The notes under the pieces are model-generated. The model had not been told where the DNA came from, searched no databases, and saw only the letters and a list, made by a program, of their open reading frames with translations. From Macrostomum hystrix (taxonomy: Eukaryota > Animalia > Platyhelminthes): a stretch of DNA of 64,000 nt. The translations under genes and the position numbers were made by a program. The stretch spans positions 868,001 to 932,000 of the forward strand of contig CATNEN010000039.1 in NCBI GenBank assembly GCA_950097015.1, written 5' to 3'. Below, one piece after another: positions 1 to 64,000 of the stretch (within the stretch, counting starts at the first letter, position 1; each line of letters opens with the position of its first letter).

Positions 1-173
1 CGAAGGGAGCAAAGTGAGGCTCAATAGAAAGGCCTCATAAAATTTGAGGTGGAGAGAATGATTGAGGCTGAAGCTCTGCATAATCTAACGATGAGAACTT
101 GCATGAGAGTGAGTACTCAGGGGTCGGAGGGATGTGTACTATTACTGAGTGCAGATGTGTGCTAAGTGCTCAC

Positions 174-3100
174 CATGGCAGCATCAGAGGCCTCCTTCAG
201 CCTGGCATAATCCGACTGCTTGAAGATGCGCTTTTTCTCCTTCTTCTTCTTGCCAGTGCGAATGTGCGACACGGCCTTGTACCAGCGGCCGCCCATCCTG
301 CGCACGCGGCGCATGCACAGCATGATGACAATGTTTTCACCCAGCTTAGGCGGGCAGCGAGCTGCTCCGCTGCCGCTGGCGCCGCTGCTCCGATGATGCT
401 GGACAGATGACAGCGAGGAGGGGGCAGCAGGGGTCAGCGGATGCTGATGCTGCTGATAGCCCTGACGCTGGTGATGCTGGTGAAGCTGCTGATGATGACT
501 TTGATGATGGTGAAGATGGTGTTGGTACTGCTGTTGGTGGTGATGATGCAGTGCCGATGAGGACGGCGGATGCGGCGGATGTGGCGGTAGCGGCGGCAGC
601 GGCGGTGCCAGATGGGGATGCAGCGGCGGAGCCGGACCTGCGGGATGATGAGGATGATGGTGGTGGTGCGGTACACCGCCACCGCCGCCAACACCTGCTG
701 CTGCGGCTGCTGCGGCGGCGGCTGCTGCGGCGGCGGCTGCTGCGGCTGCCGCGGCCGAGTAGGGCGAAGAGGCTGAGCCCTGGTCCAGCAGCGGGTGCGA
801 GTGGGCACCCATCTGGAAGCAGAGCATTTAGATTTTGCTTTTCCTTTCCGCTGTTATCAGTTCTAGTGGATCGTAATTAATCGGTTTTAAGTTTCGCAAC
901 CTCCTAAAATGGTAATAATAAAGAGAATCTCAAGGCGATAAAATAAGGAAATAAAGTGGGCCAATCGCAGGAGAAATCAGGCGGCTGGCAATAACTCTAG
1001 CGCAGTTATCAAAATGGCCGACTTATACTCGCGCGAAATGGCGGGCCAGAGGGGGGCTGGACTGCTGCTCTCAATGCGGACAAACGACAGCGGGGCCGTT
1101 TTCGATTCAGACAGTTCAAGCGGCAGAATTAGCGGGCGATAACAGCCACGGCAGGTTGGGCTCCGAGTCTCTGACAGACCTCTCATAAACATATATATAC
1201 GATATACTGATGGAAATGTCCCACCCAGTCTAGCTGACGCGCAGCGAAAACTTAAACGAAATAAACACCAGCCCAGGCCTTCTAACACCTCCACCTCATC
1301 CTCCGCCTCTTTAACTGGCAACCAACCTTCCATCAACCGAAAGCCGTCAGCCAACTGCATTGCAGTATCGCAGACCCCCGCAATGCTTAGTTGGTTTGGG
1401 GAGGTTGGGGAATAGGGGAACAGTGAGCGAGAGACTGGGTGACTAAACACACTGTGTATTGGCGAGCTGGCAACAGATTTTTTTCAACCAAAACTCGTGG
1501 CCGGTGGGTCACGGGGATGGAGGGGGAGTGCGAATCAGATTTCCACGCTCAGGGTAGGAGAGCTCGGAAATTCGGGGCCTCTGGTTCCCCAATTTACAGG
1601 CACTGAATGGCAGCCAGGCTCGCCTCACTTTAGCTCTTCCGCTTAGCAGTTGGGCAAGGCACACTAATTTCCCCAGGATTTTGCGGTTTGCCCGCTGGCT
1701 AAGCATTTTGGCCATAACGGTGGTAGCCACAAAGCTAGCAGACTAGCTATCAGATTGCACTTCTTAGGGAGAATGCTAAGAATGCCAGTACTAGGCAGTC
1801 ATGGGTCTGCATCTGCAGCGACAAAATCGGTAAAATTGGGCATTGGGTAAAATCAATCTCTCAGAAGGGGCCTGGACAGCAAAAGTTGAAGTTTCGAAAA
1901 TTCCGCAGACGCGGGGCCGTAGCCAAACAGAGTCGAAGCGGCCGCCCCGATGACGTAATAGCTCTCTCAGTGGCCCACCCTGCCCCATAAGCGAAAGTTG
2001 CATCACCACTTTCGCAGACTGCGAACTCAGCGCGCAGGAGGATTTCAATACATGAAGCTCCAACTAACAGTACAAGGACACGCAGACTGCAAGTCGCAGT
2101 TTTCTGGTCTGGGAATCAATCATCGCCTGTATATAAGCTGCGGACTGCTGGGAACGATCCAATCTTCTTGCCTGGATTGAGTGGCACAGCCAGCTGCGCG
2201 AGGCAATGCACAGCCTGGCACCTCTACCGGACAGGGCGGGGCCGAGCCCGCATTGCAGCTTGTCTGCGCCAACTAGCTGAGAAAATACAGTAAAGCGATA
2301 CAGGCTGATGCTCGCGATGCCGCAGCATCCTTACGGCAAGGCCAAACTGCGCTGGGGATGTAACACAAGCCTTAAAAAGCCATGACGAGAACGGGAAAAG
2401 CCATGAAGACTTCCAAAACAACACACATTGTTGCACAGGCAGAAGCAGTGAGGGTGGCGATTTTGGAAACCTGGAGGGCCAGCGAGACAGGAAAGGAAAT
2501 TCGGCAGCCAACTTAGTCAGCCAAAGCGAAAGCGATGCGATAGGCAAGAGGAGTTGGAGCCGCAACCACAGATCAAAGCATCAGAGGGCAGATTACAACG
2601 CTGACAGATGCCAGCACAGTTGGAAGTTGCCTCTCTCCCGATCTTCCAGGCTTCGCTGTCGGCAGTGCAACCAGCCTTGCAACCAGCCCACCAGATTGTG
2701 GGCAAACTTTGACAGTCCGCAAAAGTGCATCATTATAGCACTGAGAATTATTGTTAAGCCAACGGACTTAAGCCAGCAGTCGCATTAACGGACTAGGTTA
2801 AAGAAAACAAAAAGCTAATAATTGTTTTTATACTCTGTAACACGGACTAAGCTGTATATAAGCTTAAAGCTTAAAGCTTAAAGGGGTAACTTGTCGAGCG
2901 TAAAATGACGAATCGTCTAAGCCTCGAAGCAATAGTTGAAAGAACATATTTGGTGCTTCCAGCGGTATGTTTCCGATGTGCTATCAGGTTAAGAACAGCC
3001 CATGAAACTAAACCGAAGAGCACCAACTTTCTGTGTTTTTCTCTCACCAGCGAATAAAAATAGTGCAGGCGCGACAGAGGGTGATGCGCCAGGCCAGGCG

Positions 3101-3320
3101 GAGGTGGCGGCAGCGGCCGCGGGTGCAGCGGCGGATGATGAGGCGGTAAGTGGCCAAGAAACGGAGAGGGAGGGGCCGGCCCGATTGCGGCTGCAGCGGC
3201 GGCTGCAGCAACAGCGGCAGCAGCCGAAGGAACAGAAGAAGAAGACGAAGAAGTTGAACAAGCCGGCTGAGCCGGTCCCGACTGCGAGGATCCGAAGAGT
3301 TTCGAGCTGCCGAACAGCAT
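174..3320 (-). CDS. Partial spliced gene for a His/Pro/Ala/Gln-rich putative DNA-binding protein (exons ~3320-3048 and 812-174; continues left)
   Basis: Poly-Ala/His/Pro ORFs. Donor CTG|GTGAGA at 3048, acceptor TTCCAG| at 813 and donor ATG|GTGAGC at 174 are all phase 0. A basic domain ends the second exon. Start codon and exon linkage are inferred. Confidence 0.6.
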
Positions 3321-6300
3321 GTCGCCGAAGTCTATCTGAGCAGCTGTTCCAGCCGGGCAATGCAACTTAAGCCTGCGATGTGAGCTGCGCGGTGAGAAGC
3401 TGCAAGCGGCCCAGTCATTAAGAGGCCGGACCCGGAGGGGTGGCTGGCAGGAGCTGGAGGCGGGGCAGGCAACAGGAGATCTGCTGTGCTGCTCCCAGCT
3501 AATCCCATCCAGCCAACCAGCACGTCTTCAGTTCAGCGCTGCTCAAGGAACCGGCCGCACCCACCTTCCTACGCGGCCGCCATCGAAGCCGCCCACAATA
3601 TCTGCTTGATTTCCAGCATCGCATCCATCCGGCGTGAGGAAGAGAGTAAGCGGAGCGGAGGTGGAATGGGGAAGGCGGATGAGCTGCTCAGCCAGTGGCA
3701 TTGCTCCGCGGCGCCTCCCCTTACACAGGCTTCTGCCAAACCTGCCCAGTATTCTCAACTACTATAATTCAAAGCTTTTCAGATTCCCATAGCTTGGCTG
3801 AAAACTGCACAGTAAAATAATCGCTGACCACTCAATTTAGATTTCAAGTTAGAATTCTCGAAATAGTTATAACGAAATAGGGACATTTCCGAGATGTTTG
3901 AGCACGTGCTCTGCACAAAAATATTACCAGCGTCAAATATTAAGGAAGGTAATGAGGAAAGGAAGAAGATAAATTAAGGAACATTATACAAGTATAATAT
4001 TTAGAGATTATACCATTGATTGAATTTTACTGCTCACTTTTGAAGATCCTTAATAGAGTTCCACAAACTAGAAAACTAAGCAAACTGAATACACATACTC
4101 TGCTACTTTAAGTAATCAAGTAGGAATAGGAAAATGTATGCATAGACATGTTTCAGCAAATGAGTATAAAAACAAAGATTTGAAATCTAATTGCATTGAA
4201 TGAAAATAAACTTACTATTTTATTTTGAAGTTTCATTAAAAATCATATTCAATAAACTGAATTTTCAATAATAATATACATAAAAATTGCTTAAGTTTGG
4301 GTAATAGAAAGTAAAAAGCTAATGAGGCATTAATATTATTTACAAAATATCTCTATCACGCCATACCTAAAATAACTTGACTACTCAACATACCATCAGC
4401 TATTGGCTAATACAGTGAATTGGCATTAAAATATGGATTAAACATTTAGTAATATACAGAGCATAGAAATACCTAGTGTGAAATTCATTTTTCCTGGGCA
4501 CATTGTGCAAAAATTTTGTATGATTTATTATACAGAAATAATAATTCATTTTGCTTCCATTCTAACAATTATATAGCACCCAGAATCAGATTTCAATAGA
4601 TACCTAGCTAAACATATTTTGAACATTATAACACTTATAAAAAGTTCAATGTGATAACAACTCTAAAAATGGAGTCAATCTCTTAAGAATTTATTGCTTT
4701 GTTCTCTCTATGAGCAATTTTTCATTTTGTAGTCTTGCTTGGGTGATTTGTTCTAAATAACAAAAACATCATCCTACCTTGAATATAAAAAATATTCTTA
4801 ATCTGGTAAAATCTATCAAAATGTAATTTTTACATGTCAATTTAAATGTAAATTTATTTATTTTATTAAAAAGACATGTGCATCAAATTAGATCATGAAT
4901 TGATGAATAACCCAATGCTTGTATGTGTGTGAGGCCAAAGAGCCAAAACTGATATTACTTTGTGTTAAAGAAGTAAATATATATATTGCTGTAGACCTAT
5001 GGAGTCCGCAGTACCCATCACTATCAGTGCAACTGCCTTTGCCAATCTCATTTCCCCCACAAGGAAGGTCCCAACACTGCTCAATTTGCCCCTATCAGAG
5101 TATGTGTAGAAGCTGTCTAAGTGGGCCTAAGCTGTCTAAGCTGTCAAAGTCATCAGCACCTGCAAGGCTCACTTGTCAGGCTTCACATAGAACCTAGGAA
5201 CCAATTTGCCAAATTTGGACCAAACTTTAGCATTGCAATGCATAGGCCTGGCAAGCAGTTAAGTAGCCTTGGAAAGCTAAAAATGAAAGATAAATGAAAC
5301 AAGGGTGCTGTTAATTTGAATTTGTCTTAAAAATGTACGACCATAAAGAAATTTGAAAGAATTCAGTGAAATAATTAATAATAATTTTAACAGCACTATC
5401 ACTGCATAGAACCCTTTCTCTAGTTTGCTATAGGTGTCCTCTAACCTAAACCTAACTGTGAGTAGGCAGTGGCCTGTCTCAGCTACATGCTGGAAGCTAA
5501 CTTTACTGGTTTGTACTCTGTATACCAATATGTCAGAAAGGTTTTGAAGAAAAAAATTTACACTACACTACCAAAAAGGGGTTTCTTGTTAAATATTGCT
5601 TAAATGCATAATACTGGCAATTTTACTTTGTAATAAGGCATAGTTTTTAGTTAAAATGAGAACATTTTTGATTCTACTTTTGTCTGTTTTCAGTTGTAAG
5701 TATTGAAAATGTTTTTGCAATACAATCCTCTAAGGATTTTAAAGTACTTTATTGCTGAATTTATAAAGTATGATAAATGATAAATAAAGTATTATAAATG
5801 AAAAGCAAAATTAAAATTTAAAGATAGTCAAATAATCTGTCAAAACAAACAAATTACAAATTAACAAAAAAATAAAATAGTTAAAAATAAAACCTATGTA
5901 CACTTTTAAATGGTATTATTTGCTTTTACAAAACAAAACAAGTAAAAACAATTAAACTATTAGGTGATAAAGTATGCTCAAAAAATGTAGCTGCTTACAA
6001 TATTAGGTATAACACCAGTCCTATAGTATACTATCACATATATGGCTTATTCATGGGTCATTATGCATTATGCTAAATGTATTATGTCAATATGCTATTG
6101 CACTTGATAGAAGTTCTAAAAAATCAATGGTACACCACTGAATACCAAAAAGTGAAAATGCATGTTGTAAATTTTGGGCATTCTATATACCAAATACACT
6201 GTGGGGCACAGTGTCAGTGTGCACTATAGAGAAAATTTTAGGGAGACAAACTGCACCAACTTTGTGCCAACTATGTGCTGTCTAGGCACTAGGCTCTATG

Positions 6301-8566
6301 TGTGCCATAGGGGGCCTATGTACAATGCAGAATGCACAATGTACAATATCTACTATGCATAGGGCCAGCTTAATAGGCCTAAAGGACTTATGCACGAATG
6401 TACCACAAAGGAGCTATAAGTAGAAAGCAGCTAGGAGACAGTTATAAGACATTATAATGATCTTATATAATATAGCTAAGGCCAAGGCAAGACAACTTTA
6501 ACTTTTAGGGCCTGCCCTATTTAGATTTCATAGTAATTTTTTCACATTTCACATCAAAAGGGTTATTGTTAGGCTAGTTAGTTCAACAAAAATACAATGA
6601 GCTTTTAAAAGTTTTAACCACGATTTCAGTTTTAGCAAATATCAGTGTTTGATCATCAGTTTTAGAAGGTTAAAATTTTACATTTATGTGGTTTTAGCTA
6701 GCCCATCACCTTTTTACTATTTACACATATATTATTTTACATTACAACAACAAAATAGTACAAAAGTGTAATAATTACATTGACAGATATATTGCCTTGC
6801 TCTTGTAGGTTGCTTTTGTGAGTCAATAATAAAAATTTGAAGCCAAGGTTAGGCCTATCAGAAAACAAAATAAAAAATATATAAACCTGGGGTTCGTAAA
6901 AAAATATTGTACTTTAAATAGCAACAAGGTCTAGCTTTCTATTGCACAAAACTGCACTGGCCCCAGCTCCACTGAATTATTGCACATCTAGTGCTCAGGT
7001 AGGCCAATAATTTATGCTCAGCACTAACAGTAAAAGGTAAGTAGGCCCCTAAGGTTTGTGAAAGAGAAAACTTTTTAAAGAAAGAAACTAGAAAGAGAAA
7101 GCTATACCAATAGGCCTCTGGCCTTATTGGCCTTAGTTATACAAACAAAATCACTTTCACATTTCACAATTTGAAAACTAAAATGTGTTACATAAGTTAA
7201 AGAGATCAAGACATACTTTAGAATATAAGCAAGTCAGTAAGTAATTTTAGTTTTCATATAAGAATAAATGAATATATATAGGCCCTACACTTAAGTTTTT
7301 AAGCAGCCTTTAATTTATCTGCTAGTTTAGTCAGCAGTCACGCTAACGCGCTACTGAAAAATTCAATATGTTTTCTAGAACATTTCTTTGAAAGAAAATG
7401 TCTTTGAAGTGTAACGAAACCGCTATTTCAAACATTCCGCAAAATTGACGTATGCCTAAGATCCGAAAGAAAGCTACACATACTAGTTTAGCGTAAATAA
7501 GCGATGCAAAACCCCACAAAATGTACAACAAAACGTATAGTATAAGATAGACAGCTTTGCTAGAGGCAAACGTCCTGCTAGCAACCTTTGCTGAATCGCT
7601 GTGTAATATAACATGAATGTCCTAGCTGGAGCGTGAGGAATTTAAATCAAGCGACTATTAACTATTCACATGGGGTCGGTTTCTACTAATATTTTAGTAG
7701 CAGCATGCAGGGGCGACCTGAAAATAAATAACGTTAAGGATTTGGGTAGCGAGATACCGAGATAACAGATAACCAACGAAGACCAGCGCGTCGTCCTCCG
7801 GCCCAGCGAAACTCCCAACGAAAAAGAACGAACACAGGGTGAAGAAAAGACTCGGAAGGAGTCTTATTCTAGATATAGAATAAGATTTGATTTGACTCTC
7901 GTTTACTTACTCAACTTGATACAAAAGGTTACACACGACAAAAATGAGGACAGAAAATATAGAGCGAGAAGCAAAAGTAGATCCGGGGAAGTCAGAAAAA
8001 AGATTTTACTCAAACTGGCCTTGTCCACGCCCTACTCTTCCCGAGAGGCTCTTGTTGTCTCTGCTTTCAACGCTGCCCCGACAGATTCATCGGTTGGTAC
8101 TCGATCCTTCTGCCTGACGTCGGAGTCTCCATTAAGAGCACGCACTGACTTTGACCACAAGCGCCTTTCTAGACCACCCTTGTAAGCGCGGCGTACTCTC
8201 AAGACGTGTAGCGCCGTAAGCAACCCAACTGAACAAGCGGAGTGTGGTCGGGGCGGGGGGGACAAAACAAAGTGGACTTGCTTGCACATGCTTCTCACGT
8301 AGTGAGGCGGATTGCGGAGAGTGCAAAACACTCTTTCTTATTGTAAGACGCTGGTTTGTCAGGTAGCATGCACACAAAACGCGAAGAGCCATACCGGCTC
8401 GCTAGCACTATTATATTTGGCCAGAAACACTGGGGTGGGCGTACCCACCCCCCAATCACGCCACGAAAGCACGCACGCAGGCGTGTACGCTCTACCCCCC
8501 GCAGTGTACACTGCGGGCCGCGAACTCTAAGCTGCTTACACTACTTTCCCCCTAGAAGCAGTTCAG

Positions 8567-11500
8567 TCAAGCAAAGCCAGCCATGTAAAAGTCAGGAGGC
8601 CGGCGTTCTCTCGCCGAGCGTCGGAGAGCCTCGGCCGGCTCGGGCGGGGCCGCCGGCGGATCATCGGGCTGCACGTTTTGGTCCGGTTCCGGCCAGCCGA
8701 CCACCGCATCGCCACCCGGGTCAGCCGCTGGACTGGGCGGTCGCACGGCGAGGCCGTTGGCGTTCGTGTCGGCATCGGCGGCAGCAGGCAGCTCCAGCGA
8801 CGGCCGCCGCTGAATGAAGAGTCGGAGCCGGTCGTGGTGCACCACCAGCTTGCGCCGGCGGCCTGCCTGGTCCTGGATGCGGTAGTTCACCTCGCCGAGG
8901 CGCCGCAGGATCCGATACGGCCCCTTCCATTTGTCGCTGAGGCACCGCGTCTGGCCGCGCTTGACGACGGAGTTGCGCAGCATTATCAGCTGGCCCTCTT
9001 CAAACGGCACGAATCTGGCACCCTGGTTGACTCGCTGGTTGCGCGCCGCCTGGGCGTCCCGCAGCCGGCCGTGCACCGCGTCAAAGGCGCCCTGCAGGTT
9101 CGCTTGCGTCTGCTGCAGAAAGTCGTGCGGGCTGCCGCTCGCCGCCTTGTCGCCGTCCACAGCCAGCTGTCGAGCGCCAGCCGCGGCGGCCAGCCATGCA
9201 GGACCTGGTACGGGCTGAGGCCGGTGGTGCTGTGCACAGAGGTGTTATAGGCCCAGGTAACGTAGTGCAGCTTCCGGTCCCAGTCCTGCTGGCTCTCCGA
9301 CACGACCGTCGCCAGCATGTCGCCCAGTGTCCGGTTGCCGCGCTCCACGACGCCGTTGCCGCTTGGGTGGAATGGCGATGTGCGAGTTTTCTCGATGCCC
9401 AGCTGCTCGCAGAGCCGGACGAAGACGTCGCTCTCAAACTGCCGTCCTTGGTCGCTGTGCAGCACTTGTGGGGCACCGTGCCGCAGCACAACGGCTCTGA
9501 GCAGCGCATCCGCCACCGTCACGGCGTCGATCGTCGCCAGCGCCGTTGTCTCCATCCACTTGGAGAAGGTGTCGCACATGCTGAGGATGTAGGCGTTGCC
9601 GTCTGTCGTGCGCGGCAGCGGGCCTTTAATATCGATCTGCACCTGCTGCCAAGGCGCTGTCGGCTGGCCTGTCGTCTGCAGCGGTGCCCGCTGCGGCCTA
9701 GTCGGACTCTTCTTGGTTAGGCAGGCGGCGCAGCTCGCCACCCAGTTCTCCGCGTCCCGCCGCAGGCCCGGCCACCAGCAGCGCTCCGCCAGCCTCGCCA
9801 CCGTCCTGTCAACACCGAGGTGGGCGCTCTGGTCGCTGGAATGCGCCTCCTGCAGGAAGTGCGGCCGCAGGTGGCTGGGAATGACCGGCTTGCCGTGGAA
9901 CAGCAGGACGCCCGCCGTACTTATTGATGCCCCGTCCAGCAGCTCGCGAACCTGCGCCGCCCAGGTGTCAGACAGATTGTCGATTCCTGTCGCTAGCGCA
10001 TGGAACGCCTTGCTCAGTAGCGTGTCCTGCCGCTGCTCCTCATGCAGGCGCGCGGCCTCCCAGCGGGGCTGCAGGCGCGTGCCGGCCACCCGGCTCAGTG
10101 CGTCCGGCACAACGTTCTCCCGGCCTGGCCGGTACAGCAGCGAGAAGGAGAACTGCTGCAGCGTAGACAGCCACCGCGCCAGCCTGCCTTCCGGGTCCTT
10201 GGTCGCCAGCAGTCCCTGAAGCGGCCGATGGTCGGAGTAGACGGTGAAGCTGGGAACACTGAGCAAGTACGTTCTGAAGTGCTTCAAGCTCCACACCAGC
10301 GCCAGCAGCTCCCGGTCTGTCGCCGAGTAATTTCGCTCCGCCTTGTTGAGCGTGCGCGATGCGAAAGCCACAGGCAGCTCAGCGTCCCCGTGCAACTGGC
10401 TGAGCACGGCGCCCACTGCGAACTGGCTGCTGTCGCAGCTCAAAATGAACTGCTTGCTGAAGTCGGGCAGCCGCAGCACCGGGGCAGTCGTCAACTTGTC
10501 CTTCAGCTCGTTGAACGCCCGCTCGCAACTGCTGCTCCATCTAAAGTCTCTCGCTGTCTGGCTGATGTCGTGCAGCACCCTCGCAGTCTGGCTGAAGTCC
10601 TGGATGAAGCGGCGATAGAAGCCTAGCATGCCGAGGAACCGCTTCACCTCCTCTGCTGTCGTCGGGCTGGGCATGCTGCGGATGGCGTCCACCTTGCTCG
10701 GGTCTGGCGCGATGCCCTGCTCGCTGACCCGGTGCCCCAGGTACAGCACCTGGCGGTGGCCGAAGACACTCTTCGCCCTGTGCAGCTTGAGCCCGGCCCC
10801 TCGAAGCCGCTGAAGGACCTGTGCTAGCCGCGCCAGATGCTCGTTGAAGGTTCTGCTGAAGACGATGATGTCGTCGATGTAGGTCAGCACCACCTCCCAG
10901 GATAAGCCGGACATGACGAGCTCCATAAGGCGCTGAAATGTCGCTGGGGCGTTGCACATCCCGAAGCCCATCTTGCGGAACTGCATCAGGCCGCGGGTGG
11001 AGTAGAAGGCAGTCTTTGGCCGGTCTTCCTCTGCCACCTCCACCTGGTGATAACCCTGCCGGCAATCGATGGTGGAGAACCAGGAACAGCCGACCAGTGC
11101 ATCCATGGCTTGCTGCAGATGCGGCAGCGGGTAGGCGTCCTTGACTGTGCAGGCGTTCAGCTGTCGCCAGTCGGTGCAGAGCCTGATGTCGCCGTTCTTC
11201 TTGCGCACCACCAGGAGGTTGCTGGCCCAAGGAGACATGGACGGCTCGATGATGCCGCTGTCCAGCATCTGGCCGATCTTCTTGTCTACCTGGTCCCGCA
11301 CGGACAGAGGCAGACGTCGCTGAACCTGCCTGTGCGGCCGCGTTCCGGGCTCCAGATCTATCCTGTGCTGCAGCAGCTCCGTCGTGCCCAGGTCGTACTC
11401 GTGCCTTGCGAAAAGGTCCTCGTTTTGCTCCAGCAGCTGGCGCAGCTTCTCCGCATCCGCCTCGGACAGCTCCGAGTTGATATTCCAGCCGAGGGGGTCC

Positions 11501-12258
11501 TCCTGGAGATAGTCGCTCCTCCCCCCGGCCATCGCACCCTCGAAAGTCCCGACGGCTTTATTGGCGTACAGCAGCACGGGCTCCTCGGCCAGGTTGCACA
11601 TCTTGACGGGGATTCGGCCGTCGTCCGAGATAGTCAGCACGCGCGCCGAAAGCACCGCCGTGGCTGCTACGAAGTCCTCGCAGGGCTCGAACACCCCCTG
11701 CTCTCGGCTGGAGTCCACCCGGAGCCATACGACCTTCTCGCTCCGCGCCGGCAGCTCCGTGTTGACCGCCACGCGCGCCACCAGAACGCTTGGCACCAGG
11801 CGGCAACTGGCCCGCGGCTGCTCGCTGCTGAAAGCCACCGTATCGCTGTCGAACCGGACGACGCCTTCCTTCATGTCGATGGTCACCGTCTGCGACACCC
11901 GGCCGATGAAGTCCATGCCGAGAATCAGTCTAGGCTGGATGCCGTCCACCACGGTAAAACTGTGCCGCGCTCGAATCGCGCTGCCGATCGCAACCTCCGC
12001 CGTCGTCAGGCCAAGGCAGCGCAGCCGCGAGCCGTCGACAGAGGTCGGCATGACGCTGATGTCGCTGCAGTCGAGCCGGCAGTCAAGCTTGTCGTACAGC
12101 GACTTGTCCATCAGCGAAATCTGCGCGCCCGTGTCCAGCAGGGCGGGCGAGCTGTGCCTGCCGAAACGCACTGGCACAAAGATGGACGACGCTGATCTGT
12201 GGGCCCCTTGAGAGGGGGTCGGCGCTGGCCCCAGGCTGCCGACCCTCAGCAGTTTCCC
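8567..12258 (-). CDS. pol: Pol (PR-RT-RNaseH-IN); 1-nt frameshift near 9160
   Basis: LLDTGA protease, YIDD RT, CDSS/DHRPL/DALSR RNase H, HHCC and DDE integrase. The C-terminal WKGPY motif lies in shifted ORF 8567-9160. Confidence 0.95.
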
Positions 12259-13041
12259 TGCGGCTGTGCAGCTGGTGTCGGGCAGACCGCCGCCGTGTGC
12301 CCCTTGCCTGAGCACCTGCTGCAGCGGGCTCCTGCCGCTCTCGGGCACTGCCTCGCGATGTGGCCAACTTCCCCGCAGCTGAAGCACTTGATGGCCCTTT
12401 GACGGCTTTCCTTGCCTGCGGCTCCCGTTCGCACACCTGCAGCCAGCTGCTGAACCTGCTGCTCCAGACGGCTGATCCGACTGTCCTCCGCCGTCACGGC
12501 TGCTGACGTCGCTGATGACTGGCGACTCACCAACTCAATGCGGGCCGCCCGGTCAATCAGGACTGTCAACGGACAGGAGTCCGCGTCCTGGTCTTTGAGC
12601 AGCGTATCTCTTACAGCTGCTGGGAGGAGGCGCATCAAGCGGAACTTCACGTCCTTCTCCCTGGCGTCCACAGAGTCGTCTGGCCGAGCCCGGAGGTGCA
12701 GCAGCTTGAGGTTGTACGCCAGCTCTCTCAAAGACTCATTTGGCCGACGTTTGCGTTCCTCAAACTCCTCCATCGCCCGGTAGCTGCTCAGGCTGTCGCC
12801 GAAGTGCCCGATGAGCTCCACCTTAAGCTGCTCGTAGCTCACTTTCTTTTCGTCTGGAAGTTCCCACACAAAGATCTGTGCCTCTCCAGACAGCAGCAGC
12901 TTCAACTTCTTCGCCTTCTTCTTATCGTCCCAGTCGCTGTCATCGGCGAAGTCTTCAAACATGCTTAGCCCACATTCTGACATTTGAGTCACTGCCGGCG
13001 CCGCTGAACTTTTGCGGCAGTAAAGATTCTTGCTTAGTCAT
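12246..13041 (-). CDS. gag: Gag with two CCHC zinc knuckles; 1-nt frameshift near 12970
   Basis: CFSCGEVGHIARQC and CSRCSGKGHTAAVC. The ATG at 13041 just after the PBS reads MTKQESLLPQKFSG..W and then continues in another frame (LSMFEDF). Confidence 0.9.
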
Positions 13042-15116
13042 GCTGAGACCGCTGCCACCAGTGTAAGACGCTGGTTTGTCAGGTAGCATGCACACAAAAC
13101 GCGAAGAGCCATACCGGCTCGCTAGCACTATTATATTTGGCCAGAAACACTGGGGTGGGCGTACCCACCCCCCAATCACGCCACGCAAGCACGCACGCAG
13201 GCGTGTACGCTCTACCCCCCGCAGTGTACACTGCGGGCCGCGAACTCTAAGCTGCTTACATTATATAGGGTTATTTTAAGCCAAAATTAGATCCATCGAC
13301 GAGGTTGATGCCCGGCTGTAGCTTGAGCCAAGGTGACAAATCATAGTAGACTCGCGGCCGCTGTCCTGAGCCCCGGGGTAGCTTCTTGCCGAGGGTAGAC
13401 AGGTAGTGAGGCCGGGTCGCTCGCTGATTGGCCGAGACTGTAGCCCAGGGGTAGCGCTCGTGGGGCGGTGTCGTCCGCTCCCCCGGCTAGTCCGGCCCGG
13501 GTCGGCGTGACTCTTAGCAAAAAAATAATTTGCGTGACAACGTACTGAGCATTAACTTTGAAAAAAAAAACACGGTGAGACAGAAGGACAAAAGCTACCC
13601 GCGACAAACTGTCTATCCCCTTCTTGGATTAGTTAGCTTGTTACATCTGGCGACCACGCCAGGACCATGAAAGTTGCGGCTAAGGAAGCCTGCACCTGCA
13701 GCCTATAATAAGGATATCCTGCAGCCGACGGTTGCTATGACCGCTACGACCGCTACGACCGCTCCGACGACCAAGCGTACAATAGCGGGAATTGAGCCGG
13801 TGACGCTATGGAATGCTCCGGGATCTTGATCCCTTGCTATTCACGATCGATGAGCCAAGGGACGGGCTACAGCGGGCAACCAGCAGCACAACCCACCAGC
13901 ACGAGCCACCGTTTCAATCATCGATTGGCTGCCAGCAAGAACCCCGCGAGCCATGCCACTACCCAGCCTGACACTACCAGGATTGCGGTCGGCGCAGCTA
14001 CGCGGCAGCCATTTCAAATGCAGTTCCGCTACACTGCAGAGCTTGGAGCCCCCTATCCTGAGGGTCGACCGAGCGTTGCTGCCCGAAAGCCAGCTCCACT
14101 TTCTCATCGTCAGACAGTGTAAACGTCACTGTGCCTTGTAGTTTCGCCCTCAATGGCGTAAATTGCACAAGCCCCTAAAGCCTGCGCACTAATTTAACGT
14201 GCATGGCTTAGACGCGGAATCGAGCTCAGGGACCTTGGTGCGAGAGGCAAATGCGATATTTATTCTGCCACTGGCATGAACACGTGATGCACGTGTACTA
14301 AAGTGAACTCCTGTTTCTAAGACAGCATCCTTCAACGGTTCGGAACCTTTTGACGATTTCCTGGGCCGAGTGTCAAGGTATCTCGACCGCCACCAAAGAC
14401 TAAGCGACCAACAGAAGTCACCGCTTCTGTCCAATGGCGCTGATTGTGGCTCCTTCTGAAAGTGCAGAGCCTCCCGGGGTTGGTTCTCATCCAGAGAGCT
14501 GAGCCTCTCGGGTGTCTGCTGGGGTCGGACCCCAGTCCACAGGCATGAACATCGTGCGGTCAGCTTGGCTCAGGCGGCACCTAAGACCCAGCAGAACAAC
14601 AGAAATTTGGCGTGGGCGGCATTTGAACAACAGTGCTGGGCGTGATGCATTATTTTCCAAATCGGTTTATCGCGGTGGCCAAACTCTGTGCACCAGTCGT
14701 GCTGGGTTGGGATTTTCTCGTACAGCACGACATCTCTATTCACTTGCGATCAGGCCACTATGCAGGAGTCCAATGGTGGCCAGGAGGTCGCTGCGAACAA
14801 CTCGGCAGGCGGCAAAGAAATGCAATCAGCGGCTACTGTGTGACTAAAACCAGCCGAGAGAGCTGGGTTATTCCTGCTTGGCCAGCTTAGAGCAGCTGCT
14901 TCGGACTCGGAGGCAACAGGCGTCATCTGTGGCAGCCAGTCAGCAAAAGCGATGATCGGACGCTGTGTATCTAAGCTGGCCAGTCATCAACATAAGCGAT
15001 GAGCCAGTGGAAATCGCTGAGGGTGACGTTGTCGACAATTACTTTCTCTTGGGCAGTTTCTCGACAATGCACTATCAGATTCAACACAAGGACAGAAAAG
15101 GCACGACTTTCCAACT

Positions 15117-16082
15117 CTAAATAAAGTTACAGCTTAAATTTAAAGAGCTCTTGAAAGAAAAAAGTCCGGCTGAACTGTATGACGAGCTTTTGGCTTCAAA
15201 GACAGAAAAAGAGATAGACGAGAATGACTTTTCGCGCGTCAAATCTCTTCCAGCCATTCGGCGAATTAACGCGAAGCTAGAAGTCAAAGAAGAAGGACGC
15301 GTGCACAAAATGTCATTAAAGAACTTCATATTAGGCAAAAAATTATGCGAAATACGGACATTGAAAGTAAATCCATGAAAGGCTTCATTCAAAGCTTTGA
15401 GTTCGATCCGTTTCTAATAACGTTGTTATTCTAAAGTGCAGCTTTTTCGAACAGCTACTAAGAGACGACAGCGCCGCAGCAGCTCAGAGCCTCTTGGACT
15501 GCGCTGACTCAACTGCGACTAAAATTCTGTGTCCAGTTCTGCTGAACTATCACTACTTTATAGTTTTTATACGTCAACCTGCAAACCAAGGAATTTTCGC
15601 TTCTTGATCCCATGGTGCAAAATGAAACTCGCCGATCGAATCAGTACCTAGAAGCTTGGAAAAAATTTGCAGGCAGTCAAGAAAAGCAAAATATAATGCC
15701 CAGCGCATATGGGCAGTACAAGAAGCGCTCGTTTCTTCACTCCATGCAAAAAGATTCATGCAACTGCGGTGTTTTTGTCTGTCTGTTTTGTGTTACATTA
15801 TGATACATAATTACAGCAGCAGGATTTAGCAACTTAATGATTCCGACCAGCCAGAGGTTTTTTAATGCTGCTCGAAATTACATTTGGAAAACGATTGAAA
15901 GCAACTGTCAGAAATTATCGATGGAATCCGACACTTGCAAAGTATGCAAGGACAGCACCAGAAGTGAGACATTGTGGATCCAGTGCGATCTCTGTGATGC
16001 CTGGATTCACAGTCGATGCGCCGATTCCGAATTATTGATTCGTCATCAATCTGGTGCCTTTGTGTCTTGCTGCACTAATTGA
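15117..16082 (+). pseudogene. Degraded DNA-transposon-associated Ulp1-like protease plus PHD finger fragments
   Basis: QKDSCNCGVFV (Ulp1/C48 catalytic Cys motif) and CKVC..WIQCDLCDAWIHSRC (PHD), interrupted by stops and frameshifts. Confidence 0.6.
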
Positions 16083-16400
16083 TCGAGCGTTTTGGCGTTT
16101 TGGCTCAGGCCTCAGCACCGCGAGTCACATTCGCTTTCGTATCAATAGCTTTTCTTAATCAATTTTTGTTGAAGTGCCACAGATTAAAACCGTTGCATAT
16201 TGAGTGGTTACCATGCTAAACTACTAAGTAGTAGTATATAGATTCCATTTCTTATGCACAAATGTATTTTCTTATTTTGCATGCTTGCTCACCAAGAAGG
16301 TTGGCTCATCACTTATTGTACCTGTATTTTGCCGTTTATTCGCTGTTTCTCATTCCATTTTTATGTGCATCATATAGCTTCAGTGGTAACAGTTTGGTAA

Positions 16401-16499
16401 CATGAGGTCAACAAACAAGACAGAGTTAAACCCATACTATGTCTAGTATGGTTTAACACACACACATGGTTTAACTCTGTATTGTTTGTTGACCTCATG
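16401..16499. repeat. ~100-bp foldback hairpin (mini-MITE or hairpin RNA)
   Basis: CATGAGGTCAACAAACAAGACAGAGTTAAACC pairs with GGTTTAACTCTGTATTGTTTGTTGACCTCATG (1 mismatch). Confidence 0.8.
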
Positions 16500-17249
16500 C
16501 CAAGGAAGGCATAGTTTTTTCTTCATGTTATTAATTTATTAATATACATTAAGTAGCCTTATTAATTTAAAAGAACATGTTCTCGGAACAAAGAACATGT
16601 TCGGAGTTGCCTATTAGGCGACCGTCGCGCATGTTCGATTACCGTTTCTTAGACCCTATCTCTGTCAACACGGGTGATCTTGTGATCTTTCTTTGTGATC
16701 ATAGGCTGGGGTAGGGAGACGTACTTTAAGGGTCTACTGCTCCGGCGCTGGATGCTGTAGGAAGCTGAAATTGCACGTGCTTCATCTACAGCCATGGCAA
16801 TTAATATTTTTCTTATATGTTACGACCCTTTGTTTTAACTTTTATTTTTTCCGGTACTGGTCTGATTACTACTGGGAAATAGGACGTACAAAACAGAACA
16901 CAAAAAATTGCCTATACTATCATAATAAACTAACTACTAGGAGTGTGAACACAAGTTTTGCCCAAATTTTTGTTATTGTAACTTTACTTATCATAATAAT
17001 AATTACATTCAATTTAGTAATACTAGTTTGTCTACTTCTCTTTTGTATGTTGGAAGCTTCAATGTAACACAAGGAAATTTTATACTTTATACTAGGCCTA
17101 ATTATAGTTGCCAACATGGTAACTAACAAAGTAACAACTAGGCTTTGGCTTGCTGCCTACTAGCTGGCAGTAACAGTTTACTGATTACCTTTCAGTATCA
17201 GTGTAGCTACTAAACTCTAGTCTAGGGGAATTTTTTGTTAATGCACTTA

Positions 17250-18529
17250 CGTCTATACTTCCAGTACCAGAACCAGTACCAGAACCAGTACCAGAAAAAA
17301 ATTATGTTATAGCCTTTACTTATATTCTGGGAGGGCTCTGAAATTTTACAGCCGTGTTCACAGATAATATTTCCTTCCAGATCTGAGTTTTCAGCGTCGT
17401 CTGACCACCAGATTCTGGGAGGTGACGAAAAGTACTTTTAAAATGGGAGATATCAGAGTGGGGGGGACTCGAGGGTCTACAACTCCGAGACGCGACTAGT
17501 CAGGGCTCTGAAATTTTACAGCCGTGTTCACAGATAATGTTTCCTTCCAGATCTGAGTTTTCAGCTTCTTTTGACCACCAGATTCAGTGAGGTGACGAAA
17601 AGTACTTTTAAAATGGGAGATATCAGAGTGGGGGGGACTCGAGGGTCTACAACTCCGAGACGCGACTAGTCAGGGCTCTGAAATTTTACAGCCGTGTTCA
17701 CAGATAATGTTTCCTTCCAGATCTGAGTTTTCAGCTTCTTTTGACCACCAGATTCAGTGAGGTGACGAAAAGTACTTTTAAAATGGGAGATATCAGAGTG
17801 GGGGGGACTCGAGGGTCTACAACTCCGAGACGCGACTAGTCAGGGCTCTGAAATTTTACAGCCGTGTTCACAGATAATGTTTCCTTCCAGATCTGAGTTT
17901 TCAGCTTCTTTTGACCACCAGATTCAGGGAGGTGACGAAAAGTACTTTTAAAGTGGGAGAAATCAGAGTGGGGGGGACTCGAGGGTCTACAACTCCGAGA
18001 CGCGACTAGTCAGGGCTCTGAAATTTTACAGCCGTGTTCACAGATAATGTTTCCTTCCTTATCTTTGCTCTCAGCTGTATATGATGTACGAGTAATAATC
18101 CTGCGAAGCGCAAAAGTGAGGTTATATTTTTAGTTTTTTTTTATGAAGTTTACGATGATTATAAAAATAATAAATTATACAAACACATTCAATGAGGTGA
18201 GTTTTGAGTTGTGATTTTAGTAGTTGCGATATTTAGTAAACCGCTTTTTGTATTCGTTTACTCAGTTGGTTGAGCAAATTTGTTTTATTCTATGAAAAAA
18301 ATATATTAGAAAACGTTTTGTGAAAGTAAACGATTTTTTTGTGTGTTGTGCGCAAGTCCGTCGATATTTATTAATTTTATTCTCAATAATGATATTTTCG
18401 GACCGATATATAAGTATTTCATCTGTTAGAAGTCTTTCTATTAGTTGCTTGTCGATTTTTTGTTGGCTGTAACATAATTTTTTTCTGGTACTGGTTCTGG
18501 TACTGGTTCTGGTACTGGAAGTATAGACG
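17250..18529. mobile_element. Non-autonomous TIR element (TA TSD, Tc1/mariner-like MITE) with an internal 170-bp tandem array
   Basis: ~65-bp TIRs at 17250-17314 and 18465-18529 containing CCAGTACCAGAA sub-repeats, flanked by TA. Array units start at 17333, 17503, 17673, 17843 and 18013. Confidence 0.88.
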
Positions 18530-19240
18530 TAATGCATGCACTTAATTTTCAGTATATGTATTTGCTCTAGGAGGCCTAAGTATATAGTAGTCCTATTGTT
18601 ATATGGCTTTTTTATATTATAAATTCAATTTTCATCAACTGCAATATGCTTATAATTAATAATCAATGTTTGTTATATTTAAAATTAAAATTAATTTTAA
18701 ATTGAAATTGACTGAATCTTAGTAGGGGCCTATAGGCCTATTACAAGCAACCAAGCAACCAAGATTTTCATTTTTAGTATGTAAGAAAACACTCATTCAT
18801 TATATATTTATTTAATTAGTGCCAGTGACAACTTACAATACAAGTGCCCTTGTGGTAAGACATTTTCAAATCTCAAACTTAGGCCTACTGAATCACTTGT
18901 TGTTTAGACAACCTTAATATATAGTCCTTTTAGGCTTCTATGAGTCATAGGTTTCCACAATCAAACATATGTATTTTTCAATATCCAATGCTGGCTTTAT
19001 ATCTATTAGGCCTATTCACTCAAACTCCCTTTATTTCTTTTGTCTAATATAATTCATAAATATTTTCTTATTTGGTCATTCCTAACAGCTGAACAGCTCA
19101 AATTATAGTATATAATATACTATATAGTTCATAGTATATTATAAATATTTTACAAGAAATATAACAATCTAGGCCTATAGGTCTTTGCACTGCCTAAGTG
19201 ACTACATTGCTAATGACAAATACTTGTTGCTTTAATATAG

Positions 19241-19969
19241 GGCAGAGCTTATTCCCACGGTCCTGTGCCGATAACTTCAATTTTATCCACACGGATCCAT
19301 GCCGATAATTTTCTGCTTATCCACACGGCAGCTTGTATGAATAGGTCTAAAACTCTTTATACAAATATGCCGTGCCATTAATTTCAATTTTATCTGCACG
19401 GTTCTGTTTTTTGAAATGAGGCCCTTTCGGGTTTGAATGTTTTGTTGAACCCTCAAGCCAATAGATTGACAAAGTTGCCAGTGCATTACAACTGTGTTCT
19501 ACATTTCGACCTACACATTCATTAACTGACATTAATGTCATCCTTTTTAATTATTTCAATAACAACTTACTAAATCTTTTGTCACTGTTACGTGTTTTCA
19601 TTCGAATTGTATTGACTTAAAAAGTAAGAAGTCTATCAAAGAAAATCATACGAGTCAACCAGCAGAATTCTAGTCAGCACCAAACTCATATATTATCACA
19701 CACATCACATACACATCACACACACATCACACACATCAAACACATATATTATCACACATCATTGTTATTATTTTACACTATGCATTGATAATGTACACTA
19801 TACACTATACTCTGAAGCAAAAGCCTTATGCTCAGAGAAGAATAGGTAGGGACTTGAAAGTAGACCTATTCATACAAGCTACCATGTGGATAAGCAGAAA
19901 ATTATTGGCATGGATCCATGTGGATAAAATTGAAATTATCGGCATGGGACCATGGGAATAAGCACTTCC
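19241..19969. mobile_element. Mutator-like (MULE) non-autonomous element
   Basis: 109-bp TIRs at 19241-19349 and 19861-19969. Perfect 9-bp TSD TTAATATAG at 19232-19240 and 19970-19978. Confidence 0.9.
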
Positions 19970-20988
19970 TTAATATAGAGACAATTAAGCTAATACTCAA
20001 ATTAAGCAATCAAATTAATCAAGTTAATCAAAAAGGTATATTAAAGAAAGTTAGCTATGTTGCAAAAAAAATTAAATGCTAACAAACTAATGTAGTGTTA
20101 ACATTCATAAAAATATAATTAAAAAAATGTCTATAAAAGAGCTTGATATATAGTTCCAGTTTTCTAACATATATATTGTTAAGTTACAAAAATACATAGG
20201 ACTAGTATCTTTGCTTGATGTAATACTTTTCAGATTTTTGCCTGTCCTAAGCTTGTCTGCTTAACATATACCTATAAAAAATGCACTTGTCTATGTATTA
20301 CTCAGAAATACTAGTTTGTAAATAGATACATCTATTAATTTTTAAGCAACAGATAAGACCTACATTTGGATCTCATTTTTGTTAGTTTTATTCCAGTAAA
20401 GTAGTTCTATTTACCTATTTGAGGCAGTAAAATACATGTATATAAGCAAAAGAAGTAAAATATACTATTATAAAAAATAACCTTTTTTGTAAAGGAACAG
20501 TGAAAATCTGTTGAGCTGCTTAGAAGAAGGTTGATTATAAACAACAAAATTCAAGGAAGCAAGATTTTATGTTTTAGTATTCATTCATTAGATTTAATTT
20601 TAATGCGTTCTTAATACTAGTAAAAATAGTTAAATTTGTAAAATGCACTGCAAAGCAAAGTGTTCAAAATATTTTTTTGGCCTGGTTATTTCATATTAAT
20701 AAAGCATTTAAGTGCATTTAAAGAGTGTTACACATACAAAAATTCTGATTTAAAACAAGGTGGAGCTTTGTCCATAATAGCACAGCTTTTTTATTTAATT
20801 CAGCAGTTTCTCATTTTTTGCTCCTTAAATCAAAATAGTATCATAACACCTTTTCTAAATACAAGTATTCTGTTCTAATATTCATTACTGCCATTAATGT
20901 CTTCAGAGAAATAATGTGAAGCTTGGTTAAGATCTCATTGCAAAGTAGCCAACTAGCCAAAGTGTAGGCATTCTGTTCTGGCCTAAAA

Positions 20989-23900
20989 ATGTTTGCTGGG
21001 CAGCGGATTTTCATTCTGCAAGGCGGCTCTGTGTCCAGACAGCAGATTCGCCTGCTGTCTGCTGCACTGATCAAGGCTGGTGCCTCGATTGCTGATAAAA
21101 TTGTCACGCAAGATGTAAGACAATACAATGCTGTACTTTAGAACTCTGTTTGTCCATGGCCAGTTCCAGTCCTTCATTGTTTGCTCAGTTCCAGTCCTTC
21201 ATTGTTTGCTCAGTTCCAGTCCTTCATTGTTTGCTCAGTTCCAGTCCTTCATTGTTTGCTCAGTTCCAGTCCTTCATTGTTTGCTCAGTTCCAGTCCTTC
21301 ATTGTTTGCTCAGTTCCAGTCCTTCATTGTTTGCTCAGTTCCAGTCCTTCATTGTTTGCTCAGTTCCAGTCCTTCATTGTTTGCTCAGTTCCAGTCCTTC
21401 ATTGTTTGCTCAGTTCCAGTCCTTCATTGTTTGCTCAGTTCCAGTCCTTCATTGTTTGCTCAGTTCCAGTCCTTCATTGTTTGCTCAGTGCCAGTCCTCC
21501 ATTGTTTGCTCAGTTCCAGTCCTTCATTGTTTGCTCAGTTCCAGTCCTTCATTGTTTGCTCAGTGCCAGTCCTCCATTGTTTGCTCAGTTCCAGTCCTCC
21601 ATTGTTTGCTCAGTTCCAGTCCTTCATTGTTTGCTCAGTTCCAATCCTTCATTGTTTGCTCAGTTCCAGTCCTTCATTGTTTGCTCAGTTCCAGTCCTTC
21701 ATTGTTTGCTCAGTTCCAGTCCTTCATTGTTTGCTCAGTTCCAGTCCTTCATTGTTTGCTCAGTTCCAGTCCTTCATTGTTTGCTCAGTTCCAGTCCTTC
21801 ATTGTTTGCTCAGTTCCAGTCCTTCATTGTTTGCTCAGTTCCAGTCCTTCATTGTTTGCTCAGTTCCAGTCCTTCATTGTTTGCTCAGTTCCAGTCCTTC
21901 ATTGTTTGCTCAGTTCCAGTCCTTCATTGTTTGCTCAGTTCCAGTCCTTCATTGTTTGCTCAGTTCCAGTCCTTCATTGTTTGCTCAGTGCCAGTCCTCC
22001 ATTGTTTGCTCAGTTCCAGTCCTTCATTGTTTGCTCAGTTCCAGTCCTTCATTGTTTGCTCAGTGCCAGTCCTCCATTGTTTGCTCAGTTCCAGTCCTCC
22101 ATTGTTTGCTCAGTTCCAGTCCTTCATTGTTTGCTCAGTTCCAATCCTTCATTGTTTGCTCAGTTCCAGTCCTTCATTGTTTGCTCAGTTCCAGTCCTTC
22201 ATTGTTTGCTCAGTTCCAGTCCTTCATTGTTTGCTCAGTTCCAGTCCTTCATTGTTTGCTCAGTTCCAGTCCTTCATTGTTTGCTCAGTTCCAGTCCTCC
22301 ATAGTTTGCTCAGTTCCAGTCCTTCATTGTTTGCTCAGTTCCAGTCCTTCATTGTTTGCTCAGTTCCAGTCCTTCATTGTTTGCTCAGTTCCAGTCCTTC
22401 ATTGTTTGCTCAGTTCCAGTCCTTCATTGTTTGCTCAGTTCCAGTCCTTCATTGTTTGCTCAGTTCCAGTCCTTCATTGTTTGCTCAGTTCCAGTCCTTC
22501 ATTGTTTGCTCAGTTCCAGTCCTTCATTGTTTGCTCAGTTCCAGTCCTTCATTGTTTGCTCAGTTCCAGTCCTTCATTGTTTGCTCAGTTCCAGTCCTTC
22601 ATTGTTTGCTCAGTTCCAGTCCTTCATTGTTTGCTCAGTTCCAGTCCTTCATTGTTTGCTCAGTTCCAGTCCTTCATTGTTTGCTCAGTTCCAGTCCTTC
22701 ATTGTTTGCTCAGTTCCAGTCCTTCATTGTTTGCTCAGTTCCAGTCCTCCATTGTTTGCTCAGTTCCAGTCCTTCATTGTTACTCAGTTCCAGTCCTTCA
22801 TTGTTTGCTCAGTGCCAGTCCTCCATAGTTTGCTCAGTTCCAGTCCTCCATTGTTTGCTCAGTTCCAGTCCTTCATTGTTACTCAGTTCCAGTCCTTCAT
22901 TGTTTGCTCAGTTCCAGTCCTCCATAGTTTGCTCAGTTCCAGTCCTCCATTGTTTGCTCAGTTCCAGTCCTCCATAGTTTGCTCAGTTCCAGTCCTTCAT
23001 TGTTTGCTCAGTTCCAGTCCTTCATTGTTTGCTCAGTTCCAGTCCTTCATTGTTTGCTCAGTTCCAGTCCTTCATTGTTTGCTCAGTTCCAGTCCTCCAT
23101 TGTTTGCTCAGTTCCAGTCCTCCATTGTTTGCTCAGTTCCAGTCCTCCATTGTTACTCAGTTCCAGTCCTCCATTGTTTGCTCAGTTCCAGTCCTCCATA
23201 GTTTGCTCAGTTCCAGTCCTCCATTGTTTGCTCAGTTCCAGTCCTTCATTGTTTGCTCAGTTCCAGTCCTTCATTGTTTGCTCAGTTCCAGTCCTCCATT
23301 GTTACTCAGTTCCAGTCCTCCATTGTTTGCTCAGTTCCAGTCCTTCATTGTTTGCTCAGTTCCAGTCCTTCATTGTTTGCTCAGTTCCAGTCCTCCATTG
23401 TTTGCTCAGTTCCAGTCCTTCATTGTTTGCTCAGTTCCAGTCCTTCATTGTTACTCAGTTCCAGTCCTCCATTGTTACTCAGTTCCAGTCCTCCATTGTT
23501 TGCTCAGTTCCAGTCCTTCATTGTTTGCTCAGTTCCAGTCCTTCATTGTTTGCTCAGTTCCAGTCCTTCATTGTTACTCAGTTCCAGTCCTCCATTGTTT
23601 GCTCAGTTCCAGTCCTTCATTGTTTGCTCAGTTCCAGTCCTCCATTGTTTGCTCAGTTCCAGTCCTTCATTGTTTGCTCAGTTCCAGTCCTCCATTGTTT
23701 GCTCAGTTCCAGTCCTCCATTGTTTGCTCAGTTCCAGTCCTTCATTGTTTGCTCAGTTCCAGTCCTTCATTGTTACTCAGTTCCAGTCCTCCATTGTTAC
23801 TCAGTTCCAGTCCTCCATTGTTTGCTCAGTTCCAGTCCTTCATTGTTTGCTCAGTTCCAGTCCTTCATTGTTTGCTCAGTTCCAGTCCTTCATTGTTACT

Positions 23901-26900
23901 CAGTTCCAGTCCTCCATTGTTTGCTCAGTTCCAGTCCTTCATTGTTTGCTCAGTTCCAGTCCTCCATTGTTTGCTCAGTTCCAGTCCTTCATTGTTTGCT
24001 CAGTTCCAGTCCTCCATTGTTTGCTCAGTTCCAGTCCTCCATTGTTTGCTCAGTTCCAGTCCTTCATTGTTTGCTCAGTTCCAGTCCTTCATTGTTTGCT
24101 CAGTTCCAGTCCTCCATAGTTTGCTCAGTTCCAGTCCTCCATTGTTTGCTCAGTTCCAGTCCTCCATTGTTTGCTCAGTTCCAGTCCTCCATTGTTTGCT
24201 CAGTTCCAGTCCTTCATTGTTTGCTCAGTTCCAGTCCTTCATTGTTTGCTCAGTTCCAGTCCTTCATTGTTTGCTCAGTTCCAGTCCTCCATTGTTTGCT
24301 CAGTTCCAGTCCTCCATTGTTACTCAGTTCCAGTCCTCTATTGTTTGCTCAGTTCCAGTCCTCCATTGTTTGCTCAGTTCCAGTCCTCCATTGTTTGCTC
24401 AGTTCCAGTCCTTCATTGTTTGCTCAGTTCCAGTCCTTCATTGTTTGCTCAGTTCCAGTCCTCCATTGTTACTCAGTTCCAGTCCTCCATTGTTTGCTCA
24501 GTTCCAGTCCTTCATTGTTTGCTCAGTTCCAGTCCTTCATTGTTTGCTCAGTTCAGTCCTCCATTGTTTGCTCAGTTCCAGTCCTTCATTGTTTGCTCAG
24601 TTCCAGTCCTTCATTGTTACTCAGTTCCAGTCCTCCATTGTTACTCAGTTCCAGTCCTCCATTGTTTGCTCAGTTCCAGTCCTTCATTGTTTGCTCAGTT
24701 CCAGTCCTTCATTGTTTGCTCAGTTCCAGTCCTTCATTGTTACTCAGTTCCAGTCCTCCATTGTTTGCTCAGTTCCAGTCCTTCATTGTTTGCTCAGTTC
24801 CAGTCCTCCATTGTTTGCTCAGTTCCAGTCCTTCATTGTTTGCTCAGTTCCAGTCCTCCATTGTTTGCTCAGTTCCAGTCCTCCATTGTTTGCTCAGTTC
24901 CAGTCCTTCATTGTTTGCTCAGTTCCAGTCCTTCATTGTTTGCTCAGTTCCAGTCCTCCATTGTTTGCTCAGTTCCAGTCCTCCATTGTTTGCTCAGTTC
25001 CAGTCCTTCATTGTTTGCTCAGTTCCAGTCCTCCATTGTTACTCAGTTCCAGTCCTTCATTGGTTGCTCAGTTCCAGTCCTCCATTGTTACTCAGTTCCA
25101 GTCCTTCATTGTTACTCAGTTCCAGTCCTTCATTGGTTGCTCAGTTCCAGTCCTTCATTGTTACTCAGTTCCAGTCCTTCATTGTTTGCTCAGTTCCAGT
25201 CCTTCATTGTTTGCTCAGTTCCAGTCCTTCATTGTTTGCTCAGTTCCAGTCCTTCATTGTTTGCTCAGTTCCAGTCCTCCATAGTTTGCTCAGTTCCAGT
25301 CCTTCATTGTTTGCTCAGTTCCAGTCCTTCATTGTTTGCTCAGTTCCAGTCCTTCATTGTTTGCTCAGTTCCAGTCCTTCATTGTTTGCTCAGTTCCAGT
25401 CCTTCATTGTTTGCTCAGTTCCAGTCCTCCATTGTTACTCAGTTCCAGTCCTCCATTGTTACTCAGTTCCAGTCCTCCATTGTTTGCTCAGTTCCAGTCC
25501 TTCAATGTTTGCTCAGTTCCAGTCCTTCATTGTTTGCTCAGTTCCAGTCCTTCATTGTTTGCTCAGTTCCAGTCCTCCATTGTTACTCAGTTCCAGTCCT
25601 CCATTGTTTGCTCAGTTCCAGTCCTTCATTGTTTGCTCAGTTCCAATCCTTCATTGTTTGCTCAGTTCCAGTCCTTCATTGTTTGCTCAGTTCCAGTCCT
25701 TCATTGTTTGCTCAGTTCCAGTCCTTCATTGTTTGCTCAGTTCCAGTCCTTCATTGTTTGCTCAGTGCCAGTCCTCCATTGTTACTCAGTTCCAGTCCTC
25801 CATTGTTACTCAGTTCCAGTCCTCCATTGTTTGCTCAGTTCCAGTCCTTCATTGTTTGCTCAGTTCCAGTCCTCCATTGTTACTCAGTTCCAGTCCTCCA
25901 TTGTTACTCAGTTCCAGTCCTCCATTGTTACTCAGTTCCAGTCCTCCATTGTTACTCAGTTCCAGTCCTCCATTGTTACTCAGTTCCAGTCCTCCATTGT
26001 TACTCAGTTCCAGTCCTCCATTGTTACTCAGTTCCAGTCCTCCATTGTTACTCAGTTCCAGTCCTCCATTGTTACTCAGTTCCAGTCCTCCATTGTTACT
26101 CAGTTCCAGTCCTCCATTGTTACTCAGTTCCAGTCCTTCATTGTTTGCTCAGTTCCAGTCCTCCATTGTTTACTCAGTTCCAGTCCTCCATTGTTTGCTC
26201 AGTGCCAGTCCTCCATTGTTTGCTCAGTTCCAGTCCTCCATTGTTTGCTCAGTGCCAGTCCTCCATTGTTTGCTCAGTTCCAGTCCTCCATTGTTTGCTC
26301 AGTTCCAGTCCTCCATTGTTTGCTCAGTGCCAGTCCTCCATAGTTTGCTCAGTTCCAGTCCTCCATAGTTTGCTCAGTGCCAGTCCTCCATAGTTTGCTC
26401 AGTGCCAGTCCTCCATTGTTTGCTCAGTTCCAGTCCCCCATTGTTACTCAGTGCCAGTCCTCCATTGTTTGCTCAGTGCCAGTCCTTCAGGCCTTACCAG
26501 TTGCCACTGTCCCCACCTGGCCAATCTGCAGATTTCTGGCGAGTCCGCCGTCCCTCTGAGCCACTTCGTTTCGGACTCCAAGTTCTCTCCCGAGGACTGC
26601 CTGAAGTTTTCCGGCCTAAAGCCGTCGGACTCGCTTCCTGCCTGCCAGTTCGTCTCCATCGACTGGCCAGTCTGCTGCCTGAAGGCGCGCAGCCTGCTGC
26701 CAGTTGACGACTTTCTGTTAAAAAGTGGCCCCGACGAGGTTGAGAAAGCGTCCTCGAAGACCCTGCAGCTCTCGGGTCGCAAGCGACATAGACTAAATTC
26801 GGACAGTGACGCGGATGCTGCTGTGGTTGCTAAGCAACCACGTAGCTCTCCAACGCCAGTTGACGCAGCCGAGACCAAAGCTCCGTCATCGTCAAGTTCA

Positions 26901-28855
26901 TTAAGCAGTTTGCCGCCGCGCGTTGGCGCCTGGATCTGCGCCACCTCCTCGCTGGCCGGAGCTTCGTCGGACGCGGCCTGTCCGGCCAACGCTGAAATAG
27001 TTCGCCTGCTCGGCCGCATGGCTGACACCTACGGCTCCACTAATGACAGGTGGCGTGTTTACAGCTACAGGAAGGCGGCCCAGGCTGTGCGAATGCATCC
27101 GCTGCCTATCGACTCCAAGTAATTATTTGCGCATTTTCGTGAGGGCTTTGCAAGGCTGGGTTCGAATCCGGAAGCTCTACTGCAATTCTGCCCGCAGAGC
27201 CAGCGCCCAGTCCCTTCCAGGTGTTGGCAGCCGGCTGGCTGATAAAATCTGGGAGATTGCTCAGAGCGGCCGGCTAGAGAAGCTCGATTGTCTCTCTTCT
27301 GACGAGACCATCGCTGCACTAAAGCTCTTCACCGGCTTGTGGGGCGCCGGGCCCGTCACGGCACAGGCCTGGGTGGCCCAGGGCCTCCGCAGCCTGGCGG
27401 ATCTGGAGGCCCGGCCGGAGCTGCTGAACAGGCAGCAGCGCATCGGGCTGAAGCACTACGACGACTTTCTCGATCGAATGCCGCGCGCTGAAGCCGCCGA
27501 AATTGAGGCCGCGGTGGTCGAAGCTGTCGGGCAGCTCGGGGACGGCTTCCTTGTGCAGGCCTGCGGCTCTTACAGGTGACTGCGATGCACTTCCCTCATA
27601 GAATGTGTGTGGGATATGGGATATAGTCATCGCCTATAAAATCACTTCCTGCAACTGCAAGATTAAACGTAGTTACCTGATCATTTGAGCGGTTTTCAGT
27701 TTTTTGGTTTCCCTGTTGGTTTCCAACAGACTTTCTCTTATGACTTATGGTATCAAACTACGAGTATTTTCTACTATGGCATCCTTTAGGCCTCTCACCT
27801 GGTATCCTTCAGGCCCCTCATCTAGTATCCTTCAGTCCTCTCACTTGGTATCCTTCAGGCTCCTCATCTAATATCCTTCAGTCCTCTCACCTGGTATCCT
27901 TCAGGCCCCTCATCTAGTATTCTTCAGGCCTCTCAACTGGTATCCTTCAGGCCCTCATCTAATATCCTTCAGTCCTCTCACCTGGTATCCTTCAGGCTCC
28001 TCATCTAGTATTCTTCAGGCCTCTCAACTGGCATCCTTCAGGCCCCTCATCTAGTATCCTTCTGGCCTCTCAACTGGCATCCTTCAGGCCCTCATCTAGT
28101 ATCCTTCAGGCCTCTCAACTGGCATCCTTCAGGCCCCTCATCTAGTATCCTTCAGGCCTCTCAACTGGCATCCTTCAGGCCCTCATCTAGTATCCTTCAG
28201 GCCTCTCAACTGGCATCCTTCAGGCCCCTCATCTAGTATCCTTCAGGCCTCTCAACTGGCATCCTTCAGGCCCCTCATCTAGTATCCTTCAGGCCTCTCA
28301 CCTGGTATCTACAGGCTGTCGCTGGCGTCATTATCTTATCACCAACGGATCTCGGACCTCCCCTCGCATTCCAGGCGCGGCCGTCCCGACTGCGGCGACG
28401 TCGACGTGCTGGTGACGCACCCGGACGGCCGGTCGCACGCGGGCCTCCTGACTCGCCTAGTGGCGTCGCTAGAGAGGCGTGGCTTCCTGACGGACCACCT
28501 GGTGTCCTGCGAGGAGAACGGCGCCCACAAGAAGTACCTCGGCGTTTGCCGCCTTCCCCCTGCCCAGGACGGTGTCGCACGACGTGCCCGACGGCTTGAC
28601 ATAATCGTAGTGCCGTACAGCGAGCACGCCTGTGCCCTAGTGTACTTCACCGGCTCCGAGCACTTCTGCCGCAGCCTGCGCCACCTGGCCAAGCGGCTGG
28701 GCATGTCGCTCAACGAGCACGCCCTGTACGAGGGTGTGATCCGGCGCGGCGCTGTCAAGCTGAACCCGGGCAGGCCAGCTCACACACCGGATGAGGCCAG
28801 CGTCTTTCAGCGGCTTGGCGTACCCTACCGGCCTCCAAATGAGAGAGATCACTAG
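20989..28855 (+). CDS. POLL: DNA polymerase lambda (X family); exons 20989-21114, 26532-27118, 27198-27575, 28375-28855
   Basis: BRCT domain split over exons 1-2. Motifs [43 protein letters not shown] and YFTGS. All introns are GT-AG and phase-compatible. Confidence 0.95.
21160..26490 (+). repeat. 25-bp minisatellite (CAGTTCCAGTCCTTCATTGTTTGCT)n, ~210 copies, filling POLL intron 1
   Basis: Direct periodicity, with 24-bp variants toward the 3' end. Confidence 0.99.
27778..28310 (+). repeat. ~22-23-bp alternating minisatellite in POLL intron 3
   Basis: Repeated ATCCTTCAGGCC-TCTCAACTGG / -CCTCATCTAG. Confidence 0.95.
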
Positions 28856-29293
28856 CTGGGGCCCTTGAAGAATAACTGGATCGCATTACTGTGTGATCAT
28901 TTTATGCCCCCTTTGCTGGCCACTATAATTGTAGTATCATGCTTAATTGTATATGTACTTTTATCACTATTTGTACACCATTTTCTTCGTGATTTTTATA
29001 TTTTTTATTAGTAATTTGTCTTCTGTGATACTGTAAACAGTAGAAGATGTGATTCGCATGCCCCTGCACCTGTAAATTAGTGCCCCTCGTGTTGCTACTA
29101 GTGTTTTTACTATCTTGCATCTCTATTTTTACTTTTAATGGTCCTTTATGCTGTACTTGAATATTGCGGCACTTTGCTAAAACATTTATTTAGAATAAAG
29201 CGACAGTGTTCAGAGCATAATTTTCCTGAGTATGCCACTATAGCTGAATTGCGATTCCATTTCGATCCAGGTTTCAGATACTTATGAACATTG

Positions 29294-29716
29294 GGCATCT
29301 GAGCTGAGTAGGCTGCCTAGCTTTAGAACAATAGGCATCTGAGCTGAGTAGGCTGCCTAGCTTTAGAACAATAGGCATCTGAGCCGAGTAGGCTGCCTAG
29401 CTTTAGAACAATAGGCATCTGAGCCGAGTAGGCTGCCTAGCTTTAGAACAATAGGCATCTGAGCTGAGTAGGCTGCCTAGCTTTAGAACAATAGGCATCT
29501 GAGCCGAGTAGGCTGCCTAGCTTTAGAACAATAGGCATCTGAGCCGAGTAGGCTGCCTAGCTTTAGAACAATAGGCATCTGAGCCGAGTAGGCTGCCTAG
29601 CTTTAGAACAATAGGCATCTGAGCCGAGTAGGCTGCCTAGCTTTAGAACAATAGGCATCTGAGCTGAGTAGGCTGCCTGGCTTTAGAACAATAGGCATCT
29701 GAGCTGAGTAGGCTGC
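29294..29716 (+). repeat. 40-bp minisatellite (~10 copies) in the POLL-SLX9 spacer
   Basis: GGCATCTGAGCYGAGTAGGCTGCCTAGCTTTAGAACAATA repeats. Confidence 0.97.
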
Positions 29717-29765
29717 ATTGATGCATAGAACGGCCGACCTGCCGCATTGGTCATTTGCTTTGCAG

Positions 29766-30632
29766 GGCCGGTTGAAATTGCGCCAGCGAGCCGGACGCGC
29801 TCTTCAGGCCGCCGCTGCAGCAGCTACTGACACCGCTGATGCCGCCCCGGCTCCGGCTTCGCTGAAAATTGCCTGTGCCGCTTCCGGTAGCGGCGTCGTT
29901 AAGCGGAAAGCGCTGGCGCCCCAGCTCAAACTGAGCGGCAGCGCCCGCCAAGCCATCAGGCGTCAGGCAGCCGACATTCTTAACCGGCGCCGAGCGACGC
30001 TCGCCGGGCAGCAGCGGCCTCCGACGGAGCCATCCGCGCCTGATGACGGCGCGTCCTTGATCGCTGATGCGAAGCCGAGCATCGGCGCCACGGGTGGCAT
30101 ACAGCGCGCCCTGAGCGTTGTTGCCCCTTCGGCATCCGGGCGGAGCCGGACTCTGCGCTCCGACCTGACGGCTGAGGCGCTGCAGGCAGCTCTGGACGCC
30201 GTCGACTCCCAGTCCGTGATCAGCGGCAAAACCATCAGGTCTCTCGGGCTGCGGCTCAACAAAGAGCAGCGCCGACGGCTCAAGGCGCAGCTGCTGCGGC
30301 AGCGCTTTGAAACGACAATCAGCGGCAGCGTGTCAGTCGTGGACTCGCTGCCTCAGATGGACGTCCTGGAGAGGCTGGGAGCTCAATCCGCTGAGGCGTT
30401 CAGCACTGCGGCCCGACGCAAACAGAAGAAGCGGCTGCTCAGCAAGGTGGGCGGCAAGTCCGGCCAGCAGCTGAAACAGCAGCGGAAGCGGCAGGCTGCT
30501 GCAGCGGCCGAGGCGCAGCGATTGGAGGGCATGCGAGCCGGCGCCAGAGGCCTTCTGTTCGCGCCGGCTGCGCCAATCGGCGGAGAGTCGGAGGCTGGCG
30601 AGCGCCTGAAGCGAGTTGCCGGACTGCTGTAG
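29766..30632 (+). CDS. SLX9/FAM207A-like ribosome biogenesis protein
   Basis: Basic protein with N-terminal GRLKLRQR and blocks DSQSVISGKTIRS, LNKEQRRRLK and VDSLP resembling FAM207A. Acceptor TTTGCTTTGCAG ends at 29765; AATAAA at 30689. Confidence 0.65.
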   Translation, partial: GRLKLRQRAGRALQAAAAAATDTADAAPAPASLKIACAASGSGVVKRKALAPQLKLSGSARQAIRRQAADILNRRRATLAGQQRPPTEPSAPDDGASLIADAKPSIGATGGIQRALSVVAPSASGRSRTLRSDLTAEALQAALDAVDSQSVISGKTIRSLGLRLNKEQRRRLKAQLLRQRFETTISGSVSVVDSLPQMDVLERLGAQSAEAFSTAARRKQKKRLLSKVGGKSGQQLKQQRKRQAAAAAEAQRLEGMRAGARGLLFAPAAPIGGESEAGERLKRVAGLL

Positions 30633-30843
30633 GCCCGCCCTGATTGGCGTGTTGCGTCGCTTCTTCCTTTGCTATTGTTTGTTACTTCAATAAAGTCGAG
30701 CATTTCTCAAATTTCATGAACCAATTGAATCGAGTTTTCTTAATTTCAATGCTGTGTTCATAGCTCGGAATACCAATGCATGAGTTTGAGACCGCGCTGG
30801 CATTCAAAATAGTCTCAATGTTTCTCCCCTTGCAGCGGCAGCC

Positions 30844-31911
30844 ATGGTGGTGTTCACCTGCGAGGCATGCAATGAATCGCTAAAGAAAAATAAAGTCGAA
30901 GCCCACCTGTTCCGATGCCGACGTGCCCGTCACGTGACCTGCATCGACTGCCAGGTGGACTTCGATCACGAGTCCTTCAAGGCGCACACGTCCTGCATCT
31001 CCGAGATGGAGAAATACTCGGGACCCGGCTACGTCGCCAAGTCGTCTGCCAACAAAGGCGCGCGCAAGCAGGATGACTGGTTCCAGCGGGTGCAGGCCGC
31101 CATCGACAGCTGCGCCCGGCAGCGGGACAGCCAGCTCAGCAAGGTGCTGCTCAAGGTCCGCGAGTCCGCCAATGTGCCCAGGAAGCAGGCAAAGTTCATC
31201 AACTTCTGCAAGAACAGCATGAAATGGGCGACCCAGGCTGTCATTGAGCGGGCCTGGGCCCTGCTGGCCGAGACCGCCAGCTCCAAGCAGCCGAAGGAGG
31301 ACGCCAAGCAGGGGCCCGCGGAGCCGCCAGCAGCTGGGTCAGATGAAGTGCCTGAACACCACGAGGCAGGCGAGATTGAGAAGAAGCGCAGCGAGCAAAC
31401 GGTCGAGGAGGCGTCGGCCGCTGCGGATCGGTCCGAGAAAAAGAAGAAAAAGAAAAAGAAAAAGAGCAAGCACCTGGATGCTGAGCCGGAGCAGGCGGAG
31501 CTCTCTCCGACTGCTCAAGAGGCCTCGGAGTTGGTGGCTGAGGAGCCAGAGCTAAAGAATAAAAAGAAAAAATCCAAGGCGGATGCAGAGGAGGCCGCCG
31601 GCGGGGCTTCCGAGCCACCGCTTCTCCACACGTCCACAGAGAAGAAGAAGAAGAAGAAGAAGAAGAAGAAAGAGAACGACATCTCCCGGCTGCCAATCGA
31701 AGAAGCGGAGTATGTCGATACGGCTGAGCACGGCGAGGCCATTACCAACGGCGAATCGCCTTCTGAGAAAAAGAAGAAAAGAAAGCTAAGCGAGAATGGC
31801 GTCGAGCCGGAGGAGTCAGCCGAAGGGTTTCCGCAGAGAAAGAAGAAGAAGAAGAGACAATCGGCAGCGAATGAGCTGCAGGAGGCCGTGGGCTCCGTTG
31901 CTTTGTCCTGA
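30844..31911 (+). CDS. LYAR: Cell growth-regulating nucleolar protein LYAR
   Basis: MVVFTCEACNESLKK..H..C..CIDC..F..HTSCISE.EKY C2HC fingers and Lys-rich tail. Acceptor at 30835; AATAAA at 31971. Confidence 0.95.
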   Translation: MVVFTCEACNESLKKNKVEAHLFRCRRARHVTCIDCQVDFDHESFKAHTSCISEMEKYSGPGYVAKSSANKGARKQDDWFQRVQAAIDSCARQRDSQLSKVLLKVRESANVPRKQAKFINFCKNSMKWATQAVIERAWALLAETASSKQPKEDAKQGPAEPPAAGSDEVPEHHEAGEIEKKRSEQTVEEASAAADRSEKKKKKKKKKSKHLDAEPEQAELSPTAQEASELVAEEPELKNKKKKSKADAEEAAGGASEPPLLHTSTEKKKKKKKKKKENDISRLPIEEAEYVDTAEHGEAITNGESPSEKKKKRKLSENGVEPEESAEGFPQRKKKKKRQSAANELQEAVGSVALS

Positions 31912-32169
31912 GCCAGCCTCGCCCGGGCCTTGCGAATCGGCCCACGAGTCCGAGTTCTGTATCCAATAGAAATAAATACGCATGGAAAGCATTACTGCGG
32001 CAGCATTTACTCACTTTTTGTGCAGGATTTTTGGAGTACACTCGTTTCTTTGCTCGATGCTCATTTGAATATTGTATGGATTTATATTTTTTAGATCGAT
32101 TAGTTGACAATCACATATATTATTTGTGATATTAGCGAAGCACCAGCTGCGCATAGCAAAATTAACCGC

Positions 32170-32764
32170 TGCCCTTCCCTCCCTGATCTTCAGTCCTCCC
32201 TGATATTCAGTGCCCCACAGCCCTACCCTCCCTGATCTTCAGTGCCCCACAGCCCTTCCCTCCCTGATCCTTCAGTGCCCCACAGCCCTTCCCTCCCTGA
32301 TCTTCAGTGCCCCACAGCCCTTCCCTCCCTGATCTTCAGTGCCCCACAGCCCTACCCTCCCTGATCTTCAGTGCCCCACAGCCCTTCCCTCCCTGATCCT
32401 TCAGTGCCCCACAGCCCTTCCCTCCCTGATCTTCAGTGCCCCACAGCCCTTCCCTCCCTGATCTTCAGTGCCCCACAGCCCTTCCCTCCCTGATCTTCAG
32501 TGCCCCACAGCCCTACCCTCCCTGATCTTCAGTGCCCCACAGCCCTTCCCTCCCTGATCCTTCAGTGCCCCACAGCCCTTCCCTCCCTGATCCTTCAGTG
32601 CCCCACAGCCCTTCCCTCCCTGATCTTCAGTGCCCCACAGCCCTTCCCTCCCTGATCCTTCAGTGCCCCACAGCCCTTCCCTCCCTGATCCTTCAGTGCC
32701 CCACAGCCCTTCCCTCCCTGATCCTTCAGTGCCCCACAGCCCTTCCCTCCCAGATCCTTCAGTG
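32170..32764 (+). repeat. 32/33-bp pyrimidine-rich minisatellite in spacer
   Basis: CAGTGCCCCACAGCCCTTCCCTCCCTGATC(C)TT repeats. Confidence 0.97.
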
Positions 32765-32877
32765 CGAGAAGATTTCCTGCAATTCTCGATCCAAGGGCCC
32801 TCCCTTTTGTCCACCTTGTCCATCTGCTACCAGATGCATTTGCCCTGACCTGCACCGCCCATTGACCATGGTTCCAG

Positions 32878-33477
32878 CAGCAGCAGCTGGAGCAGCAGGA
32901 CAGGCAGCTGGTGCCGCAGCTTCGAGCTCGCATCGCCGCACTCGAGGCTGAGCTGAAGTCGGCCAAGCAGCGCTTGGATGAGCTGAGACGAGCCAAATCC
33001 ACCGTGCTGGTGAAGCGAGAGCGGGAGATTCTTCAAGTTGGCGCGCCGTTTTCTGGCAGCGGTGGTGTTTCGACGTCCTCAACAACTGTTGCCAAGGCGA
33101 CATCAACAAAAGCGTCGCCAGTTGCGTCAGTGTCGAACATTGTGACAAGTAGCAGCGGCAGCGATAGCAGCCGTGACGATATAATAGCCGCCCTGCAGGC
33201 GCAGGTTATCCGCCTTGAAGACGAGAACTCGGCGCTGCTTAGCAACCAGGCTTACCTGGAGACACTGCATAGCGAGCTGCTCACCCAGCTGTCGGTGAAG
33301 GAGGCGCAGCTCGTTGAAGCGCAGGAGCACTTTCAGCGCCGGGCTGAGGAAGCCTTCAGTGAGAAATACGCCGAGTGGATGCAGGGAGTCGAGGCCAAGC
33401 TGGCCGAGCTGCGGCACGACAATGCCGTGCTGCGGGCCCGGCTTGCCGCGGGGCCGTCTGGCGACTCAGTGCAATGA
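32878..33477 (+). CDS. Uncharacterised coiled-coil protein (~200 aa)
   Basis: GC-rich heptad-like ORF starting in phase after acceptor TTCCAG (32877). In-frame TGA just upstream at 32863 and no N-terminal ATG. Confidence 0.75.
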   Translation, partial: QQQLEQQDRQLVPQLRARIAALEAELKSAKQRLDELRRAKSTVLVKREREILQVGAPFSGSGGVSTSSTTVAKATSTKASPVASVSNIVTSSSGSDSSRDDIIAALQAQVIRLEDENSALLSNQAYLETLHSELLTQLSVKEAQLVEAQEHFQRRAEEAFSEKYAEWMQGVEAKLAELRHDNAVLRARLAAGPSGDSVQ

Positions 33478-33973
33478 TGGCCTCCGAATTGTCTTGCTGA
33501 GCGAGTTCGCAATGCAGCGAGCTTAGCCTTCGGTCATCATTTCACTGCATGTGAATTTAATTTAATGTAATGTAATGGATGTTAAGCTGTGTTGATTTTG
33601 AAAGCCTTAAACATTCCCCATTCAGACTCAAATATTTTATGATTGACTCGCCTTCTGTGCTCACTGCTAGCAATCTCGCGCGCTGTGATATTTTGGATGT
33701 GTATGATTCTTTTTAATGTTTTGCATCGATTATTTTCTAAGCTGAGATTAGAATGGACTCATTCGTGCCTCTATTCGAATTTATTTGATGTATTTCAAGT
33801 GCCTTTTTATAGCGGTCTTTTTTTACGACTTGAAGAATTTTGTTTTCTCCAATCACCGTCGCCTTCGTCTTGCTGCTTTTTTCTGCGCGCTTCGCTTTTG
33901 CTAGTTAGAGGGCCTGTCCATCTAATCGTGTGCTGCAGCTAAACCAGCTGCGCCGATAGAGGTGGGAGAAATT

Positions 33974-34268
33974 GAGGCGAGTGTGCGTTCCTTTTCCTAA
34001 CAGCATCCCTTTGATCATTAGCTTGCCCCCTCATCCGCAGCGGCATTCAGTCTGGGGGGATGGGAACTTACTTAATTGCAGGGGGGGCCTGGGGCACTTG
34101 ACGCACAAGCGCAGGAACGGCATGCCCCCAGGCCGGCGAACTAGGCGGGAGTCGCCCATCGCGCCATCTAGATGGGAAGATGGGAAGGCCTTTGATTACG
34201 CTTGTAGGCGAAGAGGGCAGGTAGGTAGGTTCTGGCGGCTTGAACATACTCACAGAGGGCCTCGCCTC
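33974..34268 (+). ncRNA. Candidate structured RNA of unknown class
   Basis: Nested complementary helices in a GC-rich non-coding island (see findings). Confidence 0.4.
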
Positions 34269-34340
34269 TTCTGCTGCTGCCTTATGTAATTGCTGGGCAA
34301 GAGTTTATCTTTGGCTTTAGAGCTGCTTAAACAAACAGGC

Positions 34341-35116
34341 TCGAATACTTGCTATCTATTCTTATCTAGTCACTGTGGCTTCAGAATATACGGCCCTCAG
34401 TAGTTACTACTTGTCAATAAGTAGTATCGAATACTTGCTATCTATTCTTATCTAGTTACCGTGGCTTCAGAATATACGGCCCTCAGTAGTTACTACTTGT
34501 CAATAAGTAGTATCGAATACTTGCTATCTATTCTTATCTAGTCACTGTGGCTTCAGAATATACGGCCCTCAGTAGTTACTACTTGTCAATAAGTAGTATC
34601 GAATACTTGCTATCTATTCTTATCTAGTCACCGTGGCTTCAGAATACACGGCCCTCAGTAGTTACTACTTGTCAATAAGTAGTATCGAATACTTGCTATC
34701 TATTCTTATCTAGTCACCGTGGCTTCAGAATACACGGCCCTCAGTAGTTACTACTTGTCAATAAGTAGTATCGAATACTTGCTATCTATTCTTATCTAGT
34801 CACCGTGGCTTCAGAATACACGGCCCTCAGTAGTTACTACTTGTCAATAAGTAGTATCGAATACTTGCTATCTATTCTTATCTAGTCACCGTGGCTTCAG
34901 AATATACGGCCCTCAGTAGTTACTACTTGTCAATAAGTAGTATCGAATACTTGCTATCTATTCTTATCTAGTCACCGTGGCTTCAGAATACACGGCCCTC
35001 AGTAGTTACTACTTGTCAATAAGTAGTATCGAATACTTGCTATCTATTCTTATCTAGTCACCGTGGCTTCAGAATATACGGCCCTCAGTAGTTACTACTT
35101 GTCAATAAGTAGTATC
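34341..35116 (+). repeat. 86-bp tandem repeat, 9 copies, each with hairpin TACTACTT-N6-AAGTAGTA
   Basis: Period 86 (units at 34341, 34427, ...). Confidence 0.97.
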
Positions 35117-35287
35117 GCATGCTTGCTGGCTGCAGGTCGCTAGCTTCTGCCCTAAAATATTCCTTTTTAGGATTACCCTACCGCGGGTGGTTTCCTGGAA
35201 TTCGATCGTATATGCAGTTTCCTGGAATTTTCTTCCCCTTGTTCAACCTCAACTGTGATCGCACCTCCCCACAGCTGCCGCTGTCCC

Positions 35288-37553
35288 ATGGTGCTGGCAG
35301 TCCTTATTCACTACAGCCATGCTGGCAAGGTGGTGCCTCTCTACTGGCAGATCTTTGTTGACATCGGCGGCGGCGTGGGTGCCGCCGACTCGGCCTCTGC
35401 GGAAGCCACTGACGCCGATGTAGGCGAAGGCGACGGCGGCGATGAATCAGAGTCCAGCACCGCGGCAGCGACTGACAACTTCGGCGATGCTGCGAGCCGA
35501 CTCGACACAGGCTCCGTCGTGTCCTTCGGCTCACAGTCCACCGGTGTCAGCGCCGCCACCACCGGAGCCAGCACCGCCGCTGGCCAAATCAGCAGGTGAA
35601 TGAGCCATGCGGGCCCAGCCTTCTCAATCTTGAGCAACCATTGTCTCAGATTCCCATCCTGAGCAGCCATTGTCTTAGATTCCCATCCTGAGCAGCCATT
35701 GTCTCAGATTCCCATCCTCAGCAGCCATTGTCTTAGATTCCCATCCTGAGCAGCCATTGTCTTAGATTCCCATCCTGAGCAGCCATTGTCTCAGATTCCC
35801 ATCCTCAGCAGCCATTGTCTTAGATTCCCATCCTGAGCAGCCATTGTCTTAGATTCCCATCCTCAGCAGCCATTGTCTCAGATTCCCATCCTCAGCAGCC
35901 ATTGTCTTAGATTCCCATCCTGAGCAGCCATTGTCTCAGATTCCCATCCTCAGCAGCCATTGTCTCAGATTCCCATCCTCAGCAGCCATTGTCTTAGATT
36001 CCCATCCTCAGCAGCCATTGTCTCAGATTCCCATCCTGAGCAACCATTGTCTCAGATTCCCATCCTCAGCAGCCATTGTCTCAGATTCCCATCCTGAGCA
36101 GCCATTGTCTCAGATTCCCATCCTCAGCAGCCATTGTCTTAGATTCCCATCCTCAGCAGCCATTGTCTTAGATTCCCATCCTCAGCAGCCATTGTCTCAG
36201 ATTCCCATCCTGAGCAGCCATTGTCTCAGATTCCCATCCTCAGCAGCCATTGTCTCAGATTCCCATCCTCAGCAGCCATTGTCTCAGATTCCCATCCTCA
36301 GCAGCCATTGTCTCAGATTCCCATCCTCAGCAGCCATTGTCTCAGATTCCCATCCTCAGCAGCCATTGTCTTAGATTCCCATCCTGAGCAGCCATTGTCT
36401 CAGATTCCCATCCTCAGCAGCCATTGTCTTAGATTCCCATCCTCAGCAGCCATTGTCTCAGATTCCCATCCTCAGCAGCCATTGTCTTAGATTCCCATCC
36501 TGAGCAGCCATTGTCTCAGATTCCCATCCTCAGCAGCCATTGTCTCAGATTCCCATCCTCAGCAGCCATTGTCTCAGATTCCCATCCTGAGCAGCCATTG
36601 TCTCAGATTCCCATCCTCAGCAGCATTGTCTCAGATTCCCATCCTCAGCAGCCATTGTCTCAGATTCCCATCCTCAGCAGCCATTGTCTCAGATTCCCAT
36701 CCTCAGCAGCCATTGTCTTAGATTCCCATCCTCAGCAGCCATTGTCTTAGATTCCCATCCTCAGCAGCCATTGTCTTAGATTCCCATCCTCAGCAGCCAT
36801 TGTCTTAGATTCCCATCCTGAGCAACCATTGTCTCAGAATCCTTTCTGAGCAGCTATTTTCCTTGCTTGTTTAGCTGTTCTCACAGATCCACTTTGAGCA
36901 GCTTTTCTACGACTTAATTCTATTTTAAGCAGTTGTTGAGTTCAGCATTAACTTTGTGCGTTCTCATCGCTGCCAGATCTTCGGCCAATCGAATTCCGCG
37001 TCGTTGTCCGCTGATGTCGCTGGCGCGCCATGTTGACGCCGAGTGGCAGCTGGCTCGGGCAACCCAGGCAATCAGCATTGGTGGCCAGCAGCAACAGCAG
37101 CAGCAGACAGAGTCCGATGACCTCCGTCGCCTGGCTGCGGACTCCATGCCCGACTTCTGCCGCGGGGTTTGCCCACTCCGCTCGTCGAGCCTCGATTTCG
37201 ACGCCGCTGACCGACGCTCCCGACGCCAGCCGGGCTGCCGGCTGCCGCGCCAGCTGGAGGCCGGCAGCGCAGTGTGGCTGGCGGCGGCCAGTCTGTGCCT
37301 GACGCTGGTCTGCTCGCCCGAGGAGAATCTCAGCCTGGCCTCGGCCTGCCTGCTGTCGCTGGCCAGGCGGCTTCACGGCCTCACCAGGTTCCTGCTACAG
37401 CCCATGCAGCTGCTCTACCGGGCCGAGACCGTCCGCCTCGCCGTGGCCGGCGCTCTGGTAGCCGGCGGCATCGGCCTGCCGTTCTGCACAGCCAGGGCCG
37501 CGAAATCCCGCGATCGCCTGACTGAGCTGGGCGCCAAGGCTTGCAAATTCTAA
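35288..37553 (+). CDS. AP5S1: AP-5 complex subunit sigma-1; exons 35288-35595 and 36977-37553
   Basis: MVLAVLIH N-terminus, AVWLAAASLCLTLVCSPEENLSLA and LLYRAE match AP5S1 motifs. Phase-2 GT-AG intron; acceptor at 35274. Confidence 0.8.
35620..36840 (+). repeat. 29-bp minisatellite in the AP5S1 intron
   Basis: SAGCAGCCATTGTCTYAGATTCCCATCCT repeats. Confidence 0.98.
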
Positions 37554-38149
37554 CTAGCCAAAGTGCAGACACATCTGCTACCAAGCACTGCCCACCTTGT
37601 CCATCAATCAGTTGAATTTGTTGAATTGTAGTCGGCTGCGGAAAGCCGAGAATAACTTTGATCATTCGATTTCATAAGAATAGCTGTAAATTAAAGTTTA
37701 TTTAAAAGTTTTAAAACATTAAAAAACTTCAGAATCGTTGAATAATCTTGCGAACCATTGAACGGATGTCCGACATCATTGCACATAAATGTAATTTATT
37801 GATGATGCATGCTTTTCTTTGATTTTTTGTTTCCGTTTTTTATAGTTCTAGAAGATTTTCTCCTACCAAATATCAGCAGATTTTTCAATCAGTTTTGAGT
37901 CTGTACTCAGCCAATTTTCTTGCATTATTTCTCATGTCTTTCTGCTTCATTAAACTCTTTGATTGCCATAGAATTCTCATGAAGCTGCTGTAGCGTTGCT
38001 GCCTCGAGTTTGCTTGCACATGCTCCATAACTGCTTTTATTATTTTGTTTGTTCGCACTACTCATATTTTGCTGTTTCACATTTTTATAGAAAAGTAGTC
38101 TAACAGATTAGAACCCGGGCGAAACTTACCCAACACCTGAGATCTTAAG

Positions 38150-38885
38150 ATTTGACATTTGACCTGTCACATCTGACATCTTACCTGACTCATCTGACAT
38201 CTTACCTGACTCATCTGACATCTTACCTGACTCATCTGACATCTTACCTGACTCATCTGACCTCTTACCTGACTCATCTGACATCTTACCTGACTCATCT
38301 GACATCTTACCTGACTCATCTGACATCTTACCTGACTCATCTGACATCTTACCTGACTCATCTGACCTCTTACCTGACTCATCTGACATCTTACCTGACT
38401 CATCTGACATCTTACCTGACTCATCTGACCTCTTACCTGACTCATCTGACATCTTACCTGACTCATCTGACATCTTACCTGACTCATCTGACATCTTACC
38501 TGACTCATCTGACATCTTACCTGACTCATCTGACCTCTTACCTGACTCATCTGACATCTTACCTGACTCATCTGATCTCTTACCTGACTCATCTGACATT
38601 TACCTGACTCATCTGACATCTTACCTGACTCATCCGACATCTTACCTGACTCATCTGACATCTTACGTGACTCATCTGACATCTTACCTGACTCATCTGA
38701 CATCTCGCCTGACTCATCTGACATCTCACCTGTTTAAGACTCATCGGACATCTCACCTGTTTAAGACTCATCTGACATCTCACCTGTTTAACACTCATCT
38801 GACATCTCACCTGGTTAAGACTCATCTGACATCTCACCTGGTTAAGACTCATCTGACATCTCACCTGTTTAAGACTCATCTGACG
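38150..38885 (+). repeat. 21-bp minisatellite grading into a longer variant, in the AP5S1-PP2A spacer
   Basis: TCTGACATCTTACCTGACTCA repeats. Confidence 0.97.
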
Positions 38886-39091
38886 TTTAACCTCTGATCT
38901 GTCTGGATCTCACCTGAATTCATTAACATCTCCTATCTCACTGAAGCACAGGGATATAATTATCAGGCAATATCTAGATCTGACAGGTGTGACCAGAACA
39001 GACGACTCGCTCCCATCTAGTTGCTAGTGGCAAATAATGCTTCAACTCAACAACTCTCGCAGTTGCAGTTTGCCGCAACCAGTTCTAGAGA

Positions 39092-41779
39092 ATGTCAGCC
39101 ACAGACAGCGCCAACGAAGCCCTGTACCCCATTGCTGTGCTCATCGACGAGCTCAGAAATGAGGATGTCCAACTGCGCCTGAACAGCGTCAAGAAGCTGT
39201 CCACCATCGCCCTGGCTTTGGGGGTTGAGCGCACCCGTACCGAGCTCATTCCCTTCCTCACCGACACCATCTACGATGAGGATGAGGTGCTGCTCACCCT
39301 GGCTGAGCAGCTGGGCACCTTCATCCCGCTGGTGGGCGGCGACCAGTTTGCCCACGTCCTGCTGCCACCGCTGGAGAGCCTGGCCACGGTGGAGGAGACG
39401 GTCGTCCGCGACAAGGCTGTGGAGTCGTTGCGCAAGCTGGCGCCCTCGCACAGCCCAGCTGACCTCGAGGAGCATTTCGTGCCGCTGGTCCGCCGGCTGG
39501 CCAACGGCGACTGGTTCACCTCACGCACCTCCGCCTGCGGCCTGTTCGCCGTCTGCTACGACCGGGTCGGAGGCACCGTCAAGCAGCAGCTGCGGCAGCA
39601 CTTCAGCAATCTGTGCACCGATGACACGCCTATGGTCAGGCGGGCTGCGGCTGGAAAAATTGGCGAGCTGGCCCAGGTGAGCTGCTGGACAGCATCATCC
39701 CAGATCCTCAGGTCACTGCATCATCCCAGATCCTCAGGTCACTGCATCATCCCAGATACTCCGGGTCACTGCATCATCCCAGATCCTCAGGTCACTGCAT
39801 CATCCCAGATCCTCAGGTCACAGCATCATCCCAGATCCTCAGGTCACTGCATCATCCCAGATCCTCAGGTCACTGCATCATCCCAGATCCTCAGGTCACT
39901 GCATCATCCCAGATCCTCAGGTCACTGCATCATCCCAGATACTCCGGGTCACTGCATCATCCCAGATCCTCAGGTCACTGCATCATCCCAGATCCTCAGG
40001 TCACAGCATCATCCCAGATCCTCAGGTCACAGCATCATCCCAGATCCTCAGGTCACAGCATCATCCCAGATCCTCAGGTCACTGCATCATCCCAGATCCT
40101 CAGGTCACTGCATCATCCCAGATCCTCAGGGCACTGCATCATCTCAGATCCTCAGGTCACTGCATCATCCCAGATCCTCAGGTCACTGCATCATCCCAGA
40201 TCCTCAGGTCACTGCATCATCCCAGATCCTCAGGTCACTGCATCATCCCAGATCCTCAGGTCTCAGCATCATCCCAGATCCTCAGGTCACAGCATCATCC
40301 CAGATCCTCAGGTCACAGCATCTTCCCAGATCCCCAGACCAAAAAAAAATCATCCCACCTTCAGGCCACACGTTATCGGATCCGATCTTGAAAATTGATC
40401 GCCTCAGATCCTCAAAGTAGCACCTGCAAGCCCTCAATTCCGCCCATTCTTAAGCTGCTGCAATTCGACCCGCCATTTCCAAGGTGGTGGAGCCTGAGTT
40501 TGTCCGCTCAGAGCTGCTGCCCATGTTCAAGCAGCTGATGGCCGACGAGCAAGACTCGGTGCGCCTCCTGGCAGTCGAGAGCGCTGTCATCCTGGCCCGC
40601 CTGCTCGGACCGGAGGACACCGACAAGCTGATGATGAAGTCCCTGCGCTCAGCCGTTGACGACAAGTCTTGGCGCGTGCGCTACATGGTGGCGGACAAGC
40701 TGACGGAACTGCAGGCGGCCCTGGGCGCCGACCTCACCCAGCGATACCTGGTCGAGGCCTTCCAGGCTTTGCTGAAGGACCCGGAGGCCGAGGTGCGAGC
40801 CGTATCCGCCAGCAAGGTGCGGGACTTCTGTGTCGGCCTAGAAACCAGCGAAGCCGAGCGGACCAACATCGCGCTGAACAGCATCCTGCCTGCCGTGAAG
40901 GACCTCGCCGCTGATGCCAATCAGCACGTCAAGTCCGCTCTGGCCTCTGTGGTGATGGGCCTGTCGCCTCTGCTGGGCAAGGAGCACACGGTGGAGCAGC
41001 TGCTGCCGCTGTTCCTCACCCAGCTCAAGGACGAGTGCCCGGAGGTGCGTGCTGTTGCTTTCAGCTCTGCTTCTCAGCGGCCTCTAATGTTTTTTTGGAT
41101 TAGAAACTCAAAATGTTAAATGTTGAATTTTGTTCCCTTGCAGGTGCGTCTGAACATCATTTCCAACCTGGAGGCAGTGAACAGCGTCATCGGCATCAAG
41201 CAGCTGTCTATGTCCCTCCTGCCCGCCATTGTTGAACTGGCCGAAGACTCCAAGTGGCGCGTCCGCCTGGCCATCATCCAGTACATGCCGCTGCTGGCCA
41301 GCCAGCTGGGCGCCCAGTTCTTTGACGAGAAGCTGAACCAGCTGTGCATGGGCTGGCTGGTGGACCACGTGTTTGCCATCCGCGAGGCCGCCGTGCTCAA
41401 CCTGCGCAAACTGGTGGAAGCCTTCGGCCCGGACTGGGCACTCAGCACCGTCATTCCCAAGGTGGCCGAGCTGTCGGCCGACTCCAACTACCTGCATCGC
41501 ATGGTGTGCCTATTCTGCGTCACAGAGCTCAGTGCTGTCTGCCCGCCCGACATGGTCCGTGCGCACCTGCTGCCCACCGTGCTCAAGATGGCCCAGGACA
41601 CCGTGCCCAATGTGCGCTTCAAGGTGGCGCAGACCCTGCAGCAGCTGGCCGGCAGTTTCAACGCTGAGGCCTTCGAGCAGCAGGTGAAGCCGTGCCTGGA
41701 CTCGCTGGCCGGAGACGCCGACATCGACGTACAATTCTTCGCCTGTGAAGCGCTGGAAGCCATCAGGGAGAAGTTCTGA
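39092..41779 (+). CDS. PPP2R1A: PP2A 65-kDa scaffold (A) subunit; exons 39092-39676, 40484-41044, 41144-41779
   Basis: [46 protein letters not shown] and [13 protein letters not shown] repeats; phase-0 introns. A single invertebrate ortholog of PPP2R1A/B is assumed. Confidence 0.97.
39690..40330 (+). repeat. 26-bp minisatellite in PP2A-A intron 1
   Basis: GCATCATCCCAGATCCTCAGGTCACT repeats. Confidence 0.97.
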
Positions 41780-42129
41780 GGCCTGCTGACTTGCAAGGTG
41801 GCGTTGACTCGCTGGGATTTAAAATTGGCGCCAAATTAAGCCTGTCAGCTGGCATCTGCCAGGATTCAGTTTGCAAATTGACTGGCTGTTTTTGTTTTAA
41901 TTATGGCGTGAATTTAAAAACATCAGCGCAACTCTCCTCGAATCGTTCCTTGGCCTGTCCACAATCGCCTGTCCCTGCGTCTGTCAGTGTCCCCGCTCCG
42001 CCTTCAGTTGGCAAGGCGTTCTGGCGGAGCAGCACCTGCCTGTTTTTTTGTTTGCTTAGTTGAATTCTACCTTCTGAACTAGACTTTATCGTATGGGACA
42101 GTTTAATTGGGGTATCACTCACACAATCT

Positions 42130-42224
42130 GCTCACACAGTGTAGGTCTCACACAGTGTAGGTCTCACACAGTGTAGGTCTCACACAGTGTAGGTCTCACA
42201 CAGTGTAGGTCTCACACAGTGTAG
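42130..42224 (+). repeat. 16-bp tandem repeat
   Basis: CTCACACAGTGTAGGT, about 6 copies. Confidence 0.9.
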
Positions 42225-43129
42225 TTCAACTACTAATAGCTGAACCAAATACACAAGTGACAGCGGCAGGTGGAGCTGTAGCCCCGTCCCGCCATGGCTG
42301 CCTGCTGTTTAATTGTCGAATTTCTTTCTCGATGAGAAACCGCTTCTGTGACATCCCCTTGCCGTTGTCGACCGCCCCGTCTGACGCCCCCTGTTATTCA
42401 CGTCTTAGCTGTACATCCACTGCACTGCAGTCCGCTATATGCTTAGCTACTATCTATATATTATATTATATAATCTATTATACCTATTAGCGTAGATCAG
42501 TCATGCCTCTCTTTCTATCCCGTGTCTCCTTTGTCTAGTGCAAGCATTAGAGTTCTATTTAAAAGTACATTAGTGATCAATGTCTTTGTTCGTGACTGTA
42601 ATATTATTATGTAATACTGTTTACTATTTTTATTACAACCTTGTTTGAGCGGCCTGCTGTTTGCCTACTATATGCACCCATGCTCCAGGCTGGCTACTTG
42701 TTAGGCTCGTTGACTAAGTAATAAGTTGTGTTCCAACACTTGGCCATCAGGCAGTCCTGCTCCACCTAGCAAGGCATTGTCAATGTACAGCAGGTACAAA
42801 TTCGCTCGCTACAATCTGCCTGTCTATTCACTCTCATCTGCTCTCACCTGTCTCTCTACTTGCAAGTTTTTCTGCAGCACCGATCCGGAGCCACCTAGCT
42901 GCCGCTGCCCCGGAATTCTGGACAGTTCTGAATAAACTAATCGATAACTAGCTGGCACGATTAATTGAAAGGCAAAACGATTCACTGGCATGTTGCAATT
43001 TATCATAAACTGCTCGACATGTGTTCTTTTACTTGCTTTATTGATTGTTTAATTTTTGCTCGATTTGGGACTGCTCTAAATGACTGCAAACTCATCAGGG
43101 ATTGCTGAGTCGCCTATTAAAACCATAGA

Positions 43130-43563
43130 CTGATTGCTGAGTAGGCCATTGAGACAGCATGGATTGCTGAGTAGGCCATTGAGACAGCAGGGATTGCTGA
43201 GTAGGCCATTGAGACAGCATGGATTGCTGAGTAGGCCATTGAGACAGCATGGATTGCTGAGTAGGCCATTGAGACAGCAGGGATTGCTGAGTAGGCCATT
43301 GAGATAGCAGGGATTGCTGAGTAGGCCATTGAGACAGCAGGGATTGCTGAGTAGGCCATTGAGACAGCAGGGATTGCTGAGTAGGCCATTGAGACAGCAG
43401 GGATTGCTGAGTAGGCCATTGAGACAGCATGGATTGCTGAGTAGGCCATTGAGACAGCAGGGATTGCTGAGTAGGCCATTGAGACAGCAGGGATTGCTGA
43501 GTAGGCCATTGAGACAGCAGGGATTGCTGAGTAGGCCATTGAGACAGCATGGATTGCTGAGTA
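43130..43563 (+). repeat. 30-bp minisatellite between convergent genes
   Basis: GGATTGCTGAGTAGGCCATTGAGACAGCAK repeats. Confidence 0.97.
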
Positions 43564-43671
43564 TGATTTTCGTACAACGAACTGGACCGGATTGGGAAAT
43601 GCTTATTATTCAATGTTAAAGACAGCTAAAGTCGAATATTTATTGACGCGACACTGGGAGTGAGTTGCTGA

Positions 43672-46600
43672 TCAGATGTTGAGCTGAGCTTTATAGCTTA
43701 GTCGTCGAACCCTGGCGTAGGACTCAGCAAAGGCCATTGAGGAGCGGGCGCTGCTGCTGCAGCGCCTGGTCTGCAATTTTGAGATTAGGAATGAGAAGTC
43801 AATTACCAGAGAAGGCTTATCAAATTGTCAGGGAATGCCCTTAGAACTGTGTTTAGCATATTCCAGTCGTCGGGGATTGGGAATCGCTACAATACGTGTA
43901 TGGCATCCACCCTTGTAGTCTAGTAGCACACACAGGCCTTTCAAACTGGAGCTTACCGCTCGGCTGCCACAGCCGGAGACACACAGCAGCAGGATGAGCA
44001 GCACTGATATCCAAGACACCGCAGCCGCCGCAGATGCACCATCCCAGCCTTCGCCGATCGCCCTCTCTCGCTTTCTGTGGGGCGGAGAGAGGAGTCTGCG
44101 GCGTGAGTACTAGTCTCACGACTACTCTGTCTCTGGCACTCCAGTTCCAGTTATACCTTCTGGTTTCGGCCCTGAGTCGGGGTTCGCTAGCGGCGCCGCC
44201 GATGATCTCGAACTCGCTCGGCAGCGGGAAGTACGAGGCCAGGAAGCTGCGGAGAATCCGCTGCACGGCGCCCGCCCTCGAGTCCGTGTAGTTGATGTCA
44301 TCATTGAGGCAGAGGAACTTCCTGCAATGGAATCGGTTCAGTGACCAGGCAACAAGCCTATGCAATCCATGCAACAATCCTATGCAATCCATGCAGCAAT
44401 CCTATGCAATCCATGCAACAATCCTATGCAATTCATGCAGCAATCCTATGCAATCCATGCAACAATCCTATGCAATCCATGCAACAATCCTATGCAATCC
44501 ATGCAACAATCCTTTGCAATCCATGCAACAAGCCTATGCAATCCATGCAACAAGCCTATGCAATCCATGCAACAAGCCTATGCAATCCATGCAACAATCC
44601 TATGCAATCCATGCAGCAATCCTATGCAATCCATGCAACAATCCTATGCAATCCATGCAGCAATCCTATGCAATCCATGCAACAATCCTATGCAATTCAT
44701 GCAGCAATCCTATGCAATCCATGCAACAATCCTATGCAATCCATGCAACAATCCTATGCAATCCATGCAACAATCCTTTGCAATCCATGCAGCAATCCTA
44801 TGCAATCCATGCAACAATCCTATATGCAATCCATGCAACAGTCCTATGCAATCCATGCAACAATCCTATGCAATTCATGCAACAATCCTATATGCAATCC
44901 ATGCAACAATCCTATATGCAATCCATGCAACAGTCCTATGCAATCCATGCAACAATCCTATGCAATTCATGCAACAATCCTATGCAATCCATGCAACAGT
45001 CCTATGCAATCCATGCAACAGTCCTATGCAATCCATGCAACAATCCTATGCAATCAATGCAACAATCCTATGCAATCCATGCAACAATCCTATATGCAAT
45101 CCATGCAACAATCCTATGCAATCCATGCAACAAGCCTATGCAATCCATGCAACAAGCCTATGCAATCCATGCAACAATCCTATGCAATCCATGCAACAAT
45201 CCTATGCAATCCATGCAACAAGCCTATGCAATCCATGCAACAAGCCTATGCAATCCATGCAACAATCCCATATGCAATCCATGCAACAATCCTATGCAAT
45301 CCATGCAACAAGCCTATGCAATCCATGCAACAAGCCTATGCAATCCATGCAACAATCCCATATGCAATCCATGCAACAATCCTATGCAATCCATGCAACA
45401 ATCCTATATGCAATCCATGCAACAATCCTATATGCAATCCATGCAACAATCCTATGCAATCCATGCAACAAGCCTATGCAATCAATGCAACAAGCCTATG
45501 CAATCCAAGCAACAATCCTATATGCAATCCATGCAACAATCCTATGCAATCCATGCAACAAGCCTATGCAATCCATGCAACAATCCTATGCAATCCACGT
45601 AACAATCATCTGAAACCAGTTGTCATCTGGGCTCCTGGGTCATCGCACCTGGGCTCACGGATGACCTGCTGCAAATGTCCGTAGCTGGACTCGAAGTTGG
45701 CAGTGAGCATCTTGAACCACACGGAGCTGTCATCCAGAAGCTCAAAGCGGTGCTCTGGCAGACGGTCCCTGGAACCTCTGACAACAGACTGAAGCCAAGG
45801 GCAGCTCATCAACTGGTTCATGGCCTTCGACTTCCATTCCAGCTCGGCCTGGGACGGTGGAGTGAGAGTGAGTGAGTGAGTGAGTGAGTGAGTAAGTGAG
45901 TGAGTGTCTGAGTGAGTGAGTAAGTGAGTGAGTGAGTGAGTAAGTGAGTGAGTGAGTGAGTGAGTGAGTAAGTGAGTGAGTGAGTGAGTGAGTGAGTGAG
46001 TGAGTGTGTGAGTGAGTGAGTGAGTGAGTGAGTGTGTGAGTGAGTGAGTGAGTGAGTGAGTAAGTGAGTGAGTGAGTGAGTGTGTAAGTGAGTGAGTCAG
46101 GTTGGTAATAACAGGGGCGCACCGTCGCATTGTGACCGCGGTCGGATTCGCTGCTGATGTTGTAGACGCAGCTTGCCAGAAATTTCTGAACGGCAACCTT
46201 GAGGGCCTGAAATGCTCAGAAACCACAGAAGATGCGAGACGATTTTTTGAATTTTGAAAGCAGCTCAGCGGTTCTTCGAGACTCACCGCCTCGGACACGG
46301 GCGTCTCGTTGGCAGTCTTGACCACGGCAAAGCGGTATTCGAATTCATCAAGCAGGCTGCAATGCGTGTGGAAGTGAAGGTCAGGTCAAAGCCTTTGGGC
46401 TGGCGGACCAGCTGCGAGCTTACCCATTGTGATCTCTGTCCAGGCCCTGAAGCTCTGCGCTCAGGCTGCGATTCTGCGGCTTCAGCGCCAGGTAGGAGAA
46501 GTACGCGAACGCGAACTGCATGTCGTCTGCTGAGCGGAACCGGTGGCTGCTGGTGGCCGCGAACTCGGCGACGAATCTGGCGAGGCAAGAGGATCGAGAT

Positions 46601-49600
46601 CTTCGACTAGAGGCCCATACTCACCTATGTACCCCATGTACATAGCCCACACAGTGCCTACCCTTTGCCTACCCCATGCATACCCCATGTACATAGCCCA
46701 CACAGTGCCTACCCTTTGCCTACCCCATGCATACCCCATGTACATAGCCCACACAGTGCCTACCCTTTGCCTACCCCAACCATACCCCATGTACATAGCC
46801 CACACAGTGCCTACCCTTTGCCTACCCCATGCATACCCCATGCCTAGCCCATGCCTACCCTTTGCATACCCTATGCCTACCCCATGCCTACCCATGCCTA
46901 CCACATGCATAGCCCATGCATAGCCCCCATGCCTACCATATGCCTACTATGTGCCTACTTTGTGCCTACCCTATGTCTACCCTATACCTACTCCATGTTT
47001 ACCATTCACCTATACCCCATGCCTACCATATACCTACTCGATTTCTACGATTTACCTATCTATCATATGCCTGTCGTCTCATGTCTGCCCCATGCAAAGC
47101 CCACGCGTGCCAGCAACCACCCCAGTGCCGCACCTGTTCTGCAGCTGCCGCATGACCCTGGCGCTGATGAAATGCGGCATGTGCGCTGGCACCCGCCTGG
47201 AGGAGTAACCGAACGCCCCACTGAGCACCCGGTTTGTGTACTTTAGCGACTCGTCGTACATATTTGCTGGGCCGGCTGTGTTTCCTACCAGCTGCGGCAG
47301 CTGCTGCTGAATCCGCGGTGGCGGCGTTAACTGAGCCGCGGCTGTTGTGTCTGGCCAGGCAGCCTTTGCCGCCGGGCCTTGAAACCTGGGCAGAGAGCCG
47401 AGAAGGCGCCCCAGCTCGGCATTCTTGTCTATCTCCGGCTCTTTACCTTCCAGCCCATGTCCTGTAGAATTCGTGCTCATGGAGTCTGAGATGTTCTCCG
47501 TTAATTGGCTTCTATTTACTGTTGGTGAGCAGGTGGACACGATATTTTCAGATACCCGGATACTCAAATATCTGGTTACTCAGACACCTGGCTACTCAGA
47601 CACTCACATACTCAGACACTCATATACTCAGACACCTGGTTACTGAGACACCCGGATACTCAAAAACCTGGTCACTCAGACACCAGTTACTCAGACACCA
47701 GTAACTCAGGCACCAGTTACTCAGACACCAGTTTCTCATATACCTGGATACTCAGACACCTGGTTAATAGGTTCATGGTTCAGACGATTATTAAGACACC
47801 TGGATACGCAGACAGCTGGATACTCAGACACCTGGATACTCAGACACCTGGATACTCAGACACCTGGATACTCAGACACCTGGATACTCAGACACCTGGA
47901 TACTCAGACACAAGTTACTCAGACACCTGGATACTCAGACACCTGAATACTCAGACACCTGGTCACTCAGACACCAGTTACTCAGACACCAGTTTCTCAT
48001 ATACCTGGATACTCAGACACCTGGTTAATAGGTTCATGGTTCAGACGATTATTAAGACACCTGGATACGCAGACAGCTGGATACTCAGACACCTGGATAC
48101 GCAGACAGCTGGATACTCAGACACCTGGATACTCAGACACCTGGATACTCAGACACCTGAATACTCAGACACCTGGATACTCAGACACCTGGATACTCAG
48201 ACACCTGGATACTCAGACACCTGGATACTCAGACACCTGGATACTCAGACACCAGTTACTCAGACACCTGGATACTCAGACACCTGGATACTCAGACACC
48301 TGGATACTCAGACACCTGGATACTCAGACACCTGGATACTCAGACACCTGGATACTCAGACACCTGATCACTTAGACACCAGTTACTCAGACACCAGTTA
48401 CTTAGACACCAGTTACTCAGACACCAGTTACTCAGACACCTGGTCACTCAGACGCCTCGGGTTACTCAGACACCAGTTACTCAGACACCAGTTACTCAGA
48501 CACCAGTTACTCAGACACCAGTAACTTACACTCTGTGAAGACGCCAGCCAGGATTTCCATCAACCTGGCATCGTTATCATCCAGCAGTTTGGGTCTAAGT
48601 CGCTCATCCAGAATCTGACTAGCTGGGCTACTACTTGAGAACTCGCTTGGAACGGCTGGTTCTGTTTCAAAGGCGCTAAAGTGCACTTGTACTTGACACG
48701 CACTGTGTCCAGCCGGCCGCAGCTCCAAGCGCAGCTGAATTCTTTCAAGCTTGTTAATGCGCCCGCCAATCAGCAGGTGCAGAGTGCGCCAACGGTGATA
48801 GAAGTTGGCGGACTTCACAGGCAACTTTGAAAGCCCGCTGAGTTGGTAGTAACTGCCTGACATCTGGTCGGCGGCACCGGGCCACAGGTTGCTCAGGTTC
48901 AGCGCCAGGTAGTTCAGGCCAGCTGGCACCGTCAGATTGGCTCCACCGGAATGGCACCCTGGCAGGGTTTGGCATCAGTGAGTTCATCTTTGGATCCAAT
49001 CCCTCATTTCCAAATATTTGAGGCAATGCCAATAGGAGTCCCAAGGGAAGTCACCAATGGGAAAGTCCTGAGGGAAGGTGTGATGCCCGGGCAGTTACCA
49101 GTAGTAGGACCACGGGGATATTTCAAATACCCAGCGTTTTTTGTATCTTCTAAAATATTCAACCAATCGCTATGGAAATGCAGAACACGGGCTAAAATTT
49201 TCCGCTCTATCCGATGAAAACTCAAAATGCTCAAAGTGCGGCTTTGAAATCTAGATCATCGTAAAGGGGTGAAAATTTTGATTCCCATGGTGGACTTTCA
49301 CGAAAATCGGTCATTCGGTTTGTGAGCTACCGTGAATTAGGCAGTGGGTATTTAAAATACCCCATGGTCTTTCTCCAGAGGGAAAATAGCGTGGTCGTTC
49401 TACTGTTAACAGGAGTTTGTGAGGCCTTCACGTACAGGGTGTCCCATCCATCAGGTAATCCGCTTGCAGCAGCCGCAGCTTGTCGAGCCCGCAGTCGCCG
49501 GAGTCGAAGCCGCACTCGGGCCAGTCGCAGACGCGGTCGCAGAAGCCATCGGCCAGCCAGCCGTTCAGGCAGCCCGGCGCGCACAATTCGGCGATGCTCC

Positions 49601-52600
49601 TGACGCCGATCGCGCCTAGATTGGCGAGGTTCGGCATCAGCCAGCGGCCTATGGGCAGTTGCGAGTTGAGACAGTCGCCGCCGTCGAAGTCGCATTGGCT
49701 GGTGTTGCAGGGCAGATCGCAGGATCTGCGAAGTCGAGGAAGATTTGACGATTTTCTGCGTACAAAGGTCAGGCGTCCACGCGGCGAGTGCCAGCCCAGC
49801 ACAGATGCAATCCACATGAGAATTCACATAGACTCCAGGCGCAATTCACGTGTGAATTCACATAGACTCCAGGTGCAATCCACATGAGAATTCACATAGA
49901 CTCCAGGCGCAATCCACATGTGAATTCACATAGACTCCAGGCGCAATTCACATGTGAATTCACATAGACTCCAGGCGCAATTCACATGTGAATTCACATA
50001 GACTCCAGGCGCAATCCACATGTGAATTCACATAGACTCCAGGCGCAATTCACATGTGAATTCACATTGACTGCCCGCCTCACCCGTCGGCAATCCAGCT
50101 GTGCGGGCAGCCGACAGCGCAGTTTGGCACTTCCCAGCTCTGGAAGATTCGGTACCCCGCAGCCGGACTGTAGAAGTCATGTGGGTGCACCGGTCGCGTC
50201 AGGAAGACGTCATCGTTAAAGTACAGAAAGTGTTCAGACAGGCCGCGAATTCTGTGCAGATGGCTCTCGATGGCCGGCGCATTGAAGGTGGGCAGGTGCG
50301 ACTTGTTTGGGAAAATTTCCTGTGAATTGTTTGAAAGTGAAGATGTGATTGTTTCGCACCAACATCATAACTGTTATTGGCTGCACCATCTCCAACCTGG
50401 CTCTCGCTCGTTCACCCCACCCCTCCTCAACCCTCACCGCCCAGCTCATTAGCCTAGGCTCTGCCATCTATTTGCTCATCTGAAATTTGGGAAAACTAAG
50501 CTTCGCTTCGATTGGACCTTCGCTGGTGGTCAAGGCCGATCTGCTTCACTCACCTGGTGCGTGACCACAGAGAGGCGCGGATTGGACAGGTTGAGCCAGG
50601 TAGGCACCTGGCCGTTGGTCACCAGGTAGATGCGACGCAGCCATGGCGCGAATTGACTCACCGATCGCAGCGAGTACCTCAGCTCCTATAATTGAAACAG
50701 GTGCCTCTGCTGCCTTTATCTGCTCGCCTGTTCGACCACTGGCAGAATGTCTCAGCCCTGCCCCAGAGACTCACGTCATTGTCCTCAAAGCGACTTCGCT
50801 CCCTGCCGGTGTTCGCGGAGCCGAAGGACAGAAGCACGGAGGTGTGGCTGGCCAGCAGCTCGCGGCTTCTGGACAGCTTCAACTGGGAGAATATTACATA
50901 CTAGTAGTCGAGCTATAAACCACCCAGCCAAAACACCCAAAAACCAGCAGCCAATCATAAACACCCCAGAAACCAGCAGCCAATCATAAACACCCCAGAA
51001 ACCAGCAGCCAATCATAAACACCCCAGAAACCAGCAGCCAATCATAGACACCCCAGAAACCAGCAGCCAATCATAGACACCCCAGAAACCAGCAGCCAAT
51101 CATAGACACCCCAGAAACCAGCAGCCAATCATAGACACCCCAGAAACCAGCAGCCAATCATAGACACCCCAGAAACCAGCAGCCAATCATAGACACCCCA
51201 GCAACCAGCAGCCAATCAAAGACACCCCAGCAACAAGTTAGCAACTGCAGCAGGCCTCACTGTCGCGGCCTCTAGGGCGAGCTCCTTGTCCCGGACTGAG
51301 GCGAAATGCGCCACGGCCAGCCGCCGTCTCGGCCTGTGCAGCCGCAGCTCGAGCCGTCGCAGCCGTCCGCCGAAGCCGCTGAGAAGACGCCGCAGGCGGC
51401 CCTCGCGCACCGAGGCGGTAACTTCGAGAGCAGCGGCGAGCGGCAGCTCGAATACCGGGATGGCAGTCGGATTAGCGAATGCCTGAGGATTTTGGAATAT
51501 TTTGGGACGGCAGTCGAGAATTCGAGCTTTGACGGAATTGCTACTCACACGTCAGTGACACCTATGTTAGCGTCATTATAAATGTAGCTAACTTAGTTCG
51601 ACCCCCCTAACAACCCCGCAATTCTACTCCACTCGACTCCAATCCGCTACAATTCTACTCCACTCGACTCCAATCCGCTACAATTCTACTCCACTCGACT
51701 CCAATTCTACCCCAGTCTGCTCCTATCCTACCCCACTCTGCTCCAATTCTACCCCACTCTGCTCCAATTCTACCCCACTCTGCTCCAATTCTACCCCACT
51801 CTGCTCCAATTCTACCCCAGTCTGCTCCATTCAATACCAAATATCCTATGCTGAGAAGTGAGCAGTCTATTGAGCAATTAGGAGCAAAACAAGAAGCGCA
51901 GGACTCAATCGGATTCACAAATTTTATTTGCTAAATCTCTTAAGTCGAGAAGAACAGGTGCCTCTGATTTGTTTTCTGACACTGAAGAGCCAGGTTTAAA
52001 CTGGTTTTGAATAGCACAGGATTGCTGACTGACACACAATGTGCCAGAAACCAGCAGCCAATCATAGACACCCCAGAAACCAGCAGTTTGAGCACCTTGA
52101 ACAGGTGACTTAAAGGTTTAAAGTCTGCTGAGAGAAGTGCTTCAATAATCCGTTTTCACTGAGACTAAGGGCACCAGTTGATCCAGGCCTTCGAGTATCA
52201 GCCGCGCTCAAAGAATTCCCCGTCCAATGTGCCGTTCAGGGCAGTCGGTGCCAGCGCAAACTCCAGCAGGTGGCACCGACCCATCTGCAGGCTGAATACG
52301 AATGCCTGGCAAGCCGAGCCGCACAGGTGAGCACACTCGGTCAGACCACGGCCAGTCACAGTTCTGAAGGCCAAGGCGCTCGGCTTGCCAACATCCGCCA
52401 GGCTCCGGTTGCCGACTACAAAGAAGTTCTCGGCTGAAATGGCCCATTTTCAGCTCTAAAAGCAGTTCTCATGGTCGGCGGGTGCTTTTGTGATAGTTTG
52501 AGCAAAGCTTGAGCACAACCCCAGCTCAGCCACCCGAATGAAGCCTCACTGTGGAAGTAGTTCAGCTTGAGCACAACCCCAGCTCAGCCACCCGAATGAA

Positions 52601-55600
52601 GCCTCACTGTGGAAGTAGTTCAGCTTGAGCACAACCCCAGCTCAGCCACCCGAATGAAGCCTCACTGTGGAAGTAGTTCAGCTTGAGCACAACCTTCAGC
52701 TCAGCCACCCGAATGAAGCCTCACTGTGGAAGTAGTTCAGCTTGAGCACAACCCCAGCTCAGCCACCCGAATGAAGCCTCACTGTGGAAGTAGTTCAGCT
52801 TGAGCACAACCCCAGCTCAGCCACCCGAATGAAGCCTCACTGTGGAAGTAGTTCAGCTTGAGCACAACCCCAGCTCAGCCACCCGAATGAAGCCTCACTG
52901 TGGAAGTAGTTCAGCTTGAGCACAACCCCAGCTCAGCCACCCGAATGAAGCCTCACTGTGGAAGTAGTTCAGCTTGAGCACAACCCCAGCTCAGCCACCC
53001 GAATGAAGCCTCACTGTGGAAGTAGTTCAGCTTGAGCACAAAATTCCGGAAGCTGCCGCCGCAGTTTTCAGTGCTGTCGCCCTTGCAGGCGAGGCTGCAG
53101 TCATTGGCCGCCGCGACCCCCAGCGCGCCGTAGGCGTTGCCGCAGCTGCACCACTGCGAGGCCTGCAGAGCGGCGAACTGGAAGCCTCCCAGAGCGCAGA
53201 CATTGGCGCACAGTCGGTGCGTCATCTGGTCGCGGTACACGAAGACGTCGTTGTTGTTCTGATTCAGGGAACGGCTGCCCAGCCGGCGCAAGCCGAAGTC
53301 CTTCAGGCCGGAGAACTCTCGCTGACCGTTGGTGCCATCGATGAAGCAGCCCAGACTGGTGAGTTGGAGCTGTCTGGCCCGGGCTGCGGGGAGCACGCAG
53401 GCCAGCAGCAGGACAGCTGAGGCGCCGCAAGCCATCAGTGGCAGCGAATCGAAATCATCGGCCGCAGTTGCTGGGCTGTCTTTTATGCGCTTATTTTGTT
53501 TGTTGCTGCGTTTCGAAGGCTCAGGTTGAGATTGAGCAGATTTCTTACCCGTTATCCAGCTGAAAATAGCAATCATGCGAAGGCACCGCAGGGCTATTGT
53601 GTGGCTGGCACATTGTATGTCAGTAAGCAATCCTGTGCTATTCAAAACCAGTTTAAACCTGGCTCTTCAGTGCAGAAAACAAAGGACCAGTTTGACAATC
53701 GCTGAAATGCAATTTCCTTGAGCTATTATTTTTAATCCCAGCCTTTCAACACTGCCTTTCGGCTGGAGAAACGAGTCGTTTTATAGTCTTTCATATTCTG
53801 GACACGGATGGTGTGTCTGGTATAAGCCTCTTGTTCAATAATCTGCCGTTCTGAGCTGCTGTTAGCCCACCGATATCTGCGAAAACCCAAAAATAGCAGA
53901 ATTTGATGAATGCAAAACGGTGCAAAACGGTGACGAACTCCTGAAATCATCGTTCTATGTGATCTTGAGTGTCGTAGTTGCGAAGCCAGTCACAACACCG
54001 ACTTGCGAAGAAATATATGCAAATCCAATACACTTCGTAATTTTGACAAGTGTTGAACTTGAGATGTGGCACCGAAAGTAAAAACATACTATTAGGACTC
54101 ACACAGAACAGTCGGGACTCACACAGAACAGTCGGGACTCACATAGAACAGTCGGGACTCACACAGAACAGTCGGGACTCACATAGAACAGTCGGGACTC
54201 ACACAGAACAGTCGGGACTCACATAGAACAGTCGGGACTCACACAGAACAGTCGGGACTCACATAGAACAGTCGGGACTCACACAGAACAGTCGGGACTC
54301 ACACAGAACAGTCGGGACTCACACAGAACAGTCGGGACTCACACAGAACAGTCGGGACTCACACAGAACAGTCGGGACTCACATAGAACAGTCGGGACTC
54401 ACACAGAACAGTCGGGACTCACATAGAAAAGCGGCTCGCCCCAACTGTCGGTCTCCTTCTGTCTTAGTCGCGGTCGAGCTCCACCAAAGCCACACCGCTT
54501 GCAGCCGGCGGTCACTTTGAACTCGTCCGCTGACGCTGCCGTTGACGTTGCTGGCGTTGACATGATGTCAGCACTGACGCTGGTGTTGGAGATAGATGGA
54601 CTGGACTCAGCAGAGTCCACAAACACGTAGGGAGACGGGAAGCAGGGGTTGTCATCAGAGCACACGGAGTTGCTTCTGAAATTGGCAGGTTCACGTTTGA
54701 AATAAATCCAAAGAAAAAAACGGAATTCTGTGAATTCCCAGACTTTTCTGCAAGACATTCAGAAGCAGCTGACAATGAAGTGCATTCGATGTCAGGGGAA
54801 AGGCGCTCTCAAACTCACTCTCTGCGATGGTAGAGCTCCAGCTGCGTCAGGAAGGCAGGGTCGCTACCGTTCACCCAGGTGTAGACAGCGTCGATAGGCC
54901 AGGGCCCGGTCAGGCTAAAGTACGGCAAGAGCACAATCGGGATAGAATGAACTGGACACATGACAGGCTCGGGTCACAAGAGGACAATCGGAATAAATGA
55001 ACTGGACACATGACAGGCTCGGGTCACAAGAGTACAATCGGAATAGAATGAACTGGACACATGACAGGCTCGGGTCACAAGAGTACAATCGGAATAGAAT
55101 GAACTGGACACATGACAGGCTCAGGTCACAAGAGTACAATCAGAATAGAATGAACTGGACACATGACAGGCTCGGGTCACAAGAGCACAATCGGAATAGA
55201 ATGAACTGGACACATGACAGGCTCGGGTCACAAGAGCACAATCGGAATAGAATGAACTGGACACATGACAGGCTCGGGTCACAAGAGCACAATCGGAATA
55301 GAATGAACTGGACACATGACAGGCTCGGGTCACAAGAGCACAATCGGAATAGAATGAACTGGACACATGACAGGCTCGGGTCACAAGAGCACAATCGGAA
55401 TAGAATGAACTGGACACATGACAGGCTCGGGTCACAAGAGGACAATCGGAATAGAATGAACTGGACACATGACAGGCTCGGGTCACAAGATTACAATCGG
55501 AATAGAATGAACTGGACACATGACAGGCTCGGGTCACAAGAGGACAATCGGAATAGAATGAACTGGACACATGACAGGCTCGGGTCACAAGAGCACAATC

Positions 55601-57232
55601 GGAATAGAATGAATTGGACACATGACAGGCTCGGGTCACAAGATTACAATCGGAATAGAATGAACTGGACACATGACAGGCTCGGGTCACAAGAGGACAA
55701 TCGGAATAGAATGAACTGGACACATGACAGGCTCGGGTCACAAGAGGACAATCGGAATAGAATGAACTGGACACATGACAGGCTCGGGTCACAAGATTAC
55801 AATCGGAATAGAATGAATTGGACACATGACAGGCTCGGGTCACAAGAGTACAATCGGAATAGAATGAACTGGACACATGACAGGCTCGGGTCACAAGAGG
55901 ACAATCGGAATAGAATGAATTGGACACATGACAGGCTCGGGTCACAAGATTACAATCGGAATAGAATGAATTGGACACATGACAGGCTCGGGTCACAAGA
56001 GGACAATCGGAATAGAATGAACTGGACACATGACAGGCTCGGGTCACAAGAGGACAATCGGAATAGAATGATCTGGACACATGACAGGCTCGGGTCACAA
56101 GAGTACAATCGGAATAGAATGAATTGGACACATGACAGGCTCGGGTCACAAGAGTACAATCGGAATAGAATGAACTGGACACATGACAGGCTCGGGTCAC
56201 AAGAGTACAATCGGAATAGAATGAACTGGACACATGACAGGCTCGGGTCACAAGAGGACAATCGGGTTAGAATGAACTGGACACATGACAGGCTCGGGTC
56301 ACAAGATTACAATCGGAATAGAATGAATTGGACACATGACAGGCTCGGGTCACAAGATTACAATCGGAATAGAATGAACTGGACACATGACAGGCTCGGT
56401 CACAGTGAGGCCGTCACAACTTCCTAACGTAGCTTTCGCCCCCATGAAGGTTGAAACTAGCAAAAGCTGGCATTGAATCAAGCGAATCGCGCTAACTCAC
56501 TCCAGATTAGACGATGACAAGCGGAACGACTTTAAGCATTCTTTATCATCCTGAGGTACATTTACGCGGTCTCGCAATGGCAGCAGCAGCCTCTGAAAAA
56601 GTATGAAAATATATTCGTAAGAGGTGCAGCTTCATGAACCTTATTTGTTGTACTTTATTTTTTAAATATAAAAATCTGCACCTTTTAAAGCGTTAAAGCG
56701 TTATTAAAAAAATAATGATAATAATATTAATAATGTGCCTAAAAGCCTTCCATCGCTTTAACATATAAGCTCTCATTGATTGAGCTTATTGGTTTAACAG
56801 CTAGCCGATATGTATCGAAATACTATCAACCAATGGCAAATAGACACACATGTAGGTCCACAGCACTTCTTCTATGGCTGAATTGAAACCTAAATTGGGA
56901 GGATAGAAATTGCGTCCAAGCCTGTTGGGCCACTGGCACAGCCACAGCTACTAAGCTGTGTGACTAGTACGCAGTGCTTGCCACACCCACACTAGCTAAT
57001 GCCAGAATCTAGAATCTGCATGCTATCCTACTCTGCAGCCTGCAGCTTGTTCAGTGGCTTGAACTGGGAGACTGAGGGGCAGCGGGCACCACACAAGGCA
57101 ACTTGCAGTCAGCCTCACTTCGATAGCCACAACGGTCAGCAGGCAGACGCACACAGCGGCCAGGCAGCCAGACCTGCGGCCCGACCTGCAGTTGAGCAGG
57201 TCCAAGAGCCGGCGCTGCACCAGCTTTCGCAT
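43672..57232 (-). CDS. GNPTAB: GlcNAc-1-phosphotransferase alpha/beta precursor (Stealth family), multi-exon
   Basis: Exon 1 57232-57119 (MRKLVQRR plus TM), then 56592-56501. CR1 [13 protein letters not shown] at ~54870. CR2 RFEDND|[32 protein letters not shown] at 50.1-50.8 kb. LNR repeats at 49.5-49.8 kb. CR3 PAHMPH and [11 protein letters not shown] at 46.5-47.2 kb. CR4 [16 protein letters not shown] at 44.2-44.3 kb. C-terminal TM, stop at 43672. Some internal exon edges are approximate. Confidence 0.93.
44350..45605 (+). repeat. 22-bp minisatellite (GNPTAB intron)
   Basis: TATGCAATCCATGCAACAATCC repeats. Confidence 0.97.
45860..46097 (+). repeat. (GAGT)n microsatellite (GNPTAB intron)
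   Basis: Direct inspection. Confidence 0.97.
46625..47030 (+). repeat. 51-bp repeat decaying into CCTACCC/CATG-rich repeats (GNPTAB intron)
   Basis: TACCCCATGTACATAGCCCACACAGTGCCTACCCTTTGCC.. about 4 copies. Confidence 0.9.
47545..48522 (+). repeat. ~16-bp minisatellite with a higher-order duplication (GNPTAB intron)
   Basis: ACTCAGACACCTGGAT repeats. The interrupting block GGTTAATAGGTTCATGGTTCAGACG occurs twice (~47762 and ~48023). Confidence 0.95.
49806..50068 (+). repeat. 34-bp minisatellite (GNPTAB intron)
   Basis: GAATTCACATAGACTCCAGGCGCAATTCACATGT repeats. Confidence 0.95.
50930..51235 (+). repeat. 29-bp minisatellite (GNPTAB intron)
   Basis: GAAACCAGCAGCCAATCATAGACACCCCA repeats. 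Confidence 0.95.
51620..51830 (+). repeat. 21-bp and related repeats (GNPTAB intron)
   Basis: CCAATTCTACCCCACTCTGCT repeats. Confidence 0.9.
52198..53435 (-). CDS. Secreted WSC + PAN/apple domain protein (~218 aa) nested in a GNPTAB intron; exons 53435-53015 and 52433-52198
   Basis: Signal peptide [23 protein letters not shown] domain [34 protein letters not shown]. Phase-1 intron. Exon 2 reads ..[30 protein letters not shown]. Confidence 0.85.
52507..53041 (-). repeat. 58-bp tandem repeat (~9 copies) derived from the exon/intron junction
   Basis: Each unit is the last ~26 nt of exon 1 plus the GTGAGG donor and the intron start. Confidence 0.97.
54095..54428 (-). repeat. 20-bp tandem repeat containing the splice donor (TTCTRT|GTGAGTCCCGAC)
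   Basis: The first unit on the - strand overlaps the GNPTAB exon end at 54423. Confidence 0.97.
54926..56403 (+). repeat. 51-bp minisatellite, ~29 copies (GNPTAB intron 2)
   Basis: ACAATCGGAATAGAATGAACTGGACACATGACAGGCTCGGGTCACAAGAG.. repeats. Confidence 0.98.
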
Positions 57233-57544
57233 GTCGATCTGCACGGCAGCTGTGGAAGCAGGCGATGCTCCGAGAAAGTGCTGCTGCACAAAGCCCTTGC
57301 GCTGCTCCTTATCGCTCCGTCAATTATGGCACCAGTGTCCGATTAACTCGTGGGCGCACTGGTTGAAACTCTGTTAGTAGCAGAAAAGTTTTCGGGGCAT
57401 ACTATTATGTACAGTACGTGTCATGCATATAACCAGGTATATCCGTGTTCTCACTATTAACATATTGACTTTCCTTTTTCAAATCTCTAAATCTTTTTAT
57501 GGAAGCAATCCCAATAACTACAAAACCATATAGCATTCTATCAG

Positions 57545-57910
57545 CAGCAATCCACCACTTCAAATCCTTCGATTGGCAGCAATCCCCCACTTTAAATCCT
57601 TCGATTGGCAGCAATCCCCCACTTCGAATCCTTCGATTGGCAGCAATCCCCCATTTCAAATCCTTCGATTGGCAGCAATCCCCCACTTCAAATCCTTCGA
57701 TTGGCAGCAATCCCCCACTTCGAATCCTTCGATTGGCAGCAATCCTCCATTTCAAATCCTTCGATTGGCAGCAATCCCCCACTTCAAATCCTTCGATTGG
57801 CAGCAATCCCCCACTTCAAATCCTTCGATTGGCAGCAATCCCCCACTTCAAATCTTCGATTGGCAGCAATCCCCCACTTCACATCCTTCGATTTGCAGAA
57901 ATCCCCCTCA
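57545..57910 (+). repeat. 32-bp minisatellite upstream of GNPTAB
   Basis: AAATCCTTCGATTGGCAGCAATCCCCCACTTC repeats. Confidence 0.95.
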
Positions 57911-58624
57911 CTTCCGTCTCAGCGTGCGGTGCCTTACTTCAAGCACATCAATTGAATGTCAAGTACTGGAATAAGTGTACTACGTACAAGTATATACATC
58001 TGTAACATAAAATCCATGCAGCTTAAAGTTTGCAGTCTGCAATCACATACCAGCAATTAAGTTGTCAATATGGATAATGCGGCTGCAATTGTCACAGGTA
58101 CATAGTGAAGTCGGCGCAATTCATAATCAGAAAAAATAAATTGATCAGAAGGAGACGCTGCGTCACACCTGTAGCCCACAGCTGGTGCACAGCCGTACTC
58201 AATTTTTTGCTTGCCTGGTCTCTTGCGCAAGGGCGCTAATAATACTGAGCAGCAAGCTCAACCCCATTGACACGTCTGCGCATAAAATATAGTCATGATC
58301 ACACTGTCAATAGTGCGAATGGGGATACCATGACGCTGTTGCGAGGTGAGGGAATTGATCCAGAAATCTGAGGCGCGGAACTAAGCTCTGCAGATTACAT
58401 GGAATGAGATCTAATCCTGCACAACACGCTTTTTCATAGACAACACCACTGAGGCTGTCTTCTGTACTGCACTGAATAGTAAGTTGTTGAGAATAACGAT
58501 ATTATTTCAGTGTTAGCCATAAATTCAGCTTCAAAACTACAAGTATATAAGCTGGCCACTTGAGATTGGTAAAGTAACAAGTCTTTGTCTGATTAAGCAA
58601 CACACACCTATCTGTGTAGTCACT

Positions 58625-58936
58625 CTATCTGTGCGTGTGTCTTTGTGTCTAAACAGTGCATCAGAACTCGTGCCCTATCTGTGTTTGTGTCCAAACAGTG
58701 CATCAGAACTCGTGCCCTATCTGTGTTTGTGTCGAAACAGTGCATCAGAACTCGTGCCCTATCTGTGTTTGTGTCTAAACAGTGCATCAGAACTCGTGCC
58801 CTATCTGTGTTTGTGTCTAAACAGTGCATCAGAACTCGTGCCCTATCTGTGTTTGTGTCCAAACAGTGCATCAGAACTCGTGCCCTATCTGTGTTTGTGT
58901 CCAAACAGTGCATCAGAACTCGTGCCCTATCTGTGT
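58625..58936 (+). repeat. 42-bp minisatellite
   Basis: CTATCTGTGTTTGTGTCYAAACAGTGCATCAGAACTCGTGCC, about 7 copies. Confidence 0.95.
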
Positions 58937-61109
58937 AGTCGATATGAAAGACAGAATTGTATTTTGTGGTTTGGCAGAGAGATTCAAAATCAGTGCTCAA
59001 ATGCATCGAGAATCATTGAGTGAATTTTTAGGTCAAAATGTGATGCAGGTTTGAAATATTAAAATAATTGAGTCTAACTTTAACATTTTCAGATTCTCAT
59101 TTATCTTATATAAACTAGCTATCAGCTTAGCACACGGAATAAAAATAATTTTGATCTATTTATTAGATATTGATGAATTGCATCAAATCAAAGCAAACAG
59201 AATTGTATATATATTAATGAGCAAAAATTCTACTAATTACAGTTTAATGAGAAAATTCTGTGGTGGCAAGACACATTAATTATTGAGCATTACAAGCGCA
59301 ATAGCTTAGTGGTAATCAATGAAATTTACAGTAAGTAACATTCATTTTGTCAATTAGTAAAGTATACAAACAGTATTCATACTAAGACCAATGTTTAAGC
59401 AGGTAACTTGCATTGTATTAGTCTGTTGTTGTCCAGTGAGTCAATTAAGTTGACCATTTAACCTGAAGGAGAAAAAAGAAGAAAGCATTTATTTGTTACT
59501 AATTAGCAATATTGAATAGGCCCCTACACTTACATTATCAGACTTAAACAATATACAAATAATATACAAAAAACTAAAAAAATAATCACCTGAGGCCTGA
59601 AAATGTGTTGTTATTTAGTGCTTACAAGTTTAGGTCTTAAATTCAAACTCTGGTCAAATTAATTTCACCTCTTGCTTCTGGTGCTCTCCCTCCTGACCTG
59701 ACTTCATATCCTGACCAAAATTGAGAAGTTGGCTATATGAGCACATGCAGGGGCACTTTCTATAGAAAGGCCTGCCAAGGTACAAGGCTACAAGGTGGTT
59801 CTGCTAGAATACACTGTGAACACAATGATATTTACTGACTCTCTGCAAATCAAGAATTTATCTCTTATCTTTATCTATAGCTAGACAATGCCTGATTGTA
59901 CATTTGAGCTTTGCCAAATGGCACACTAAGTCAACTGAACCTTAATCATATTTAGATTTCAGCAGCTATGAAGAGTTCAGTAGCAAAACACAGGTAAATA
60001 CTATATTGCTATAGTATAGTAAGTGAGCATGCAACGTAATGATAGCCAGTTTATGAATGAGCCTTTTATTTCTTTTAAAAAATAAACTTTTGACTTTTAA
60101 GTGACCTAAATTAAAACTTTGAGTCTATAGTCTTATTGGTTTTGTCGTAGGCCTACTTCTTAACTCCCACTGCTTTCACCAATTTGTTGTAGGGCTCCCT
60201 ACTTATCTTACAGCTGCCACTAAGTTGTCGTAGGCCTACCTTCTTAACTCCCACAGCTTTCACCAATTTGTCGTAGGCTCTCTCCTCTTTGGGTTAAATA
60301 TCACCGATACTCTTTTATTAAATATTAAAAATAGCTTATTTCACACCTTGGATTACCCTTTGAAATAACTCTTAATTTCCCTTGTCTATGACTTAGTTAT
60401 TCTTCATAGGCTAGCTATGTATCCTCTTATTGCATATGCATATATTGTTTAACTTGGCCAGATAGGCTGCTTTCCTTCCAAAATTGGTAGCGTTCTCACG
60501 AGTGTCCGAGCGGCAAGACACTTCTTCCTCTCCTTACTAACTCACAACTGTCTGGCTCTCTGGTTTGTTCCCAGTCTTTCAAGGCTTCCAATGGACTGAA
60601 GTTGCCCAACTTTGCACACAGTGCTGTTCCACCAATCAGGATTTTACCCTCAGCTCTTTAGTTTTACACTCTACTACGGCTTTTTTATAACTATCTCCTT
60701 CTTTATTCTTTCGAATGTTCACCAACTTGTGTATTATCACAGACCTGCTTTTCTCCCTCTCTCTAAAATAATTGAATTCAAACACTGAGATTTATTCTCC
60801 TTTGTTTTCTCAGAACTGGGCACGGGGCACCGGTTAAGGTTTCGAGGGCTAAAATGCGCTTGTATTTATACTAAGAATTGAGGTGGGTGACAAAGCATAA
60901 TAAAACAAAGACAAAAAGATCGCGGAAAACATTTGGCGGTAATTCAAGTTAGAAATATACGATAAATTTGGGCCTGCCTCAACTGGCTTCCCCTATATAA
61001 ATTTTTGAATAAGTAAAACGCGTGACAAAATTTATAAAAAGTAGAAAGTACAAATATCAGGCACACAACGCGTGACAAAAAGCAAAATAAAAACGGTTAA
61101 ATTGTCCTT

Positions 61110-62303
61110 TTAAGAGAAATAGCACTCGTTAGGCAGTCTTTCGTTGCGGGGCCAACCGACTGTGCTCGCCATCCACCTCAACTCAATGTTGAGGGGGATG
61201 CGATTCACCGGTAAGGGGCTGCGGTTAATTACCTTCCGAGCATAATGCACGGCCCTCTTCCAGGCGGTAATGCAGTATCCTCTGGCGAATTTGTCGCACA
61301 GTACCCGCATAGCAGAATAAATTGCGGCGCGCTGTGGGTACCGCCGGTCATTATTGTACAACCCGGCGTCCAAGACATATCCTTTCATGTGACGAATTAG
61401 CCGCGTGTAGTGTTCCTGTTGGGCCTTCGGAATTTCAGCCATCGCTCGGGCGAATTCTTCTTGGCTCTCCGCCGGCTCCATTTCGATGTCTTCTTCCATA
61501 TCCGAGTTCGGCTGCGGCTGAGGCGACTGCTGGAACTGCCGCTCTTGCTGCAACGGCTGCTGCTGCTGCGGCGGCTGCGGCTGCGGCTGCTGCGATTGCT
61601 GCGGCTGTGGCTGTTTCCGTGATGGCTGTGGCGGTGGCTGTGGCTGCGGCTGCTGTTGCGGCGGCCGATGCTGCTGCTGCTGCGACGACTGTGGCTGCGA
61701 TGACTGCGGCTGTTGCTGAAAGTCCGTCCGGTACTGGTACTGGATCGGTACCTTGTTAGCCTTTGGCGCTATATGCCGTCCCTTAGGCGGTGGCCGCGGT
61801 TGAGAGCTCGGCTTCGGCGCTATCCATCGTTGTCCGGCAGCACGCCGACCTGGTTCCTGGCTTGGAGCTTCAATTGCCTTGGTGACCCTGGCGGCTTCAG
61901 ATGTCTTAGCTTGAACAGCTTCCAATGCTGCCACCGGTGCTATCGACTGCTGCCGGAGCAGATTCAACCGCGTGGTGGCGTCGAGGTACACCGGTAGCCT
62001 AGAGCTCGGCAATCTCTTCTTGTTCGCGATCTCATCTTGCATAGTGGTGGCGGCTCGCTTTTGGGTGTTCACTCTCGGTTGTTGACCGACCATGGATGGC
62101 TGCGTTCTTTGCCGTAGTGGCGCCTCGAGTCCTTCTGGTTCGTCAATTATTGCTTGGATGATATCGTCTTCGCCATTTCCGGCTCCGTTCTCTTGCTCTA
62201 CTCTGTCTGGCTCAATGTTCTCATTATCCGAGAAATCCACTGTAACTGCTTCTAGCAACTTCTCAAATTCGCTTGCGCTTATGGCTTCTTGATCTTGCTC
62301 CAT
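61110..62303 (-). CDS. Accessory ORF (397 aa) downstream of Gypsy pol; acidic N-terminus, Q/P-rich linker, globular C-terminus
   Basis: Intact, intronless ATG-initiated ORF starting 263 bp after the pol stop. No signal peptide or TM segment evident. Confidence 0.75.
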   Translation of the reverse strand: MEQDQEAISASEFEKLLEAVTVDFSDNENIEPDRVEQENGAGNGEDDIIQAIIDEPEGLEAPLRQRTQPSMVGQQPRVNTQKRAATTMQDEIANKKRLPSSRLPVYLDATTRLNLLRQQSIAPVAALEAVQAKTSEAARVTKAIEAPSQEPGRRAAGQRWIAPKPSSQPRPPPKGRHIAPKANKVPIQYQYRTDFQQQPQSSQPQSSQQQQHRPPQQQPQPQPPPQPSRKQPQPQQSQQPQPQPPQQQQPLQQERQFQQSPQPQPNSDMEEDIEMEPAESQEEFARAMAEIPKAQQEHYTRLIRHMKGYVLDAGLYNNDRRYPQRAAIYSAMRVLCDKFARGYCITAWKRAVHYARKVINRSPLPVNRIPLNIELRWMASTVGWPRNERLPNECYFS

Positions 62304-62366
62304 TCTTCTTTGTCAGTATGACTTCTTCTCTCTGCTTATGTTTGTTTTGTGTTCCCAGGGCTCTGG

Positions 62367-62447
62367 TTTATATAGGCGCGAAACTGACACTCTTCATTGT
62401 GTCTCAGATTTCATTGGGCTATACTGGCTTATTTCTAATCCTATTGG
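62367..62447 (-). promoter_or_regulatory. Putative internal Pol II promoter for the accessory ORF
   Basis: TATATAAA at 62374-62367, with CCAAT boxes at 62417-62413 and 62447-62443. Confidence 0.55.
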
Positions 62448-62566
62448 TTCCCTACTTGATTTCAATTAACCCCTACCTAATTGACTGGAAGTGGCTAACC
62501 CCTGCTCCCTTTCTATCCCTTGCACGTGGTTTCCTTGTGTTACTATTGCGTCACCCCAATCTCTGC

Positions 62567-64000
62567 CTAGATCTGTATATTCCCAAGTATACTGAACACG
62601 GTGGCAAGCCTCTGCAAATAGCCTTCAAACCTCGCGGGGGGTCTGATTTGTCTGCGCGGACGGCTTGTCACTCCTTCCCTTTCTTCATTCTGTGCAATGT
62701 ACATGCCTCCTTCTGAGGTGGCTGTTGCCAGACCCTCAGCTGTCCCTTCGCTTTCGCTCTCCTCTTCACTGCTCGTAGCCTCAGGCTCGGTGTGTGATTC
62801 ATCCTCCACGTCTATCTCAGCTCCTAACTCCAAATCTTCTCCATTAATTTCACTTGGATTCCTCCTAAAGTGGCATTGCCATTCTAATCTGTCTTCTTCC
62901 TCTTCGGATTCAACTTCATCTGTTAGAACAGATCTTCCCTTCTCCTTCGGCTGGCTTCCCCTAACTTTGACCTCTGTCTTCTTAGCTTTCTTCTCTGGTG
63001 CGGCCTGGCTTCCCCTAATTAATTCCTCTTGGGTCGAATTAGGCACAATAGTTATGTTGTCTCTGTGGACAATCATGACATTGCCCACTAGTTGTCCTTG
63101 CTCCTCCTTTTGCACACGAAACACTACATCTGAGATTTGCTCTATTACTCTGAAGGCTGATCTCTTTTTCCTATGAAATTTGTGAGATTCCTCACTGTCC
63201 AACTGTGGATTATTAATCAACACAAGACTTCCAACTGGGACTGTCTTAGGCAATTTGCTGTTTTTCGCAGACTCTTGTCTGTTACTGACAACCTTCTCCA
63301 ATTTTCTTTTGACAATGTCTCTCGCAATCTTCAATCGTTCGGCATGTTCTGTCACATAAGATGGATAACTGGCGAATGACTTTGGTTGGCTGATTTGACT
63401 GTCCATAGGCAATACTGCTTCCCGTCCAAATAACAGGTAGTGGGGAGTAAAGCCTGTGGTTTTGTTTACACTAGTGCGGACAGCAACTAATGCAGCTGGG
63501 ATCATAAGGTCCCAATCACTGTGATCTTTCTCAATGAGACAGGTTACTATTGATTTAATTTGCTTGTTAAATCTCTCCACCAATCCATTGCTTTGGGCAT
63601 GGTAGGGTGTTGTAAACGTATGCTTCACGTTGTACATTTCGCAAAAAGCTTTGAACTGCTTGCTAGCGAATGCCTTGCCATTGTCTGTGTGTAACCACTG
63701 ACATTGCCCATACTCTGCGAAGATTCTTTCCTGTAAGATTTTGATCACAGTATCTGACTTTTGATTTCTAGTTGGGAATGCAAACGGATATCGAGTGGTG
63801 CTATCCACAATAGTTAGGACATACTTGTGCCCTCTTTTGCTCTCTTTGGATAGTGGTCCTATAAAATCGACATGCAGGCGATGGAAAGGTTCACTGATAG
63901 GGAACGATTGCACTGGCGCCTGTATCGGATTTCCTCTTTTGCTTTCCAAGCACGGAATACACTCTGCGATATGGGCTTCGACTGCTTTGACCAATCCTGG
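62567..64000 (-). mobile_element. pol: Ty3/Gypsy pol C-terminus (integrase), truncated by the window edge
   Basis: CIPC zinc-finger half, PFHRLHVDFIGP, LHTDNG, YHAQSNGLVERFN and TTGFTPHYLLFGR. Confidence 0.95.

Follow-up and report, generated by a model that had tools for sequence, protein, structure and literature searches.

A same-strand nested gene in a Stealth/GNPTAB-like intron of Macrostomum hystrix, bracketed by a unique inverted duplication

Overview

An intron of a Stealth/GNPTAB-like gene of Macrostomum hystrix, of the type that tags lysosomal enzymes, is predicted to contain a complete gene for a small secreted protein on the same strand, and this guest is bracketed by two inverted arms of about 80 nt. 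On balance, and with modest confidence, we read the locus as an ordinary nested gene accompanied by a young local inverted duplication that was made by templated insertion. An initial annotation of the sequence had offered two other explanations for the arms, a paired RNA structure that insulates the host transcript from the guest, and the terminal repeats of a Pack-type transposon that carried the guest in; both are considered below together with further alternatives.

The host gene and its intron

Coordinates are positions in the window, i.e. the whole 64 kb stretch of DNA that was analysed. The minus strand carries all genes at the locus, host and guest, and the exons, introns, arms and signals described here are given on that strand. 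The assembly searched comprises 220,453,370 bp in 42 contigs; within it the host is single-copy, so that no empty paralogous site exists. Stealth CR1, CR2 and CR4 and the LNR repeats of the host exceed their Pfam cut-offs, and CR3 gives a weak Pfam match (E 0.045). The CR1 region is encoded by an exon at 54819..54914 (Pfam Stealth_CR1, E 2.3e-12), for which we infer an acceptor at 54916-54915 and which ends in phase 2 at GA/GTGAGT (a slash marks the junction). The next exon, 54423..54675, assigned from sequence and frame, continues the frame of the CR1 exon (GA+A) and ends in ..GEPLFY. The guest-bearing intron that follows is predicted at 51483..54422 (2,940 nt, GT-AG, phase 0), with borders TAT/GTGAGT and CCTCAG/GCA; the phase-0 reading EPLFY/AFANP is thus as the initial annotation had it. 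Upstream of this intron is CR1; downstream of it are CR2, the LNR repeats and CR4, and the minus strand carries them all. The exon beyond it, AFANP..EAAT (51264..51482), begins and ends in phase 0. A search of representative proteins gave Stealth fragments of Macrostomum lignano, and the exon has homology to the beginning of two M. lignano Stealth proteins, P0002 and P0151; a homologous-protein search with the same exon, restricted by a length window and a word index, gave no match.

Two minisatellites belong to the host part of the locus. A 20 bp unit present in 16.7 copies at 54095..54428 (minus strand) is an amplification of the last 3 nt of the host exon together with its GTGAGTCCCGACTGTTC donor. 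The other, a 29 bp unit in 10.3 copies at 50936..51234 (no strand assigned), lies in the next host intron and is the template of a 43 nt piece found beside one of the arms.

The RNA data come from a single run, X1, which is in the form of Logan contigs and contains 5 % of the sampled words; two contigs were found in all. One is a spliced host contig that joins 50553 to 50318, downstream of the guest, and the other, of 186 nt, is 100 % identical to guest exon 1 at 53246-53431; at this coverage the remainder of the guest-bearing intron has no contig.

The guest gene and its family

As judged from the sequence, the guest is a same-strand nested gene that lies wholly within one host intron (53435..52198 in 54422..51483). 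Exon 1 (53015..53435) encodes a signal peptide (..PAARA/RQLQ..) and a WSC domain (Pfam E 6.5e-15; 55.6 bits, cut-off 27.8) and ends at A/GTGAGG in phase 1. A guest model in which this exon ends at ..FRNF (53040) has to be corrected; the actual end is 25 nt further on, at 53015 (CACA/GTGAGG), as in 11 paralogs. It falls after a V-x-x-L-x-Y-x-x motif, the place of the donor and its phase 1 being common to the guest and to all 11 paralogs examined, each of which has N/GTGAG or N/GTAAG at this point. The guest intron (52434..53014, 581 nt) consists mostly of a 58 bp minisatellite that extends over 52506-53041 in 9.2 copies, its unit being the end of exon 1 with its donor, amplified. Exon 2 (52198..52433) is PAN/apple-like, with four conserved cysteines, the C-terminus ..FFERG and a TGA stop codon, and both the cysteine pattern and ..FFERG are conserved across the family. 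The two exons were searched separately. The PAN-like assignment is weak but consistent: the PAN_1 match of the guest (E 0.034) is under the Pfam cut-off, 11 of the 12 members compared have a PAN_1 match, the best at E 0.0033, and the leading PDB matches are to the HGF N domain (E 0.34). The initial description of an intact, two-exon, same-strand WSC+PAN gene holds for the nesting, the intactness and the WSC domain, and weakly for the PAN-like part.

The genome contains at least 150 matches to the guest, the closest paralog among the matches listed having 57 % protein identity and 66-67 % DNA identity; a homologous-protein search with exon 1, again restricted by a length window and a word index, gave no match. 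The guest is an old, intact and probably expressed member of a Macrostomum-specific family of secreted WSC-PAN proteins, with which it shares the signal peptide, the WSC exon, the phase-1 intron, the PAN-like exon and the C-terminus ..FF(V/E)RG. It differs from the other members in being solitary, diverged (at most 57 % identical) and nested in GNPTAB, outside any tandem cluster.

A TATA-type promoter belonging to the guest itself seems to be present, the candidate element being a TATA-like CATAAAAG at 53480..53487, 44 nt 5′ of the ATG. Boxes of identical or similar sequence (CATAAAAG, CATAAAGG, TATATAA) occur in the paralogs, 44-120 nt 5′ of the ATG. The candidate poly(A) signal is an AATAAA at 51923..51928, 269 nt beyond the stop codon, and is the sole canonical one within 400 nt after the stop; many paralogs have no AATAAA within the same distance, and the comparison with them is therefore uninformative. 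Upstream of the ATG there is an acceptor-like site at 53561-53560, and a host-to-guest splice at this site would meet a stop after 4 codons.

The inverted arms

The upstream arm (53605..53683) ends 169 nt before the guest ATG and the downstream arm (51968..52047) starts 150 nt after the guest stop, the latter probably lying within the guest 3′ UTR. Positions, spacing (some 150-170 bp) and near-perfection are all as the initial annotation described them: the arms align in inverted orientation over 80 nt with 96.25 % identity (77/80), a match far above chance. The differences, 2-3 substitutions and one 1 nt indel, reflect either some age or error-prone copying. Three inverted pairs of such quality occur in the 64 kb window, and the other two are the ends of multi-copy transposons.

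The possibility that the arms are copies of a common repeat is contradicted by the genome search, in which the sole match of each arm in 220 Mb is the other arm; as a positive control, the same search recovered at least 40 and at least 60 copies of the two true terminal-repeat families of the window. The unique parts of the host intron, likewise, have no repeat elsewhere in the genome. No target-site duplication is found at the outer ends of the arms, in agreement with the first reading of the sequence, as the flanks (CTCTGA/arm ... arm/GGACCA) share no bases. Paralogs with the same arms had also been envisaged, and none was seen at the 11 paralog loci examined, where there is no flanking inverted repeat of at least 35 nt. 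The arms, at 96 % identity, are much younger than the guest, given its distance from its nearest paralog, and the host must have coped without them.

An assembly artefact is unlikely: the X1 contig on guest exon 1 agrees with it perfectly, and unique sequence lies between the arms, which stand 1.6 kb from each other; a foldback chimera would look different. Nor are the arms a small structured RNA, whether of the microRNA type or another. A search of Rfam with positions 50000-56000 gave no known RNA family, and neither arm, folded singly, does better than its shuffles.

A composite patch beside the guest

The downstream arm is part of a larger composite. A 43 nt minisatellite copy at 52044..52086 (no strand assigned) comprises 1.5 units of the 29 bp array in the following intron of the host and matches five array units at 43/43 positions. 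It is in direct orientation, has its template about 0.9 kb away, and overlaps the inner end of the downstream arm by 4 nt (CCAG). The 135 nt patch formed by the arm and the minisatellite piece is flanked by 12 nt direct repeats, GAACAGGTGCCT at 51952..51963 and its second copy GAACAGGTGACT at 52099..52110 (neither with an assigned strand), although these are of modest significance, 15 of 500 shuffles scoring equally high. A 14-mer adjoining the arm has a local template too, at a marginal level (E 0.035). Apart from the 4 nt at the arm/minisatellite junction and the borders flanked by the 12 nt repeats, the patch junctions have no microhomology.

The fusion of arm and minisatellite through a 4 nt overlap, together with the 12 nt flanking repeat, points to a template-switch insertion. 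A polymerase that switched templates while replicating this DNA or repairing a break, in a region rich in slippage-prone minisatellites, would have produced the patch by making an inverted copy of the upstream arm stretch, 1.6 kb away, and a direct copy of 1.5 minisatellite units from the neighbouring intron, joined by the 4 nt microhomology; which of the arms is the derived one, and that they arose in a single event, are themselves inferred. Templated insertions, often inverted, with nearby templates and junction microhomology, are a known class of mutation (PMC8421209, PMC11724301). Our patch resembles these MMBIR-type insertions in its inverted nearby copy, second local template, short microhomology and short direct repeat, and differs from them in being germline, fixed, 80 nt long and copied from a template 1.6 kb away. 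For the inverted copies of PMC8421209 the templates are at most 100 bp away, which is the limit of the search tool used in that study, and the insertions of PMC11724301 are mostly about 5-34 bp, so that an 80 nt copy from 1.6 kb counts against the templated-insertion reading.

An alternative origin, which we regard as unlikely, is a micro-inversion, in which staggered breaks would have inverted a 1.56 kb segment and duplicated one breakpoint in inverted orientation; a guest that had been antisense to the host would thereby have become sense. Staggered-break inversions in Drosophila leave an inverted duplication exactly bounding the inverted segment, the footprint that the arms present, and antisense is the commoner orientation of nested genes. 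Such an event, however, leaves both the 43 nt minisatellite copy fused to the arm and the 12 nt direct repeat around the patch unexplained, and the sole canonical AATAAA of the guest would fall outside the flipped segment.

A possible stem in the host pre-mRNA

Whatever their origin, the arms could pair, as the insulator explanation presupposes. The predicted energy of the arm-arm duplex is −143 kcal/mol, and when the whole intron is folded to its minimum energy, 75 of 79 arm bases are paired with the opposite arm. A host pre-mRNA has both arms and could close an 80 bp stem with the promoter, the exons and the splice sites of the guest in its loop. Because the TATA-like box is 3′ of the upstream arm and 5′ of the ATG, the guest mRNA, as was also supposed in the initial annotation, is probably without the upstream arm and would keep the downstream one only.

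The proposal that this stem is an RNA-structure insulator follows from that geometry: the paired arms would loop out the guest splice sites, the host 5′ splice site would find its own acceptor, and the guest mRNA would stay open. Besides the strength of the predicted duplex and the position of the TATA-like box inside the loop, it is favoured by the enclosure in that loop of nine tandem donors, the guest acceptor and the acceptor-like site at 53561-53560, and by the existence of host mRNA spliced downstream of the guest. We nevertheless think it distinctly unlikely, since the arms are far younger than a guest that the host managed earlier, and the sole canonical poly(A) signal is outside the stem, 39 nt past the downstream arm; the arm substitutions, which in the sense RNA give one U-G wobble and one U-C mismatch, are uninformative.

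Other outcomes at the RNA level, modelled on the same arrangement, are very improbable. In one, back-splicing would join the donor at 53014 with the acceptor-like site at 53560 and give a circular RNA of guest exon 1, and here complementary arms do flank an acceptor-exon-donor unit as the rules for circular RNAs require. In the other, the hairpin of the host pre-mRNA would be diced, and small RNAs directed against the arm in the guest 3′ UTR, where the downstream arm probably lies, would couple guest output negatively to host transcription. ADAR/ADAT-type deaminase loci are present in the genome, which makes enzymes that process double-stranded RNA plausible, but the whole reading comes from geometry. 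It is known that inverted Alu pairs drive the formation of circular RNAs and that long-range 'RNA bridges' act in splicing. The arms are like these in being two complementary intronic stretches that flank splice sites and could form a long stem in pre-mRNA, and unlike them in that an entire gene, promoter included, would be looped out and that the stem is, in this case, a predicted one.

That the 80 bp stem is a working device of either kind, one that sequesters the guest splice sites or one that is diced to small RNAs that lower the guest, seems to us quite improbable. We take the stem by default to be a tolerated by-product, an origin that may be compatible with a present function.

The arms are not supported as transposon ends

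That the arms are the terminal inverted repeats of a Pack-type or other cut-and-paste transposon which brought the gene in, as a complete gene between two inverted arms might suggest, is hardly credible and largely refuted: the arms are unique whereas the control terminal-repeat families were recovered, there is no target duplication, arms are present at 0 of the 11 paralog loci examined, the guest is much older than the arms, and one arm is fused, at its inner end, to a piece of a local minisatellite. The likeness to Pack-MULE and Pack-TIR elements is confined to inverted arms around host-derived coding sequence; here there is no repeat family, target duplication or second copy, and the cargo is an old complete gene rather than a recent fragment. 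The evidence does not support assigning the inverted repeat to any mobile element.

Implications

Same-strand pairs of host and nested genes in animal introns have been surveyed (PMC11694760), and interference effects have been described in such pairs (PMC3192792). The guest is like these in being a complete gene in one intron, on the host strand and with an apparent promoter of its own, and interference of its splice and poly(A) signals with the host is possible in principle; it is unlike them in being bracketed by a unique 80 nt inverted duplication. A functional stem would offer a natural explanation of how a host tolerates a same-strand guest with its own splice and poly(A) signals, and transgenesis tools exist in Macrostomum. 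On present evidence, the locus has more value as a clear germline case of a composite templated insertion by which a long intragenic inverted repeat would have arisen, and it illustrates the tolerance of a minisatellite-rich genome for same-strand nested genes and for stacked, duplicated splice donors.

Host and guest genes

The host, the guest and all other genes discussed here lie on the minus strand. The host encodes Stealth CR1 (E-value 2.3e-12), CR2 (3e-20) and CR4 (2.5e-13) domains in successive exons, together with two LNR/Notch repeats (1.7e-10) and a weak CR3, and its closest outside proteins are Stealth_CR2 proteins of Macrostomum lignano, with 87 % identity across one conserved exon. 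By its predicted domains it is a GNPTAB-type N-acetylglucosamine-1-phosphotransferase gene, and it is present once in the assembly searched (220,453,370 bp in 42 contigs, as published for Macrostomum hystrix; PMC10468722). The last base of the CR1 exon is 54819 (GA/GTGAGT, the slash marking the junction), and GA+A continues the frame into the next exon, 54675..54423, which ends in ..GEPLFY/GTGAGT; a predicted intron of 2,940 nt (54422..51483, acceptor CCTCAG/) then leads to the exon 51482..51264 (AFANP..EAAT). Two M. lignano Stealth fragments, P0002 and P0151, start within the homologue of this last exon, which P0151 joins to the CR2 exon, and from these exon frames and alignments the initial annotation appears to have been right about the intron and its phase (EPLFY/AFANP). 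The M. lignano fragments disagree on the exon preceding the CR2 exon: P0003 has one of the 50780-50880 type, P0151 and P0002 have the AFANP type (51264-51482), and in P0002 the first CR2 exon is missing. These differences suggest alternative splicing or faulty GNPTAB gene models in Macrostomum. Word-indexed protein searches with guest exon 1 and host exon 51264-51482 gave no match.

The intron holds an intact two-exon WSC and PAN gene on the same strand, as had been claimed, the WSC domain being clear and exon 2 appearing PAN-like weakly but consistently. Exon 1 starts with the ATG at 53435 and encodes a signal peptide (..LPAARA/) and the WSC domain (Pfam E-value 6.5e-15). It had been taken to end at ..FRNF (53040), a phase-0 end that cannot join the sole usable acceptor (TTTCAG/CC, 52435-52434), which requires phase 1; the donor is therefore the CACA/GTGAGG 25 nt further on, exon 1 ends at 53015, and the place and phase of this donor are common to the guest and 11 paralogues. 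Exon 2 (52433..52198), searched separately from exon 1, retains the four family cysteines and the C terminus ..FFERG-stop; PAN_1 matches 11 of the 12 family members weakly (best E-value 0.0033; 0.034 for the guest itself), and the best PDB match is the HGF N domain (E-value 0.34). At least 150 genomic matches to the WSC-PAN family are present, mostly in tandem clusters, and the nearest paralogues, on another contig (C15), are just 57 % identical to the guest in protein and 66–67 % in DNA, a distance that marks it, on sequence comparison, as an old, solitary and intact family member.

The guest ATG has a TATA-like box, CATAAAAG, 44 nt upstream of it, and paralogues carry boxes 44–120 nt before theirs (CATAAAAG or CATAAAGG on C15, TATATAA-type in others); we infer that the gene has its own promoter between the upstream arm of the inverted repeat and the ATG. 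The guest frame is also open upstream through that arm (53559-53666; stop-to-stop frame 52956-53666), and a strong acceptor-like TTGCTATTTTCAG/ at 53561-53560 may be an acceptor for a spliced leader or a cryptic acceptor in cis; a host transcript spliced to this site would meet a stop after four codons.

In both genes an intron carries tandem copies of its own donor. At the start of the host intron the donor is repeated 16.7 times in 20-bp units (54095-54428), so about 17 consensus 5′ splice sites are stacked there; each unit consists of the host exon's last 3 nt and GTGAGTCCCGACTGTTC, and splicing from any later donor would put the frame out by 20 nt. The guest intron consists of a 58-bp unit repeated 9.2 times (52506-53041), which comprises the last 36 nt of exon 1 and the GTGAGG donor; of the nine tandem donors only the first keeps frame, 58 not being divisible by 3. 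Immediately upstream of the acceptor of the CR1 exon lies a 51-bp minisatellite of 29 copies (54926-56404, 1.5 kb); several of its frames are free of stops, and the resulting ORFs of 476 and 376 aa are spurious.

Transcripts of both genes were looked for in one RNA run (X1), in contig form and of thin coverage. Spliced host mRNA is seen downstream of the guest, one contig joining 50553 to 50318, a sequence found once in the window, and a 186-nt contig is 100 % identical to guest exon 1 (53246-53431); the host is thus transcribed past the guest, and the guest is represented in RNA by exon 1 only, with no X1 contig over the rest of the 2.9-kb host intron.

Origin of the inverted repeat

The arms, 53605-53683 upstream and 51968-52047 downstream, are 96.25 % identical over 80 nt (two internal substitutions, one 1-nt indel and frayed ends) and lie 169 nt ahead of the guest ATG and 150 nt past its stop, in agreement with the near-perfect arms at about 150–170 bp first described. 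With 96 % identity between them, against 57 % protein identity between the guest and its nearest relative, the arms are much younger than the guest.

At its inner end the downstream arm continues directly into a 43-nt piece (52044-52086) with 43/43 identity to 1.5 units of a 29-bp minisatellite in the next host intron (50936-51234), arm and piece overlapping by CCAG. Both lie within a 135-nt stretch (51964-52098) between direct repeats GAACAGGTG[C/A]CT (51952-51963 and 52099-52110; score equalled in 15 of 500 shuffles), and a 14-mer beside the arm has an exact, marginal local match at 50696-50709 (E-value 0.035). An inverted copy, a microhomology, a second local copy and a flanking direct repeat thus form the pattern of a template-switch insertion. 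Insertions of this MMBIR type join copies of nearby templates by microhomology (PMC8421209, PMC11724301), and the likeness lies in an inverted nearby copy fused to a direct copy and flanked by a short direct repeat; unlike the surveyed insertions, the piece here is long and its template is 1.6 kb away (the tool of PMC8421209 searched for templates within 100 bp only). An inverted copy of the upstream-arm template would have been joined, via CCAG, to a direct copy of the neighbour-intron minisatellite, the downstream arm being the derived copy. The donor arrays of the host and guest introns and the minisatellite-rich introns on both sides fit such an origin, and on pattern and neighbourhood together the inverted repeat may be read as a young by-product of mutation.

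An inverted repeat could likewise have been left by a staggered-break micro-inversion, but the fused minisatellite piece would then be unexplained. The arms could yield circular RNA or hairpin small RNAs; the genome has ADAR/ADAT-type deaminase loci.

The proposal that the arms pair in host pre-mRNA, as an RNA-structure insulator around the guest, agrees in its premises with the predicted layout, in which host pre-mRNA would carry both arms and guest mRNA the downstream arm alone. For the sense duplex the predicted energy is −143 kcal/mol, and the minimum-energy fold of the whole intron (2,940 nt) pairs 75 of 79 upstream-arm bases with the downstream arm; each arm folded alone is no better than its own shuffles, and an Rfam search gave no match. 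The closed loop would hold the guest promoter region, the acceptor-like site at 53561-53560, the nine donors and the guest acceptor, and the sole canonical AATAAA within 400 nt after the guest stop (51928-51923) is outside the stem, at a distance of 39 nt. The host must, however, have coped before the arms arose; the insulator role is unsupported, and there is a small chance that the arms are a natural RNA-looping device.

We reject the suggestion that the arms are terminal repeats of a Pack-type transposon: in whole-genome searches with an arm and with the entire intron they match only one another, no target-site duplication is present at their outer ends (as first noted), no inverted repeat of at least 35 nt occurs at the 11 paralogue loci examined, and their age does not match that of the guest. 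The search skips very common words, and two other long inverted pairs of the window served as controls (17247/18465 and 19238/19861); by the identical search the first gave at least 40 matches in the genome and the second at least 60, and real terminal-repeat families are therefore visible to it. Of the intron sequence, only the minisatellites and the WSC-PAN exons have genomic relatives, and its unique parts recur nowhere. The control pairs belong to two short elements in an AT-rich stretch, one with 68-nt inverted repeats (17247-17314 and 18465-18532, 99 %) and one with 112-nt inverted repeats (19238-19349 and 19861-19972, 90 %; 579 first-look candidates genome-wide); the elements at 17247-18532 and 19238-19972 probably represent MITE-like DNA transposon families.

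The locus is most likely explained as an ordinary same-strand nested member of the WSC-PAN family beside which a templated inverted insertion would have occurred.
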